From the sequence record PP526941.1: 64,000 nt of DNA; one strand, 5' to 3'. Positions within the stretch are counted from its first letter, which is position 1; each line of letters starts with the position of its first letter. Source of the stretch: Escherichia phage vB_EcoM_ECO78. Under the pieces are notes generated by a model. The model was given only the letters and a program-made list of their open reading frames with translations. It did no database searches and was not told where the DNA came from. The translations under genes and the position numbers were made by a program. Positions 1-64,000 of this stretch are shown piece by piece.

Positions 1-1060
1 AAGATTGCTTTTTATTGCGAATATCATTCGCCAACGTCTGCTGGGTTTTAATATTATCTCGGTATTCATCAACGAGAACTTTTAAATTATCACGATGTGT
101 TGAAAGCTGTTCAAACGAATGCGTACATTCAGAAACTTTATCTTTAATTTTAGAAACAACTTTATCACCGGAACTTAATTGTGACAAACAGGTTGGACAT
201 AATCCACCTTCGTGATACATATTAATGACTTTATTATACGAGTCAATTTTTGATTTAATTAAAAATGCTTCTTGACCGATTTTATTAAATGCATCAGTCG
301 GGTCTTCATCCAAAACAATATTAACTAATCTTTCATTAGCTTCTTCTATTTCCGATTTTAGCGTTCTAGCTTCTTTTGCCAAATCATCATACATATTCTG
401 TAGACGAGTAAGATTGTCACCAGTTAATTTTTTCTGGCGTTCAACGTTATCATTATATATTTTAATTTGTTGGATAATACTATCTTTTTTAACATCAAGC
501 ACTTGGTTTTGTGAATTTAATTCACGTATTAGTGCTTTATTAAGCTTATCCATTTCAGCTAATGTTCCTACCTCAAGCAGGTCTTCCACAAGCTTTCTTC
601 GTGCAGGGGTCGACAAACCCATGAAAGGGGTATACCCTGCTGTACCAAGGACAACAATCTGCTTGAAACTGGCATATGACATTCCGATAAGCTGTTCAAA
701 TTCTGCTTGGAAATCTTTACTGCTGGCAGATTCATTAAGACGTGTACCGTTAACGGTGATTTCGAAAACGTTTGGTTTTTGTCCTCTTTTGATATAGTAC
801 TTTTTCTCATCATATTCCATCCACAGTTCAACTAAAAGTTCTTTCTTATTTGTGCTGTTTATTAATTGGCCTTTCTTTACATCACGAAATGGCTTGCCAA
901 AAAGCCCAAATGTGATGGCTTCTAGCATAGTAGACTTACCACCGCCATTTCGTCCAGTAATAAGAGTTTTTTGAACCTTATCTAATTGAATGTCAATAGG
1001 ATTTCCACCTACTGACATTATATTTTGATACCTAACTCGGTTTAGTTTAAAATTCTTCAC
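1..1060 (-). CDS. 46: Recombination endonuclease subunit gp46 (Rad50/SbcC-like ATPase), N-terminal part; gene runs off the window start
   Basis: Open minus frame from GTG at 1060 (SD AAGGAA upstream; alternative ATG at 1018) to window edge; Walker A GRNGGGKST; CPTC zinc-hook motif; GTGA overlap with upstream ORF stop. Confidence 0.85.
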   Translation of the reverse strand, partial: MKNFKLNRVRYQNIMSVGGNPIDIQLDKVQKTLITGRNGGGKSTMLEAITFGLFGKPFRDVKKGQLINSTNKKELLVELWMEYDEKKYYIKRGQKPNVFEITVNGTRLNESASSKDFQAEFEQLIGMSYASFKQIVVLGTAGYTPFMGLSTPARRKLVEDLLEVGTLAEMDKLNKALIRELNSQNQVLDVKKDSIIQQIKIYNDNVERQKKLTGDNLTRLQNMYDDLAKEARTLKSEIEEANERLVNIVLDEDPTDAFNKIGQEAFLIKSKIDSYNKVINMYHEGGLCPTCLSQLSSGDKVVSKIKDKVSECTHSFEQLSTHRDNLKVLVDEYRDNIKTQQTLANDIRNKKQS

Positions 1061-1320
1061 AAAAGATTCCTTTTAATGTATCTTTTAGACCATTCTATCA
1101 TATCATCATAATCTAAAAAGTATTCATCAAATTCAGCCATGCAAACAACACCTTGTGCTGTTTTTGATGTAATATAAATTATTCCAACATATCTAGAATC
1201 TTCTTCGGTATAATCAATGTTTGCTATGAATTCATCATTGATGTCAAATGTCGAAAACTTCACAGTATGCATCCTTAATACAAGATACAGCCATATCTTG
1301 TAATGATTTAGGTGTGTCAT
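1057..1320 (-). CDS. Hypothetical small protein (46.1 position); start uncertain
   Basis: 87-aa ORF between gp47 and gp46; overlaps upstream ORF by about 77 nt so true start may be internal. Confidence 0.4.
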   Translation of the reverse strand: MTHLNHYKIWLYLVLRMHTVKFSTFDINDEFIANIDYTEEDSRYVGIIYITSKTAQGVVCMAEFDEYFLDYDDMIEWSKRYIKRNLL

Positions 1321-1507
1321 TATCTAAAATGTTGAAGTTAAAAGATACAGCCCAGTCAGTGCAGACCGTAACCTTTTTAATACAATTATCTTCAACCTCT
1401 AGCGGTTCAAACCAATATTCAATAATTTCTTTATGCCCAATATCATCTTTTACTTCGCATTCAAAATGCTGACTCATCATAACATTTTTAAATTCATCAA
1501 AAGTCAT
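1244..1507 (-). CDS. Hypothetical small protein (46.2 position)
   Basis: 87-aa ORF; ATG overlaps gp47 stop (ATGA coupling). Confidence 0.5.
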   Translation of the reverse strand: MTFDEFKNVMMSQHFECEVKDDIGHKEIIEYWFEPLEVEDNCIKKVTVCTDWAVSFNFNILDNDTPKSLQDMAVSCIKDAYCEVFDI

Positions 1508-2523
1508 TGTGTTGCCTCTACATATAGCTGATTTGCATATTGAATAAGTGCTTCACGATCAGAATCAGTGATGTCTGGAATTGCATTAATGTATTCTTCC
1601 ATCAACGTCTGAAGCGATTGAACTTCAACTTCTTCACTGTCATCTGACTCGACAGAGTTATCAATCTTTGACACAACTCGTAATGAATGCACAACTTTTT
1701 CTAGTTCAGATTCGAACTTCGTCAGATTTTTGTCTACTTCAGTTACTATAACACGTACTGATAGATTTGTAAAATCTTTATAGTCAATTTTTCCTTTAAA
1801 CGGATAATGAATTCTACGATGCCAGGTAGTATTGTTTGGAATAAATTCCATTCGTTCTGTTTCTGTATCAAACATCCAGAACCCGCGAGGGTCATTCTCG
1901 TCACCTGCAGTTAGTGTCCATGGTGTCCCAATATATCTGACGTTAGCAGCCTCAGAGATAGTATGGAAGTGACCAGACCACACTTCTTTATAAGTCTTAA
2001 GGAAATCAGGTTCAAGACCATGAGATTTCATTCCTTTATAAAAATAAAATCCATTCAGCTCCCAGTGGCCAACACAAAAAGAAGCAGATGAAGTTTTGAT
2101 GTGTTCAAGAATTTCACCAGTATTTTCTTCACACATCCAAGGAATTAAATCAATCAAACATCCGTCAAAATCTACTGTAGTAGGCTTATCATATACTTTA
2201 ACATTAGGATATTTAGCCAAAAGCTCAGTAGAAGCATTTGGAGTTAAAGTATTTTTAAAGTGCATATCATGGTTTCCTACAACAGTATGTAGGGTAATAC
2301 CAGCATCATCAAGCATTTGAACTATTTCACGAGCGAACTCCATAGTTTTATGTGTGATTGCTTTTCGCACATCAAAAATATCGCCGTATTGAATCCATGT
2401 AGTAATTCCATTTTTCTTAGAATATTCTATTGCTTGTTTAATTCCATCCAACTGAATGGATTGAACCCACTCATCATCGGCTTTAACACCTAAATGCCAA
2501 TCACCTAAATTTAAAATTTTCAT
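1504..2523 (-). CDS. 47: Recombination endonuclease subunit gp47 (Mre11/SbcD-like phosphoesterase)
   Basis: 339 aa; calcineurin-like phosphoesterase motifs GDWHLG, GDIFD, GNHD; upstream of gp46 as in T4. Confidence 0.9.
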   Translation of the reverse strand: MKILNLGDWHLGVKADDEWVQSIQLDGIKQAIEYSKKNGITTWIQYGDIFDVRKAITHKTMEFAREIVQMLDDAGITLHTVVGNHDMHFKNTLTPNASTELLAKYPNVKVYDKPTTVDFDGCLIDLIPWMCEENTGEILEHIKTSSASFCVGHWELNGFYFYKGMKSHGLEPDFLKTYKEVWSGHFHTISEAANVRYIGTPWTLTAGDENDPRGFWMFDTETERMEFIPNNTTWHRRIHYPFKGKIDYKDFTNLSVRVIVTEVDKNLTKFESELEKVVHSLRVVSKIDNSVESDDSEEVEVQSLQTLMEEYINAIPDITDSDREALIQYANQLYVEATQ

Positions 2524-2660
2524 ATATCAAGAACCGTCATTGAAATGCAAAATAAAATTATTGAAATAAATCCATCTGGTGTGCTAAAGAACCCAATCCA
2601 ACATGCTCTAGTGAATAGATAAAATGCAAGAAAAAGTATCACATATCCAAGAAATATCAT
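2520..2660 (-). CDS. Small hydrophobic protein (46 aa), putative membrane peptide
   Basis: ATG at 2660, stop overlaps gp47 ATG (ATGA); translation MIFLGYVILFLAFYLF... is strongly hydrophobic; below the 60-aa cutoff of the ORF track. Confidence 0.35.
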   Translation of the reverse strand: MIFLGYVILFLAFYLFTRACWIGFFSTPDGFISIILFCISMTVLDI

Positions 2661-2684
2661 TATATCAAACTCCGTATAAAGCTA

Positions 2685-2700
2685 AAGGGCCGAAGCCCTT
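2685..2700 (-). terminator. Stem-loop GGGC-UUCG-GCCC immediately after a-gt stop; terminator or RNA-stability hairpin
   Basis: Perfect 4-bp GC stem with UUCG tetraloop on minus transcript, followed by a U-rich tract. Confidence 0.45.
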
Positions 2701-3902
2701 TATTTTGTAATAATGTCAAACTGTTCTTTAAAGCAGAAGCTTGAATCTTGATGTTGATACAAAAATTCATACGCTTTTTCTCGCTCACGGTCATAAAGAG
2801 CTCGGTCAGATGACAGTTCTTTAATACGTTCAAACGTTGATTCCATATCATTTTCATCAAACCAAATGATACCGCTATCATGCGAGGTCAAAGGAGTATT
2901 ATCAACACGGAATTTTAAATTTTCGCCAGTAGATTTCCAAAATACCGGAATTGTTCCACATGCACCAAGCTCGAGATGAGTATATTCTAAAGAACGCTGT
3001 AGATATTTTTTATCCAACTTACTCAACTGATAACCAAATCCGGATTTACTCATACGCTCAAGCATTTCGCTATTTACATAACGGTCAAGAATTTGCGTTG
3101 GCAAATTAGGAGCAATTTTAATTTGGTCTACTTGATGAAGACGATAATACTCATATGGAATTCCTTTTTCTTTAATAGGAATGAACGCTGGAGAACGCTC
3201 CAGACCTTCCATAATAGTACTTAGTCCTGCAGGTTTAAGATGTTTTTCATGAAAATCAAACATCTGATAAAAACCTTTCCATGTAGTCGTACGACCAATC
3301 CAACGGTTGATATTCATGTTAATTTCAGAAACATCTTTCCAGTAGGTTGACCGAACCTTCGCAATATCCATAGGAGGCTGAAAGTTATATACTGTCGGTG
3401 CTTCTTCAATATCATCAAACAAAGAAACTGTTTCAGGATACCACTCTTTCATCAGAACTTTATTAAAATCACCATTATCAGAATGGCTAAAAATAACATC
3501 AGCTCGACGAACAGTTTCTTCTAATCCCAAATTTCGGCGCAAAGAAAGAGAAGAATGGTCATGTTGATAAACTACAACACGAACTGAAGGTTTAATGTTA
3601 TCAATAATTTTTTTATAGTTATTAATAGTGTCTTCTTCAACTGAAGTAGCAGGAACTGAATTGATAATTAGAATATCACAATCATTTACCAGCTTAAGTG
3701 TTTTATCGTATTCTTTTGCCAATAAAACCGGAATTGAAAATGATTTATAATCATGCGCGCAATTACGAGTAAATGATTTATCTTTAGCATAAACCAAAGT
3801 TACTTCATGACCATTTTTAATAAACCAATCACGTTGCTCAAGAGAAAATTTAGTTACACCGCAACCTTCAAGACCTCGAGCCATAAAAATACATACTTTC
3901 AT
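2700..3902 (-). CDS. a-gt: DNA alpha-glucosyltransferase (HMC alpha-glucosyl transferase)
   Basis: 400 aa, same length and near-identical N-terminus (M.ICIFMARGLEGCGVTKFSLEQRDWF) to T4 a-gt by recall; position between 47 and 55. Confidence 0.85.
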   Translation of the reverse strand: MKVCIFMARGLEGCGVTKFSLEQRDWFIKNGHEVTLVYAKDKSFTRNCAHDYKSFSIPVLLAKEYDKTLKLVNDCDILIINSVPATSVEEDTINNYKKIIDNIKPSVRVVVYQHDHSSLSLRRNLGLEETVRRADVIFSHSDNGDFNKVLMKEWYPETVSLFDDIEEAPTVYNFQPPMDIAKVRSTYWKDVSEINMNINRWIGRTTTWKGFYQMFDFHEKHLKPAGLSTIMEGLERSPAFIPIKEKGIPYEYYRLHQVDQIKIAPNLPTQILDRYVNSEMLERMSKSGFGYQLSKLDKKYLQRSLEYTHLELGACGTIPVFWKSTGENLKFRVDNTPLTSHDSGIIWFDENDMESTFERIKELSSDRALYDREREKAYEFLYQHQDSSFCFKEQFDIITK

Positions 3903-3968
3903 TTAATATCCTCTTTGTTTTGGTTTATTTTACCAAAAATTTATAAAGCAATATAGGAGCCGAAGCTC

Positions 3969-4142
3969 CTATCCGCATAATACGCCATACAAAGGCTCAT
4001 TAGAACTTCTAAATTTTATGCGCTTATATGTTATAGTTCCTTCTGCTTTAGCTTTATCATGAGACTCTTTAAAGCGTCTCATCATTTCCTCTTTAGAGGA
4101 ACGAATTTTATTATAATCTATTTCAGAAGTCTGGGTGTTCAT
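3969..4142 (-). CDS. Possible small ORF (57 aa), unknown function
   Basis: ATG at 4142 to TAG at 3969; weak SD; stop overlaps GGAGC-UUCG-GCUCC hairpin at 3957-3970. Confidence 0.25.
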   Translation of the reverse strand: MNTQTSEIDYNKIRSSKEEMMRRFKESHDKAKAEGTITYKRIKFRSSNEPLYGVLCG

Positions 4143-4145
4143 CTT

Positions 4146-4352
4146 TCACAGTTGCCACCATTTTTTGACTTGATAAGAATCAACCCACACTTTCATATTA
4201 GGGTCTGCTCTTACAATAGGAGGATTAACTTCTTTAATTGAACTATCATGGTATTCTTTTTCAGAAATTTTCACACAAAGATGACCATTCAAAGATTCAG
4301 TAAATCCTGCATTAATTTTAAGACGCTTGAATTTTACGTGTGTAAGCATCAA
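4146..4352 (-). CDS. Hypothetical protein (68 aa)
   Basis: ORF in the a-gt to 55 interval; overlaps upstream ORF end. Confidence 0.4.
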   Translation of the reverse strand: MMLTHVKFKRLKINAGFTESLNGHLCVKISEKEYHDSSIKEVNPPIVRADPNMKVWVDSYQVKKWWQL

Positions 4353-4635
4353 TCATATCCTCAATCTGCGATCTAGTAGTCTTCCAAAGAATACTAATGA
4401 GTTCATCGTTATATGGCTGTTTTAGAATATCCCGACTTTTCTTGATAGCATATTCGTATTGAGCAAAATTATTATTTTCAGCTGCAATCTGAGCGTGCTT
4501 ATAAAGACGGTTCAGTTCGCGTTTGTTTTTAGACAATAACTTATTTGCTTTTCTTTCTGCTTCAAGACGGTTCTTTTCTTCAATAGAAGAAATAAGCTTT
4601 TCCACTTCATCATTAATTTCGGGTTTATCAGTCAT
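4318..4635 (-). CDS. Hypothetical protein (105 aa), coiled-coil rich
   Basis: ORF with charged heptad-like sequence; a-gt to 55 interval. Confidence 0.55.
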   Translation of the reverse strand: MTDKPEINDEVEKLISSIEEKNRLEAERKANKLLSKNKRELNRLYKHAQIAAENNNFAQYEYAIKKSRDILKQPYNDELISILWKTTRSQIEDMIDAYTRKIQAS

Positions 4636-4636
4636 A

Positions 4637-4855
4637 TTATTTCTCTAATATAAAATAAAAATCATCATCTGTTAAATGATACCGATAATTTAATTCTACA
4701 CCATTAGATTTAAAAGCGGTATCATACGGATTTTCTGGATCAATATCAATGTCAAGAGCTAAAACTTCCCTGAGATACATTTTAAGTAAATAGGGAATAG
4801 CTTCAACTTCAGGTATTTCTTCCAAGAATCCGGAGAGGTTAATCGTTAGCCTCAT
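4637..4855 (-). CDS. Hypothetical protein (72 aa)
   Basis: ORF whose ATG lies within the last codons of gene 55. Confidence 0.45.
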
Positions 4856-5396
4856 ATAAAAAATCCAAACTAGGAGAATCGTCTACAACACTTTTCTTTT
4901 CAGCCCCTGGTGTTCTATAGGTTGATTCTTCGTAATGCGTCATTTTATCGTAGATGTCTTGAATAAAAGTTTCATCTACTAACGCAACCATATCGTCGTC
5001 ACGACTGTCATAGACATTGTGAACGAAGTAACTATATTTCTTTGCAACTTCCTTACGTTCTTTTTTAATACGTTGGACGAATGCATTAAAACAAGCTTGA
5101 GTTATATACGCATGTGGGTTTTTATATTTCGTTTCATCAAAATTGTGAAGCCCCTTAATAGAAGCTTCTATACCATCTGCAATCATTTCTTGTTTCCAAG
5201 ACTGGGTGTATCCTGAAAAGTTGAAACGTTTAGATAAGCCTTCTGCAATAAGCATAATGGCTAATCCGATAGTATCATTCTGACGAACTACTTTATTTGG
5301 GTCTTTATTATTTGCTAATTCTGTTTTCCAATCAATAATAGCTTGTAAAAGCTCTTTATTGTTTACGTAATTATATTTAGGCTTAGTTTCTGACAT
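4839..5396 (-). CDS. 55: Late-transcription sigma factor gp55
   Basis: 185 aa from second ATG ([21 protein letters not shown]...), matches T4 gp55 length and N-terminus by recall. Confidence 0.9.
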
Positions 5397-5474
5397 TTTC
5401 ACCTCTTAGCTCAATTCATAGATCTATTATATCATAATATTTGAAGATCTATCTTAAAGCATAGAGGATATCAG

Positions 5475-5744
5475 TTATCTAAGTAAACAGTATGCTTGGA
5501 ATACTTTCTCCATCATCTTTTTAAATTCATGAATATCTATATAATGACTAGTTAGATCAGCATGATATAAAAAGTCTAAAAACTTTTCATGTGTACTAAC
5601 ATATTCACTTTCATTTAATTCAGAAACATGACTTTCCCAATATCCAACACCAGTCTTATTTGGGAAAAATGAAATTTTCATGTATTGATCAACATAGAAA
5701 ATGCCATAATTTTCAATAGTAATAGAAATATTAATTAATTTCAT
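5475..5744 (-). CDS. Hypothetical protein (89 aa)
   Basis: ORF in 55.x block. Confidence 0.5.
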   Translation of the reverse strand: MKLINISITIENYGIFYVDQYMKISFFPNKTGVGYWESHVSELNESEYVSTHEKFLDFLYHADLTSHYIDIHEFKKMMEKVFQAYCLLR

Positions 5745-5956
5745 ACATTTATCAGCTTAGCCGCTCCAAGAGCTGCATCTAGTGAATCAAATTGGTCAAC
5801 ATATTCAATCAATTCGCCATAATTGGCATATAACCACCATTGGCTAAATTCATACTCAAGGATGAATCCGTTTCCTTCAATTTGAGTTAAACCAATGCCA
5901 TTTGTATTTACTTCATATCCAGCGAGACGTAAATCATTAATAAGAGCTTCGTTCAT
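5741..5956 (-). CDS. Hypothetical protein (71 aa)
   Basis: ORF; start overlaps upstream stop. Confidence 0.5.
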   Translation of the reverse strand: MNEALINDLRLAGYEVNTNGIGLTQIEGNGFILEYEFSQWWLYANYGELIEYVDQFDSLDAALGAAKLINV

Positions 5957-5958
5957 AA

Positions 5959-6285
5959 TTATACCTTAGTAATTTTCAGGTCTGCAAATTTTTTCTTGCG
6001 TTGATTTTTCATGCGACGAATAGTCTTATCGGAAATTTCATGCTTTTGATAAGCTTTAGATTCTACACCAAAAGCTTTAACATCAAATTCTGACAAGATA
6101 TACTGAACCAGCAATTCACGGACAGTATTGCGTCCAATCTTCTGATCGTTCTGTTTCATCGTCTGATGAAGCTCTTTTTCCCATTTATCCAAAATTTGAG
6201 GAGTTACAATATCGCCTTTTTCTAGCAAAGAAACTACTTTATCATATGCATAAGAATTGATGGCGTTTTTAATTTGAATAGTCAT
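5959..6285 (-). CDS. Hypothetical protein (108 aa), basic C-terminus
   Basis: ORF with SD GAGGATAA upstream of ATG. Confidence 0.55.
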   Translation of the reverse strand: MTIQIKNAINSYAYDKVVSLLEKGDIVTPQILDKWEKELHQTMKQNDQKIGRNTVRELLVQYILSEFDVKAFGVESKAYQKHEISDKTIRRMKNQRKKKFADLKITKV

Positions 6286-6320
6286 ACATTATCCTCAATT
6301 ACGTTAAAATTTTATTATCC

Positions 6321-6338
6321 AAAAAAGGGCCGAAGCCC
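6321..6338 (-). terminator. Rho-independent terminator (GGGC-UUCG-GCCC + U6)
   Basis: On minus transcript GGGCUUCGGCCC followed by UUUUUU, directly after stop of ORF 6339-6539. Confidence 0.65.
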
Positions 6339-6539
6339 TTAGCTAAACTTTTTGGCACCCTTCCAGCCTTCATACATCATTGCGGCTGATATTAATATTG
6401 CTCCTGAGCAACTTGAATATTTGTGATTCCAAAACCAGTTTAGAAAAACTTCGTCATCAATACCTTGAGCTATCATATTTTCAAAGAACTGACGACGAGC
6501 TTCAGCAATTCGTTGCGATAATTTAGATTCAGGATTCAT
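6339..6539 (-). CDS. Hypothetical protein (66 aa)
   Basis: ORF followed by terminator hairpin. Confidence 0.5.
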   Translation of the reverse strand: MNPESKLSQRIAEARRQFFENMIAQGIDDEVFLNWFWNHKYSSCSGAILISAAMMYEGWKGAKKFS

Positions 6540-6674
6540 TTAAATTTCCCACCAATTGCCATTTTCATCAATAAATTTAATCCAATCATTTACTGACCAC
6601 TTAGTTGTATCACCTTTTGGAGTAACATTTAAAGTGTATAGCCCTTGCTTAAAAAGCATTCGTTTGATATTCAT
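6540..6674 (-). CDS. Hypothetical small protein (about 44 aa from internal ATG)
   Basis: SD GAGGAAA then ATG (MNIKRMLF...); track ORF 6540-6758 extends upstream into neighbouring gene. Confidence 0.4.
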   Translation of the reverse strand: MNIKRMLFKQGLYTLNVTPKGDTTKWSVNDWIKFIDENGNWWEI

Positions 6675-6681
6675 ATTTTCC

Positions 6682-6975
6682 TCAGCTGTAACGATAACAC
6701 TCATTTGATTTGCGCTTAGCAACTCGTTGAGAAGTATTGTAATCAAAATCATCGTCAATGTAAACTGATTTTTTCAACTTTCTTACTTCGCCACGTAATT
6801 GGCGATTTAGCTCATCTTTAACTTCTGAATCAATGCCTTTCATTCTACGCCATTTATCTGAGCGAAAAATGTTTTCAACCATATCTTTATGACTTACACC
6901 ATCAGGAGCTTTACGCTTTCCGAAATAGTCATAATCACGAACTTTCAAGTCTTTACGACGATACGTTTTACCCAT
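6682..6975 (-). CDS. Hypothetical basic protein (98 aa)
   Basis: SD AAGGAAA 9 nt before ATG (MGKTYRRKDLKV...); lysine/arginine rich. Confidence 0.55.
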   Translation of the reverse strand: MGKTYRRKDLKVRDYDYFGKRKAPDGVSHKDMVENIFRSDKWRRMKGIDSEVKDELNRQLRGEVRKLKKSVYIDDDFDYNTSQRVAKRKSNECYRYS

Positions 6976-7144
6976 GGAGTTTAATTTCCTTAGCAACTGA
7001 ACTAAATACGGCACGATCGCAAATCATCTGTTTATTCCATTTAAGTACAGTATAATGAACATCTAGATCATCTACTGCTGTAACAATAACAATATGTCCG
7101 TTAACACGATAATACTGATCTCTTTTAATCTCTTTATCAACCAT
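6968..7144 (-). CDS. Hypothetical small protein (58 aa)
   Basis: SD GAGGA 6 nt before ATG at 7144; stop overlaps next start; not in ORF track (under 60 aa). Confidence 0.4.
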   Translation of the reverse strand: MVDKEIKRDQYYRVNGHIVIVTAVDDLDVHYTVLKWNKQMICDRAVFSSVAKEIKLHG

Positions 7145-7174
7145 ATCAAATCCTCAAAGGCAATTCATATGTTA

Positions 7175-7204
7175 ATAATACCACAGTTTGAACTTGTTGT
7201 AAAC
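7175..7204 (-). promoter_or_regulatory. Early (sigma70-like) promoter
   Basis: Minus strand GTTTAC - 18 nt - TATTAT with TGG extended -10 and A/T-rich upstream. Confidence 0.6.
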
Positions 7205-7283
7205 AACTTTGTGAAAAATATTTTAGGGAATGATAAGAAAGGAACGATAGCTTAGAATGGTAATATACAGAATGTGAGAAAGA

Positions 7284-7300
7284 AAGGCCCAGAGGGCCCG
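7284..7300 (-). terminator. Stem-loop GGCCC-UCU-GGGCC after nrdH; putative terminator
   Basis: GC-rich hairpin followed by U-rich tract on minus transcript. Confidence 0.5.
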
Positions 7301-7302
7301 TC

Positions 7303-7611
7303 TTAATCTTCTATGATATCTCTATCATATCCAAGTGAAATGAGAGTTTCTTTGAAGTGTTTAATGTTCTTTTGTCTAGAATCATTAATGAAAATGACTG
7401 GATAACGAATGTTAAGAGATGTGAATCCAGCGCGTTTAGCAAGAGATACAATCAGTGGACGATCATACTCAATCTTACCATTATTTGTAAGAACTTTATA
7501 GAAAGTAAAAGGAGCATTGAGCTCCTTTAGAAGTTTTGTAACTGATTGACATCCAGGACAACGACCTACTTCATCTGGAATTCCATAGACTTCAATCTTA
7601 TTTTGTTTCAC
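7303..7611 (-). CDS. nrdH: Glutaredoxin/NrdH-like redoxin
   Basis: 102 aa; CPGC redox motif near N-terminus; adjacent to nrdG/nrdD. Confidence 0.8.
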   Translation of the reverse strand: MKQNKIEVYGIPDEVGRCPGCQSVTKLLKELNAPFTFYKVLTNNGKIEYDRPLIVSLAKRAGFTSLNIRYPVIFINDSRQKNIKHFKETLISLGYDRDIIED

Positions 7612-7613
7612 AA

Positions 7614-7826
7614 CTATTCCTTACTAAGAGCAGCATTCAGCTTGTTAGTAATTTTATCCAGACGCTCATTGAATTCACTAGAAGATAAGCCCTTTTCTGG
7701 AGAAATCAAACTAATCACGAAAAATATAGCAATAAAAGGAATAAGGAAAATAGCTCCAACTGCCATAAACAGAAAGAATGTTACAGTTGTAAGAAAATCA
7801 GCTAAACCTTTACGAAATTTATACAT
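7614..7826 (-). CDS. Small membrane protein (70 aa)
   Basis: Central hydrophobic stretch VTFFLFMAVGAIFLIPFIAIFFVISLI. Confidence 0.55.
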   Translation of the reverse strand: MYKFRKGLADFLTTVTFFLFMAVGAIFLIPFIAIFFVISLISPEKGLSSSEFNERLDKITNKLNAALSKE

Positions 7827-7944
7827 TTACCTTTACCTTTAATTAATTAACCAAGCATTGATAAGCACTAAACTATATTGCGAATAAAATTCTGGACCAA
7901 AATGAAAAATCATATCATTTATAGTGTCCATAATATAATTCAAT

Positions 7945-8415
7945 TTAATCATGTTTCCACACCCCATCGGTATTTGACCAAAGTCGCTGATTATCTGATC
8001 CTCGCCACAACTTTTTGGTCGGAAGATTTTTCTCATACTTCCCATCAATAATAACATCAACATATTTAAGCATTTCTAGTTGTTTAATATCTTCAAACTT
8101 ATATCCTGTCCACAACCAAATGCTTTTATTGGGATAAAGATTTTTTACTGTTTGAACAATGCAATGAATAACATCTCGGTTATCAGGATAGAGAGGGTCT
8201 CCTCCAGTTATAGTTAATCCTTCTATATAATCATTATTCAAACATTCAATCAATTGTTCTAGTGTTTCACCAGTGAATGGAATACCATTTCTAGCATTCC
8301 ATGTTGATTTATTATAACACCCTTCACATTTATGCAAACAACCTGTAACGAAAAGAACGACCCTGCAACCAGGGCCATTCACAAAATCGCAAGGATAAAA
8401 TCTATCATAATTCAT
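7945..8415 (-). CDS. nrdG: Anaerobic ribonucleotide reductase activating protein (radical SAM)
   Basis: 156 aa; CxxxCxxC motif CLHKCEGC; overlaps nrdD stop. Confidence 0.9.
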   Translation of the reverse strand: MNYDRFYPCDFVNGPGCRVVLFVTGCLHKCEGCYNKSTWNARNGIPFTGETLEQLIECLNNDYIEGLTITGGDPLYPDNRDVIHCIVQTVKNLYPNKSIWLWTGYKFEDIKQLEMLKYVDVIIDGKYEKNLPTKKLWRGSDNQRLWSNTDGVWKHD

Positions 8416-10229
8416 TGGTGTTTAACCCTATGCATGATTTCTTTATTTTTACCGAGATTAAATCCGCGTTCGTTCGGATTTCCCAAATAACCACATGTTC
8501 TTCTTATGGTATTCATCTTTTTAGGATCAGTTTCTCCACAAATAGAACAAACAAATCCGTTTTCAGTAGGAGTCATTTCATGGGTACTTCCACATGTAAA
8601 ACATTTATCTACTGGCATATTAACACCAAAATAATCTAAATGTTGTGCAGCATAATCCCATACAGCCTCAAGACCTTTTAAGTTATTTTTCATATCAGGA
8701 AGTTCAACATAAGAAATGTGACCACCTGTCGCAATGAAATGATATGGCGCTTCACGAGAAATCTTTTCAAACGGAGTAATATTTTCTTCTACTGAAACAT
8801 GGAAACTATTAGTGTACCAACCTTTATCGGTAACATCTTTTACACTTCCATATTTTTCTGTATCGAGTTTACAGAAGCGATAACAAAGGTTTTCAGCAGG
8901 AGTAGAATATAAACTAAAAGCAAATCCAGTTCTTTCAGTCCACTGTTTAAGATGAGCATTCATTTTAGTTAAAATTTCTTGCCCAATATCGCGACCGACA
9001 AGAATATTCAATTCGTGAATACCAATGTATCCCAAAGACACTGAACTTCTACCGTTTTTAAATAACTCAATTATGTCGTCATCAGGTTTAAGACGAACCC
9101 CGAATGCACCTTCTTGGTAAAGAATAGGAGCAACAGTTGCTTTAACTCCTTTTAAGGAACTAATTCTACACATCAAAGCTTCAAAACATAAATCCATTCG
9201 TTCATTGAACAATTCGGCAAATTTCTGTTCATTGAATTGTGTTCCAATATAAGAATCTAACGCAATGCGAGGAAGATTCAGTGTTACAACGCCAAGATTA
9301 TTACGTCCATCAAGAATTTCATTACCAGTCGAATCTTTCCATACGCTCAAGAAACTACGGCAACCCATTGGAGAAACAGGAATAGATGAACCAGTGATAG
9401 CTTTATTATTCTTAACTGAAATAATATCAGGATACATTCTTTTGCTTGCACACTCTAAAGCAAGCTGCTTAATATCATAGTTCGGGTCGTCTTTATAAAG
9501 ATTAACACCTTCTTCAACGAACATAACAAGCTTAGGGAAAATAGGAGTTATCCCATCACGACCAAGACCTTTAATACGATTTTTCAGAATTGCTTTCTGA
9601 ATCATTCGTTCAGTCCAGTCAGTTCCCGTACCAAATGTAATTGTTACAAAAGGCGTTTGTCCGTTTGAACTAAAGAGAGTATTTACTTCATATTCATAAG
9701 CTTGGAATGCATCGTATACGTCTTTTTCTGTTTTAGATTGAGCATAATTCAACGCATCAGCGATTTGCCATTTTTCTGCATCCTCAATATGTTTTGCATA
9801 GGTGCGTTTAACATAAGGAGAAAGTACTTTATCTACATTCGCAAAAGTCGTTCCGCCGTATTGGTGAGAAGCAACTTGCGCAGTAATTTGTGCCATAATT
9901 GCAGTAGCAACGCCAATTGATTTAGGAGTTTCAATCTGTGCATTACCGAGCTTAAATCCGTTCTCAAGCATTCCTTTTAAATCTACTAAACAACAATTAG
10001 TAAATGGAAGAGCAGGGGAATAATCAATATCGTGGAAATGGATAATTCCGCTTTCATGCGCTTTCATAATAAAAGACGGGACCATATTTTTGGCAATGTG
10101 TTTAGACACAATACCAGCCATAAGGTCCCGTTGAGTTGGAAAAACACGAGAATCTTTATTAGCATTCTCGTTTAAAAGGTCTTTATTAGTTTTATGAATC
10201 AATCCTTCAATTTCTTTTTCAATTGTCAT
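8412..10229 (-). CDS. nrdD: Anaerobic ribonucleoside-triphosphate reductase (glycyl radical enzyme), uninterrupted
   Basis: 605 aa; C-terminal glycyl-radical motif RTCGYLG and Cys-rich zinc site; single continuous ORF. Confidence 0.9.
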   Translation of the reverse strand: MTIEKEIEGLIHKTNKDLLNENANKDSRVFPTQRDLMAGIVSKHIAKNMVPSFIMKAHESGIIHFHDIDYSPALPFTNCCLVDLKGMLENGFKLGNAQIETPKSIGVATAIMAQITAQVASHQYGGTTFANVDKVLSPYVKRTYAKHIEDAEKWQIADALNYAQSKTEKDVYDAFQAYEYEVNTLFSSNGQTPFVTITFGTGTDWTERMIQKAILKNRIKGLGRDGITPIFPKLVMFVEEGVNLYKDDPNYDIKQLALECASKRMYPDIISVKNNKAITGSSIPVSPMGCRSFLSVWKDSTGNEILDGRNNLGVVTLNLPRIALDSYIGTQFNEQKFAELFNERMDLCFEALMCRISSLKGVKATVAPILYQEGAFGVRLKPDDDIIELFKNGRSSVSLGYIGIHELNILVGRDIGQEILTKMNAHLKQWTERTGFAFSLYSTPAENLCYRFCKLDTEKYGSVKDVTDKGWYTNSFHVSVEENITPFEKISREAPYHFIATGGHISYVELPDMKNNLKGLEAVWDYAAQHLDYFGVNMPVDKCFTCGSTHEMTPTENGFVCSICGETDPKKMNTIRRTCGYLGNPNERGFNLGKNKEIMHRVKHQ

Positions 10230-10699
10230 TTTAAACTCTTTCTAAGCTGCTTCTTAAATGAAGCTATTAATTGTGTTTTGGTGTCAGATTCATTATATTC
10301 AAATCCTCTTTGAAGCATCTCAGCCATCATTTCCTCTTTTCCTAAACGAGAAAATTCCTTTGATTTATCTCCAACAAAGTTAGGGTGAATATTATTTTGG
10401 GTGTAATCGGATTTTAAATAAGTAAGTAAATTTTCTAACCATTCAAGATAATCAACCCCTTGTCCCTTTAAGCCAGAACGATTAAATTTATGTTTCATTT
10501 GACCTTCTGCGGCATTGCAGAGATTACAAAGCAATCCACGCACCTTTCCTGCTTTTGGTCCATTTAATTCATGGTCATGGTCAAGGTGATTAGCTTGAAC
10601 ATCAGGATTTAGTTCTCGTTGGCAAATTAAGCATTTACCGTTTTGTGCATCATAAAATTTCTGTTTTTCTTCTTTATATAATTTGCCAGTCAATAACAT
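10226..10699 (-). CDS. 49: Endonuclease VII (Holliday junction resolvase)
   Basis: 157 aa; zinc-binding CLICQ...HLDHDH; matches T4 gp49 by recall. Confidence 0.9.
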   Translation of the reverse strand: MLLTGKLYKEEKQKFYDAQNGKCLICQRELNPDVQANHLDHDHELNGPKAGKVRGLLCNLCNAAEGQMKHKFNRSGLKGQGVDYLEWLENLLTYLKSDYTQNNIHPNFVGDKSKEFSRLGKEEMMAEMLQRGFEYNESDTKTQLIASFKKQLRKSLK

Positions 10700-10740
10700 A
10701 ATAAACCCTTACCTTAAATAGATAAGGGTATTTATTATTT

Positions 10741-11226
10741 TCAAGTATTGTAAAACATTTGATGCAATCGCTTATATTGCTGAATCATTCGGTCAGAAAA
10801 AGAAATTTGAGTTTCAAGCCATTCAATGTACTCTGCGGCAGCTTGCATTAAATTTCCTTCATAACCATCGTTATTTTCTTGTGCAGCTAATTTAGCTAAT
10901 GCGTATGAAATGCGTTCACCTTGAAAATCGGCTTTAGGCTTCTGAACAACTTGATTAGTTCTCTCTACAACTTCTTCAATTTCGCCATTTTCGACTGATT
11001 CAGTATTCCACAAACACCAATATGTAATTGGCTTATCGTAGATATTAATAATCTTTCCATCAGAAAGTTCAATTTCAATAATTCCAGTATCAGGCTCTAT
11101 ATCATCTTCACATTCTTTTGCAAGTTCACGAACTTTAAAGACAGCACCTGCACTAAGTTCCGGCCAGTAATTACACAGTCCTATATCAACACGATTAATT
11201 CTAAACCACTTATCTACTGTAATCAT
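10741..11226 (-). CDS. Hypothetical protein (161 aa); positional equivalent of T4 pin
   Basis: Track ORF starts at TTG; SD GGAGA 6 nt before ATG at 11226; early promoter upstream. Confidence 0.55.
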   Translation of the reverse strand: MITVDKWFRINRVDIGLCNYWPELSAGAVFKVRELAKECEDDIEPDTGIIEIELSDGKIINIYDKPITYWCLWNTESVENGEIEEVVERTNQVVQKPKADFQGERISYALAKLAAQENNDGYEGNLMQAAAEYIEWLETQISFSDRMIQQYKRLHQMFYNT

Positions 11227-11266
11227 GTCCCATCTCCATATCAATTAAGTCATTTATCGTTGGTTC

Positions 11267-11296
11267 ATTATATACTGTTTCTTCATCAGTGTAAAC
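11267..11296 (-). promoter_or_regulatory. Early promoter
   Basis: Minus strand GTTTAC - 18 nt - TATAAT. Confidence 0.55.
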
Positions 11297-11348
11297 CGGT
11301 TCTTCCGGCTCTGGCTCTACAGTTTCCCATCTAGCCGCCCACCAGGGT

Positions 11349-11543
11349 TTAACACCGAAGCTTATTAAGTTCTTCATAATCAATCCAGGATTCTAATCCT
11401 GATGGCAAATCAGATTCAATTTCCCAAAGAAGCTCTTCAATTTTCTGAAGACGATCTAGTTCTTCAGCTGGAATAGTAACCATTGATGGAGTTCTTGATA
11501 CACTAATATCGTAAATCATATTTACCCCAGTTTGACCATGCAA
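11349..11543 (-). CDS. Hypothetical acidic protein (64 aa)
   Basis: ORF between nrdC and pin-like gene. Confidence 0.45.
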   Translation of the reverse strand: MHGQTGVNMIYDISVSRTPSMVTIPAEELDRLQKIEELLWEIESDLPSGLESWIDYEELNKLRC

Positions 11544-11737
11544 TCACCGTATTTCCACTTAGAAATAGACTTTTCACCATTAGAATAATAAACTTCGAGT
11601 TTAGCACGATTATTTTTAATTTGAATAACCTTGGCTGTCATCAAAGTTCCATACCCGTAGTAAACTGCAACTTCATCACCTACATATACCGCGCTTCCGC
11701 GGTAATCATGGATATAATCAGTTCCTTCGAGAATCAT
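11522..11737 (-). CDS. Hypothetical protein (71 aa)
   Basis: ORF; start overlaps nrdC stop. Confidence 0.5.
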   Translation of the reverse strand: MILEGTDYIHDYRGSAVYVGDEVAVYYGYGTLMTAKVIQIKNNRAKLEVYYSNGEKSISKWKYGDCMVKLG

Positions 11738-11997
11738 TTAAAGTATTCCCGCAATTGGTCAAATCCACCAATATGACTTCCATCAGGAGCAAATATTTGT
11801 GGCATTGTCAAGCCGATTTGAGTATCACGACCTAGTTTCGTCAGAAGCTCAGCTATTTTCTCATCATCAAAAACACCTTTTTCCGGCATAATGTTGATAA
11901 ATTCAAATGGCTGTTTCTTCACGGTCAAAAGACGTTTTGCATTATCGCAATACACGCATTTATGGATGTTGCTATCATAACCATATACTTTAAACAT
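11734..11997 (-). CDS. nrdC: Thioredoxin (glutaredoxin-like) NrdC
   Basis: 87 aa; CVYC active site; same length as T4 NrdC. Confidence 0.85.
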   Translation of the reverse strand: MFKVYGYDSNIHKCVYCDNAKRLLTVKKQPFEFINIMPEKGVFDDEKIAELLTKLGRDTQIGLTMPQIFAPDGSHIGGFDQLREYFK

Positions 11998-11998
11998 A

Positions 11999-12241
11999 TT
12001 ATTCCTTAATTCCTAGTACTTGTTTAAAAGTCTCGTCGTAATCAAGACTTTGGCCCGTTTGTTCTTTATGTTTGTATATAATATCACTTACTTCTGATAG
12101 CATATTTTTATATGAACGAGTTAAAGCAGATTTAAGCACACTGTATCTATCAGGAAATTTACCATGTTCATTATAATAAGCTATTGCTAATTCACGGACT
12201 GCCTTTTCAGCAGTCTCCATATATTCTTTACGCTTGGTCAT
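11999..12241 (-). CDS. Hypothetical protein (about 80 aa)
   Basis: Internal ATG ([13 protein letters not shown]...) chosen because longer ORF overlaps the upstream gene in another frame. Confidence 0.45.
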
Positions 12242-12542
12242 TTTCTTCTCGGTCAAATCGGTGTTTACAATGACGACATTTATAACGAAGATTACTAGTC
12301 TGCCAATGAACCAATTGGACCTGTTCAGTTCCACATTCAGGGCAATTAGGAACGTTTTTAGAAGCACGTTCGCGGCGTTCAACCATGACCATTACAGAAT
12401 CCCAATTAACAGGAGGGCTATAATCATCACAACCATGAATCTTTCCACGCATTTCCAGATCGTCTTCTTCACCAGCCATAATAATTTTAATTAGACTAGA
12501 ATTACTTGAAGCTGCAATGTCTTCTAATAGACGCTTTTTCAT
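12228..12542 (-). CDS. Zinc-ribbon protein (104 aa)
   Basis: Cys pairs CPECG ... CRHCKH; ATGA overlap with upstream gene stop. Confidence 0.6.
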
Positions 12543-13468
12543 TTCAATACCTCAATAGCATTACGTAAACCATTTGCTTTTGCATTAAGAGCTTTTAACA
12601 ATTTGGTGTGTTCTGCAATTTGGGCTTCAACTTCAATCAAACGAGCATTGAGATATTCGCGTTCTTCGCTCAGGTTATCAACCTTTTCTACTTTAGGTTC
12701 TTTTACAACTGGCTTATACGTATTAGGGTTCTTCAGTTTAATTAGAATGCGTGAGCTGTATAACATTGAACCATTATCTTCGGTTTCATCATACATTTCC
12801 ACTACATCCATGATTTTTAACATCATGCGGAGTTTATAAGACAACGAACGAATAGTTTTGTTGTGCTTATTAATTTCTCTAGCTGTCATGGTGCCGAGAT
12901 TACGTGAGTAATAATAAGGAACCTGGATATTAATTAATACTGATGAACCACCTGGCTTGTGTGTTACTTCATCAGCAATAACCCAGTCCTTAACGTGAAC
13001 TGTATTTGTACGGTCATCGCCCGCGGTAAATAGTTTGCGAGCATGCTTAAAAAGCATATTCACTTGGTCATTGAATTGACAAGCAAATTTATCAGCAAAT
13101 TTAGTTTCAGGAATGGTAGATAACCAATCAGCCAAATGGGTCTTTTTAACATCGTTAACAATAGTAAATTCAACCAAATCGGTTATAGATGTCGCAGATT
13201 TAATGAAGCTCGGCTTCATAAAGTTTTCAATGTTATCACGAGCTACAGTAGAAGATAACATACGAGAACGTTTAAACCATTCAAGCAAATTGCCTAACGA
13301 ATGAGAATAAGCGTTCTGTGTATCTTTACAGATATGATTTTCCTGGCCAACATATTGAAGGAAATCACGAAGAATATTATTGATTACTGCTCTGTGTCCT
13401 ATCTGATAATTACGATGTTTAGTAATAAGACTGTCAAAATAATCAATATAATGTTTACGAGTTTTCAT
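12539..13468 (-). CDS. Paralog family member A (309 aa), C-terminal coiled coil
   Basis: N-terminus MKTRKHY; block FKRSRMLSSTVARDNIENF shared with neighbours; heptad-rich C-terminal 50 aa. Confidence 0.7.
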   Translation of the reverse strand: MKTRKHYIDYFDSLITKHRNYQIGHRAVINNILRDFLQYVGQENHICKDTQNAYSHSLGNLLEWFKRSRMLSSTVARDNIENFMKPSFIKSATSITDLVEFTIVNDVKKTHLADWLSTIPETKFADKFACQFNDQVNMLFKHARKLFTAGDDRTNTVHVKDWVIADEVTHKPGGSSVLINIQVPYYYSRNLGTMTAREINKHNKTIRSLSYKLRMMLKIMDVVEMYDETEDNGSMLYSSRILIKLKNPNTYKPVVKEPKVEKVDNLSEEREYLNARLIEVEAQIAEHTKLLKALNAKANGLRNAIEVLK

Positions 13469-13520
13469 GTTCTTCTCACTTGGTTAATGATTTATACTCC
13501 GAGCCATCCTTGGCTTTAAA

Positions 13521-14522
13521 TTACTTAATTAACTGTAAAGCTTGTTCCAAACGATCCAGACGATTAACAGATTCTTCCCAAATCCTTTTAGCCTGCTCAT
13601 ATTCTTTCTGCGCTTTATTAGAAATTTCTAGAACTTCTTTATAAGCTTTTTCTAATGCAATAACTTCTGGACGAATTTCTACCGATTCAGGCGAATCATC
13701 AAGATTATCCATTAGTTCCTCAAGGGTAGTTTCTTCTTTAGGAGTATTCACAATTTCATCACATTTTTGTTGGTAAATTTCTTTATCAGTTAGTGAATAA
13801 GCACACTTTACTTCACGAAGACTAACTACAATTTTATATCCTTCCCAACCGCATATATTCTTAAAAGGATAAGTATGAATATTTTCTACTGTTTCCATAC
13901 AAAGTAATGCGGTCTCTAATTGACGAGTTATAGTGCTAGCAATTGAGAAAAATTTATTAATATTCTTTTGGTTAGTTTCTGGTGTAAAAAATCCATAATT
14001 CACAAAAATAGATACTTTATTTTTATCAAGTTCATATTCTTTTATGATAATCATATCAGAAGCCAAAGGATGAATTTGACGATAATCGCCATAACATAAT
14101 TTAGAAGCTGATTTTAGAATTTGTCCTCTGAAAAGTCTGAAATTACTAATCCAACGACGAGTAAAAATATTCTCAGGGTCTTCTTTGACATTAAGATGAT
14201 AAGAATTAACATCACCGAACCAATTATATCCTACTACATCTTTGGTTCGTTTAATTTCTTTCCCAAAATTACCAAGAATATCCCGATTAACCAAATATGA
14301 AAGAAGACGAGACTCTTTAAAGGTTTTCTTGATAACATCTTTATCTACACGGCTAGAAATTTTACGAATTTCATGAATAAATTTAGCAGAAGAAACAATA
14401 CCTGCATCAACACTATTGAGCCACTGATTGATAATAGAAAGAACGCTATTTTGGCCAAACATCGGTATAGCTTTATCATCAATAACGCTATTGAATGATT
14501 TGATATATTCGTTGCGAGTCAT
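13521..14522 (-). CDS. Paralog family member B (333 aa), C-terminal coiled coil
   Basis: SD GAGGAG before ATG (MTRNEYIKSF...); block FKESRLLSYLVNRDILGNF; C-terminal coiled coil. Confidence 0.7.
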   Translation of the reverse strand: MTRNEYIKSFNSVIDDKAIPMFGQNSVLSIINQWLNSVDAGIVSSAKFIHEIRKISSRVDKDVIKKTFKESRLLSYLVNRDILGNFGKEIKRTKDVVGYNWFGDVNSYHLNVKEDPENIFTRRWISNFRLFRGQILKSASKLCYGDYRQIHPLASDMIIIKEYELDKNKVSIFVNYGFFTPETNQKNINKFFSIASTITRQLETALLCMETVENIHTYPFKNICGWEGYKIVVSLREVKCAYSLTDKEIYQQKCDEIVNTPKEETTLEELMDNLDDSPESVEIRPEVIALEKAYKEVLEISNKAQKEYEQAKRIWEESVNRLDRLEQALQLIK

Positions 14523-14550
14523 AATAATCTCCTCAGTAGAAAGTAAGAAC

Positions 14551-14580
14551 ATTATACCACATCCTTGTGGCAAAGTAAAC
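14551..14580 (-). promoter_or_regulatory. Early promoter upstream of paralog B
   Basis: Minus strand GTTTAC - 18 nt - TGGTATAAT (extended -10). Confidence 0.65.
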
Positions 14581-15584
14581 TAATTCAGTGCATTTAATGC
14601 ATTGTTCAGTTTAGAACGTTGCTTTGTCAGATTTTGAACCCTTGACTGAGCTTGTTCTAACACCTTTTCAGCTTCTAGCATTTCATTGGTTGCTTTAACT
14701 AATTCATCATCTACTGCCTTGATAGACTTCTCAATCGCGTCAGCGTGCCATTTTTCTACAGGTTTAAAATTTGAATTTTCAGTAGGAAGAAAACTCACTT
14801 TATTAAGTTTACATGCATCTATGTTACTTGAACTATACATCCAAAATTTAGAATCGTTTGATGAGTAGTTATCTTGCACTTCATGCTTTTTCTCTTGCGG
14901 GACTTCGTCCTTTCTCAAAAAATCGTATTTAAATGAAACGATCATATCAAGTTCATATGTTGTTGTGTCTAATTTAAATCGCTCAAAACGAGGTAAAATC
15001 TTAGACTGAACAGCGGCAACAACATCCATATACTTAAATGCTTCTGTCAACTGCGATTTAAGGCATTCACAAATTGAAAGAGAATTTTTTGTATTAGGTT
15101 TAAAGCTAATTCGTGCAGTTCTGTTATTTTCTTTTAATGGTCTTACTTCCATCTGAAGAGTATAACCATCAAATTTCAGGTTCTTTAAGTTAATGTCAGA
15201 GCCTTTTAATCGACTAGCCGTCGACAAAATTTGCTTTAATTGTTTACGGAATAGAGCAATAAATCTCCATTCAATACGATAATGATTTGGATTAAAAAAT
15301 CCAGATGATAAATCAACCTTACTCTGACCAACGCCTTGAACAAATAGAGGATTTTTATAATCAATAGTTTTACAGAAATCGGTGAGCTGCTCACGAGCCG
15401 TCATTTGTGTAATATACCCCGCTTTACTAAAATGACGTAACCATTCACTGCTATTCATATATTTAAAGTGAATATCACGATTAACTTTATCAGGGTCTAA
15501 ATTATTTTGGCACAAAAATGTCATAACATCACGAGTATAGCTGGCATTACGAACCATATCTTCAATTTGAGAACGAGTTTTCAT
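14580..15584 (-). CDS. Paralog family member C (334 aa), C-terminal coiled coil
   Basis: N-terminus MKTRSQIEDM; block FSKAGYITQMTAREQLTDF; SD AAGGAA; C-terminal coiled coil. Confidence 0.7.
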   Translation of the reverse strand: MKTRSQIEDMVRNASYTRDVMTFLCQNNLDPDKVNRDIHFKYMNSSEWLRHFSKAGYITQMTAREQLTDFCKTIDYKNPLFVQGVGQSKVDLSSGFFNPNHYRIEWRFIALFRKQLKQILSTASRLKGSDINLKNLKFDGYTLQMEVRPLKENNRTARISFKPNTKNSLSICECLKSQLTEAFKYMDVVAAVQSKILPRFERFKLDTTTYELDMIVSFKYDFLRKDEVPQEKKHEVQDNYSSNDSKFWMYSSSNIDACKLNKVSFLPTENSNFKPVEKWHADAIEKSIKAVDDELVKATNEMLEAEKVLEQAQSRVQNLTKQRSKLNNALNALN

Positions 15585-15592
15585 GGTGTTCC

Positions 15593-16483
15593 TTAAGATT
15601 TAAGTAAATCGACAATTTTAATTAACTTTTCACGCTCAGATTTAGCTTTACTACTCAGTCCAGATAGTCTGAAAATTTCATCATCATATTGTTGAATAGA
15701 AATATTCAGCTCTTCAATTTGCTTATTAAAATAATCAATTTGTTCAGAATGTTTTTCGTTACTACGAACTGGTACAGGTTTTGTAGGCAATTTAGTTGAA
15801 CTGGATTCATCCGGGCGATAAATTAAAATGCAATTTGAACCAATCGGGCATTTAGCACCAGATGAATATTCTAATGTTCCGGCTTCTTTTAAAACTTCAA
15901 AAGCTAAACAGAGATGATGCCCCATATTAACATAATCTGTAGAGCGAGCTCTGATATAATAATCATCGCCCCTAATACTAAATTTAAAGCATTTAAGGTC
16001 TTCTGTATTATTAGTTTTAAAAATCATTTGTTTATCTAGACCTTTAGCCAATCGAGCACCTAATGCTAATAATCGTCGTTGATTTTCCCACAAATCCGTA
16101 ATCATTTGGTCGAATGATAATTTTGGCATTAGTCGACCATAAAGGTCATATCCTTTATTATAATTACGAAGGATTTCACTCGCGTTAATGCGAGACAATG
16201 CTCCAATTTTATTAAGGGCTTTCATAATGCGATTAGATAAACTCATTCCAGATCCGTTTGTTCGCTGCAAATGTTTTTCTAATCCAAATCCAATATCAAC
16301 TTTAAACTTATCTAAAATTTCTGCATGAACATCTCTGTCGATAACATTCAAATCCAAAGTTGAGTTAAATCTATGAAAAAATTTATCTGGCTCTCCACGA
16401 CGAAGTACAGTCCATTCATTCATCATTTTTTTATTAACTAAAGATTTAATTACTGCATTGACATTATTAATTGCTACTGACAT
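15593..16483 (-). CDS. Paralog family member D (about 296 aa), C-terminal coiled coil
   Basis: Track ORF begins at TTG; SD GAGGAAAAT before ATG (MSVAINNV...); more divergent but same size and coiled-coil tail. Confidence 0.65.
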   Translation of the reverse strand: MSVAINNVNAVIKSLVNKKMMNEWTVLRRGEPDKFFHRFNSTLDLNVIDRDVHAEILDKFKVDIGFGLEKHLQRTNGSGMSLSNRIMKALNKIGALSRINASEILRNYNKGYDLYGRLMPKLSFDQMITDLWENQRRLLALGARLAKGLDKQMIFKTNNTEDLKCFKFSIRGDDYYIRARSTDYVNMGHHLCLAFEVLKEAGTLEYSSGAKCPIGSNCILIYRPDESSSTKLPTKPVPVRSNEKHSEQIDYFNKQIEELNISIQQYDDEIFRLSGLSSKAKSEREKLIKIVDLLKS

Positions 16484-16490
16484 ATTTTCC

Positions 16491-16898
16491 TCACTCAATT
16501 TCAATTTTACTAAATATACAGAATAAGATGGAACAGACTATATAAGCACCACACACAGATTGAACTAATACCATTCCAAAGAACCAAACAATATTATCAA
16601 ACAATGTCTGTTTTACGTCGAAAGGACGTAAACTTACAGTAATATTATCACCTTTTTCTATTGATGAATACATCTCTGGGGAAATATATTCACTAAATCT
16701 ATAACCGTCTTTTAGTTCATATACGGCAATAAACGATAAACTAGACCCTTTTCCTTGTGTTCCTGTAATGGTATTAACTACAGTAACATCATAATCTTTA
16801 TAATGCATATAATCATTAATTGCGTAATAACCATATGCAACTACTACACATAAACAACATATCAATAAATTCAATCTTTTAATTATCAACTGTTTCAT
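16491..16898 (-). CDS. Membrane protein (135 aa), N- and C-terminal TM segments
   Basis: Hydrophobic N-terminus LLICCLCVVVAYGYYAI and C-terminus WFFGMVLVQSVCGAYIVCSILFCIF. Confidence 0.6.
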   Translation of the reverse strand: MKQLIIKRLNLLICCLCVVVAYGYYAINDYMHYKDYDVTVVNTITGTQGKGSSLSFIAVYELKDGYRFSEYISPEMYSSIEKGDNITVSLRPFDVKQTLFDNIVWFFGMVLVQSVCGAYIVCSILFCIFSKIEIE

Positions 16899-16934
16899 AA
16901 TAATCTCAATTAAAAGGGCTTAGAACCATTATAC

Positions 16935-16965
16935 CATCCTTGGTATAAAGCGGTTATGCGAGTAC
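16935..16965 (-). promoter_or_regulatory. Possible middle-type promoter (MotA-box-like)
   Basis: Minus strand CGCTTTA (one mismatch to TGCTTtA) - 12 nt - TGGTATAAT. Confidence 0.35.
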
Positions 16966-17481
16966 CGTCTTTAACCGTTCTTCAAACTTCCGAAGAGTAT
17001 TTTGGCGTTCAGCTCTTTGCTTTTTGTAAGTTTCAATACGCTCTGAAATGAGAGTGTATCGTTCATTTACTGATTCTTTCATAAAATCAGGAATTTCACG
17101 AGAAGCTTTAATCTCGTCAAATTTATCAATAACAGCTTGCTCTTCAGCAATTAAGTTATCATACATTAAAATATCTTTCTTGATGAACTCAATATCTTCT
17201 TGAGTTACACGAGATAATTTAGATGCTTTATCCTTTTTGTACTGTTCATTAGTATCACGAGACCAGTGTAATGTACGATTTTTATTCGTATTCTTGTAAA
17301 TTTCTACAATACCAATCTCATCAATAATAACGATCCAATTCCAACGGGATTTGTAAATTTGTCCTCCATCAACTGTGATTTCACCTCCGATTGAGATGTC
17401 ATTAAAGAACTTGCTTTGTGCTTCTGATTTAAATTTACCATCGTTGTAATTTACCAGGTTGAAAATATCTTTAGCGTTCAT
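16954..17481 (-). CDS. Hypothetical protein (175 aa), C-terminal coiled coil
   Basis: ORF with SD GGAGG; charged helical C-terminus. Confidence 0.6.
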   Translation of the reverse strand: MNAKDIFNLVNYNDGKFKSEAQSKFFNDISIGGEITVDGGQIYKSRWNWIVIIDEIGIVEIYKNTNKNRTLHWSRDTNEQYKKDKASKLSRVTQEDIEFIKKDILMYDNLIAEEQAVIDKFDEIKASREIPDFMKESVNERYTLISERIETYKKQRAERQNTLRKFEERLKTVLA

Positions 17482-17509
17482 TTTGTGTTCCTCCGTAGTT
17501 GATAGTTGT

Positions 17510-17539
17510 ATAGTACCACAGAGGAACAGTCTTGTAAAC
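17510..17539 (-). promoter_or_regulatory. Early promoter with conserved initial-transcribed block
   Basis: Minus strand GTTTAC - 18 nt - TACTAT followed by ACAACTATCAAC and SD GGAGG. Confidence 0.65.
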
Positions 17540-17541
17540 CA

Positions 17542-17847
17542 CTAAAAGAAACTTCTTTCACAATTTTTTCCACTGAACCATGCACTTACCGCTTTCTTGG
17601 TCTCAGGGGCAGTGTTATCCATAAACCATTCAAAGGCAGCCTTTTTATGATTCTGGAGGGCTTCTCGGGCTTTAATCTGCTCACGGTCTATTAACACTAA
17701 CATATGAGCCTTTCTTGTCACCATGGGCTTCTTATGATTTTTTGAATACTCCCAGTCATTTGTCCATCGCATTGTCGTTGCGAACTGAAATACTGCTTCT
17801 TTAATTTTAGTTTCGTAAATTTCACGAGCCTTTGAGTATAACATCAT
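17542..17847 (-). CDS. Hypothetical protein (about 101 aa)
   Basis: SD GGAGG before internal ATG; track ORF 17542-17856. Confidence 0.5.
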   Translation of the reverse strand: MMLYSKAREIYETKIKEAVFQFATTMRWTNDWEYSKNHKKPMVTRKAHMLVLIDREQIKAREALQNHKKAAFEWFMDNTAPETKKAVSAWFSGKNCERSFF

Positions 17848-17945
17848 TACCTCCATTCACCAGTTTAATTCTAGTCATCTTTTTAATGGCAGTCCATATA
17901 ATCTATTTCTGAACTGCCTTTTTGTCATAGAAGTCCTCTTATGAA

Positions 17946-18914
17946 TTATTTCAGAAGAGTAACCTCAGCGATTTCTTCCCAACCGTTTTTGTCGGTCATA
18001 ATAAAGTCAGCAAGATAAAGAGCAGTACGCAGTGAAACATTACGTAAACGGTTAACATTGACTTTCATCCATGATAATGCTTTATAAGTTTCTTCATCAG
18101 AAAGACCGCGCTTTTGCATCATGTCAGTTGAAAGAATAACATCTTCAACCCTGACCATAATTTCTTCATTAGTGTGAACACCCAAATCCAAATAAACTGA
18201 GCGGGACACTAATGCTTGTAAATGTGGAGCAAGTTTAGTACCACGGTCTAATTCGCGGTCAATGTCAACGTTTGTGATAAAAACAATCGTTCCTTTAAAT
18301 TCAAACTCACGCTCAATGCCTTTTTCTTCTAAGTAAGAAGATGCAGTGCTCCAGCAGACTTTACGGGTCTCTCCAGTGTCCAGAGCAGCTTTCAGAAGAT
18401 TAAGAATGTCCATATCAGAGAAAACATCCACATCATCAATCAAAAGGACAGAATTCTCTTCACGATTATTCCAGAGCTGTTCATAAAGACCGATACCAGA
18501 GATTTTACCATTAATGCTTTTATACTCAATGTATCCAATATCATTTGCTTTATTTAAAGCTTTATCTAAAGAATACGTTTTACCAATACCTGCCGCACCA
18601 GAGATAATTAATGAACGAATGTTTCCGTTAATAATACCATTCGTCATCATTCCCATAACATTAAATCTTTTATTAATGCGGGTTTTCATATCTTCATATG
18701 ATTCTTTAACTTCTTCAACTTTTACACCATCATATGAAATGTCTGATTTGTAAACCCAAACACCGCGACGTTTACCGTCAATTTCAACAAAAACTTTACC
18801 ATCTCCTTGTGCATCTACCGGAGCATTATCTGGGAACCATTCACCTAAGAGCTCAAAAGTTCCAGAGATTTCTTTACCGAAGTAGATACCCTTATTGATA
18901 GTTACAGTTTTCAT
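17946..18914 (-). CDS. P-loop NTPase (AAA-like ATPase), 322 aa
   Basis: Walker A GAAGIGKT and Walker B VLLIDDVD; SD GGAG before ATG (MKTVTINKG...); track ORF begins at TTG. Confidence 0.7.
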   Translation of the reverse strand: MKTVTINKGIYFGKEISGTFELLGEWFPDNAPVDAQGDGKVFVEIDGKRRGVWVYKSDISYDGVKVEEVKESYEDMKTRINKRFNVMGMMTNGIINGNIRSLIISGAAGIGKTYSLDKALNKANDIGYIEYKSINGKISGIGLYEQLWNNREENSVLLIDDVDVFSDMDILNLLKAALDTGETRKVCWSTASSYLEEKGIEREFEFKGTIVFITNVDIDRELDRGTKLAPHLQALVSRSVYLDLGVHTNEEIMVRVEDVILSTDMMQKRGLSDEETYKALSWMKVNVNRLRNVSLRTALYLADFIMTDKNGWEEIAEVTLLK

Positions 18915-18948
18915 TTTATTCTCCAAATCCGTATCAGTTGATAGTTGT

Positions 18949-18978
18949 ATAGTACCATAAAGCTTTATGCTTGTAAAC
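18949..18978 (-). promoter_or_regulatory. Early promoter with conserved block
   Basis: Minus strand GTTTAC - 18 nt - TACTAT, then ACAACTATCAAC. Confidence 0.65.
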
Positions 18979-19002
18979 CGTTTTGTGAAAAATTTTTGAA
19001 AT

Positions 19003-19026
19003 AAAAAAGGGAGCCCGAAGGCTCCC
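19003..19026 (-). terminator. Rho-independent terminator (GGGAGCC-UUCG-GGCUCCC + U6)
   Basis: 7-bp GC stem, UUCG loop, U6 tail on minus transcript right after the NTase-fold gene. Confidence 0.7.
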
Positions 19027-19028
19027 TA

Positions 19029-20042
19029 TCATTTATAATAACTTCGGTGGTTTTCAAGATAGACCTTCTCAAGGAAGTCATCCCAAAAACCCATGTCCAC
19101 TTTTTGCTGCATACCGTTCTTAGAAGCTTCAGTAGATGCTGCTTCTACTTGATCGACCACATCTTCCAAAAACTCTTGAACGGTTTTAAATGGATGTTTA
19201 CCTAACTTCACGTCGAGAATAAATGGAGCGTCTTGAAGTGGATAAACCAAGTCACCAGTTTTGTAAATTTCCAATAGTTGAAGTCCACCACGACAAGCAT
19301 GGCTCAGAGCTTTCCAGTCAATGCCTTCATTGGCTTCGGCCTTACGAGCACGTTCGCCATATTCAGCATCTAATTTGTTCAGTGACTGCTTAAGCTCAAT
19401 AAGAGAAAGCGTTGTCTGATATTTACGACCCAACACTGTGTAAAACGTTTGTGGGCCTGTTTTCTCATGATTATGGAACACCCATTCACAGAATTCGTTT
19501 TCTGGAAGACGATGCTTAATATCTTCAACTTTAGTGCGACGCTGCTTAATAGAACCATCTTCTTGGTAATCAACCCATTGCTCAGGGATTTGATTAACTA
19601 CTTTCAATACATCACGTAATGCAGCCAAACGAGAACCCTTGACACCATATTTAGAGGCTTGTTTACGAACATACCCTAAATAGGATTTCATATTAGTTGT
19701 ATAGAAACGAGATCGGTTGTCTTGAATAAACTTCCACACATCAGGCAAATCAGATTTAACCACTAGTTCAGGTGGAGTGTGAAGCATATCTAATGCTACA
19801 GTTTCACCATCTGCTGCTAATTTAAAGAAATACTTAAGACTGTATAGTTCATGGTCAATATCATCTTTAGTGTTTTTAGATGATGTATTGTTAGTGTTTT
19901 TACTCATATGCTCTTTAACATTTCCGATAAGAATATCGCGAGCAGGAGGAACAAAGATTTCTTTAAAATCTACATCAGATTCTGGAGTAGAAGTTCCATA
20001 AAGATGACTACCAAAATAGCTTTTCATTACTGTTTTCATCAT
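19029..20042 (-). CDS. Nucleotidyltransferase-fold protein (Pol-beta superfamily-like), 337 aa
   Basis: N-terminal motif YFGSHLYGTSTPESDVDF (GS ... D.D signature); ATGA overlap with upstream gene. Confidence 0.7.
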   Translation of the reverse strand: MMKTVMKSYFGSHLYGTSTPESDVDFKEIFVPPARDILIGNVKEHMSKNTNNTSSKNTKDDIDHELYSLKYFFKLAADGETVALDMLHTPPELVVKSDLPDVWKFIQDNRSRFYTTNMKSYLGYVRKQASKYGVKGSRLAALRDVLKVVNQIPEQWVDYQEDGSIKQRRTKVEDIKHRLPENEFCEWVFHNHEKTGPQTFYTVLGRKYQTTLSLIELKQSLNKLDAEYGERARKAEANEGIDWKALSHACRGGLQLLEIYKTGDLVYPLQDAPFILDVKLGKHPFKTVQEFLEDVVDQVEAASTEASKNGMQQKVDMGFWDDFLEKVYLENHRSYYK

Positions 20043-20500
20043 TCAGCCTTATATTCAATAACAGGACATACTTTAGCTTTACGCGCTTTTAAAAATTCGA
20101 CGATAATAGATTTCTTGGGTTGAATAGGAGGTAAACCTTTATACGCCCTATCAATATTTTCTACATGTAAAGCATAATCCTTTTTCCATTTATAATCTTT
20201 ATATTTTTCATGCAGTTGTGTAGGAATAACAAATGAACCGATAATAAGTAAAACAAGAAAAATGGCAAGTATAAATGCTGATGGAATAAGAGTCCATAAA
20301 CTACCAAAAATAAGCCATTTCTGCATGATTTCTGCACAGATAATAGTTAGACCTGCGAGTATAGTACATCCGAAAAAAGAAACGAAAAATGTAGGGATAA
20401 CAATAGACCAAAAATATGCACACAGTGTCTTAGGTCGTTTCCATTCATCATTAAACAGTTTGAATAATTTATAGTGCCAAGAGTTTTCATTAATAATCAT
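20039..20500 (-). CDS. Integral membrane protein (153 aa)
   Basis: Two or more long hydrophobic segments. Confidence 0.6.
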   Translation of the reverse strand: MIINENSWHYKLFKLFNDEWKRPKTLCAYFWSIVIPTFFVSFFGCTILAGLTIICAEIMQKWLIFGSLWTLIPSAFILAIFLVLLIIGSFVIPTQLHEKYKDYKWKKDYALHVENIDRAYKGLPPIQPKKSIIVEFLKARKAKVCPVIEYKAE

Positions 20501-20502
20501 AA

Positions 20503-21024
20503 TTATCCTTTCATTGAAGGCGTAACGGTTGTTAAATATTTAATCATAGCTTCAGCTTCTGATTTCGATAATGAAATTTCTCCATTGTTTTGACGAATAG
20601 AAATAAAATCCGGATGACGGTCACCACCAGCTTTTAAAACACACATATAAGTATCAGTTTCACCTTCAATATTTGAAATGATTGAAGCAGTTCCACATGA
20701 ATGTGGTTTTTGATAAATCAATGCAGCTTTTCTTCCACCGTTTGACTGTTCATAAACTTTTAACACATCAAACAAATCGCTTCTTTTATCAATAGCTAAA
20801 ATGTTATTTTCATCTTCAATATTAAATCCTTCGGATACTTCATAAAGCGTTACCCATAAATCGCCAATGTCAATAACAGCATTTACTTTTCCATGACTTT
20901 CAAGAGCATTACAAATTTTCTTAATTTCATCATAACTCATTTTAATAATATCATCTCCTTGAATAAGGAAGATGTCATTTTTAAATTCAACACGAATTAA
21001 ACCACTTCCACTTGAAATAAACAT
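20503..21024 (-). CDS. Hypothetical protein (173 aa), paralog of next gene
   Basis: C-terminal motif SKSEAEAMIKYLTTVTPSM shared with 21031-21588 (TKDEAIALKTYLDSVIPTM). Confidence 0.6.
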   Translation of the reverse strand: MFISSGSGLIRVEFKNDIFLIQGDDIIKMSYDEIKKICNALESHGKVNAVIDIGDLWVTLYEVSEGFNIEDENNILAIDKRSDLFDVLKVYEQSNGGRKAALIYQKPHSCGTASIISNIEGETDTYMCVLKAGGDRHPDFISIRQNNGEISLSKSEAEAMIKYLTTVTPSMKG

Positions 21025-21030
21025 ATTTCC

Positions 21031-21588
21031 TCACTTTGAAATCATAGTTGGAATGACAGAATCAAGATAAGTCTTTAGCGCAATAGCTTCGTCTTTGGTA
21101 AATGTGACAATATGCGATCGAAAATCATCAATTTGACGAATAGTTAAGACATCTCCATCTTCATAACATTTTGATACGTTTAAAACAGTTTCATCATTCT
21201 GATTGCAAGCGTTAGTAATAATAGCATTGCAATTTTTAAACCATTTTAAACTATGTTTTCTTTCATTAGAATAATAAAAATATTTAATCTTATCTATAAA
21301 ACTGTCCCAATGAATAACTGATAGGCATATTGACTCGCTTTCAATATTAAATCCTGGGCATGAAGAATAAAAATGAATTTTATGCTCATCATTAATGCTT
21401 ACAATTTTATCAGTATAAGGATTTTCAATTTGGGTTAAATGAATGATTTCACTAGGCGTAAAATACATCATATCATCTTCTTGCGTCAAACGATACATAT
21501 TATTTACTTTTTCTATAGCTAATTCACCAAAAAGTAAACTAACTTCTAATACTAATCGTTTCATATTGATTCTCTTCGACTCACTCAC
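21031..21588 (-). CDS. Hypothetical protein (185 aa), paralog of previous gene
   Basis: GTG start with SD AAGGAG 9 nt upstream (ATG alternative at 21564); shared C-terminal motif. Confidence 0.55.
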   Translation of the reverse strand: MSESKRINMKRLVLEVSLLFGELAIEKVNNMYRLTQEDDMMYFTPSEIIHLTQIENPYTDKIVSINDEHKIHFYSSCPGFNIESESICLSVIHWDSFIDKIKYFYYSNERKHSLKWFKNCNAIITNACNQNDETVLNVSKCYEDGDVLTIRQIDDFRSHIVTFTKDEAIALKTYLDSVIPTMISK

Positions 21589-21723
21589 AATTACATACTC
21601 CTTTGAATAATATCAATAATGTTGTTCACCAAATTATAAGTAAACATTGGGTAATTATATTGAATCATCACATACACAACAAACAAAACTTTCATTCTCT
21701 TCTCCTTGGCAGTTGACAAGATT

Positions 21724-21753
21724 ACTATACCATAACCTTGCCAACTTGTAAAC
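21724..21753 (-). promoter_or_regulatory. Early promoter
   Basis: Minus strand GTTTAC - 18 nt - TATAGT. Confidence 0.6.
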
Positions 21754-21755
21754 CA

Positions 21756-21929
21756 TTAAATGACGTTTTCAATAAAATTCTGAAGCTTTGTGTGAGCATC
21801 AACCATGATTTTCATTTCTTCCTTTGCGAAAGCTGTACCTCTTTCTCGAGCAGAATACTCATAGTCAGAAACTGCATTAGCATATTCTTCAATTAGCTTC
21901 ATTAAAAACATCTGCTTTTCAGTTTTCAT
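21756..21929 (-). CDS. Possible small ORF (57 aa)
   Basis: ATG at 21929; not in ORF track; overlaps end of upstream ORF. Confidence 0.3.
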   Translation of the reverse strand: MKTEKQMFLMKLIEEYANAVSDYEYSARERGTAFAKEEMKIMVDAHTKLQNFIENVI

Positions 21930-22113
21930 TATTCCACCTAATCATTTCAAGATATTGAACTAACTTAGCTTTGGATTTATCCAAATCTCTTTTAGCTGCT
22001 TCTATACCGTCGTATGAATATCCTTCACAATGCTCAACTGCTAATTGATATGAATCTATTTCAATATCACGTGCTAATTTAATGATTTTTTCAAACTGTT
22101 CACGTGTTAGCAT
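21919..22113 (-). CDS. Hypothetical protein (64 aa)
   Basis: ORF. Confidence 0.5.
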   Translation of the reverse strand: MLTREQFEKIIKLARDIEIDSYQLAVEHCEGYSYDGIEAAKRDLDKSKAKLVQYLEMIRWNNEN

Positions 22114-22115
22114 AC

Positions 22116-22334
22116 TTAAACTCTCGTATTATGATCGATAATTTCATCAAGAAACATATCTAACGCTTCTACAGCATTATCAACTTTAGCTTCAAGTTCT
22201 TCAATACCTGATAAGGCAAAGTTAATTCGTTCCTCATCTGCTTTACGAATTAAAGCTACCAATTCCTTAATTTTATCAGCTTGTTCGATACTAATCATTA
22301 TTCCACCACATATGAAAGAGAGAATATTGCACAC
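22116..22334 (-). CDS. Hypothetical protein (72 aa)
   Basis: ORF. Confidence 0.5.
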
Positions 22335-22531
22335 GCCATGTGAGTTGCAACTTCATCACACATATTATAACGTTTCTTAAGAAGTTCTACAAGTTCTTCA
22401 CTAGTAACTTCATCCATGTCGACGAAAAAATCACCATTAATGATGACGTAGATATTTCCTTCTTGATTAAGTGCTTCAATTTTCATGATGTTCTCCTCTT
22501 TATCCGATGGTTGTATAGTACCACAGCTCAA
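22298..22531 (-). CDS. Hypothetical protein (77 aa)
   Basis: ORF downstream of early promoter. Confidence 0.5.
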
Positions 22532-22544
22532 ACGGAAAGTAAAC
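22515..22544 (-). promoter_or_regulatory. Early promoter
   Basis: Minus strand GTTTAC - 18 nt - TACTAT. Confidence 0.6.
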
Positions 22545-22554
22545 CGGTAAAATG

Positions 22555-22576
22555 AAAAAAGTCTCCCGAAGGAGAC
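22555..22576 (-). terminator. Rho-independent terminator (GUCUCC-UUCG-GGAGAC + U6)
   Basis: Hairpin plus U6 on minus transcript immediately after ORF 22582-22968. Confidence 0.7.
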
Positions 22577-22581
22577 TAATG

Positions 22582-22968
22582 TTATTCGAGGGAAAGAAGA
22601 TACTTACTCTGGTAAAACATTCCAGTAATATCATCTATCGTGCTTTGGATGGCTGGAGGCATTTCTTTATAAATGCTGTTAGATTGGTCTAGTATGTGAT
22701 CAATCATTTTAATTGTGTCGGTAGGAAGTTTACTGGCATCTGGAATTGAAGGTGTGTATTTTCTACCAGAATACCCCAAATATTGTTCACCAAATTTATC
22801 AATCAAATCTGGCAACTCGGAGAAAATAAAATCGTATGCTTTGTGTCTAGCATAATTTTTAGTTTCAAAATGTGCAGAATGAAAATAAGCTTGTGCAGCC
22901 ATTAATAAACCTAAGTATTCATCTGCCTTTGAAGGTTTTCCACTTTGTGAAAAGTCGCTGAATTTCAT
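22582..22968 (-). CDS. Hypothetical protein (128 aa)
   Basis: ORF; ATG overlaps rI stop. Confidence 0.6.
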
Positions 22969-23258
22969 TCAGTCTCCAATTTAATGTTCATAATTCTAGC
23001 GTATGATTGTGCCATCTCCGCGCCTCGCTCTATACATTCAAAATCAGAAGAGCACGGGTCATTTTTATAGGTCGTTCTCATAAAACTATAGAATTGTTCA
23101 GACGATTCTACGCTTTTATTTTCAAAAAGTGTATAAACGTGCCTAATACCAGATTCCATAAATTTATCAAAATGAGGATCGACATTCGCTTCAATCGATG
23201 GAGATAAAACAAATGACAATCCTAGCATGGCAAATAGTGCCGTTGCTTTTAAGGCCAT
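22965..23258 (-). CDS. rI: Lysis-inhibition regulator rI (periplasmic antiholin partner)
   Basis: 97 aa; signal peptide MALKATALFAMLGLSFVLSPSIEA; matches T4 RI by recall. Confidence 0.85.
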   Translation of the reverse strand: MALKATALFAMLGLSFVLSPSIEANVDPHFDKFMESGIRHVYTLFENKSVESSEQFYSFMRTTYKNDPCSSDFECIERGAEMAQSYARIMNIKLETE

Positions 23259-23270
23259 AAAGGCCTCCTA

Positions 23271-23483
23271 TCATTTTTGTCCTGTATTTACTTTATGCCG
23301 ATGCACGGCCTTAACTTTATCAAGGTATTTTTCAAAATTTCGCAATCTAGTATAGTCTGCCGGAGATTGGTTGAGTGATACTTCTCGACGCAAAGCTGAA
23401 ATGATATTTCCAACTTCCCTACGAATTTCATCTAATTGAAGCACAGTAAGATTGCGAAGTTGCTTTTCAGTTAATTGTAGCAT
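23271..23483 (-). CDS. Hypothetical protein (70 aa)
   Basis: ORF between tk and rI, preceded by TATAAATA. Confidence 0.5.
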
Positions 23484-23508
23484 ATATACCCCTTTAGTTA
23501 GATAAACC

Positions 23509-23516
23509 TATTTATA
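23509..23516 (-). promoter_or_regulatory. Late promoter TATAAATA
   Basis: Exact TATAAATA on minus strand about 25 nt upstream of ATG at 23483. Confidence 0.5.
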
Positions 23517-23525
23517 ACTTTTGCA

Positions 23526-24107
23526 CTAACCGAGCTTTTTAGTTAATTCATTCCAATGTTTTCTACACAAAGAAACATAAATTTCATCACCAATACAGAT
23601 TTGATTACCTTCTTTAACTGGTGTTCCATCTTCCATTAATCGAGCTGTCATAATCGCTTTTTTACCGCAATGACAAACTGCTTTTAGTTCAATAAGTTTA
23701 TCTGCAATCGCTAAAAGTTCTTTAGAACCTTCAAATAATTTTCCAGCGAAATCAGTCCTTAGCCCATAAGCCATAACAGGAACATTATATGTATCAACAA
23801 TTCGGCTTAATTGATGCACCTGTTCAGTTTTTAAAAACTGAGCTTCATCTACAAATACGCAATGAATATCTTTTTGTGCTTCAGCCCATTTATAGAACTC
23901 GAAAATATCCATATCATCTGTGATAATATTCGCTTCCTGTTTAATTCCAATGCGAGAAACGACTTCACAGACAGAGTCGCGAGTATCAATAGCAGGCTTA
24001 AGAACTAATACACTCATTCCGCGTTCTTTATAATTATGTGCAGCAGTCAAAAGAGAAGCAGATTTTCCAGCATTCATTGCTGCATAAGTAAAAATTAAAC
24101 TCGCCAT
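23526..24107 (-). CDS. tk: Thymidine kinase
   Basis: 193 aa; P-loop AAMNAGKS; C-terminal Cys cluster; matches T4 Tk length. Confidence 0.9.
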   Translation of the reverse strand: MASLIFTYAAMNAGKSASLLTAAHNYKERGMSVLVLKPAIDTRDSVCEVVSRIGIKQEANIITDDMDIFEFYKWAEAQKDIHCVFVDEAQFLKTEQVHQLSRIVDTYNVPVMAYGLRTDFAGKLFEGSKELLAIADKLIELKAVCHCGKKAIMTARLMEDGTPVKEGNQICIGDEIYVSLCRKHWNELTKKLG

Positions 24108-24116
24108 ATCACCTTC

Positions 24117-24323
24117 TTAAAGCGTATTCACATAAGCTATTAATTCGTTTTCTTTCTTATCAAACCGATCAGCAAATTCTTCTTGCTGTTCGGGAGATAT
24201 CGGGCCATATTCATCATAAAAGATGTTTGCTTCTGCATGCTCATCTAGAAGTTCATGGATAAGCTCAAACAATTTATCTTTTTGTTCTTTACTCAGACTC
24301 ATAACCATGTAACCTTTAAGCAA
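24117..24323 (-). CDS. Hypothetical acidic protein (68 aa)
   Basis: ORF. Confidence 0.45.
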   Translation of the reverse strand: MLKGYMVMSLSKEQKDKLFELIHELLDEHAEANIFYDEYGPISPEQQEEFADRFDKKENELIAYVNTL

Positions 24324-24511
24324 TATTCTTCTACATGCTGTTTACGACCTTTCTTATCAATAAAGGTATATTCAACGAATGTTCCAATGTAGTCTTTATC
24401 TACATCATGTAGACTATTAATTGGGCATTTAGTACGGCAAATGCGTTCCCATTGACGAATAATTTCTGCTTTGTTTTTAGGATCAAACGGATGCGGGTAA
24501 TGTATTTTCAT
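24299..24511 (-). CDS. Hypothetical protein (70 aa)
   Basis: ORF. Confidence 0.5.
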   Translation of the reverse strand: MKIHYPHPFDPKNKAEIIRQWERICRTKCPINSLHDVDKDYIGTFVEYTFIDKKGRKQHVEEYCLKVTWL

Positions 24512-24962
24512 AATCCACCACTATTAAATCAATATCAGGAGTAAACATGTCGATTAATTTAGAAACCTTATCCCAATCACCGCCAGCAATACCACAACCT
24601 ATGCGTGGAATGTAAATTACTGGTTTAAACAAAAGGGTTTCTGCCTGTAGATTTAATTCTATCATGCAGTTTACTAAAGCACCATAATCAAGATTAGGAC
24701 CTGGTTCGTATTGCGTATACAAGTTATAACATATGCCAAAACCATTAGGTTTATGTTTAAAAACAATAGACATATCACCGAGTTTTTCACGCGAACCATA
24801 TTCAGTTGTGGTCTTATCTATTTCTAAAATTTTGGGATAGGCTCTTGCTAATTGACCAGCTACACCACTACCCATTGTATGAAAACAATTGCACCCGTGC
24901 GCAATAATATTACCTTCAAGAAAGAGGGCGACAATATCGCCCTTGATATATTTTACAATCAT
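24483..24962 (-). CDS. Macro-domain protein (ADP-ribose binding/hydrolase-like), 159 aa
   Basis: Motifs GDIV ... NIIAHGCNCFHTMGSGVAGQLARAYP and IPRIGCGIAGGDW resemble macrodomain signature; ATGA coupling. Confidence 0.7.
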   Translation of the reverse strand: MIVKYIKGDIVALFLEGNIIAHGCNCFHTMGSGVAGQLARAYPKILEIDKTTTEYGSREKLGDMSIVFKHKPNGFGICYNLYTQYEPGPNLDYGALVNCMIELNLQAETLLFKPVIYIPRIGCGIAGGDWDKVSKLIDMFTPDIDLIVVDYENTLPASV

Positions 24963-25306
24963 CTAGTACTCAATCCTCGATTATAAGAATCTACCAAACG
25001 GTCAACCATTGAATGACAAGCGGCTTTATCTTTCTCCTCCGCAACTGAACATTCTAACGTATTCCACTTTTTAGCATATCGTTTTAATAATGTATCGTTT
25101 TTGTATCTGCTTGATTTATCTCTTTCTCCATCTTTATATGCATATATTAATTTCTGTGCAAATTCAGCTTGGCATGCTTTATTTTTCCCACAATAATCTG
25201 CCGCAGTGCGGTTTGCATATTCTCTAATTTCAGTATATGATGTATCTGCTGACGCAGAAGCAGAAAATGAAATTAATCCTATACATAAAACCAAAATTTT
25301 AGTCAT
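24959..25306 (-). CDS. Secreted small protein (115 aa); vs position
   Basis: Signal peptide MTKILVLCIGLISFSASASA; Cys-containing mature part. Confidence 0.55.
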   Translation of the reverse strand: MTKILVLCIGLISFSASASADTSYTEIREYANRTAADYCGKNKACQAEFAQKLIYAYKDGERDKSSRYKNDTLLKRYAKKWNTLECSVAEEKDKAACHSMVDRLVDSYNRGLSTR

Positions 25307-25844
25307 TTACTATTTCCAAAAGTTTATTATTTTTAAGGTAATTAGCCTTTTCTAGGACTTCAGAAGCATATTTAGAACCTGCTTTAACATTCCATCCCGA
25401 ATTATAAGAGGATATTGCTTTTCTTATATCGCCCTTATGTATATTTAACCAATAAGAAAGTTCAATGTACGCCCAGGAAGCTGAATTGGATCGTTTATTC
25501 AACATTCTTTTTATTTCAGCATCGGTCATATTATAACCAAGTTCCTTAACTCTTGCTCGCATAGTAGGCAAATAATTTTGGAACATTCCGTAGGCGTGGT
25601 GCTTTGGTTTAGATTTTAAATTAACTCCGCCAGAGCTTTCTTGCCATAAAATAGCAGCCATTATATGACCCAATCCGCTCTTGTGGATATTTTTATGTGT
25701 TTTATATTTTCCATCCTTAGAAAATTGTTCCCCGAATTGATACGCGTAACGCATGTTATCGAGTTGGACATTACTGAAAGTATGCTCGGAGCTATGCGCC
25801 ATCATTGAAATGGCCAATAGACCAGCGAGTAGTGCTTTTCTCAT
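25299..25844 (-). CDS. Secreted lytic-transglycosylase-like protein (SLT domain)
   Basis: Signal peptide; SLT-like motifs AILWQESSG and YGMFQ. Confidence 0.65.
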   Translation of the reverse strand: MRKALLAGLLAISMMAHSSEHTFSNVQLDNMRYAYQFGEQFSKDGKYKTHKNIHKSGLGHIMAAILWQESSGGVNLKSKPKHHAYGMFQNYLPTMRARVKELGYNMTDAEIKRMLNKRSNSASWAYIELSYWLNIHKGDIRKAISSYNSGWNVKAGSKYASEVLEKANYLKNNKLLEIVND

Positions 25845-25851
25845 GCTTACC

Positions 25852-26313
25852 TCATTGAGTTTTAATTACTGCTTTAGAAGCCTTTCCTGGTAAACGACGA
25901 CTGTTGATAATTGCCATCCTACATTGAAGTGACGGGTCTTTGAACTTCTCGTTAGGTTTACAAACTGTAAATCCGAGCCAAAGATTTCCATCTGTGATTT
26001 CTAAACGTCCAGGGCGATATTCAACCCCATCAATAAAATCCTCGTCAATGTCAGGACGCGGAGGCATACTCAGGAATTCATTAACTTCTAAAACATGGTC
26101 TTTTATTTTGTGGAATAATTCAAAAACGTATGTCTCATCAATCTCCCGTTGAATTGCACGATCAAGAAGATGCTGAGAATATTTTAGATGAAACGATGAG
26201 ACTCCTGCTGCTTTTGATGCCTCACGAATCTCATTGTTAATTTGACGAAACTCCGACTCAAAGTGACGACGAAGCTTATTTCGACGGATAAAAACTTCTG
26301 TATTGATAGTCAT
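25852..26313 (-). CDS. regB: Endoribonuclease RegB
   Basis: 153 aa, same length and position as T4 RegB; sequence recalled as RegB-like. Confidence 0.8.
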   Translation of the reverse strand: MTINTEVFIRRNKLRRHFESEFRQINNEIREASKAAGVSSFHLKYSQHLLDRAIQREIDETYVFELFHKIKDHVLEVNEFLSMPPRPDIDEDFIDGVEYRPGRLEITDGNLWLGFTVCKPNEKFKDPSLQCRMAIINSRRLPGKASKAVIKTQ

Positions 26314-26340
26314 GTTATTCTCCTCTTAACTGATAGAAAA

Positions 26341-26370
26341 ATTATACCACAGTCAAGAGGAAAAGTAAAC
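26341..26370 (-). promoter_or_regulatory. Early promoter upstream of regB
   Basis: Minus strand GTTTAC - 18 nt - TATAAT; SD GAGGAG before regB ATG. Confidence 0.65.
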
Positions 26371-26372
26371 AA

Positions 26373-26651
26373 TTATTCTTTAAATCTAATCAATTTATTC
26401 ATAGACTTTGAAACTTCTGCACGAACCTCATGTAGATTTTTGAGCTGTTCAAGACGTTGCTCATAGTAAGCAATTTCATCTTCTTCAAGACAGTCCTGTG
26501 AATCTTCTTTAAGATAACGTGCATAGTCCTGAAAAGCGTTACGAACTACTTCCTGGAAATCATCAAGACTTTGAATTTTCTTAGGAGCAGCAGATACACG
26601 ACGAGGGGCAGTATAATACTCATAACCAAACCCTGCGCTTAATTGAGCCAT
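26373..26651 (-). CDS. Hypothetical protein (about 92 aa)
   Basis: Internal ATG start ([12 protein letters not shown]...) abutting upstream stop. Confidence 0.5.
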
Positions 26652-26917
26652 TAGTATTTTTCCTCTGGTTGGAACACTGCACGACAAGCCCACATACTGG
26701 CTTCTTTGAGTTTCGTTTTAGCAATAGTTAACTGATCGAGGCTTTCGGCGTAATTCTTCGCGAGTTCATCATCTTCACAGCTATCAAATGCTTCCCAAAA
26801 TTCATCGTATAAAGCATCAAAGATAAGTCCTAAACGAACTTCAGCGTCTTTGATAGCATTCACTTTACCGATTTTTTCGTCGGTATGTGGCTTATAACCT
26901 TTAATATCTTCAATCAT
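26651..26917 (-). CDS. Candidate Acb2-like cyclic-oligonucleotide sponge (vs.4 position), 88 aa
   Basis: Fourth ORF beyond the vs-like gene in a vs.1 to vs.8-like series; SD GAGGAAG before ATG ([11 protein letters not shown]...); assignment by synteny and recall only. Confidence 0.45.
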
Positions 26918-27131
26918 ATTTGACTTCCTCACCAGTACCCAAGTCATATTCAACTAAACGAATAGGTTCATGAATGCCATATCCCTGAACAGAAATTTCT
27001 GTAGTAGGATAAATTCCATTAATATCACCCATGTTCCATGCTTCGTTAAATTGCTGTTCGCCTGAATTACTAAACCATTCGGCGAAAGCATTTAGCACAT
27101 CTTCAGAACCTTCAATAATTATCTTTGCCAT
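26910..27131 (-). CDS. Hypothetical acidic protein (73 aa)
   Basis: ORF. Confidence 0.5.
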   Translation of the reverse strand: MAKIIIEGSEDVLNAFAEWFSNSGEQQFNEAWNMGDINGIYPTTEISVQGYGIHEPIRLVEYDLGTGEEVKYD

Positions 27132-27493
27132 TACAAACTCTCGGTAAAGGTACGAGCGATAACGTCGCGCTGCTGTTCCGGAGTCAGAGAGTTAAAGCGA
27201 ACTGCATAACCGGATACACGGATGGTCAGCTGCGGATATTTTTCCGGATGCTTAACTGCATCTTCCAGAGTTTCGCGACGCAGAACGTTAACGTTCAGGT
27301 GTTGACCACCTTCAATTTTAACTGTAGGTTGTGGCTCAATTTCAATTTCACGGGCATGCAAACCGTAGAAAATTTCTGGGTCTACAAAAGAGTCCTCTTT
27401 AAAGGTTTTAGAGACAATAATTCGTGCTTGAATACCATCTTCAAAATAAATAGTACCTTTATGTGTGCCTTCAAGAATTTGATATGCTTTCAT
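27131..27493 (-). CDS. GrcA/YfiD-like autonomous glycyl-radical cofactor protein
   Basis: C-terminal 60 aa [60 protein letters not shown] identical to recalled E. coli GrcA; host-like codons (CTG/CGT/CCG). Confidence 0.85.
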
Positions 27494-27500
27494 ATAAACC

Positions 27501-27830
27501 TCAATTAGAAAATAAATTTATCCAAGATTGTTCTTTAATTAAAAATGGCTCAGAATCATATGCCATTAAACTCTGGGTAATTAATCCTTTAAAAGGTCCA
27601 TCAATAAACTCCATTGTAAAATATGGAATTTTATTCATTAGCCGTGCATTAGGAGCAGTGCACAAAACTCTGCATCCTTTGAATACGCCTTTTTGTAATT
27701 TGTATTGCTTGGGATAAAATTCGCTCAAAATATTATTATTCGCTAAAATTTCAAAATGATTCACCAATTTATTTTTAATAGTTTTTGGCGAAAAATAAAG
27801 ATATTCGAAAAGCTGAGTGTCTGTCATCAT
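27501..27830 (-). CDS. Hypothetical protein (109 aa)
   Basis: ATG overlapping upstream stop (ATGA). Confidence 0.5.
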
Positions 27831-28366
27831 TGCATTCCGATTACGAAAAACTGTGGACGAGTAATACCACCAATACAACAGTTAATATTACAGCAGTGGT
27901 GTACAGTGTCAATATGGACACTATAAATCTTATCCATATCAGGAGATTTGACAGGCTCATCAATTATATACAAAATTCGCGAAAGCGATAAACCTCTGAA
28001 CTTGCTTCCTTTATTACCTATAAAACTGCGCACAGAATCAGTAAATAAACGAAAACGTATATCATCATTAGAATAACGCGAAAATTCCTTTTTAATGTTA
28101 TTTGCAGAAATTTTAGCGTAAGCTGAAGTATTAGAAAGAACAATAACTGTTCCGCCATCATACAGCCAATTAGCAGCAAAGTTAGTCACAGCAATTGATT
28201 TACCGGATTGACGTCCACCATCTAGTCGAAGTGTGCAATACTGTTTAAGTAAGTCTTCAAATGGCGGGATATATTCGTTTTTACAAATTTCTTCTACTCT
28301 AGCATCAGAATGGTGTGTAAAAGCATTCATCAGGGATAGATAAGGACCAGTTAAAAATGTTCTCAT
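27827..28366 (-). CDS. P-loop protein (179 aa), unknown function
   Basis: Walker A LDGGRQSGKS; C-terminal Cys/His cluster HHCCNINCC. Confidence 0.6.
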   Translation of the reverse strand: MRTFLTGPYLSLMNAFTHHSDARVEEICKNEYIPPFEDLLKQYCTLRLDGGRQSGKSIAVTNFAANWLYDGGTVIVLSNTSAYAKISANNIKKEFSRYSNDDIRFRLFTDSVRSFIGNKGSKFRGLSLSRILYIIDEPVKSPDMDKIYSVHIDTVHHCCNINCCIGGITRPQFFVIGMQ

Positions 28367-28518
28367 TTCTTCTCTCTAAGTTTGGGCCATTCCGTGGCAC
28401 ATGAATTGTCCATTTCTGTATTTACCCATTACCGCGCTTGGGCTCGACCTTATTACAGGTTGGCGGGAATCCCTCATAGAATCATGAGGTCCAGCTTGTT
28501 CCCATATTTCTTATTTGC

Positions 28519-28992
28519 TTATTTGAATGATTTGACGTACTGAATAGAGCCTTTACTATTCACGAAAGCGATTTTACCATTTTTATTATACATGGTAGCA
28601 GTACGCTGATAGCCATAAGTTTGTTTACCAGATTGATAACCAACTAATGCGAAATTATCTTCACCCATTTTATTCTGTTTAGCGCGAATACGTTCATGAC
28701 CGTGTGCCATAAGAACCTTAGCATCACCAGTTGAAATTGATCTACGAGTTTTTTCATCTTCAACTGTATTAACAAAGTCGTCAAATGAATCAAATTTAGC
28801 ATGGGATTTATTATACAGTTTTCCATCTACTGCATAATTATATCCCTGTACATCCATCTCAACTTCTGTACCATCATCCAATACAGCAGTGATTTTTTGA
28901 CCTTTTTTAAATTTCAAAAGATCAGTAAAAGATTCAGCAATAATTTGAGAATTAATAGCTGCTTCAGTGATAAATTCTTGATATGTTTTCAT
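28519..28992 (-). CDS. Internal-protein-like (capsid targeting sequence) protein, 157 aa
   Basis: N-terminal CTS MKTYQEFITEA typical of T4 internal proteins; SD AAGGAAA. Confidence 0.65.
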   Translation of the reverse strand: MKTYQEFITEAAINSQIIAESFTDLLKFKKGQKITAVLDDGTEVEMDVQGYNYAVDGKLYNKSHAKFDSFDDFVNTVEDEKTRRSISTGDAKVLMAHGHERIRAKQNKMGEDNFALVGYQSGKQTYGYQRTATMYNKNGKIAFVNSKGSIQYVKSFK

Positions 28993-29001
28993 ATGTTTCC
29001 T

Positions 29002-29418
29002 TTAAATGTAAATATTTTTGCCGTAATACTTGTACCAGTGTGGCTTCATTAAAATTTTTTCATCGAGTCGTTGTTGACTCAATTTAATAGCTGATTTGCA
29101 TGGATTATAATCATTTTTCCATTCTGCTGGAATATCGCTGATGTCAGGAACTTCAGTATCTTTTATACTAAACCCACGTTTTAAGCATTCCGTTATAATG
29201 TCTGATTGACGCTTTCGCAAAAATTCTAACTTATCGTAAAAGAACGTAACATGACCAGAGCCTAAAATAAACTCGGAAGATATTTTAAAATCTTTAACCC
29301 GCTTACCATTTGCCACATGTTTACGAACTATACCAAAAACACGCGGCAATTCACGATACTCAGCCATAAGATGTTGGTCGGTCAGTTCAGAAACAAGTGT
29401 TAAATTGATACGAGTCAT
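29002..29418 (-). CDS. denV: Endonuclease V (pyrimidine dimer DNA glycosylase)
   Basis: 138 aa from ATG with SD GGAGGA ([12 protein letters not shown]...); matches T4 DenV by recall with a few substitutions. Confidence 0.9.
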
Positions 29419-29445
29419 AATTTCCTCCAAGTAGTTGATGAATGT

Positions 29446-29475
29446 ATAGTATCAAAGTCCTTGGAGGAAGTAAAC
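29446..29475 (-). promoter_or_regulatory. Early promoter upstream of denV
   Basis: Minus strand GTTTAC - 18 nt - TACTAT with conserved downstream block. Confidence 0.65.
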
Positions 29476-29476
29476 A

Positions 29477-30279
<803 letters not shown>

Positions 30280-30720
30280 TTAAAAGAGGCTGTTCATTAT
30301 TCGGTAAAGTGAAGGACCCATCACATATTGCCATTGAGTACGAGGAATAAGAGCAAAAGCGTCCATCTCTGGAATCATAATACCATCTTTATTTTCAAAA
30401 TAAGACTCGCAACGGCAATTTCTGAACATCTCATGCTCTACTGGAATCGTATAATAAAATAACTGTAAGTCTTTATTACTAGAATATTTAAATACACCTA
30501 GGTCTTCTAGAAGGTCTGGATTATAATTGCTAAAACCAGTCTCTTCTAAACATTCTCTTCGTGCTGCATCTAGTGTGTTTAAATCAGAATTTTCTACACG
30601 GCCCTTTGGAATATCCCAACGATGTGCCATCATTCCAGGCTTACGAGAACCAGTAACCCGACCCATAAATAAATCTTTATCTTCTGTCATAAAGATAATA
30701 CCAGCTGATAATGTTTTCAT
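30280..30720 (-). CDS. nudE: Nudix hydrolase
   Basis: Nudix box GRVENSDLNTLDAARRECLEETGF; SD AGGAAA before ATG (MKTLSAGIIF...). Confidence 0.8.
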   Translation of the reverse strand: MKTLSAGIIFMTEDKDLFMGRVTGSRKPGMMAHRWDIPKGRVENSDLNTLDAARRECLEETGFSNYNPDLLEDLGVFKYSSNKDLQLFYYTIPVEHEMFRNCRCESYFENKDGIMIPEMDAFALIPRTQWQYVMGPSLYRIMNSLF

Positions 30721-31205
30721 TTTAATTTCCTGCATTCAGTGATAAAGTTATTTAAATTTTGAGTATATTTCTTTTCATCAAAAATCTTTTGTTGTCTACG
30801 TAAACGCCATGGCATTTCAATGAACACGCACCATATTCCTGATAATATTGCTGCAGTAAAAATATTAACAAATATAGTACAAAGAGCCCAATCTCCTATT
30901 CTGTCCATTGGATTTTTTCCAAAGAAGTAAAATACGAATGATGACACAGGAAGACTGATAATATACCACAGAAGCATATTCTTGTCTGTAAACCAATCAG
31001 CGTTCGTTAACTTAGCGCGACCATTATGAATACACACGAATTTATCATCTGTTACAGTAGATGGCTTAACTGGTTGATATCCCATTCTAAACTCCCTAAT
31101 CAACAAATTTTTCATATCTTCGGAACAGCCATTCCAGTCAACTCTATCAACTGAAATGCCATCATCCCCATCATCTAAATCATACCAGCGAGTTTTTAAA
31201 ATCAT
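30717..31205 (-). CDS. Membrane protein (162 aa)
   Basis: Hydrophobic segments LLWYIISLPVSSFVFYFF and ILSGIWCVFI. Confidence 0.55.
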   Translation of the reverse strand: MILKTRWYDLDDGDDGISVDRVDWNGCSEDMKNLLIREFRMGYQPVKPSTVTDDKFVCIHNGRAKLTNADWFTDKNMLLWYIISLPVSSFVFYFFGKNPMDRIGDWALCTIFVNIFTAAILSGIWCVFIEMPWRLRRQQKIFDEKKYTQNLNNFITECRKLK

Positions 31206-31564
31206 CTAATTTTCCTGCAATCACTCACAAACTCTTTCATTGATTCATTTTCAATATAAGACATGTAGCTGTTATATTCTTTTAATTGTATTTTGTAATC
31301 CTTTTTTCTTTGCCAATTTATTTTAAAATTATCATAATGAAAATATAACATGATACCAAAGAATGAAAATGATGAAATCGCTATAGTATAATGAAGTTCA
31401 CTCCAAACTTCTATTATATTTACTGTGCCGTCGATATTTAAAATAAGACAGTCAATTAACAATCCAATAAGACTACCCGCAAGAGCTGCAGCCAACGCCA
31501 CAGCAAAAATTAAAAATGACTCAGGAAGCGAATATTTGACTTTATTTAGTTTTGGCTTTTGCAT
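31202..31564 (-). CDS. Membrane protein (120 aa)
   Basis: Two hydrophobic helices. Confidence 0.55.
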   Translation of the reverse strand: MQKPKLNKVKYSLPESFLIFAVALAAALAGSLIGLLIDCLILNIDGTVNIIEVWSELHYTIAISSFSFFGIMLYFHYDNFKINWQRKKDYKIQLKEYNSYMSYIENESMKEFVSDCRKIR

Positions 31565-31938
31565 CGTGATTCCTTAACAAATTTCATAATTTCATCAAAT
31601 TCATACGCAGCAAGTTTAAGCTGGTGTTCCTTTTTAATCTTTTTACACTGTGCTTTCCAATCACGTATGCGTTTACGATAATGTCTTCCTTGATACCAGT
31701 ATCCTACCCAATTTACAGGTACTAATAAAAATGGAACTATTAATGGAAGAATTAGCATTAACACAAGTATTTCGCCAGAATCAATATCAGTCATAACATC
31801 TAAAACACCTCCAATAATCAGTAGAATTACAAATGATATGAGTATAACAGGACCTATTAATACATCAGTAGAAATTATCTGGCGCTTTAATTCATACTTT
31901 AAGGGTTTACTTGGAAGATACATTGATGGCTTTGACAT
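31546..31938 (-). CDS. Membrane protein (about 130 aa)
   Basis: SD AAGGAA before internal ATG (MSKPSMYLP...); two TM segments. Confidence 0.5.
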   Translation of the reverse strand: MSKPSMYLPSKPLKYELKRQIISTDVLIGPVILISFVILLIIGGVLDVMTDIDSGEILVLMLILPLIVPFLLVPVNWVGYWYQGRHYRKRIRDWKAQCKKIKKEHQLKLAAYEFDEIMKFVKESRCKSQN

Positions 31939-32515
31939 ATTCTCTACATTCCTTAACAAATTTTTCTAGTAATAAATCGCTTTCAAAATTAGGATTTTCC
32001 ACGAATTTATCAAAAAGATCATCAACAATAGTTAAGATATTCTTTTTACTAAGAATACGCTTATTTTCATGCTTTGTTTCAGAATCAACTATAAGAGTAA
32101 AGAAATATTTCTTTCCCTGAAATTTTACCGTAGTATCAATATAAAATAAATTTGACTTTTGTAAATTACGTTTAAACCATGCGTCACTTAAACTATAAAT
32201 GCCAAGATAATCATAATCGTCATTTAAATAACAAACTGTCCATTCAGGAGAAATGAAATCAGTAAATTCAACATCAAAATCACATGTCAATGAATGAATT
32301 GATTCAATACTTTTAATGAGTATTCCAGGACGTATTAAAGACTTTTTACCTCTACAAAATCTTCCAGAAAGGCTTTCATCAGTTTCATATGAAGACCCCC
32401 AATAGTAATTACGTCCTTCTGCCATGCGTTTAAGAGCATTTAGTAATTGGTCTGGAACATCAACCTGTCTTTGGAACTCTTCAAACATTGAATTGAAATC
32501 ACTTTGCATTTTCAT
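31907..32515 (-). CDS. Hypothetical protein (202 aa)
   Basis: ORF. Confidence 0.55.
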   Translation of the reverse strand: MKMQSDFNSMFEEFQRQVDVPDQLLNALKRMAEGRNYYWGSSYETDESLSGRFCRGKKSLIRPGILIKSIESIHSLTCDFDVEFTDFISPEWTVCYLNDDYDYLGIYSLSDAWFKRNLQKSNLFYIDTTVKFQGKKYFFTLIVDSETKHENKRILSKKNILTIVDDLFDKFVENPNFESDLLLEKFVKECREYVKAINVSSK

Positions 32516-32536
32516 TCCTATTTACTCCAAGTAATA

Positions 32537-32550
32537 GGGGCCGAAGCCCC
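32537..32550 (-). terminator. Stem-loop GGGGC-UUCG-GCCCC (RNA hairpin, possible terminator or processing site)
   Basis: 5-bp GC stem with UUCG loop between two genes; no clear U-tail. Confidence 0.4.
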
Positions 32551-32556
32551 TTATCA

Positions 32557-33150
32557 TTATTTCAGAGAATTAATGTATTCCTGAACATCGGCAGAGGTGG
32601 TTTCAACCCCAGAAATATTACCGTTAAAGGTTTCAACTCGAGCGAGAGTATCTTCAATATCAACCTTAGTCAGTGCTGCAATTTCAACTACATCATCAGC
32701 AGTACTAATTCCAAGGGCATTTGCTGCACGAGTTTCACGGATATATTCCAATTTAACTGCAAGTTCTTGACGAGCATCATCTAACTCAACTACTTTCTTG
32801 GCGATTTCAATTCGCATTTCAGCATAACCATCAGCTTTAGTAGTCAACTGCTCAGCTGTTCGACGATATAGTAAACCGAGTTTAGCATGCATTGTTACAT
32901 CTTGACCTTCAAAAAGAAGCTTGCGAATTTCACGCTCTTTTGATTCGGCCTGCTTATTCTTTTCGACAATAAGTTCACGAATACGTTTTTCTTCATTAAT
33001 AGATTTAACAGAAGCAGTTTTTAGGTCTTTAATTTTATCAAGTAGTTTTGCTGCTGCAGCAGTATACTGTTCTTCAACAGATAGATTTTTAGCCATAGCA
33101 GAACCAAGTTTAGTGCGAATAAACTCAACAATTTTCTTCAGTGTGTTCAT
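32557..33150 (-). CDS. Coiled-coil protein (197 aa), possibly PspA/IM30-like
   Basis: Mostly helical, heptad-rich sequence; family assignment is by impression only. Confidence 0.55.
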
Positions 33151-33222
33151 AGTATTTCCTTAGGTTGATTAAGATTTAAAATCCGTGGAAGAATTATATC
33201 ATGTTATCTGAGTGATGTAAAC

Positions 33223-33558
33223 TTATTCTTCGTCTAGCTCATCGATAAAACCGTCGATGGCCTCGATAACTGCATCATTGATAGCCAATAAAGTAAAATC
33301 ATCGTCAGTGCCTTTAGAAAATTCTAAAGCATTGATATATGCTTGATTAGCAAGTTCCCAAGCCTTTTTAAAATAAGGAGCTTCATCATCAGGGCCAACG
33401 AAACGTACACCTTCAAAGATACGGTTAGCATAATCCAATACCCACTGTACAGGCATATTTTGAGAACGTTCGTTAAACTCTTTAAAGTCCTTAGATTCAA
33501 AAAGCTCTTCGGGATAATTATTTCTATTACAAAAAGCTTTACTAAAGTTACGTTTCAT
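33223..33558 (-). CDS. Hypothetical acidic protein (111 aa)
   Basis: ORF. Confidence 0.55.
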   Translation of the reverse strand: MKRNFSKAFCNRNNYPEELFESKDFKEFNERSQNMPVQWVLDYANRIFEGVRFVGPDDEAPYFKKAWELANQAYINALEFSKGTDDDFTLLAINDAVIEAIDGFIDELDEE

Positions 33559-33611
33559 ATTGTTCTCCTCAAGTTGGGCTCATAATATCTCAATCATGAG
33601 CCCATGTAAAC

Positions 33612-33875
33612 TTATTTCATATTATTGAAATATTCTTCTGCGATTTCGTCGTTATCATGGTAAACTTTAGAAGACAGTTTAACATAACCTTCAGCAGCGA
33701 ACATGTTAATCACAACCTTTACAGTATACCACTGACCGTCTTCATTACCCATTACTGCATAGGTTTCAAACATCGGATGGTCAGGACCGATAACTTTAAT
33801 ATCATTCACCGTACGACCAAAATCTTCTGAAACACATTTCATAAAGAAGTTGAACAGTTCGCCGTAATTATCCAT
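33612..33875 (-). CDS. Hypothetical protein (87 aa)
   Basis: SD GGAGAAT before ATG (MDNYGELF...); track ORF begins at TTG. Confidence 0.55.
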   Translation of the reverse strand: MDNYGELFNFFMKCVSEDFGRTVNDIKVIGPDHPMFETYAVMGNEDGQWYTVKVVINMFAAEGYVKLSSKVYHDNDEIAEEYFNNMK

Positions 33876-33918
33876 TTTATTCTCCAAGTTGTTTTCTGTA
33901 TCAGTAGTTGATAGTTGT

Positions 33919-33948
33919 ATAGTACCATGGAAGAACAGGGATGTAAAC
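33919..33948 (-). promoter_or_regulatory. Early promoter with conserved block
   Basis: Minus strand GTTTAC - 18 nt - TACTAT, then ACAACTATCAAC. Confidence 0.65.
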
Positions 33949-34082
33949 CGTTTTGTGAAAAAAATTTTTAAAAAGTTTTAGGGAATTCTAGGGTCAGGAG
34001 GGGCAATTAAAAGATAGGATAATATATTATAAAGGGTAGAAACTAAATGATGCCTAGAGAGGTCCAGAAAGGCCTAGATACC

Positions 34083-34107
34083 AAAAAGCCCTATCATTTA
34101 GATAGGG
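34083..34107 (-). terminator. Rho-independent terminator after 187-aa IP gene
   Basis: CCCTATC/GATAGGG 7-bp stem followed by CUUUUUGG on minus transcript. Confidence 0.6.
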
Positions 34108-34115
34108 ATTTAAGA

Positions 34116-34679
34116 TTATTTGCTTAGTTTAGTTATTATAGCTTCGGCAGCAGCTTTTAGCTTAGATGCGGTGTTAATACGATTTTTAATTTCAGTATAC
34201 GCATCGCCAAGAACATCAAGGCTATCGGAATAAACACTTACACTATTGCGTTCGCTATTTGAAATAGAACCTTTAGTTTTACGATCAAAATCAGTGTACA
34301 CGTCTTGAAGATCACGGGCTGCCTTCTTTGCATCATCCAATGCATCAAGAGCTTTATTCAAAGCATTAACATATTTTTTAGTATCGAACATATTCTTAGA
34401 AATTTTAACAGGTGCACGTTCAGGAGTAGCTAAGGCAGATTTAGGAACCTGAGCGCCTGATGCTAATTTCTTAGAAATTTTGAAAAATGCTTTATTGAAT
34501 TTATTTTCTTGACTCATCGTAAAAGAACTATTATCAATGTTATACATTTCAATAGCTTTAGCTTTCCACTTAAGAAAATCGCCACGGTCTTTTGGGTCTA
34601 ATTGGAAGAATACTTTAGTAAGATCTGCTTCAGATGGTAATTTTGCTGCTTCGGTTAAAAATTCGGCGTAGGTTTTCAT
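34116..34679 (-). CDS. Internal-protein-like protein (CTS), 187 aa
   Basis: CTS MKTYAEFLTEAA; own SD and terminator. Confidence 0.7.
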   Translation of the reverse strand: MKTYAEFLTEAAKLPSEADLTKVFFQLDPKDRGDFLKWKAKAIEMYNIDNSSFTMSQENKFNKAFFKISKKLASGAQVPKSALATPERAPVKISKNMFDTKKYVNALNKALDALDDAKKAARDLQDVYTDFDRKTKGSISNSERNSVSVYSDSLDVLGDAYTEIKNRINTASKLKAAAEAIITKLSK

Positions 34680-34762
34680 TTAAAATCCTTGAAATAATTT
34701 ATTGGTTATTAATTATTTATCACGTTGTTATATGTAACAGTATTATCCGAGCGATTCAAACT

Positions 34763-34790
34763 AAAAAGCCCCAACCTTTCGGCTGAGGCT
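34763..34790 (-). terminator. Rho-independent terminator (repeat copy 1)
   Basis: GCCUCAGCC-GAAA-GGUUGGGGC + U5 on minus transcript; near-identical to copy at 35317-35345. Confidence 0.6.
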
Positions 34791-34797
34791 AAGAATG

Positions 34798-35271
34798 TTA
34801 TTTGATTTGTTTAGCAGACCAAATGCGGTCTTTAATAATTTTTTGGATGTCTTCAACATATTCAAGAGAGTGAACATGTGGGTTATCTTTGAAACTATAA
34901 GCACGAGCTAACTTTTGGCCTTCGGTTTTGATTACTAAAAGCTCTTTAAGGATAGCTTCATATTTAGCGATAATGCCTTTAACAATATTTTTTTCTTGTG
35001 CAGCTTTAGGATCTGCTTTAGGAGCAGGTTTACCCGAAGCCTTTGCAAAAGCAGCTCCAGTAGCAACTAAACTTTTCCAAGCCATACTAACTGCATTCCC
35101 TGTAAATCCTTCTGCTTTCATATCGCGAGCAAATTGGAATCGTGATTCATCGGAAGCATCTTTATAGGAATATTTACCCGCGGCAATGGCAGCTTTTGCA
35201 ACAGCTTGAATTTCGGTGCTAGATGCTTCATTTAACACCGCTTCATTTAAAAATTGAGCATATGATTTCAT
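34798..35271 (-). CDS. Internal-protein-like protein (CTS), 157 aa
   Basis: CTS MKSYAQFLNEA; Ala/Lys-rich; late promoter upstream. Confidence 0.7.
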   Translation of the reverse strand: MKSYAQFLNEAVLNEASSTEIQAVAKAAIAAGKYSYKDASDESRFQFARDMKAEGFTGNAVSMAWKSLVATGAAFAKASGKPAPKADPKAAQEKNIVKGIIAKYEAILKELLVIKTEGQKLARAYSFKDNPHVHSLEYVEDIQKIIKDRIWSAKQIK

Positions 35272-35307
35272 CTTATTTCCTGTTTTAATTCGTGGTTTTA
35301 ATATACT

Positions 35308-35315
35308 TATTTATA
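35308..35315 (-). promoter_or_regulatory. Late promoter TATAAATA
   Basis: Exact TATAAATA on minus strand about 37 nt upstream of IP gene ATG. Confidence 0.5.
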
Positions 35316-35316
35316 C

Positions 35317-35345
35317 TAAAAAGCCCCAACCTTTCGGCTGGGGCT
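35317..35345 (-). terminator. Rho-independent terminator (repeat copy 2)
   Basis: GCCCCAGCC-GAAA-GGUUGGGGC + U5 on minus transcript, downstream of the structured RNA region. Confidence 0.6.
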
Positions 35346-35389
35346 AAGCCTTGCGGCAACCTTGTCGGGGTTCCACCTGCTAAGGCAAG

Positions 35390-35656
35390 TGTTTGTACGA
35401 AACGCCGGGATTCGAACCCGGTTACCAAGCAGTTGACGCTACTCAATATTTTTAAAAGGCCATATCTCGACCATATCCGAACGTTCCGTCAAAAACGCTA
35501 CTCGGCTTACGGCAAAGATATTTCCTCGAATCGATAATTCGGTGCGCCGTTTCTGCTGTGATGTAAGGGGGCATTAACCGATCGCAAAGATTTGTTAATG
35601 CCAGTCCTTACCCAGGGAACATCAGTCCGACGACTTACCGGTAGCGACCCGGTTTC
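35390..35656 (-). ncRNA. Putative small stable RNA(s), tRNA-like 3-prime module (T4 species 1/2 RNA-like)
   Basis: About 265-nt ORF-free, GC-richer segment at the distal end of the tRNA cluster; hairpins ACCGG/CCGGT and CATTAAC/GTTAATG; T-arm-like CCGGGTTCGAATCCCGG with acceptor-like CGGAACG/CGTTTCG. Confidence 0.4.
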
Positions 35657-36007
35657 TTAATATTCTTTTAAAGCATCAATCTGTTCACGGCGTTTACGCC
35701 ATAAATCAATTGCTTCATACGCAGATTCAGCATTTCGAATTAGCCGACATTTATATAAAGACTTATGATTTTGATATTGTGTAGATAACGGAATTTTATC
35801 TAAAAGGTCTTTACGTTCAAAATATTCGTAACCATCTAAACCAAATGAACGATTTTTAAGAAATTGCCAATGTCCAAATTCGTTTTCAACATAAACATAA
35901 TCTGCATGCTGATAAAGTAAATTAATTACACGTTCAGAAATAACAGTATCATTATGATTAAAATAGAATGTTAAATCATGAACTACTAAATAAACATTAC
36001 CTTTCAT
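35657..36007 (-). CDS. Hypothetical protein (116 aa) inside the RNA gene cluster
   Basis: ATG 18 nt downstream of tRNA-Arg 3-prime end with SD GAGGAAAAT. Confidence 0.55.
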   Translation of the reverse strand: MKGNVYLVVHDLTFYFNHNDTVISERVINLLYQHADYVYVENEFGHWQFLKNRSFGLDGYEYFERKDLLDKIPLSTQYQNHKSLYKCRLIRNAESAYEAIDLWRKRREQIDALKEY

Positions 36008-36025
36008 ATTTTCCTCACTTATAAT

Positions 36026-36101
36026 TGGTCGAGGCAGTAGGGATCGAACCTACGACCCAGGACTTAGAAGGTCCTTGCTCTTCCTTCTGAGCTATGCCCC
36101 G
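36026..36101 (-). tRNA. tRNA-Arg (anticodon UCU)
   Basis: 76 nt; cloverleaf by eye: acceptor CGGGGCA/TGCCTCG, anticodon loop CTTCTAA, T-loop GGTTCGATCC, encoded CCA. Confidence 0.8.
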
Positions 36102-36105
36102 TAAT

Positions 36106-36181
36106 TGGGGTGACCGATGGGAGTCGAACCCATGACTACGAGAATCACAATCTCGAGTTCTACCAACTAAACTACGGCCAC
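36106..36181 (-). tRNA. tRNA-His (anticodon GUG)
   Basis: 76 nt; acceptor GTGGCCG/CGGTCAC, anticodon loop TTGTGAT, T-loop GGTTCGACTCC, encoded CCA. Confidence 0.75.
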
Positions 36182-36294
36182 ATTAATACCTACTCCAACA
36201 ATCAAGATGTCTTCACACGAAATTAAGAGAAGAGTGATCAGTTCAACCCTATAATCGCGTCAAGTAGATATTAATGTGACAGTTGTCACAAATT

Positions 36295-36369
36295 TGGCGG
36301 ACGTGATAGGATTCGAACCTATAACCAATCGCTTAACAGGCGATCGCTCTGCCATTGAGCTACACATCC
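36295..36369 (-). tRNA. tRNA-Asn (anticodon GUU)
   Basis: 75 nt; acceptor GGATGTG/CACGTCC, anticodon loop CTGTTAA, T-loop GGTTCGAATCC, encoded CCA. Confidence 0.8.
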
Positions 36370-36373
36370 AAAT

Positions 36374-36460
36374 TGGTGGGGAGTGATGGAGTCGAACCAC
36401 CCGAGTCGCAATGACAATGGATTTACAGTCCACACCGCTACCTCTACGGGATAACTCCCC
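36374..36460 (-). tRNA. tRNA-Tyr (anticodon GUA), long variable arm
   Basis: 87 nt; acceptor GGGGAGT/ACTCCCC, anticodon loop CTGTAAA, T-loop GGTTCGACTCC, encoded CCA. Confidence 0.75.
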
Positions 36461-36473
36461 TTAATTCTTAATT

Positions 36474-36548
36474 TGGTGGCCCTGGGTGGAATTGAACCAC
36501 CATCTGGCGATTATGAGTCGCTTGCTTGAACCTTCCAGCTACAGGGCC
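36474..36548 (-). tRNA. tRNA with anticodon CAU (Ile2-like or Met)
   Basis: 75 nt; anticodon stem-loop GCGACTCATAATCGC resembles tRNA-Ile2 (lysidine type); T-loop GGTTCAATTCC; encoded CCA. Confidence 0.7.
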
Positions 36549-36556
36549 AAATTTTC

Positions 36557-37039
36557 TTATTTTATGTAATATTTATTTAAAAACTTTCTAGCTTGAGTAT
36601 GGCTAACATTTATAGCGTTTGCATAATTTTTAATAAAACCTCGTTCATCCATATTAAAATTTTCTAATATTTTTAATCGTCTAGTTATCTCATCTTGACT
36701 TAAGGTACTTGCATTATTTTTAGAAATTTTTTCTAAGGACTGTGCCGAGTGTTTTCTACCATTAAAATTAAAATTTTTAGATTTTGGAGGAAATCTAGCA
36801 TTTAATCTCGCATCTTTTGTATTTTGATTATTAGTTGCGCAATATATGTTATTTAATGAATATGGTCCTTTATCGCCGAAACGGCACATGCAGTATTCAT
36901 GACCCTTTCTTCCACGCTTATCATAATTTCCCGTCGATTTCCACCAATGCAGCCATTCATCAAAAGTTAAATTCCATTCAATGTTTCTACGTATAGCAGA
37001 ATTCCGCTGAGAAATATATTTTGCATAATCTTCTTTCAT
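36557..37039 (-). CDS. Putative HNH-like homing endonuclease / DNA-binding protein with NUMOD3 motif
   Basis: 160 aa; motif GRKHSAQSLEKISKNNAS (NUMOD3-like), C-terminal HTH-like tail, N-terminal His/Cys/Asn cluster; inserted between tRNA-Ser and the CAU tRNA. Confidence 0.55.
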   Translation of the reverse strand: MKEDYAKYISQRNSAIRRNIEWNLTFDEWLHWWKSTGNYDKRGRKGHEYCMCRFGDKGPYSLNNIYCATNNQNTKDARLNARFPPKSKNFNFNGRKHSAQSLEKISKNNASTLSQDEITRRLKILENFNMDERGFIKNYANAINVSHTQARKFLNKYYIK

Positions 37040-37086
37040 CACAAATTTCTCTACTTATTCAATACACTGAGCTAAATCAGCAAAAC

Positions 37087-37176
37087 TGGCGGAGGCGATA
37101 GGATTTGAACCTATGAGTCGCCGGAGCGACTGCCGGTTTTCAAGACCGGTGCATTAAACCACTCTGCCACGCCTCC
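37087..37176 (-). tRNA. tRNA-Ser (anticodon UGA), long variable arm
   Basis: 90 nt; acceptor GGAGGCG/CGCCTCC, anticodon loop CTTGAAA, T-loop GGTTCAAATCC, encoded CCA. Confidence 0.8.
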
Positions 37177-37178
37177 AG

Positions 37179-37252
37179 TCTCCATACAAGGATTTGAACC
37201 TTGGACCTCCTGATCCCAAATCAGGCGCTCTACCAAACTGAGCTACACGGAG
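37179..37252 (-). tRNA. tRNA-Pro (anticodon UGG)
   Basis: 74 nt; D-arm GCTCAGTTTGGTAGAGC, anticodon loop TTTGGGA, T-loop GGTTCAAATCC; CCA not encoded. Confidence 0.8.
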
Positions 37253-37262
37253 TAAATTAAAT

Positions 37263-37336
<74 letters not shown>

Positions 37337-37341
37337 AAATT

Positions 37342-37428
37342 TGGTGCGAGAAGTGGGACTCGAACCCACAAGGAAATCATTCCGCAGCATTTTAAGTGCT
37401 GTGCCTTTACCAATTTGACCATTCTCGC
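37342..37428 (-). tRNA. tRNA-Leu (anticodon UAA), long variable arm
   Basis: 87 nt; acceptor GCGAGAA/TTCTCGC, anticodon loop CTTAAAA, T-loop GGTTCGAGTCC, encoded CCA. Confidence 0.8.
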
Positions 37429-37429
37429 G

Positions 37430-37502
37430 CTGGGAATAAAGGACTCGAACCTTTGCATCCTGGAATCAAAATCCAGTGCCTTACCAACTTGGCTAATTCC
37501 CA
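37430..37502 (-). tRNA. tRNA-Gln (anticodon UUG)
   Basis: 73 nt; acceptor TGGGAAT/ATTCCCA, anticodon loop TTTTGAT, T-loop GGTTCGAGTCC; CCA not encoded. Confidence 0.8.
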
Positions 37503-37588
37503 ATTATTAACAAAGGCTCTCAAACAAGAACCCTTGATGATAGAGGGTATTAATCAGTGCGGTATGAATTAATAATAACAAATAATTC

Positions 37589-38113
37589 TTAAAGCAAATT
37601 AAACATTTTAACGGTCGGCAAAACAATTTCTTCTTCTATATAAGAGTATTTAACACTCTCAACTACACGCAAAAAATCATAATCATAATACTCAGAAGCA
37701 TTACCTAAAATATTAATAAGTCCTTCAAGCACTTTATTACCATTCGCAAAGAATAAGTCAAATACACGTTCTTCGTCTTCTTCGGATTTATTACCAAGGT
37801 CAACTTCTATATCAAATACCTTTTTAATGAATTCTGGATAAAGTTGTTCTGAGAACAGTCCTTCAACCAAGTATTCATAAATAAAAAGCGATTGCTCGCT
37901 GAACAAGCCATTACCACAATAGCGTTCAGCTTTAGTACTAGAATGTCTGCTTTTAAACTTCTTTAAAAGATATTGGAATTGTAAGATTTCATGCTCTTCT
38001 ACGCCAAACAATGTTTTGGTTTTATAGTTATCACCGTCATTTTCCCAGGTAGTGACATCAATTACGTAACCCTGCGGAATTGTAGTACCTAAACAAATAT
38101 TCATTTTCACCAC
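37589..38113 (-). CDS. Hypothetical acidic protein (174 aa)
   Basis: ORF upstream of the tRNA cluster. Confidence 0.55.
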   Translation of the reverse strand: MVKMNICLGTTIPQGYVIDVTTWENDGDNYKTKTLFGVEEHEILQFQYLLKKFKSRHSSTKAERYCGNGLFSEQSLFIYEYLVEGLFSEQLYPEFIKKVFDIEVDLGNKSEEDEERVFDLFFANGNKVLEGLINILGNASEYYDYDFLRVVESVKYSYIEEEIVLPTVKMFNLL

Positions 38114-38397
38114 GCTGCATTAATATAAGTATATTTAATACATTCAAGACCCAAAGGATTCTTGAAAATATCATATTCAAGAGGACCTTTTTCTGTTTCG
38201 ATAAAGAAATCAAAATTTACTGTATTAAATTTACGGTCTTCCTTCACTAATTTAACTTGAGAAGATGAACGGTCAATGTAAACCTTTTCAACTTCAAAAC
38301 ATGTTAAAATGCCATAATCATCAATCAAGGCTTTAGCCGCGTCTTGATCATATTTATATCCATTTTCAATGGACGATACTTTCGCATAAAGAATCAT
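38107..38397 (-). CDS. Hypothetical protein (96 aa)
   Basis: ORF. Confidence 0.5.
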   Translation of the reverse strand: MILYAKVSSIENGYKYDQDAAKALIDDYGILTCFEVEKVYIDRSSSQVKLVKEDRKFNTVNFDFFIETEKGPLEYDIFKNPLGLECIKYTYINAAW

Positions 38398-38399
38398 TA

Positions 38400-38810
38400 T
38401 TAACCTTTATCAACAATAGTATGAGTATGGGCATTTACAATTTGCCACCAGTCGAAACTATCGCCAAATCGTTTTGATTTATTGTCTTCAATAATTTGGC
38501 GTAATTCATCTTCTGTTTCAGCATACGCAATCAAATCATCATATCCACCACAAGGATAGTAATTATCGCCTGCGAACAAAAGAAAATTTACTTTAGATGG
38601 GTCTACATAATAATGCTCTTTAGGATATTTAGTTCCTTTCCAATCAGTTACTTCAACATAACGGTAAGAAAATCCATTTTTACTTTCAACCCAACTCCAC
38701 GCTTCAAAAGGAGTATTAAAAACTTTATCAGGTATTAAATTACCTTCAAAATGAGAAGGATTTGCATAATCCCCAGCATAAACATAGTATTCGTTAATGT
38801 TAATACTCAT
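38400..38810 (-). CDS. Hypothetical protein (136 aa), Tyr/Trp-rich
   Basis: ORF. Confidence 0.55.
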   Translation of the reverse strand: MSININEYYVYAGDYANPSHFEGNLIPDKVFNTPFEAWSWVESKNGFSYRYVEVTDWKGTKYPKEHYYVDPSKVNFLLFAGDNYYPCGGYDDLIAYAETEDELRQIIEDNKSKRFGDSFDWWQIVNAHTHTIVDKG

Positions 38811-38996
38811 CTATTCACCTTTAGAAATTTTATCCATAACGATAGCAATTAAACCAATTAAAAATGCTACTACAAGTGAAAACACGTTTTCTGCTGTAGT
38901 CAATAATCCGCATATAAATCCAACAAACATTGAAAAACTAAAAGCAGAAGCAGAAATTGCAATAGCAACATTTCGAATTAATTCACAACGTTTCAT
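38811..38996 (-). CDS. Small membrane protein (61 aa)
   Basis: Two hydrophobic segments; downstream of early promoter. Confidence 0.5.
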   Translation of the reverse strand: MKRCELIRNVAIAISASAFSFSMFVGFICGLLTTAENVFSLVVAFLIGLIAIVMDKISKGE

Positions 38997-39024
38997 TTTA
39001 TTCTCCTCGGTAGTTGATAGGGTA

Positions 39025-39054
39025 ATAGTATCACAACTAAAACCCTATGTAAAC
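39025..39054 (-). promoter_or_regulatory. Early promoter
   Basis: Minus strand GTTTAC - 18 nt - TACTAT, then conserved TACCCTATCAACTAC block. Confidence 0.6.
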
Positions 39055-39072
39055 AACTTTGTGAAATATTTA

Positions 39073-39360
39073 TTACAAAAGATTTTTAGCAATAATCTTG
39101 AGATGTGCCGCAGAAATGTGTTTAGCTTTAAACAACGCAGTTTCTTCAGCAGGAGAGATAACGATTGTAGCACCATCCTTTTTAGCAGACCACCCATCAC
39201 CTAGGTAAACAGTACCTTTGATTTCTTCGCCATCAACCAAACTAATCATTGGTTTACCTTCTCGTCCTTTATTTGCTTTAATAACTTCAGAAGTAAGAGT
39301 AGCTTCAGTAATAGTAGAAACCGGGATAGTTGTAGAAGTAAATTCTTTGAAAGTTTTCAT
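39073..39360 (-). CDS. Internal-protein-like protein at the ipI locus (CTS), 95 aa
   Basis: CTS-like N-terminus MKTFKEFTSTT; same size and position as T4 IPI but different body sequence by recall. Confidence 0.6.
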   Translation of the reverse strand: MKTFKEFTSTTIPVSTITEATLTSEVIKANKGREGKPMISLVDGEEIKGTVYLGDGWSAKKDGATIVISPAEETALFKAKHISAAHLKIIAKNLL

Positions 39361-39390
39361 TTTATTTTCCTAATTAATTTTGATGAGATA

Positions 39391-39420
39391 ATAGTATCAC
39401 TACCTCATCAGTATGTAAAC
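39391..39420 (-). promoter_or_regulatory. Early promoter upstream of ipI-like gene
   Basis: Minus strand GTTTAC - 18 nt - TACTAT. Confidence 0.65.
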
Positions 39421-39432
39421 AACTTTGTGAAA

Positions 39433-40129
<697 letters not shown>

Positions 40130-40130
<1 letters not shown>

Positions 40131-40855
40131 TATAGTACCTTTAGTGTATTTTTAATTTTAGAAAAAAGTTCTTCAAGAGAACCATCGTTTGTAATTACTA
40201 AATCGCCATCACGAATTGGCAATCCAGCTTCTGTAATATGTGTATCATTGGATTTTTGACCAGGACGAACTACATGAATTACTGTAGCACCCATCGCCCT
40301 AGCCGCATCCATTTCATGATCTTGACGGGTATCAGGAACGATATAATAATCATAACCTGAGTTAAATTTATCAAGATAATCTAAAGCAAATAATTTTACC
40401 CAATACATGCGGTCGAAGTTATTAACAATCAAATCCGTACCTAGGGCTTGCATCAGACGACGGACTGACCATTGATCTTCAATATTATTTATAACGTCAG
40501 CAATCTTGTTAAATGCTACGAAAGTAACTGATTCTTTTCCTTCGTCATCAAAAACAAACACGCCTTTAATTGGGCTTTTACTATTAAGATAGCAAAATGC
40601 TTGTTCCATAATCGTAATTACTTCTAATTTAGTCAGATTTAAATTAGTCTCACGATCATAGTCAATTCCTTCAAACTCTCTACGAGTTAAGCAAGGATAA
40701 TCAGTGTTTGCTGCAAATACGCCCCATGCATAAGCCAATGCATCCTTAATAGGACCAGCAAGTTGGTATTTAATTGCAGAATAATTGCTCATGATAAAAT
40801 CGGCAGTAGTATCTTTTCCACTACGCTTTACACCGCTTAAAAAGATTAGTTTCAT
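40130..40855 (-). CDS. 1: dNMP (deoxynucleoside monophosphate) kinase gp1
   Basis: 241 aa from ATG with SD GAGGAG (MKLIFLSGVKRSGKDT...); P-loop GVKRSGKD. Confidence 0.9.
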
Positions 40856-40880
40856 GTGTTTCTCCTCAAATTTAATTAAG

Positions 40881-40908
40881 ATTATAACACACAAAACTGA
40901 AGCATTAA
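40881..40908 (-). promoter_or_regulatory. Middle promoter (MotA box) upstream of gene 1
   Basis: Minus strand TAATGCTTCA (MotA-box consensus) - 11 nt - TATAAT. Confidence 0.5.
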
Positions 40909-41435
40909 ACTTCTGCTATAATTTTTCCATCTTTTTCTACTTGAAAATAGGTGTAAGGAATCGTTGCTGTACATACTAAAGCCGGGTCTGAATCTTCTGT
41001 ATAGCTAAATTCTACTTCAGACAGGTCAGAAACCCAAGGCTTATAAAAATTTATTGACATCACGATTTCAGTTTTGCTATTATCTAAGATGTAAAGCGTA
41101 ATGTACTCAGGACCTGTTTTTTGGGAAGTATTTTCACCTGTAAGATAGTTGCTAGTTCCTAGCATCCATTCATACATTCCTATCCACGACTTAAGTTCTT
41201 CATCAACTATAAATCTCACGATGAGTGGATCGTACTCAAATGTAGCACCTGGACGTTGTGCTCGGCCCAGTCCAAACGGCCCAGTCACGGTATCAGTAAC
41301 AGGTATTCTAATTCCTGGAATAGGAACTGACTGAGCATTTAAAGTAAAAGCAGATGTAGTATTACTATGTGGTATTGATACTACAAAGTTAGTTGTATTT
41401 GCTTGGTTAAAAATTTGTTGCAGAGCTTGCGACAT
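40905..41435 (-). CDS. 3: Tail completion / sheath stabiliser protein gp3
   Basis: 176 aa from ATG with SD GAGGAA (MSQALQQIFNQ...); position between genes 2 and 1. Confidence 0.8.
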   Translation of the reverse strand: MSQALQQIFNQANTTNFVVSIPHSNTTSAFTLNAQSVPIPGIRIPVTDTVTGPFGLGRAQRPGATFEYDPLIVRFIVDEELKSWIGMYEWMLGTSNYLTGENTSQKTGPEYITLYILDNSKTEIVMSINFYKPWVSDLSEVEFSYTEDSDPALVCTATIPYTYFQVEKDGKIIAEV

Positions 41436-41541
41436 ATATTCCTCATAATGCTTTATAACTGTTGGTGGTATAATGGGTCTAAGTCCCTTCCATTCAATTC
41501 CATTTAGAACAAACAACAGAAAAGAATGGAAGATAATAGAA

Positions 41542-42366
41542 TTAAATATTTGACCAGACTTTGTTTGCAGAGAAACGTTTTCCTTTTGAAACGAACTGCT
41601 GAAGTGGCATTAACACAACGTTCGCCCAGTCTTTCGGGGCGATTTCAACAAGGCTACCCATAATATTACCGGGTATATATGCCTTAATCATTTGGTCTGC
41701 ACCCCTAAATCCTTTCACTTGACTCCAATCAATTTTTAATTTCGTTTTATTAGTAATAGTAGGTGTATTTGAATATTGCTTTAAAAGCTCTTCTAGGAAT
41801 TGCTGACGAGCTTTAGGTGGAATATAGTGCAAGTTTAATCCGTACATTAAATTATGCTTACCTAAACCAAGGTAAATTATCAAAGGAAATTTATCCCAGT
41901 AAGGAAGAGTTTCCTTGTGTTTAGCATCATAAGCAAAAGCATATATTCGTCCCGGCTGCGGGCGAACAACTTTATGTCCTTTTACTTGCTTAATAGTTTC
42001 AGCAAACCACTTTCTAGTTTTATTATTAATTGCTGCGCCTTCATTACGAATTTTATCACGCAATGTTTGCCTGAATGAATTTATCATAAGCAGTTGTCTT
42101 TCTTGCTTATTGAGTTTATTCATTGGTTTTGATTCAAGCTTTTGAATCTTTTCAGCTGTTTTAATTCCTGAAGCATATTTTGACATTGCTGAAGTAAACG
42201 TAGAGTATTTTATTCCTCTTTCTTCAGCAAATTGCTTTCCTGTCATTCCTTTTGCTTTGGCCTTTTTATATTCAAGACCTATCTGAATCCATTTCTTTTC
42301 GTTTAATGATTGCTTAACCTTTGGAACTTGGGGAGTGCTTTCATTAATTATTTGAAAAATAGCCAT
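41542..42366 (-). CDS. 2: DNA end protector protein gp2
   Basis: 274 aa, same length as T4 gp2; basic N-terminal half; overlaps gp4 stop. Confidence 0.85.
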
Positions 42367-42818
42367 TATGCCCCCTTAAAGCCAAGAGCTCGTAATCCAT
42401 CTTCTGTTAGAATTCTAAATTTTATTCCACGCTTTTCAGCTAAAGATTGTGCTGCTTTCCATTTGTCAGTATTAACAGAATATGTATAAATTTCATTCAT
42501 AAATCTTTTCTTCGCTGCGGTTGTTAGATGTGCTGGTTTAACTGGTGGTTGTGTTTCTTTTTTAGGTTTTATTTCAATGAAAAATTCTTGTCCAGAAGAA
42601 TCTTTCATCCAAATATCCATGAAGTATCTACGTTTTTTCCCTTCTGCATTACAAAAATAAGGAATTACTGCTGTTTCACTACCCCATGCAATAATTTCTG
42701 GATTTTTATCTAACCATTCAAAAAAGAATTTTTCCCAATTTGATCTATACGTAATTTTTTTAGGGTCACCTCTATATTTTGATATATTTTTAGGAACCCA
42801 TTTTCCAGAATATGCCAT
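42366..42818 (-). CDS. 4: Head completion protein gp4
   Basis: 150 aa; position and size as T4 gp4; late promoter upstream. Confidence 0.85.
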
Positions 42819-42829
42819 TGGATTCTCCT

Positions 42830-42837
42830 TATAAATA
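42830..42837 (+). promoter_or_regulatory. Late promoter TATAAATA for gene 53
   Basis: Exact TATAAATA on plus strand about 29 nt before gp53 ATG. Confidence 0.6.
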
Positions 42838-42844
42838 GATAATA

Positions 42845-42852
42845 TATTTATA
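42845..42852 (-). promoter_or_regulatory. Late promoter TATAAATA for gene 4 (divergent)
   Basis: Exact TATAAATA on minus strand about 27 nt upstream of gp4 ATG. Confidence 0.6.
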
Positions 42853-42865
42853 AACAGGAGGGCCC

Positions 42866-43456
42866 ATGCTCTTTACATTTTTTGATCCGATTGAATATGC
42901 GGCCAAAACGGTGAATAAAAACGCGCCGACTATTCCTATGACAGATATTTTTAGAAACTATAAAGACTATTTCAAACGTGCTCTTGCGGGATACCGCTTA
43001 CGTACTTATTATATCAAAGGTTCACCACGCCCGGAAGAATTAGCAAATGCTATATATGGAAATCCGCAGTTGTATTGGGTTTTATTGATGTGTAATGATA
43101 ATTATGATCCATATTATGGATGGATTACTTCACAAGAAGCAGCTTATCAAGCATCTATACAAAAATACAAAAATGTAGGTGGAGACCAAATAGTATATCA
43201 CGTGAATGAGAATGGTGAAAAATTTTATAATTTAGTATCATACGATGATAATCCACATGTTTGGTATGACAAAGGCGATAAAGCTAGAAAATATCCTCAA
43301 TATGAAGGAGCACTTGCTGCTGTCGATACGTATGAAGCGGCTGTTCTTGAAAATGAAAAACTTCGTCAAATAAAAATAATAGCAAAATCAGACATCAATT
43401 CATTTATGAACGACCTTATACGTATAATGGAGAAATCTTATGGAAATGATAAGTAA
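42866..43456 (+). CDS. 53: Baseplate wedge protein gp53
   Basis: 196 aa, first plus-strand late gene; size and synteny as T4 gp53. Confidence 0.85.
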   Translation: MLFTFFDPIEYAAKTVNKNAPTIPMTDIFRNYKDYFKRALAGYRLRTYYIKGSPRPEELANAIYGNPQLYWVLLMCNDNYDPYYGWITSQEAAYQASIQKYKNVGGDQIVYHVNENGEKFYNLVSYDDNPHVWYDKGDKARKYPQYEGALAAVDTYEAAVLENEKLRQIKIIAKSDINSFMNDLIRIMEKSYGNDK

Positions 43457-45167
43457 TAACCTTAATTGGTTTGTTGGTGTTGTTGAAGATAGAATGGACC
43501 CATTAAAATTAGGTCGTGTTCGTGTTCGTGTGGTTGGTCTGCATCCACCACAAAGAGCACAAGGTGATGTAATGGGTATTCCAACCGATAAATTACCATG
43601 GATGTCAGTTATTCAACCTATAACTTCTGCAGCAATGTCTGGAATTGGAGGTTCTGTTACTGGACCGGTAGAAGGAACTAGAGTTTATGGTCATTTTTTA
43701 GACAAATGGAAAACTAACGGAATTGTCCTTGGCACGTATGGCGGGATAGTTCGCGAAAAACCTAATAGACTTGAAGGATTTTCTGACCCAACTGGACAGT
43801 ATCCTAGACGTCTAGGAAATGATACTAACGTATTAAACCAAGGCGGAGAAGTAGGATATGATTCGTCTTCTAATATTATCCAAGATAGTAATCTAGACAC
43901 TGCGATAAATCCCGATGATAGACCGCTATCAGAGATTCCAACTGATGATAATCCAAATATGTCAATGGCTGAAATGCTTCGCCGTGATGAAGGATTAAGA
44001 CTAAAAGTTTATTGGGATACAGAAGGATATCCGACAATTGGTATTGGTCATCTTATCATGAAGCAGCCAGTTCGTGATATGGCTCAAATTAATAAAGTTT
44101 TATCAAAACAGGTTGGTCGTGAAATTACCGGAAATCCAGGTTCTATTACAATGGAAGAAGCGGTAACTTTATTTGAACGTGATTTAGCTGATATGCAACG
44201 TGACATTAAATCACATTCTAAAGTTGGCCCAGTCTGGCAGGCAGTTAATCGTTCTCGTCAAATGGCATTAGAAAATATGGCATTTCAGATGGGTGTTGGC
44301 GGTGTAGCTAAATTTAACACAATGTTAACTGCTATGTTAGCTGGAGATTGGGAAAAAGCATATAAAGCCGGTCGTGATTCATTGTGGTATCAACAAACAA
44401 AAGGCCGTGCATCCCGTGTTACCATGATTATTCTTACGGGAAATTTGGAATCATATGGTGTTGAAGTGAAAACCCCAGCTAGGTCTTTATCAGCAATGGC
44501 TGCTACTGTAGCTAAATCTTCTGACCCTGCTGACCCTCCTATTCCAAATGACTCGAGAATTTTATTTAAAGAGCCAGTTTCTTCATATAAAGGTGAATAT
44601 CCTTATGTGCATACAATGGAAACTGAAAGCGGACATATCCAAGAATTTGATGATACCCCTGGGCAAGAACGATATAGATTAGTTCATCCAACTGGAACTT
44701 ATGAAGAAGTATCACCGTCAGGAAGAAGAACAAGAAAAACTGTTGATAATTTGTATGATATAACCAACGCTGATGGTAATTTTTTGGTAGCCGGTGATAA
44801 AAAGACTAACGTCGGTGGATCAGAAATTTATTACAACATGGATAATCGTCTTCACCAAATAGATGGAAGCAATACAATATTTGTACGTGGCGATGAAACT
44901 AAGACGGTTGAAGGTAATGGAACTATCCTAGTTAAAGGTAATGTTACTATTGTAGTTGAAGGTAATGCTGACATTACAGTTAAAGGAGATGCTACCACTT
45001 TAGTTGAAGGAAATCAAACTAACACAGTAAATGGAAATCTTTCTTGGAAAGTTGCTGGGACAGTTGATTGGGACGTTGGTGGTGATTGGACAGAAAAAAT
45101 GGCATCTATGAGTTCTATTTCATCTGGTCAATACACAATTGATGGATCGAGGATTGACATTGGCTAA
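43440..45167 (+). CDS. 5: Baseplate hub / tail lysozyme gp5
   Basis: 575 aa; internal T4-lysozyme-like domain MAEMLRRDEGLRLKVYWDTEGYPTIGIGHLI; C-terminal VxGxxxxx beta-helix repeats. Confidence 0.9.
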   Translation: MEMISNNLNWFVGVVEDRMDPLKLGRVRVRVVGLHPPQRAQGDVMGIPTDKLPWMSVIQPITSAAMSGIGGSVTGPVEGTRVYGHFLDKWKTNGIVLGTYGGIVREKPNRLEGFSDPTGQYPRRLGNDTNVLNQGGEVGYDSSSNIIQDSNLDTAINPDDRPLSEIPTDDNPNMSMAEMLRRDEGLRLKVYWDTEGYPTIGIGHLIMKQPVRDMAQINKVLSKQVGREITGNPGSITMEEAVTLFERDLADMQRDIKSHSKVGPVWQAVNRSRQMALENMAFQMGVGGVAKFNTMLTAMLAGDWEKAYKAGRDSLWYQQTKGRASRVTMIILTGNLESYGVEVKTPARSLSAMAATVAKSSDPADPPIPNDSRILFKEPVSSYKGEYPYVHTMETESGHIQEFDDTPGQERYRLVHPTGTYEEVSPSGRRTRKTVDNLYDITNADGNFLVAGDKKTNVGGSEIYYNMDNRLHQIDGSNTIFVRGDETKTVEGNGTILVKGNVTIVVEGNADITVKGDATTLVEGNQTNTVNGNLSWKVAGTVDWDVGGDWTEKMASMSSISSGQYTIDGSRIDIG

Positions 45168-45696
45168 TATACTTCCAATGAGCGCTGATTTAGGAGAATC
45201 CATGGAAGGTTCTTCTATCGACGTCACCTTTACCGCTCAATTAGAAACAGGTGAAACGTTAGTATCTATAAATATAACTAGTTACGAAGAAACTCCTGGG
45301 GTTTTAGTAGAAGAAAATCGCTTATATGGAACATATGAATCTGTATTTGGTTTTGGAAATGACGCGTTGAAATATCGTTTAGGCGATGAATTTAAAACTG
45401 CTGCTTCATGGGAAGAACTTCCTACTGATTCTGACACTCAGTTGTATTTGTGGAAAGCTCCTCAGAATCTCCAGAAGACATTCACTTACGAAGTAACATT
45501 AATATATGACTACCAAGAACAAAGTGAATCTGGAGGTTCTGGCAGTAATTCTAGATCATCTTCTGATACTACTGAACCAACGGATCCTCCTGCTCCAGTA
45601 AGAAAAACTCTCGTTAAAAATTATACTAAAACTATAGTTGGAAATTGGAGCCGTTGGGCTAATAAATTGAGAAGCTATGTGTATGAGAGGCCATAA
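45142..45696 (+). CDS. 5.1: Hypothetical protein 5.1
   Basis: ORF between gp5 and gp5.4; track ORF begins at TTG, first ATG at 45142. Confidence 0.6.
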
Positions 45697-45990
45697 ATGT
45701 CAGGATTAAGTTATGATAAGTGTGTTACTGCTGGCCATGAAGCGTGGCCTCCAACAGTTGTGAATGCTACACAAAGTAAAGTATTCACTGGAGGAATTGC
45801 TGTTCTCGTAGCAGGCGATCCAATTACAGAACACACAGAAATTAAAAAGCCATATGAAACACATGGCGGAGTGACACAACCTAGAACTTCTAAGGTATAT
45901 GTCACTGGAAAGAAAGCTGTTCAAATGGCTGATCCAATATCATGCGGTGATACTGTGGCTCAGGCATCATCTAAAGTATTCATTAAATAG
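45697..45990 (+). CDS. 5.4: PAAR-repeat tail spike tip protein gp5.4
   Basis: 97 aa; small Cys/His-containing protein directly upstream of gp6, as T4 gp5.4. Confidence 0.8.
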
Positions 45991-45998
45991 GATTTAAA

Positions 45999-47981
45999 AT
46001 GGCAAATACCCCTGTAAATTATCAATTAACAAGAACAGCAAATGCTATTCCCGAGATATTCGTCGGGGGTACGTTTGCTGAAATAAAACAAAACCTCATT
46101 GAATGGCTTAATGGCCAAAATGAATTTTTGGATTATGATTTTGAAGGCTCAAGATTAAACGTTCTGTGTGACCTTTTGGCTTATAATACGCTGTACATTC
46201 AGCAGTTTGGTAATGCTGCTGTATATGAAAGCTTTATGCGTACTGCTAACTTACGAAGTTCAGTTGTTCAAGCTGCACAAGATAACGGATATTTACCTAC
46301 TTCAAAATCAGCTGCTCAAACTGAAATTATGCTAACTTGTACAGACGCATTGAATAGAAATTACATTACAATTCCTCGCGGAACTCGCTTTTTAGCATAT
46401 GCAAAAGATACTTCTGTTAATCCATATAACTTCGTTTCTACCGAAGACGTTATTGCTATTCGTGATAAAAATAACCAATATTTTCCACGTTTAAAATTGG
46501 CCCAGGGACGTATAGTAAGAACTGAAATCATTTATGATAAATTAACACCTATTATCATTTATGATAAAAATATTGATAGAAACCAGGTTAAATTATATGT
46601 TGATGGAGCGGAATGGATTAACTGGACGAGAAAGTCAATGGTTCATGCTGGTTCTACATCAACAATTTATTATATGCGTGAAACTATTGATGGAAACACT
46701 GAATTCTATTTTGGCGAAGGTGAAATTTCTGTTAATGCTTCTGAAGGAGCTTTGACTGCTAATTATATTGGAGGTCTTAAACCTACTCAGAACTCTACGA
46801 TTGTCATTGAGTACATCAGTACTAATGGTGCTGAAGCGAACGGCGCAGTCGGATTTTCATACGCAGATACATTAACAAATATAACTGTCATCAATATTAA
46901 TGAAAATCCAAACGATGACCCAGATTTTGTTGGGGCAGATGGAGGCGGTGATCCAGAAGATATTGAGCGTATCCGCGAATTGGGTACTATTAAACGCGAA
47001 ACTCAGCAACGATGCGTAACTGCAACTGACTATGATACATTCGTTTCAGAGAGATTTGGTTCTATTATTCAAGCTGTTCAGACTTTCACTGATTCTACTA
47101 AACCTGGTTATGCATTTATTGCTGCTAAACCTAAATCAGGCCTGTATTTAACTACCGTACAGCGTGAAGATATTAAAAATTATCTCAAAGACTATAATTT
47201 AGCTCCTATTACGCCATCAATTATTTCTCCTAATTATCTTTTTATTAAGACTAATTTAAAAGTCACATATGCTTTAAATAAACTGCAAGAATCCGAGCAG
47301 TGGCTTGAAGGTCAAATAATTGATAAAATTGATCGCTATTATACCGAAGATGTAGAAATTTTTAACTCGTCTTTTGCCAAGTCTAAGATGTTAACTTATG
47401 TAGATGATGCAGACCATTCTATCATTGGTTCATCAGCGACAATTCAAATTGTTCGTGAAGTACAAAACTTCTATAAAACACCTGAAGCAGGTATTAAATA
47501 CAATAATCAAATAAAAGATCGTTCTATGGAATCTAATACGTTTTCATTTAATTCTGGACGAAAGGTTGTAAATCCTGATACTGGTTTAGAAGAAGATGTA
47601 TTATATGACGTTCGTATAGTATCAACAGACCGAGATTCTAAAGGAATTGGTAAAGTTATTATTGGTCCATTTGCTTCTGGCGATGTTACAGAAAATGAAA
47701 ACATTCAGCCGTATACAGGCAACGATTTTAACAAATTAGCAAATTCTGATGGACGCGACAAATACTATGTTATCGGTGAAATAAATTATCCAGCTGATGT
47801 GATTTATTGGAATATCGCTAAAATTAATTTAACATCTGAAAAATTTGAGGTTCAGACTATTGAATTATATTCTGACCCAACCGATGATGTTATCTTTACT
47901 CGCGATGGTTCACTGATTGTATTTGAAAATGACTTACGTCCACAATACTTAACTATCGATTTGGAGCCTATATCACAATGA
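45999..47981 (+). CDS. 6: Baseplate wedge protein gp6
   Basis: 660 aa, same length as T4 gp6; synteny. Confidence 0.85.
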   Translation: MANTPVNYQLTRTANAIPEIFVGGTFAEIKQNLIEWLNGQNEFLDYDFEGSRLNVLCDLLAYNTLYIQQFGNAAVYESFMRTANLRSSVVQAAQDNGYLPTSKSAAQTEIMLTCTDALNRNYITIPRGTRFLAYAKDTSVNPYNFVSTEDVIAIRDKNNQYFPRLKLAQGRIVRTEIIYDKLTPIIIYDKNIDRNQVKLYVDGAEWINWTRKSMVHAGSTSTIYYMRETIDGNTEFYFGEGEISVNASEGALTANYIGGLKPTQNSTIVIEYISTNGAEANGAVGFSYADTLTNITVININENPNDDPDFVGADGGGDPEDIERIRELGTIKRETQQRCVTATDYDTFVSERFGSIIQAVQTFTDSTKPGYAFIAAKPKSGLYLTTVQREDIKNYLKDYNLAPITPSIISPNYLFIKTNLKVTYALNKLQESEQWLEGQIIDKIDRYYTEDVEIFNSSFAKSKMLTYVDDADHSIIGSSATIQIVREVQNFYKTPEAGIKYNNQIKDRSMESNTFSFNSGRKVVNPDTGLEEDVLYDVRIVSTDRDSKGIGKVIIGPFASGDVTENENIQPYTGNDFNKLANSDGRDKYYVIGEINYPADVIYWNIAKINLTSEKFEVQTIELYSDPTDDVIFTRDGSLIVFENDLRPQYLTIDLEPISQ

Positions 47982-50900
47982 CAGTAAAAGCACCTTCAGT
48001 CACTAGTCTCAGAATTTCCAAGTTATCCGCAAATCAGGTGCAAGTACGCTGGGATGACGTTGGTGCTAATTTCTACTATTTTGTAGAAATCGCTGAGACA
48101 AAAACAGACTCGGGGGAAAATCTCCCGAGCGATCAATATCGTTGGATTAATTTAGGATATACAGCAAACAATAGTTTCTTTTTTGATGATGCTGATCCAC
48201 TAACATCATACATCATTAGAGTAGCTACAGCTGCACAAGATTTTGAGCAATCTGATTGGGTTTATACAGAAGAGTTTGAAACTTTTGCTACGAATGCTTA
48301 CACATTTCAAAACATGATTGAAATGCAATTAGCCAATAAATTCATTCAGGAAAAATTTACTCTTAATAATTCTGATTATGTTAATTTTAATAATGATACT
48401 ATAATGGCTGCATTGATGAATGAATCATTTCAATTCAGCCCATCATATGTTGATGTTTCATCAATCAGTAATTTTATTATTGGTGAAAATGAGTATCATG
48501 AAATACAAGGTTCTATTCAACAAGTATGTAAGGATATTAACCGAGTTTATTTGATGGAATCAGAAGGGATTCTATATCTTTTTGAGCGTTATCAACCTGT
48601 AGTTAAAGTATCCAATGATAAAGGACAAACTTGGAAAGCTGTAAAGCTCTTCAATGACCGTGTAGGATATCCTTTATCTAAGACAGTATATTACCAATCT
48701 GCGAACACAACATACGTTCTAGGATACGACAAGATTTTCTACGGCCGCAAATCTACTGATGTTAGATGGTCAGCCGATGATGTCAGATTTAGTTCTCAGG
48801 ATATAACATTTGCTAAACTTGGCGACCAATTACATTTAGGATTTGATGTAGAAATTTTTGCCACTTACGCGACTTTACCAGCGAATGTATATCGCATTGC
48901 AGAAGCTATTACTTGCACCGATGATTACATTTACGTTGTCGCCAGAGACAAAGTTAGATACATAAAAACGAGTAATGCACCTATAGATTCTGATCCATTA
49001 TCTCCAACATATTCGGAAAGACTTTTTGAACCTGATACAATGACTATAACCGGAAATCCTAAAGCAGTATGCTATAAAATGGATTCTATCGGTGATAAAG
49101 TTTTTGCTCTTATTATTGGTGAAGTTGAAACATTAAATGCTAATCCTAGAACATCAAAAATAATTGATTCTGCTGATAAAGGAATATATGTTTTAAATCA
49201 TGACGAAAAGACGTGGAAAAGAGTTTTTGGTAATACCGAAGAAGAAAGAAGACGTATTCAACCCGGATATGCGAATATGTCAACTGACGGTAAATTAGTT
49301 TCTCTGTCTTCGAGTAATTTTAAATTTTTAAGCGATAATGTTGTTAATGACCCTGAAACTGCAGCAAAATATCAGTTAATTGGCGCTGTTAAATATGAAT
49401 TTCCTCGTGAATGGTTAGCTGATAAGCATTATCATATGATGGCATTTATAGCGGATGAAACATCTGATTGGGAGACTTTTACTCCTCAACCAATGAAATA
49501 CTACGCAGAACCATTCTTTAACTGGTCTAAAAAATCTAACACACGTTGTTGGATAAACAACTCTGATAGAGCTGTAGTAGTTTATGCTGATTTAAAATAC
49601 ACCAAAGTTATAGAAAATATTCCGGAAACATCACCAGATAGATTAGTTCATGAATACTGGGATGATGGTGATTGCACTATAGTAATGCCAAATGTCAAAT
49701 TCACTGGATTTAAAAAATACGCATCAGGAATGCTTTTCTACAAAGCCTCCGGTGAAATAATTTCTTACTATGATTTTAACTATCGTGTGAGAGATACAGT
49801 AGAAATTATTTGGAAACCTACTGAAGTATTTTTAAAAGCATTTTTACAAAACCAAGAGCATGAGACTCCTTGGTCACCAGAAGAAGAGCGTGGACTAGCT
49901 GACCCTGATTTAAGACCATTAATTGGCACAATGATGCCTGATTCTTATTTGTTACAGGATTCAAATTTTGAGGCATTTTGCGAAGCATATATTCAATATC
50001 TTTCTGATGGATACGGAACTCAATATAATAATTTACGGAATCTTATTCGTAATCAGTATCCACGAGAAGAGCATGCATGGGAATATTTGTGGTCAGAGAT
50101 ATATAAAAGAAACATTTATTTAAATGCTGATAAACGTGATGCTGTTGCGAGATTCTTTGAATCACGTAGCTATGATTTTTATTCTACTAAAGGAATTGAA
50201 GCATCATACAAGTTTCTTTTTAAAGTTCTTTATAATGAAGAAGTTGAAATTGAAATTGAATCTGGGGCTGGTACTGAATATGATATAATCGTTCAATCTG
50301 ATTCTTTGACTGAAGATTTAGTAGGACAAACGATTTATACGGCAACAGGAAGATGTAATGTTACTTATATAGAAAGAAGCTATTCTAATGGTAAATTGCA
50401 ATGGACCGTAACTATTCATAATCTTTTAGGACGATTAATTGCTGGTCAAGAAGTTAAAGCAGAAAGACTCCCTAGTTTTGAAGGCGAAATTATTCGTGGG
50501 GTTAAAGGAAAGGATTTGCTTCAAAACAATATAGACTATATTAATAGAAGTAGATCATACTATGTAATGAAAATTAAATCCAATTTACCTTCTTCTCGTT
50601 GGAAATCTGACGTTATTCGTTTTGTTCATCCAGTAGGATTTGGATTTATAGCAATTACACTTTTAACAATGTTTATTAATGTTGGTTTAACTCTTAAACA
50701 TACAGAGACTATAATTAATAAATACAAAAACTATAAATGGGATTCTGGATTGCCTACTGAATATGCTGATAGAGTAGCTAAATTAACTCCAACCGGCGAA
50801 ATTGAGCATGACTCAGTAACAGGCGAAGCAATTTATGAGCCTGGCCCAATGGCTGGTGTAAAATATCCTCTTCCTGATGACTATAATGCTGAAAATAATA

Positions 50901-51076
50901 ATTCAATATTTCAAGGTCAATTGCCGTCTGAACGACGTAAATTAATGAGTCCTTTATTTGATGCATCTGGAACAACATTTGCACAATTTAGGGATTTAGT
51001 TAATAAACGTCTAAAAGACAATATAGGAAATCCAAGAGACCCTGAAAATCCAACACAGGTTAAAATAGATGAATGA
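47978..51076 (+). CDS. 7: Baseplate wedge protein gp7
   Basis: 1032 aa, same length as T4 gp7; synteny. Confidence 0.85.
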   Translation: MTVKAPSVTSLRISKLSANQVQVRWDDVGANFYYFVEIAETKTDSGENLPSDQYRWINLGYTANNSFFFDDADPLTSYIIRVATAAQDFEQSDWVYTEEFETFATNAYTFQNMIEMQLANKFIQEKFTLNNSDYVNFNNDTIMAALMNESFQFSPSYVDVSSISNFIIGENEYHEIQGSIQQVCKDINRVYLMESEGILYLFERYQPVVKVSNDKGQTWKAVKLFNDRVGYPLSKTVYYQSANTTYVLGYDKIFYGRKSTDVRWSADDVRFSSQDITFAKLGDQLHLGFDVEIFATYATLPANVYRIAEAITCTDDYIYVVARDKVRYIKTSNAPIDSDPLSPTYSERLFEPDTMTITGNPKAVCYKMDSIGDKVFALIIGEVETLNANPRTSKIIDSADKGIYVLNHDEKTWKRVFGNTEEERRRIQPGYANMSTDGKLVSLSSSNFKFLSDNVVNDPETAAKYQLIGAVKYEFPREWLADKHYHMMAFIADETSDWETFTPQPMKYYAEPFFNWSKKSNTRCWINNSDRAVVVYADLKYTKVIENIPETSPDRLVHEYWDDGDCTIVMPNVKFTGFKKYASGMLFYKASGEIISYYDFNYRVRDTVEIIWKPTEVFLKAFLQNQEHETPWSPEEERGLADPDLRPLIGTMMPDSYLLQDSNFEAFCEAYIQYLSDGYGTQYNNLRNLIRNQYPREEHAWEYLWSEIYKRNIYLNADKRDAVARFFESRSYDFYSTKGIEASYKFLFKVLYNEEVEIEIESGAGTEYDIIVQSDSLTEDLVGQTIYTATGRCNVTYIERSYSNGKLQWTVTIHNLLGRLIAGQEVKAERLPSFEGEIIRGVKGKDLLQNNIDYINRSRSYYVMKIKSNLPSSRWKSDVIRFVHPVGFGFIAITLLTMFINVGLTLKHTETIINKYKNYKWDSGLPTEYADRVAKLTPTGEIEHDSVTGEAIYEPGPMAGVKYPLPDDYNAENNNSIFQGQLPSERRKLMSPLFDASGTTFAQFRDLVNKRLKDNIGNPRDPENPTQVKIDE

Positions 51077-52073
51077 TTCAAGTGTTATCTATCGTGCGAT
51101 AGTTACTTCAAAATTTAGAACAGAAAAAATGTTGAATTTTTATAATTCAATTGGAAGTGGTCCGGATAAAAACACTATCTTTATCACATTTGGAAGATCA
51201 GAACCGTGGTCATCAAATGAAAATGAGGTGGGCTTTGCCCCACCTTATCCAACCGATTCTGTATTAGGCGTAACTGACATGTGGACGCATATGATGGGAA
51301 CCGTAAAAGTTCTTCCATCAATGCTTGATGCAGTTATTCCTCGTCGAGATTGGGGAGATACTCGATATCCTGATCCATACACATTTAGAATTAACGATAT
51401 TGTAGTGTGTAACTCAGCTCCTTACAACGCTACTGAATCAGGCGCAGGCTGGTTAGTATATCGTTGTTTAGATGTTCCTGATACCGGAATGTGTTCAATA
51501 ACATCTTTAACTGATAAGGATGAATGCCTTAAGTTAGGTGGAAAATGGACTCCTTCTGCTAGGTCAATGACTCCGCCTGAAGGCCGAGGAGATGCTGAAG
51601 GAACAATTGAACCCGGAGACGGGTATGTGTGGGAATATCTATTTGAGATTCCGCCTGATGTATCTATAAACAGATGCACGAATGAATATATCGTGGTTCC
51701 TTGGCCTGAGGAATTAAAAGAAGACCCGACTAGATGGGGGTATGAAGATAATCTCACTTGGCAACAAGATGATTTTGGATTAATTTATCGTGTTAAGGCA
51801 AATACTATCCGTTTTAAAGCATATTTAGATTCAGTTTATTTTCCTGAAGCTGCATTGCCGGGAAATAAAGGATTTAGACAAATATCAATAATCACGAATC
51901 CTCTTGAAGCTAAAGCTCATCCAAATGACCCAAACGTTAAAGCTGAAAAGGATTATTATGACCCAGAAGATTTAATGAGGCATTCGGGTGAAATGATTTA
52001 TATGGAAAATAGGCCACCTATTATTATGGCAATGGATCAAACAGAAGAAATCAATATTCTGTTTACATTTTAA
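51069..52073 (+). CDS. 8: Baseplate wedge protein gp8
   Basis: 334 aa, same length as T4 gp8; followed by terminator. Confidence 0.85.
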   Translation: MNDSSVIYRAIVTSKFRTEKMLNFYNSIGSGPDKNTIFITFGRSEPWSSNENEVGFAPPYPTDSVLGVTDMWTHMMGTVKVLPSMLDAVIPRRDWGDTRYPDPYTFRINDIVVCNSAPYNATESGAGWLVYRCLDVPDTGMCSITSLTDKDECLKLGGKWTPSARSMTPPEGRGDAEGTIEPGDGYVWEYLFEIPPDVSINRCTNEYIVVPWPEELKEDPTRWGYEDNLTWQQDDFGLIYRVKANTIRFKAYLDSVYFPEAALPGNKGFRQISIITNPLEAKAHPNDPNVKAEKDYYDPEDLMRHSGEMIYMENRPPIIMAMDQTEEINILFTF

Positions 52074-52078
52074 ATTAA

Positions 52079-52101
52079 GGGAGCCCATGGGCTCCCTTTT
52101 T
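52079..52101 (+). terminator. Rho-independent terminator after gene 8
   Basis: GGGAGCCC-AUG-GGCUCCC hairpin followed by UUUUU on plus transcript. Confidence 0.7.
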
Positions 52102-52104
52102 CTT

Positions 52105-52112
52105 TATAAATA
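52105..52112 (+). promoter_or_regulatory. Late promoter TATAAATA for gene 9
   Basis: TATAAATACTAT on plus strand about 25 nt before gp9 ATG. Confidence 0.65.
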
Positions 52113-52136
52113 CTATAAACTCATAAGGAAACCGCT

Positions 52137-53003
52137 ATGTTCATTCAAGAACCAAAGAAATTGATTGATACCGGCGAAATTGGTAACGCTTCTACTGGTG
52201 ATATCTTATTCGACGGTGGTAATAAAATTAATAGTGATTTTAACGCAATTTATAATGCGTTTGGCGATCAGCGTAAAATGGCAGTAGCAAATGGTACTGG
52301 CGCTGATGGCCAAATTATCCATGCTACTGGATATTATCAAAAACACACTATCGCAGAGTATGCAACTCCTGTAAAAGTTGGTACTAGGCATGATATTGAT
52401 ACTTCTACCGTAGGCGTAAAAGTTATTATTGAAAGAGGAGAACTTGGTGATTGTGTTGAATTTATTAACTCTAATGGATCAATATCAGTTACTAATCCTT
52501 TAACTATTCAAGCCATTGATTCAATTAAAGGCGTTTCAGGTAATTTAGTAGTAACTAGCCCATATAGTAAAGTTACTTTACGCTGTATTTCATCTGATAA
52601 TTCTACGTCGGTTTGGAATTATTCTATTGAAAGTATGTTTGGACAAAAGGAATCACCAGCTGAAGGTACATGGAATATTTCTACATCCGGATCAGTTGAT
52701 ATTCCATTATTTCATCGTACTGAATACAATATGGCTAAATTGCTAGTTACGTGCCAATCGGTAGATGGAAGAAAAATTAAAACAGCAGAAATAAATATTC
52801 TTGTGGATACTGTTAATTCAGAGGTAATTTCTTCTGAATATGCTGTCATGCGGGTTGGGAATGAAACCGAAGAAGACGAAATCGCTAATATTGCATTTAG
52901 TATTAAAGAAAATTACGTAACGGCGACTATAAGTTCTTCAACTGTCGGTATGAGAGCAGCAGTTAAAGTTATCGCTACGCAGAAAATCGGGGTGGCTCAA
53001 TAA
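52137..53003 (+). CDS. 9: Baseplate wedge / long tail fibre socket protein gp9
   Basis: 288 aa, same length as T4 gp9; synteny. Confidence 0.85.
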   Translation: MFIQEPKKLIDTGEIGNASTGDILFDGGNKINSDFNAIYNAFGDQRKMAVANGTGADGQIIHATGYYQKHTIAEYATPVKVGTRHDIDTSTVGVKVIIERGELGDCVEFINSNGSISVTNPLTIQAIDSIKGVSGNLVVTSPYSKVTLRCISSDNSTSVWNYSIESMFGQKESPAEGTWNISTSGSVDIPLFHRTEYNMAKLLVTCQSVDGRKIKTAEINILVDTVNSEVISSEYAVMRVGNETEEDEIANIAFSIKENYVTATISSSTVGMRAAVKVIATQKIGVAQ

Positions 53004-54811
53004 TGAAACAAAATATTAATATCGGTAATGTTGTAGATGATGGTACCGGTGACTACCTGCGTAAAGGTGGTATAAAAATAAATGAAAACTTTGATGAGCT
53101 TTATTATGAACTCGGTGATGGTGATGTTCCATATTCAGCCGGTGCCTGGAAAACTTATAATGCTTCATCAGGACAAACATTAACAGCAGAATGGGGAAAA
53201 TCATACGCTATTAATACATCTTCTGGAAGAGTGACTATAAATCTTCCAAAGGGTACAGTTAATGATTACAACAAGGTAATTAGAGCTAGAGACGTATTTG
53301 CTACATGGAACGTTAATCCAGTTACACTCGTAGCTGCTTCCGGCGATACGATTAAAGGGTCTGCAGTACCAGTTGAAATTAATGTTCAATTCAGCGATTT
53401 AGAACTAGTGTATTGCGCCCCAGGACGTTGGGAATATGTCAAAAATAAACAAATTGACAAAATTACCAGTTCAGACATTAGTAATGTAGCTCGTAAAGAA
53501 TTTTTAGTTGAAGTTCAAGGACAAACGGACTTTTTAGATGTTTTCCGTGGAACTAGTTATAATGTAAATAACATCAGAGTAAAACATCGTGGTAACGAAT
53601 TGTATTACGGCGATGTATTTAGTGAAAACAGCGATTTTGGCTCTCCGGGCGAAAATGAAGGAGAACTAGTTCCTCTTGATGGATTTAATATTCGATTAAG
53701 ACAGCCTTGTAATATTGGCGACACTGTTCAAATTGAAACATTTATGGATGGTGTATCGCAGTGGAGAAGTTCATATACAAGACGTCAAATTAGACTGTTA
53801 GATTCAAAATTAACGTCAAAAACTTCTCTAGAAGGAAGCATTTACGTTACTGATTTATCAACAATGAAATCAATTCCATTTTCTGCTTTTGGATTAATTC
53901 CAGGAGAACCTATTAATCCAAACTCTCTTGAGGTTCGTTTTAATGGAATTTTGCAGGAATTGGCTGGCACAGTTGGAATGCCATTATTTCATTGTGTTGG
54001 TGCCGATTCAGACGATGAAGTAGAATGCTCTGTTTTAGGTGGAACTTGGGAACAATCTCATACCGATTATTCAGTTGAAACTGATGAAAACGGCATACCG
54101 GAAATTTTACATTTCGATAGAGTATTTGAGCATGGTGACATTATCAATATCACCTGGTTTAATAATGATTTGGGTACATTATTAACAAAAGATGAGATTA
54201 TTGATGAAACTGATAATCTCTATGTATCGCAAGGACCGGGAGTAGATATTTCTGGTGATGTAAATTTAACAGACTTCGATAAAATTGGTTGGCCAAATGT
54301 AGAAGCAGTTCAATCTTATCAACGCGAATTTAATGCTGTTTCAAATATCTTTGATACGATTTATCCTATTGGAACTATATATGAAAACGCTGTTAATCCA
54401 AACAACCCTGTTACATATATGGGATTCGGCTCATGGAAATTATTTGGGCAAGGAAAAGTTTTAGTTGGATGGAATGAAGATATTTCGGACCCTAACTTTG
54501 CTCTAAATAACAACGATTTAGATTCGGGTGGAAATCCTTCGCATACTGCAGGTGGAACAGGTGGTTCTACTTCTGTTACATTGGAAAATGCTAATCTTCC
54601 TGCAACTGAAACAGATGAAGAAGTTCTAATAGTTGATGAAAATGGATCAGTCATTGTTGGTGGGTGTCAATACGATCCAGATGAATCCGGTCCAATCTAC
54701 ACTAAATACCGTGAATCTAAAGCATCTACTAACTCTACTCACACTCCGCCAACATCAATAACTAACATTCAACCATATATTACAGTTTATCGTTGGATAA
54801 GGATTGCATAA
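53003..54811 (+). CDS. 10: Baseplate wedge protein gp10
   Basis: 602 aa, same length as T4 gp10; synteny. Confidence 0.85.
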
Positions 54812-55470
54812 TGAGTTTACTTAATAATAAAGCGGGAGTTATTTCCCGCTTAGCCGATTTTCTTGGTTTTAGACCTAAAGCTGGTAATATAGATGTAATG
54901 AATCGTCAATCAGTTGGGTCAGTGACAATTTCTCAATTAGCGAAAGGATTTTATGAACCAAACGTAGAATCAGCTATTAATGACGTTCATAATTTTTCTA
55001 TAAAAGACGTTGGTACAATTATTACTAATAAAACTGGTGTTTCTCCTGAGGGTGTTTCTCAAACTGATTATTGGGCATTTTCTGGAACTGTAACAGACGA
55101 TTCTCTTCCTCCTGGTTCTCCTGTTACAGTATTAGTATTTGGTCTTCCAGTTTCAGCAACAACTGGAATGACGGCAATTGAGTTTGTTGCAAAAGTTCGT
55201 GTTGCCCTTCAAGAAGCTATTGCGTCATTTACTGCTATCAACTCATATAAAGACCATCCAACAGATGGTAGTAAATTAGAAGTTACTTATTTAGATAATC
55301 AAAAACATGTATTAAGCACATATTCTACATATGGAATAACTATTTCGCAGGAAATTATTTCTGAGTCTAAACCTGGCTATGGTACATGGAATTTATTAGG
55401 CGCGCAAACTGTAACTTTAGATAATCAGCAGACTCCTACAGTATTTTATCATTTTGAGAGAACAGCATGA
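54811..55470 (+). CDS. 11: Baseplate wedge / short tail fibre socket protein gp11
   Basis: 219 aa from ATG at 54811 ([10 protein letters not shown]...); track ORF begins at upstream TTG. Confidence 0.85.
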
Positions 55471-57050
55471 GTAATAATACATATCAACACGTTTCTAATG
55501 AATCTCGTTATGTAAAATTTGATCCTACCGATACGAATTTTCCACCAGAGATTACTGATGTTCAGGCTGCTATAGCAGCCATTTCTCCTGCTGGCGTAAA
55601 TGGAGTTCCTGATGCATCGTCAACAACAAAGGGAATTTTATTTCTTGCCACTGAACAGGAAGTTATAGATGGAACTAATAATACCAAAGCAGTTACACCA
55701 GCAACGTTGGCAACAAGATTATCATATCCAAACGCAACTGAAACTGTTTACGGATTAACAAGATATTCAACCAATGATGAAGCCATTGCCGGAGTTAATA
55801 ATGAATCTTCTATAACTCCAGCTAAATTTACTGTTGCTCTTAATAATGCTTTTGAAACGCGAGTTTCAACTGAATCCTCGAATGGTGTTATTAAAATTTC
55901 ATCTCTACCGCAAGCATTAGCTGGCGCAGATGATACTACTGCAATGACTCCATTAAAAACACAGCAGTTAGCTATTAAATTAATTGCGCAAATTGCTCCT
56001 TCTGAAACTACGGCTACAGAGTCTGACCAGGGTGTTGTTCAATTAGCAACAGTAGCACAGGTTCGTCAGGGAACTTTAAGAGAAGGCTATGCAATTTCTC
56101 CTTATACGTTTATGAATTCATCTGCTACTGAAGAATATAAAGGCGTAATTAAATTAGGAACACAGTCAGAAGTTAACTCAAATAATGCTTCTGTTGCGGT
56201 TACTGGCGCAACTCTTAATGGTCGTGGTTCTACAACGTCAATGAGAGGCGTAGTTAGATTAACAACAACGGCTGGTTCACAGAGTGGAGGCGATGCTTCA
56301 TCAGCCTTAGCTTGGAATGCTGATGTTATCCACCAAAGAGGCGGTCAAACTATTAATGGAACACTTCGCATTAATAACACACTTACAATAGCTTCAGGTG
56401 GAGCAAATATTACCGGAACAGTTAACATGACTGGCGGTTATATTCAAGGTAAGCGTGTCGTAACACAAAATGAAATTGATAGAACTATTCCTGTCGGAGC
56501 TATTATGATGTGGGCCGCTGATAGTCTTCCTAGTGATGCTTGGCGTTTTTGCCACGGTGGAACCGTTTCAGCGTCAGATTGTCCATTATATGCTTCTAGA
56601 ATTGGAACAAGATATGGCGGAAGCTCATCAAATCCTGGATTGCCTGACATGCGTGGTCTTTTTGTTCGTGGCTCTGGTCGTGGCTCTCACTTAACAAATC
56701 CAAATGTTAATGGTAATGACCAATTTGGTAAGCCTAGATTAGGTGTAGGTTGTACTGGTGGATATGTTGGTGAAGTACAAAAACAACAGATGTCTTATCA
56801 TAAACATGCTGGTGGATTTGGTGAATGGGATGATTCTGGGGCATTCGGTAATACCCGTAGATCAAATTTTGTTGGTACACGTAAAGGACTTGACTGGGAT
56901 AACCGTTCATACTTCACCAATGATGGATATGAAATTGACCCAGCATCACAACGAAATTCCAGATATACGTTAAATCGTCCCGAATTAATTGGAAATGAAA
57001 CACGTCCATGGAATATTTCTTTAAACTACATAATTAAGGTAAAAGAATGA
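55467..57050 (+). CDS. 12: Short tail fibre protein gp12
   Basis: 527 aa, same length as T4 gp12; Ser/Thr/Gly-rich fibrous sequence. Confidence 0.85.
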
Positions 57051-58510
57051 CAGATATTGTACTGAATGACTTACCATTCGTTGACGGCCCTCCTGCAGAG
57101 GGCCAGAGCCGCATTTCCTGGATTAAAAACGGCGAAGAAATTTTAGGAGCTGACACACAGTATGGAAGTGAAGGCTCAATGAATAGGCCTACAGTTTCTG
57201 TATTAAGAAATGTTGAAGTTCTCGATAAAAACATTGGAATACTTAAAACATCTTTAGAAACTGCAAATAGTGATATTAAAACAATTCAGGGCATCTTAGA
57301 TGTATCTGGTGATATTGAAGCTTTGGCCCAAATAGGTATCAATAAAAAGGATATTTCTGACCTCAAAACGCTAACCAGTGAACATACAGAAATATTAAAT
57401 GGTACTAATAATACGGTTGACAGTATTCTTGCCGATATTGGTCCATTTAACGCCGAGGCCAACTCTGTATACAGAACGATCAGAAATGATTTACTGTGGA
57501 TAAAGCGTGAACTTGGACAATACACTGGTCAAGATATTAATGGTCTTCCTGTTGTAGGAAATCCTAGTAGTGGAATGAAGCATCGCATTATTAATAATAC
57601 TGATGTCATTACTTCACAGGGAATACGTTTAAGCGAATTAGAAACAAAATTTATTGAATCTGATGTAGGTTCTTTGACTATTGAAGTTGGTAATCTTCGT
57701 GAAGAGCTTGGACCGAAACCGCCATCATTTTCACAGAACGTTTATAGTCGTTTAAATGAAATTGACACTAAACAGACAACATTTGAATCTGACATTAGTA
57801 CTATTAAGACCTCAATAGGATATCCAGGAAATAATTCGATTATCACGAGTGTTAATACAAACACTGATAATATTGCATCTATTAATTTAGAGCTAAATCA
57901 AAGTGGAGGTATTAAACAACGTTTAACCGTTATTGAAACTTCTATTGGTTCAGACGATATTCCTTCGAGTATTAAAGGCCAAATTAAAGATAATACAACT
58001 TCAATCGAATCTTTAAATGGAATCGTCGGTGAAAACACTTCATCTGGTTTAAGAGCGAATGTTTCGTGGTTAAACCAAATTGTTGGAACTGATTCTAGCG
58101 GTGGACAACCTTCTCCTCCTGGGTCTCTTTTAAACCGAGTTTCTACAATTGAAACTTCTGTTTCAGGCTTGAATAATGATGTTCAAAACCTACAAGTAGA
58201 GATTGGTAATAACAGCACAGGAATTAAAGGGCAAGTTGTAGCGTTAAATACTTTAGTAAATGGAACTAATCCAAACGGTTCAACTGTTGAAGAACGCGGA
58301 TTAACCAATTCAATAAAAGCTAACGAAACTAACATTGCATCAGTTACACAAGAAGTGAATACAGCTAAAGGCAATATATCTTCTTTACAAGGCGATGTTC
58401 AAGCTCTCCAAGAAGCCGGTTATATTCCTGAAGCTCCAAGAGATGGGCAAGCTTACGTTCGTAAAGACGGCGAATGGGTATTGCTTTCTACCTTTTTATC
58501 ACCAGCATAA
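57047..58510 (+). CDS. wac: Fibritin (whisker antigen control, neck whiskers)
   Basis: 487 aa; long heptad coiled coil; C-terminal foldon [27 protein letters not shown]. Confidence 0.9.
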
Positions 58511-58513
58511 CAT

Positions 58514-58529
58514 GGGGCCGCAAGGCCCC
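58514..58529 (+). terminator. Stem-loop GGGGCC-GCAA-GGCCCC after wac (hairpin, weak terminator)
   Basis: 6-bp GC stem with GCAA tetraloop; no U-tract. Confidence 0.4.
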
Positions 58530-58541
58530 AAAGGATTTTAA

Positions 58542-60243
<1,702 letters not shown>

Positions 60244-60284
60244 TAAATATTATAAACTAATTAAAGCCCAGATTAGGAGAAATC

Positions 60285-63422
<3,138 letters not shown>

Positions 63423-63453
63423 ATATATTAAAGCATATTAAAGAGGATTAAAA

Positions 63454-64000
63454 ATGACTTTATTATCTCCGGGCATTGAGCTCAAAGAAACTACGGTTCA
63501 AAGCACCGTGGTTAATAACTCTACTGGTACAGCAGCTTTGGCCGGTAAATTCCAGTGGGGTCCTGCTTTTCAGATTAAACAGGTTACAAATGAAGTAGAT
63601 TTAGTTAACACTTTTGGTCAACCAACCGCTGAAACTGCTGACTATTTTATGTCTGCGATGAATTTCTTGCAGTACGGAAATGACTTACGAGTAGTTCGTG
63701 CTGTTGATAGAGATACCGCTAAAAACTCATCGCCAATTGCTGGTAATATTGAATACACAATTTCTACCCCAGGTAGTAACTATGCGGTTGGAGATAAAAT
63801 CACGGTCAAATATGTTTCAGAAGATGTTGAAACAGAATGTAAAGTTACCGAAGTAGATGCTGATGGAAAAATTAAGAAAATTAATATTCCTACCGCAAAA
63901 ATTATCGCTAAAGCTAAAGAAGTCGGTGAATATCCAGAATTAGGTTCTAACTGGACTGCGGAAATTTCTTCGTCTTCCTCTGGTTTAGCTGCAGTAATAA
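63454..64000 (+). CDS. 18: Tail sheath protein gp18, N-terminal part; gene runs off the window end
   Basis: ATG at 63454 with SD AAGAGGA; open frame to window end; position after gene 17. Confidence 0.8.
   Translation, partial: MTLLSPGIELKETTVQSTVVNNSTGTAALAGKFQWGPAFQIKQVTNEVDLVNTFGQPTAETADYFMSAMNFLQYGNDLRVVRAVDRDTAKNSSPIAGNIEYTISTPGSNYAVGDKITVKYVSEDVETECKVTEVDADGKIKKINIPTAKIIAKAKEVGEYPELGSNWTAEISSSSSGLAAVI

Follow-up and report, generated by a model that had tools for sequence, protein, structure and literature searches.

The tail of the tRNA cluster of Escherichia phage vB_EcoM_ECO78 very probably encodes two small non-coding RNAs on the minus strand, rnaD followed by rnaC, which would close the tRNA-cluster transcript before it stops at the terminator at 35318–35345, and of which rnaC is predicted to be tRNA-shaped. 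All positions given here refer to the window, the whole 64,000-nt stretch of sequence record PP526941.1 that was analysed, and the segment under study lies at 35390–35656. By sequence, this segment holds T4-like copies of rnaD and rnaC, entities that are already known; the corresponding stable RNAs of T4, species 2 (rnaD) and species 1 (rnaC), have been catalogued since the 1970s. Their functions were stated to be unknown in 2010, 2022 and 2025 (PMC3014915, PMC9697503, PMC12685909).

Using BLAST, we found that the segment falls on the annotated rnaD (species II RNA) and rnaC (species I RNA) of phages RB3, RB59, RB68 and T4. The preliminary description of this DNA, which had matched the segment to the two T4 species by its position, was therefore right about their identity. 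In RB3 (AJ884578), rnaD and rnaC are annotated at 870–990 and 997–1136, in T4 (NC_000866) at 71053–71171 and 70908–71046, respectively, and the RB59 record carries both features as in RB3 and T4. A four-way alignment was collinear end to end, from the first conserved base of rnaD to the terminator, with an identity to T4 of about 97% over 141 nt for rnaC and about 89% for rnaD. Within Tequatrovirus rnaC was 97–100% identical, and the copy in the window was 100% identical to that of phage SH7. The queried segment as a whole had 98% identity to Shigella phage SH7 and matched 806 phage records, nearly all of them Tequatrovirus, which identifies the window as part of the genome of a T-even-type phage. 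The rnaC of the window scored 155 bits against a family covariance model (R1) built from 15 members, and its rnaD contains two conserved blocks, of about 50 nt on the 5' side and about 25 nt on the 3' side, together with a central hairpin of the T4/RB3 type.

The pair spans 35394–35660, with rnaD first, a 6-nt spacer (GAAUUA) and then rnaC, which sits at the distal end of the tRNA cluster, ahead of a conserved trailer and the terminator (Table 1). The T4-style ends of rnaC would be 35396–35534 and the RB3-style ends 35394–35533; since the two annotations differ by 1–2 nt at both ends, the ends of rnaC are uncertain by that much. The conserved block of rnaD begins at 35658, so that its first bases overlap the TAA stop codon (35657–35659) of the 116-aa ORF upstream. 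An Rfam scan, proposed beforehand as a check, was run against Rfam 15 with both gathering-threshold and E-value settings and yielded no family for rnaC or rnaD; matches in the segment were sub-threshold and attributable to chance, the only one being to tRNA-Sec at 35397–35489 (16 bits versus a gathering score of 47).

Table 1. Positions of the two RNAs, their predicted structural elements and the signals that follow them in the window.
Feature	Position	Strand	Basis
rnaD ortholog (T4 species 2 RNA), about 118–120 nt	35541–35660	minus	ends by homology to T4/RB3 annotation
rnaD 5' hairpin, ACCGG / invariant loop GUCGCUA / CCGGU	35637–35653	minus	two covarying pairs
rnaD variable apical domain, three unrelated sequence types	35567–35607	minus	alignments
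rnaC ortholog (T4 species 1 RNA), about 139–140 nt	35394–35534	minus	97–100% identity to annotated rnaC
rnaC acceptor-stem 5' strand, CGAUUCG	35527–35533	minus	pairs with 35398–35404, covariation
rnaC long arm, about 25 bp with internal loops, in D-arm position	35457–35526	minus	21 of 25 pairs change on both sides
Long-arm apical loop UUGACG, proposed kissing partner A	35487–35492	minus	complementary to 35433–35438
rnaC hairpin 2, 10 bp, loop CGUCAA at 35433–35438	35423–35448	minus	9 of 10 stem pairs change on both sides
Hairpin 2 loop CGUCAA, proposed kissing partner B	35433–35438	minus	
rnaC T arm, CCGGG-UUCGAAU-CCCGG	35405–35421	minus	5 bp, 99% paired, 2 covarying pairs (G-C, U-A, A-U, U-G)
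rnaC acceptor-stem 3' strand CGUUUCG (35398–35404) plus tail U-ACA-A	35393–35404	minus	
Conserved trailer, two small hairpins (CACUUGCC..GCAGGUG; GCC-GCAA-GGC)	35346–35392	minus	folding; conservation
Intrinsic terminator, AGCCCCAGCC-GAAA-GGUUGGGGCU then UUUUU	35318–35345	minus	terminator scan

The general features first noticed in the segment held up. Its minus strand contains no ORF of at least 60 aa, and the mechanical ORFs of 26, 40 and 53 aa have differing starts or are missing in relatives. Its GC content is 0.45–0.47, compared with 0.25–0.35 in the adjoining upstream ORF and about 0.41–0.43 downstream. It is also structured and rich in hairpins, as claimed: the 267-nt segment folded better than all of 200 shuffles (z = -3.84), with z-scores of -3.06 for rnaC, -2.90 for rnaD and -4.20 for the trailer and terminator. 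The strong terminator reported to follow is a GC-rich hairpin of 10 bp that has a GAAA loop and is followed by a U-run, and the trailer that precedes it is kept in T4, VR7 and Dhakavirus.

Ten tRNA genes lie on the minus strand of the window at 36026–37502, the last of them being tRNA-Arg (36026–36101). The segment does lie distal to tRNA-Arg, as described, though a 116-aa ORF (35657–36007, minus strand; phrog_3355, no Pfam match) intervenes. This layout is common to SH7 and Paracelsus and is not found in T4, RB3 or RB59; in T4 and RB3 rnaD lies 1–2 nt after tRNA-Arg. The intervening ORF is a difference in context and not in rnaD itself. Since it replaces the tRNA-Arg/rnaD junction of T4, the 5' end of rnaD may differ, or may be made differently, in this phage. 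In other respects the arrangement is that of T4, namely rnaD, a 6-nt spacer, rnaC, trailer and terminator at the distal end of the tRNA cluster, although the rnaD spacer has CCG here and CCA in T4, and the region downstream holds two phrog_2280 ORFs in place of e.8.

These two ORFs, of 187 aa (34116–34679) and 157 aa (34798–35271), are tandem paralogs on the minus strand, and the one that was tested had no Pfam match. The rnaC-terminator hairpin (35322–35345) recurs almost unchanged after the 157-aa ORF, at 34767–34790, as AGCC(C/U)CAGCC-GAAA-GGUUGGGGCU-UUUUU. A perfect T4 late-promoter box, TATAAATA, is located at 35308–35315 on the minus strand, where it immediately follows the rnaC terminator and precedes the start of the 157-aa ORF by 37 nt. 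Within the tRNA cluster, tRNA-Ser and tRNA-Met are separated by a 161-aa ORF (36557–37042, minus strand; phrog_16521, no Pfam match), which sits at about the place of the homing endonuclease gene segB in T4. The 113-nt gap between tRNA-Asn and tRNA-His (36182–36294, minus strand) had no tRNA or Rfam match and folds well (z = -2.95), opening with a GUGACA-ACUG-UGUCAC hairpin; in RB3, tRNA-Arg directly follows tRNA-Asn. tRNA-Pro and tRNA-Gln have no encoded CCA (37177–37178 and 37429–37430, minus strand), the next tRNA starting 1–2 nt past the discriminator base, so that both must rely on trimming of the 3' end and on the host CCA-adding enzyme.

The whole 140 nt of rnaC is predicted to fold into a tRNA-shaped four-way junction comprising a 7-bp acceptor stem, a T arm, an arm of ~25 bp and a 10-bp hairpin, the last two taking the place of the D and anticodon arms of a tRNA. 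This structure was obtained with RNAalifold from 15 rnaC sequences, and the covariance model R1 was then used to align 27 distinct sequences from about a dozen Tevenvirinae genera. Across this alignment 92% of the cells for the 53 predicted pairs were paired, and 37 of the 53 pairs changed on both sides, compared with 21 in shuffles, none of which (0 of 500) reached the observed number. When the 3' partner was slid by 1–3 columns, only about 40% of the cells were paired. The predicted fold also includes a 9-nt A-rich linker and one unpaired A; the T arm abuts the 3' strand of the acceptor stem, which is followed by an unpaired U and then ACA.

Compensatory changes in the acceptor stem include an A-U pair that becomes G-C in most other genera and a C-G pair that becomes A-U in phage PM2. 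The stem contains two U.U mismatches, which are replaced by U-A and C-G in Tegunavirus and by two U-A pairs in PM2 and are conserved as mismatches otherwise. Across the family, the tail reads U, then (A/C/U)CA, then A; most genera, the window included, have UACA, and CCA is encoded in two lineages, the Klebsiella F48-like phages and PM2. Position -1 is U or A. The T-loop is non-canonical in Winklervirus and Kanagawavirus CIP9, and the best-conserved parts of the RNA are the junction and the loop-loop contact described below.

This fold changes the reading of the tRNA-like module that had been noticed in the sequence. Its T arm and the adjoining CGUUUCG strand (35398–35421) are as described, but the CGGAACG strand (35482–35488) that had been assigned as the acceptor partner is not: CGGAACG and CGUUUCG are complementary, yet no compensatory changes were observed between them, one pair is broken in 10 of 15 sequences, and the CGGAACG strand belongs to a covarying helix of the long arm. 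By covariation, the partner is instead the 5'-terminal CGAUUCG. Since CGUUUCG pairs with the 5' end of the RNA, the tRNA-like unit would be the whole of rnaC, rather than the over-long internal segment originally proposed, and rnaD lies outside it. We also considered an 11-nt-receptor reading of CCGUAAG/UAUGG in the long arm, which by eye had no consensus match and is missing in several genera.

The two arms of rnaC that have no tRNA counterpart are likely to touch through a 6-bp loop-loop contact. The long-arm loop UUGACG is the exact 6-nt complement of the hairpin 2 loop CGUCAA, and both loops are invariant in most genera. The loops have changed in step twice, to UUGAUG/CAUCAA in Tegunavirus and to UUGGCG/CGCCAA in the Klebsiella F48/Marfa-like lineage; these two changes are independent and affect different positions, and a one-sided change was seen in none of the sequences. 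For this helix alone 99.4% of cells were paired, versus 17–50% with the partner slid. In shuffles, the observed number of doubly changed cells was never reached, and two covarying pairs were reached in 35 of 500. PM2 keeps 4 of the 6 pairs. The contact could form within one molecule or between two; since the 25-bp arm would need a sharp bend to reach the 10-bp hairpin, an intermolecular contact is conceivable. We did not find this pairing described in the literature that was searched.

For rnaD, a structure derived from 18 sequences predicts a hairpin at the 5' end and, after it, a long irregular hairpin whose tip is swappable. Its 23 pairs were formed in 97% of cells, and 7 of them changed on both sides, compared with 3.4 in shuffles (0 of 500 reached the observed value). 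In the 5' hairpin, an A-U pair becomes G-C in RB3 and others, and a C-G pair becomes A-U in phage A5-4. The body has a 7-bp closing helix and an invariant internal loop, GACUGA opposite GAAA, and two further helices covary, one pair being seen as U-A, A-U and G-C. The alignments indicate that the apical domain recombines independently of its flanks. Structure is conserved across T-even phages with compensatory changes, the reverse of the outcome that had been named in advance as telling against stable RNAs.

Several other readings of rnaD were set aside. A resemblance to tRNA could be seen in the 3' ...CACCA of the T4 RNA; the CCA is not conserved, being replaced in relatives by CCG, CAG, CCU or UCC, and a T arm is lacking, so rnaD is not considered tRNA-like. 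A K-turn or loop-E reading of the GACUGA/GAAA internal loop had, by eye, no consensus match. Pairing of an rnaD loop with UAGCG in rnaC would span no more than 5 nt, and some phages have one of the RNAs without the other.

Using BLAST and pattern scans, we found rnaC in Tequatrovirus, Karamvirus, Kanagawavirus, Winklervirus, Gelderlandvirus, Tegunavirus, Gaprivervirus, Moonvirus, Kagamiyamavirus and Mosugukvirus, as well as in Klebsiella F48/Marfa-like phages and two phages without genus assignment. Identity was 95–100% in 683 of 750 phage records for rnaC and extended down to 70% for rnaD, which matched 735 phage records. tRNA genes flank rnaC on both sides in Karamvirus, Winklervirus, Gelderlandvirus, Moonvirus and Kagamiyamavirus; in such positions it typically starts 6 nt past the CCA of the previous tRNA (tRNA-Trp in several genera, another tRNA elsewhere) and stops a few nucleotides before the next. 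In PEi20, Kosakonia phage 305 and VR7, rnaC is present with no tRNA within 500 nt. Exactly the rnaC unit is missing from Dhakavirus, which keeps rnaD, the terminator and the trailer, the latter directly after rnaD. An rnaD homolog with about 71% identity occurs in Escherichia phage A5-4, a member of the Vequintavirinae, at approximately 603–721 in local numbering and 5 nt after tRNA-Tyr, with compensatory changes in two helices. This copy in a different subfamily suggests that rnaD has moved horizontally together with tRNA genes.

Beyond these phages, three IMG/VR pattern scans and one metagenome scan for rnaC returned only Tevenvirinae-type copies or chance matches, and an IMG/VR scan with an rnaD pattern returned only T4-like copies. 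A strict rnaC pattern, which distant relatives could escape, found no copy in 185,579 bacterial and archaeal genomes, and BLAST against E. coli genomes and plasmids returned nothing related. In a Klebsiella F48-like phage, an element of ~60 nt lies between tRNA-Met and rnaC (local positions about 12329–12393, minus strand); its ends, GGGGUGG and CCCACCUC, could pair as a stem of 7 bp, it received no ARAGORN call, and it may be another tRNA-derived small RNA. In Enterobacter phage SonariX (local 474–568), MK327945 and OR352945, the 3' 95 nt of rnaC are labelled tRNA-Met, tRNA-Lys or tRNA-Asn, and many GenBank records have 'hypothetical protein' genes laid over rnaC and rnaD. These labels look like systematic mis-annotation, and an Rfam family for rnaC and rnaD would fix both the tRNA and the protein errors.

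PMC2330249, citing Broida and Abelson, describes a T4 primary transcript of ~1.75 kb that starts at a middle promoter upstream of the tRNA cluster and stops beyond the gene for species I; eight tRNAs and both stable RNAs, species I and II, derive from it. T4 RNAC has been detected by northern blot, and both RNAs were classed as late (PMC9697503). In the window, rnaD and rnaC would be transcribed as the tail of the tRNA-cluster transcript, stopping at the terminator. We infer that RNase P would generate the 5' end of rnaC, because its acceptor and T stems would stack into 12 bp, position -1 is U or A, and among tRNA genes it is spaced as a tRNA would be. Its 3' end would undergo trimming and perhaps repair by the CCA-adding enzyme, as with the tRNA-Pro and tRNA-Gln of the cluster. 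The tRNA-like fold would give rnaC its stability, and the loop-loop contact would lock its body into a fixed shape. Since rnaC has no anticodon arm, it cannot decode; this, along with the best conservation being at the junction and the loop-loop contact, favours a shape-dependent role as a tRNA mimic. We offer that role as speculation: rnaC may act in trans by binding a tRNA-recognising host or phage factor, with no part in decoding. T4 deletions that span the rnaC/rnaD region are viable on laboratory hosts.

A more specific form of the tRNA-mimic proposal, which we regard as rather unlikely, is that rnaC is a tRNA decoy or adaptor in which only the acceptor/T-arm half, the part seen by tRNA enzymes and tRNA-directed nucleases, is kept and the loop-loop-locked body replaces the decoding half, so as to titrate or redirect a host factor such as an anti-phage tRNA nuclease, with rnaD as a separately mobile host-range determinant. 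To a similar degree improbable is a function in cis only, in which the two structures would mark processing sites in the tRNA/ORF transcript and protect its 3' end as a cap, the RNAs released from it being inert by-products. The location at the 3' end of the operon, beside the terminator, agrees with such a cap, as do the abutment of rnaD on an ORF stop codon in this phage and the 50 years that have passed without a known function (PMC3014915). However, rnaC is found mid-cluster, and not 3'-terminal, in other genera, and a cap would have no need of the loop sequences and loop-loop complementarity that have been kept. The high identity of rnaC across records, next to a far more variable rnaD, also argues against inert by-products, as does a convergent change during adaptation to a new host: when a T4-like phage was evolved on E. 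coli ECOR34, every line acquired the same SNP in rnaD (PMC12685909). We consider it quite unlikely that the two are small RNAs that regulate host or phage mRNAs by base pairing, although they have been labelled 'small regulatory RNAs' or suggested to have a regulatory role (PMC9697503, PMC12685909), and the single-stranded A-rich linker of rnaC and the invariant loops of both RNAs could act as pairing sites. The two invariant loops of rnaC covary with each other and are therefore probably occupied, the clustering of invariant positions at the junction and helices is more in keeping with an RNA that works through its shape than with one that works through a seed, and the E. coli genomes and plasmids searched held no related sequence that would hint at a target or an origin.

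Two further explanations concern whether the segment encodes such RNAs at all. That the 3' 95 nt are a degenerate or over-long tRNA gene, which corresponds to the acceptor register of the preliminary description, would account for a T arm beside a 7-nt strand complementary to CGGAACG, for the tRNA-Sec match and for the tRNA labels in GenBank. It is highly improbable, given the stem without compensatory change and the place of its 5' strand in the long-arm helix, the lack of a 5-bp/7-nt anticodon arm or an ARAGORN call, and an Rfam score far under the gathering value. The suggestion that the segment encodes small proteins is barely credible. Minus-strand ORFs of 40 and 53 aa do exist, and many records have CDS annotations under the match, but the start codon varies among ATG, TTG and GTG, or the ORF is missing, in relatives. 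Moreover, rnaC is flanked by tRNAs in other genera, so the ORFs cannot be conserved there, the stem substitutions are compensatory, and the curated T4 annotation has no CDS at this position.

rnaC and rnaD are among the oldest orphan non-coding RNAs, and their T4 genes were already catalogued. The comparative analysis provides covariation-backed folds for both RNAs, the corrected acceptor register and the proposed loop-loop contact, together with the reach of rnaC across about a dozen Tevenvirinae genera, usually amid tRNA genes, and the apparently independent movement of rnaD, even into the Vequintavirinae. The tRNA clusters of T-even phages are now seen as anti-defence loci: Septu cuts tRNA-Tyr, and T6 escapes it via amplification of its tRNA-Tyr gene (PMC13096335). 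This makes the proposed tRNA-mimic role of rnaC directly testable.

Compared with tRNA (RF00005), rnaC shares a predicted 7-bp acceptor stem formed from its two ends, a 5-bp T stem capped by a UUCGAAU loop and placed immediately 5' of the acceptor's 3' strand, the stacking of acceptor and T arm into 12 bp, an unpaired base, a single-stranded NCA/CCA tail, and a location among tRNA genes with tRNA-like spacing. It differs from tRNA in its length of 140 nt, in having no D arm, anticodon arm or anticodon, and in its two acceptor U.U mismatches and 9-nt A-rich linker. ARAGORN made no tRNA call on rnaC, and the Rfam tRNA model had no match to it at E ≤ 10.

The likeness extends to the tRNA-like domain of tmRNA, to YrlA and to viral tRNA-like structures, and is in each case a functional analogy only. 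Unlike tmRNA, rnaC has no tag reading frame and no general G3.U70, and neither ARAGORN nor Rfam found a tmRNA, with ARAGORN applied to the window. In YrlA the RNA ends form a Ro-binding stem, whereas those of rnaC would form the acceptor stem; the YrlA model (RF02553) did not match the segment, and its only match was sub-threshold, over tRNA-His/Arg (17.7 bits versus 69). What rnaC would share with all of these RNAs is an acceptor/T-arm half joined to a non-tRNA body that is held by tertiary pairings, and by analogy rnaC, like these mimics, is likely to be handled by tRNA enzymes.
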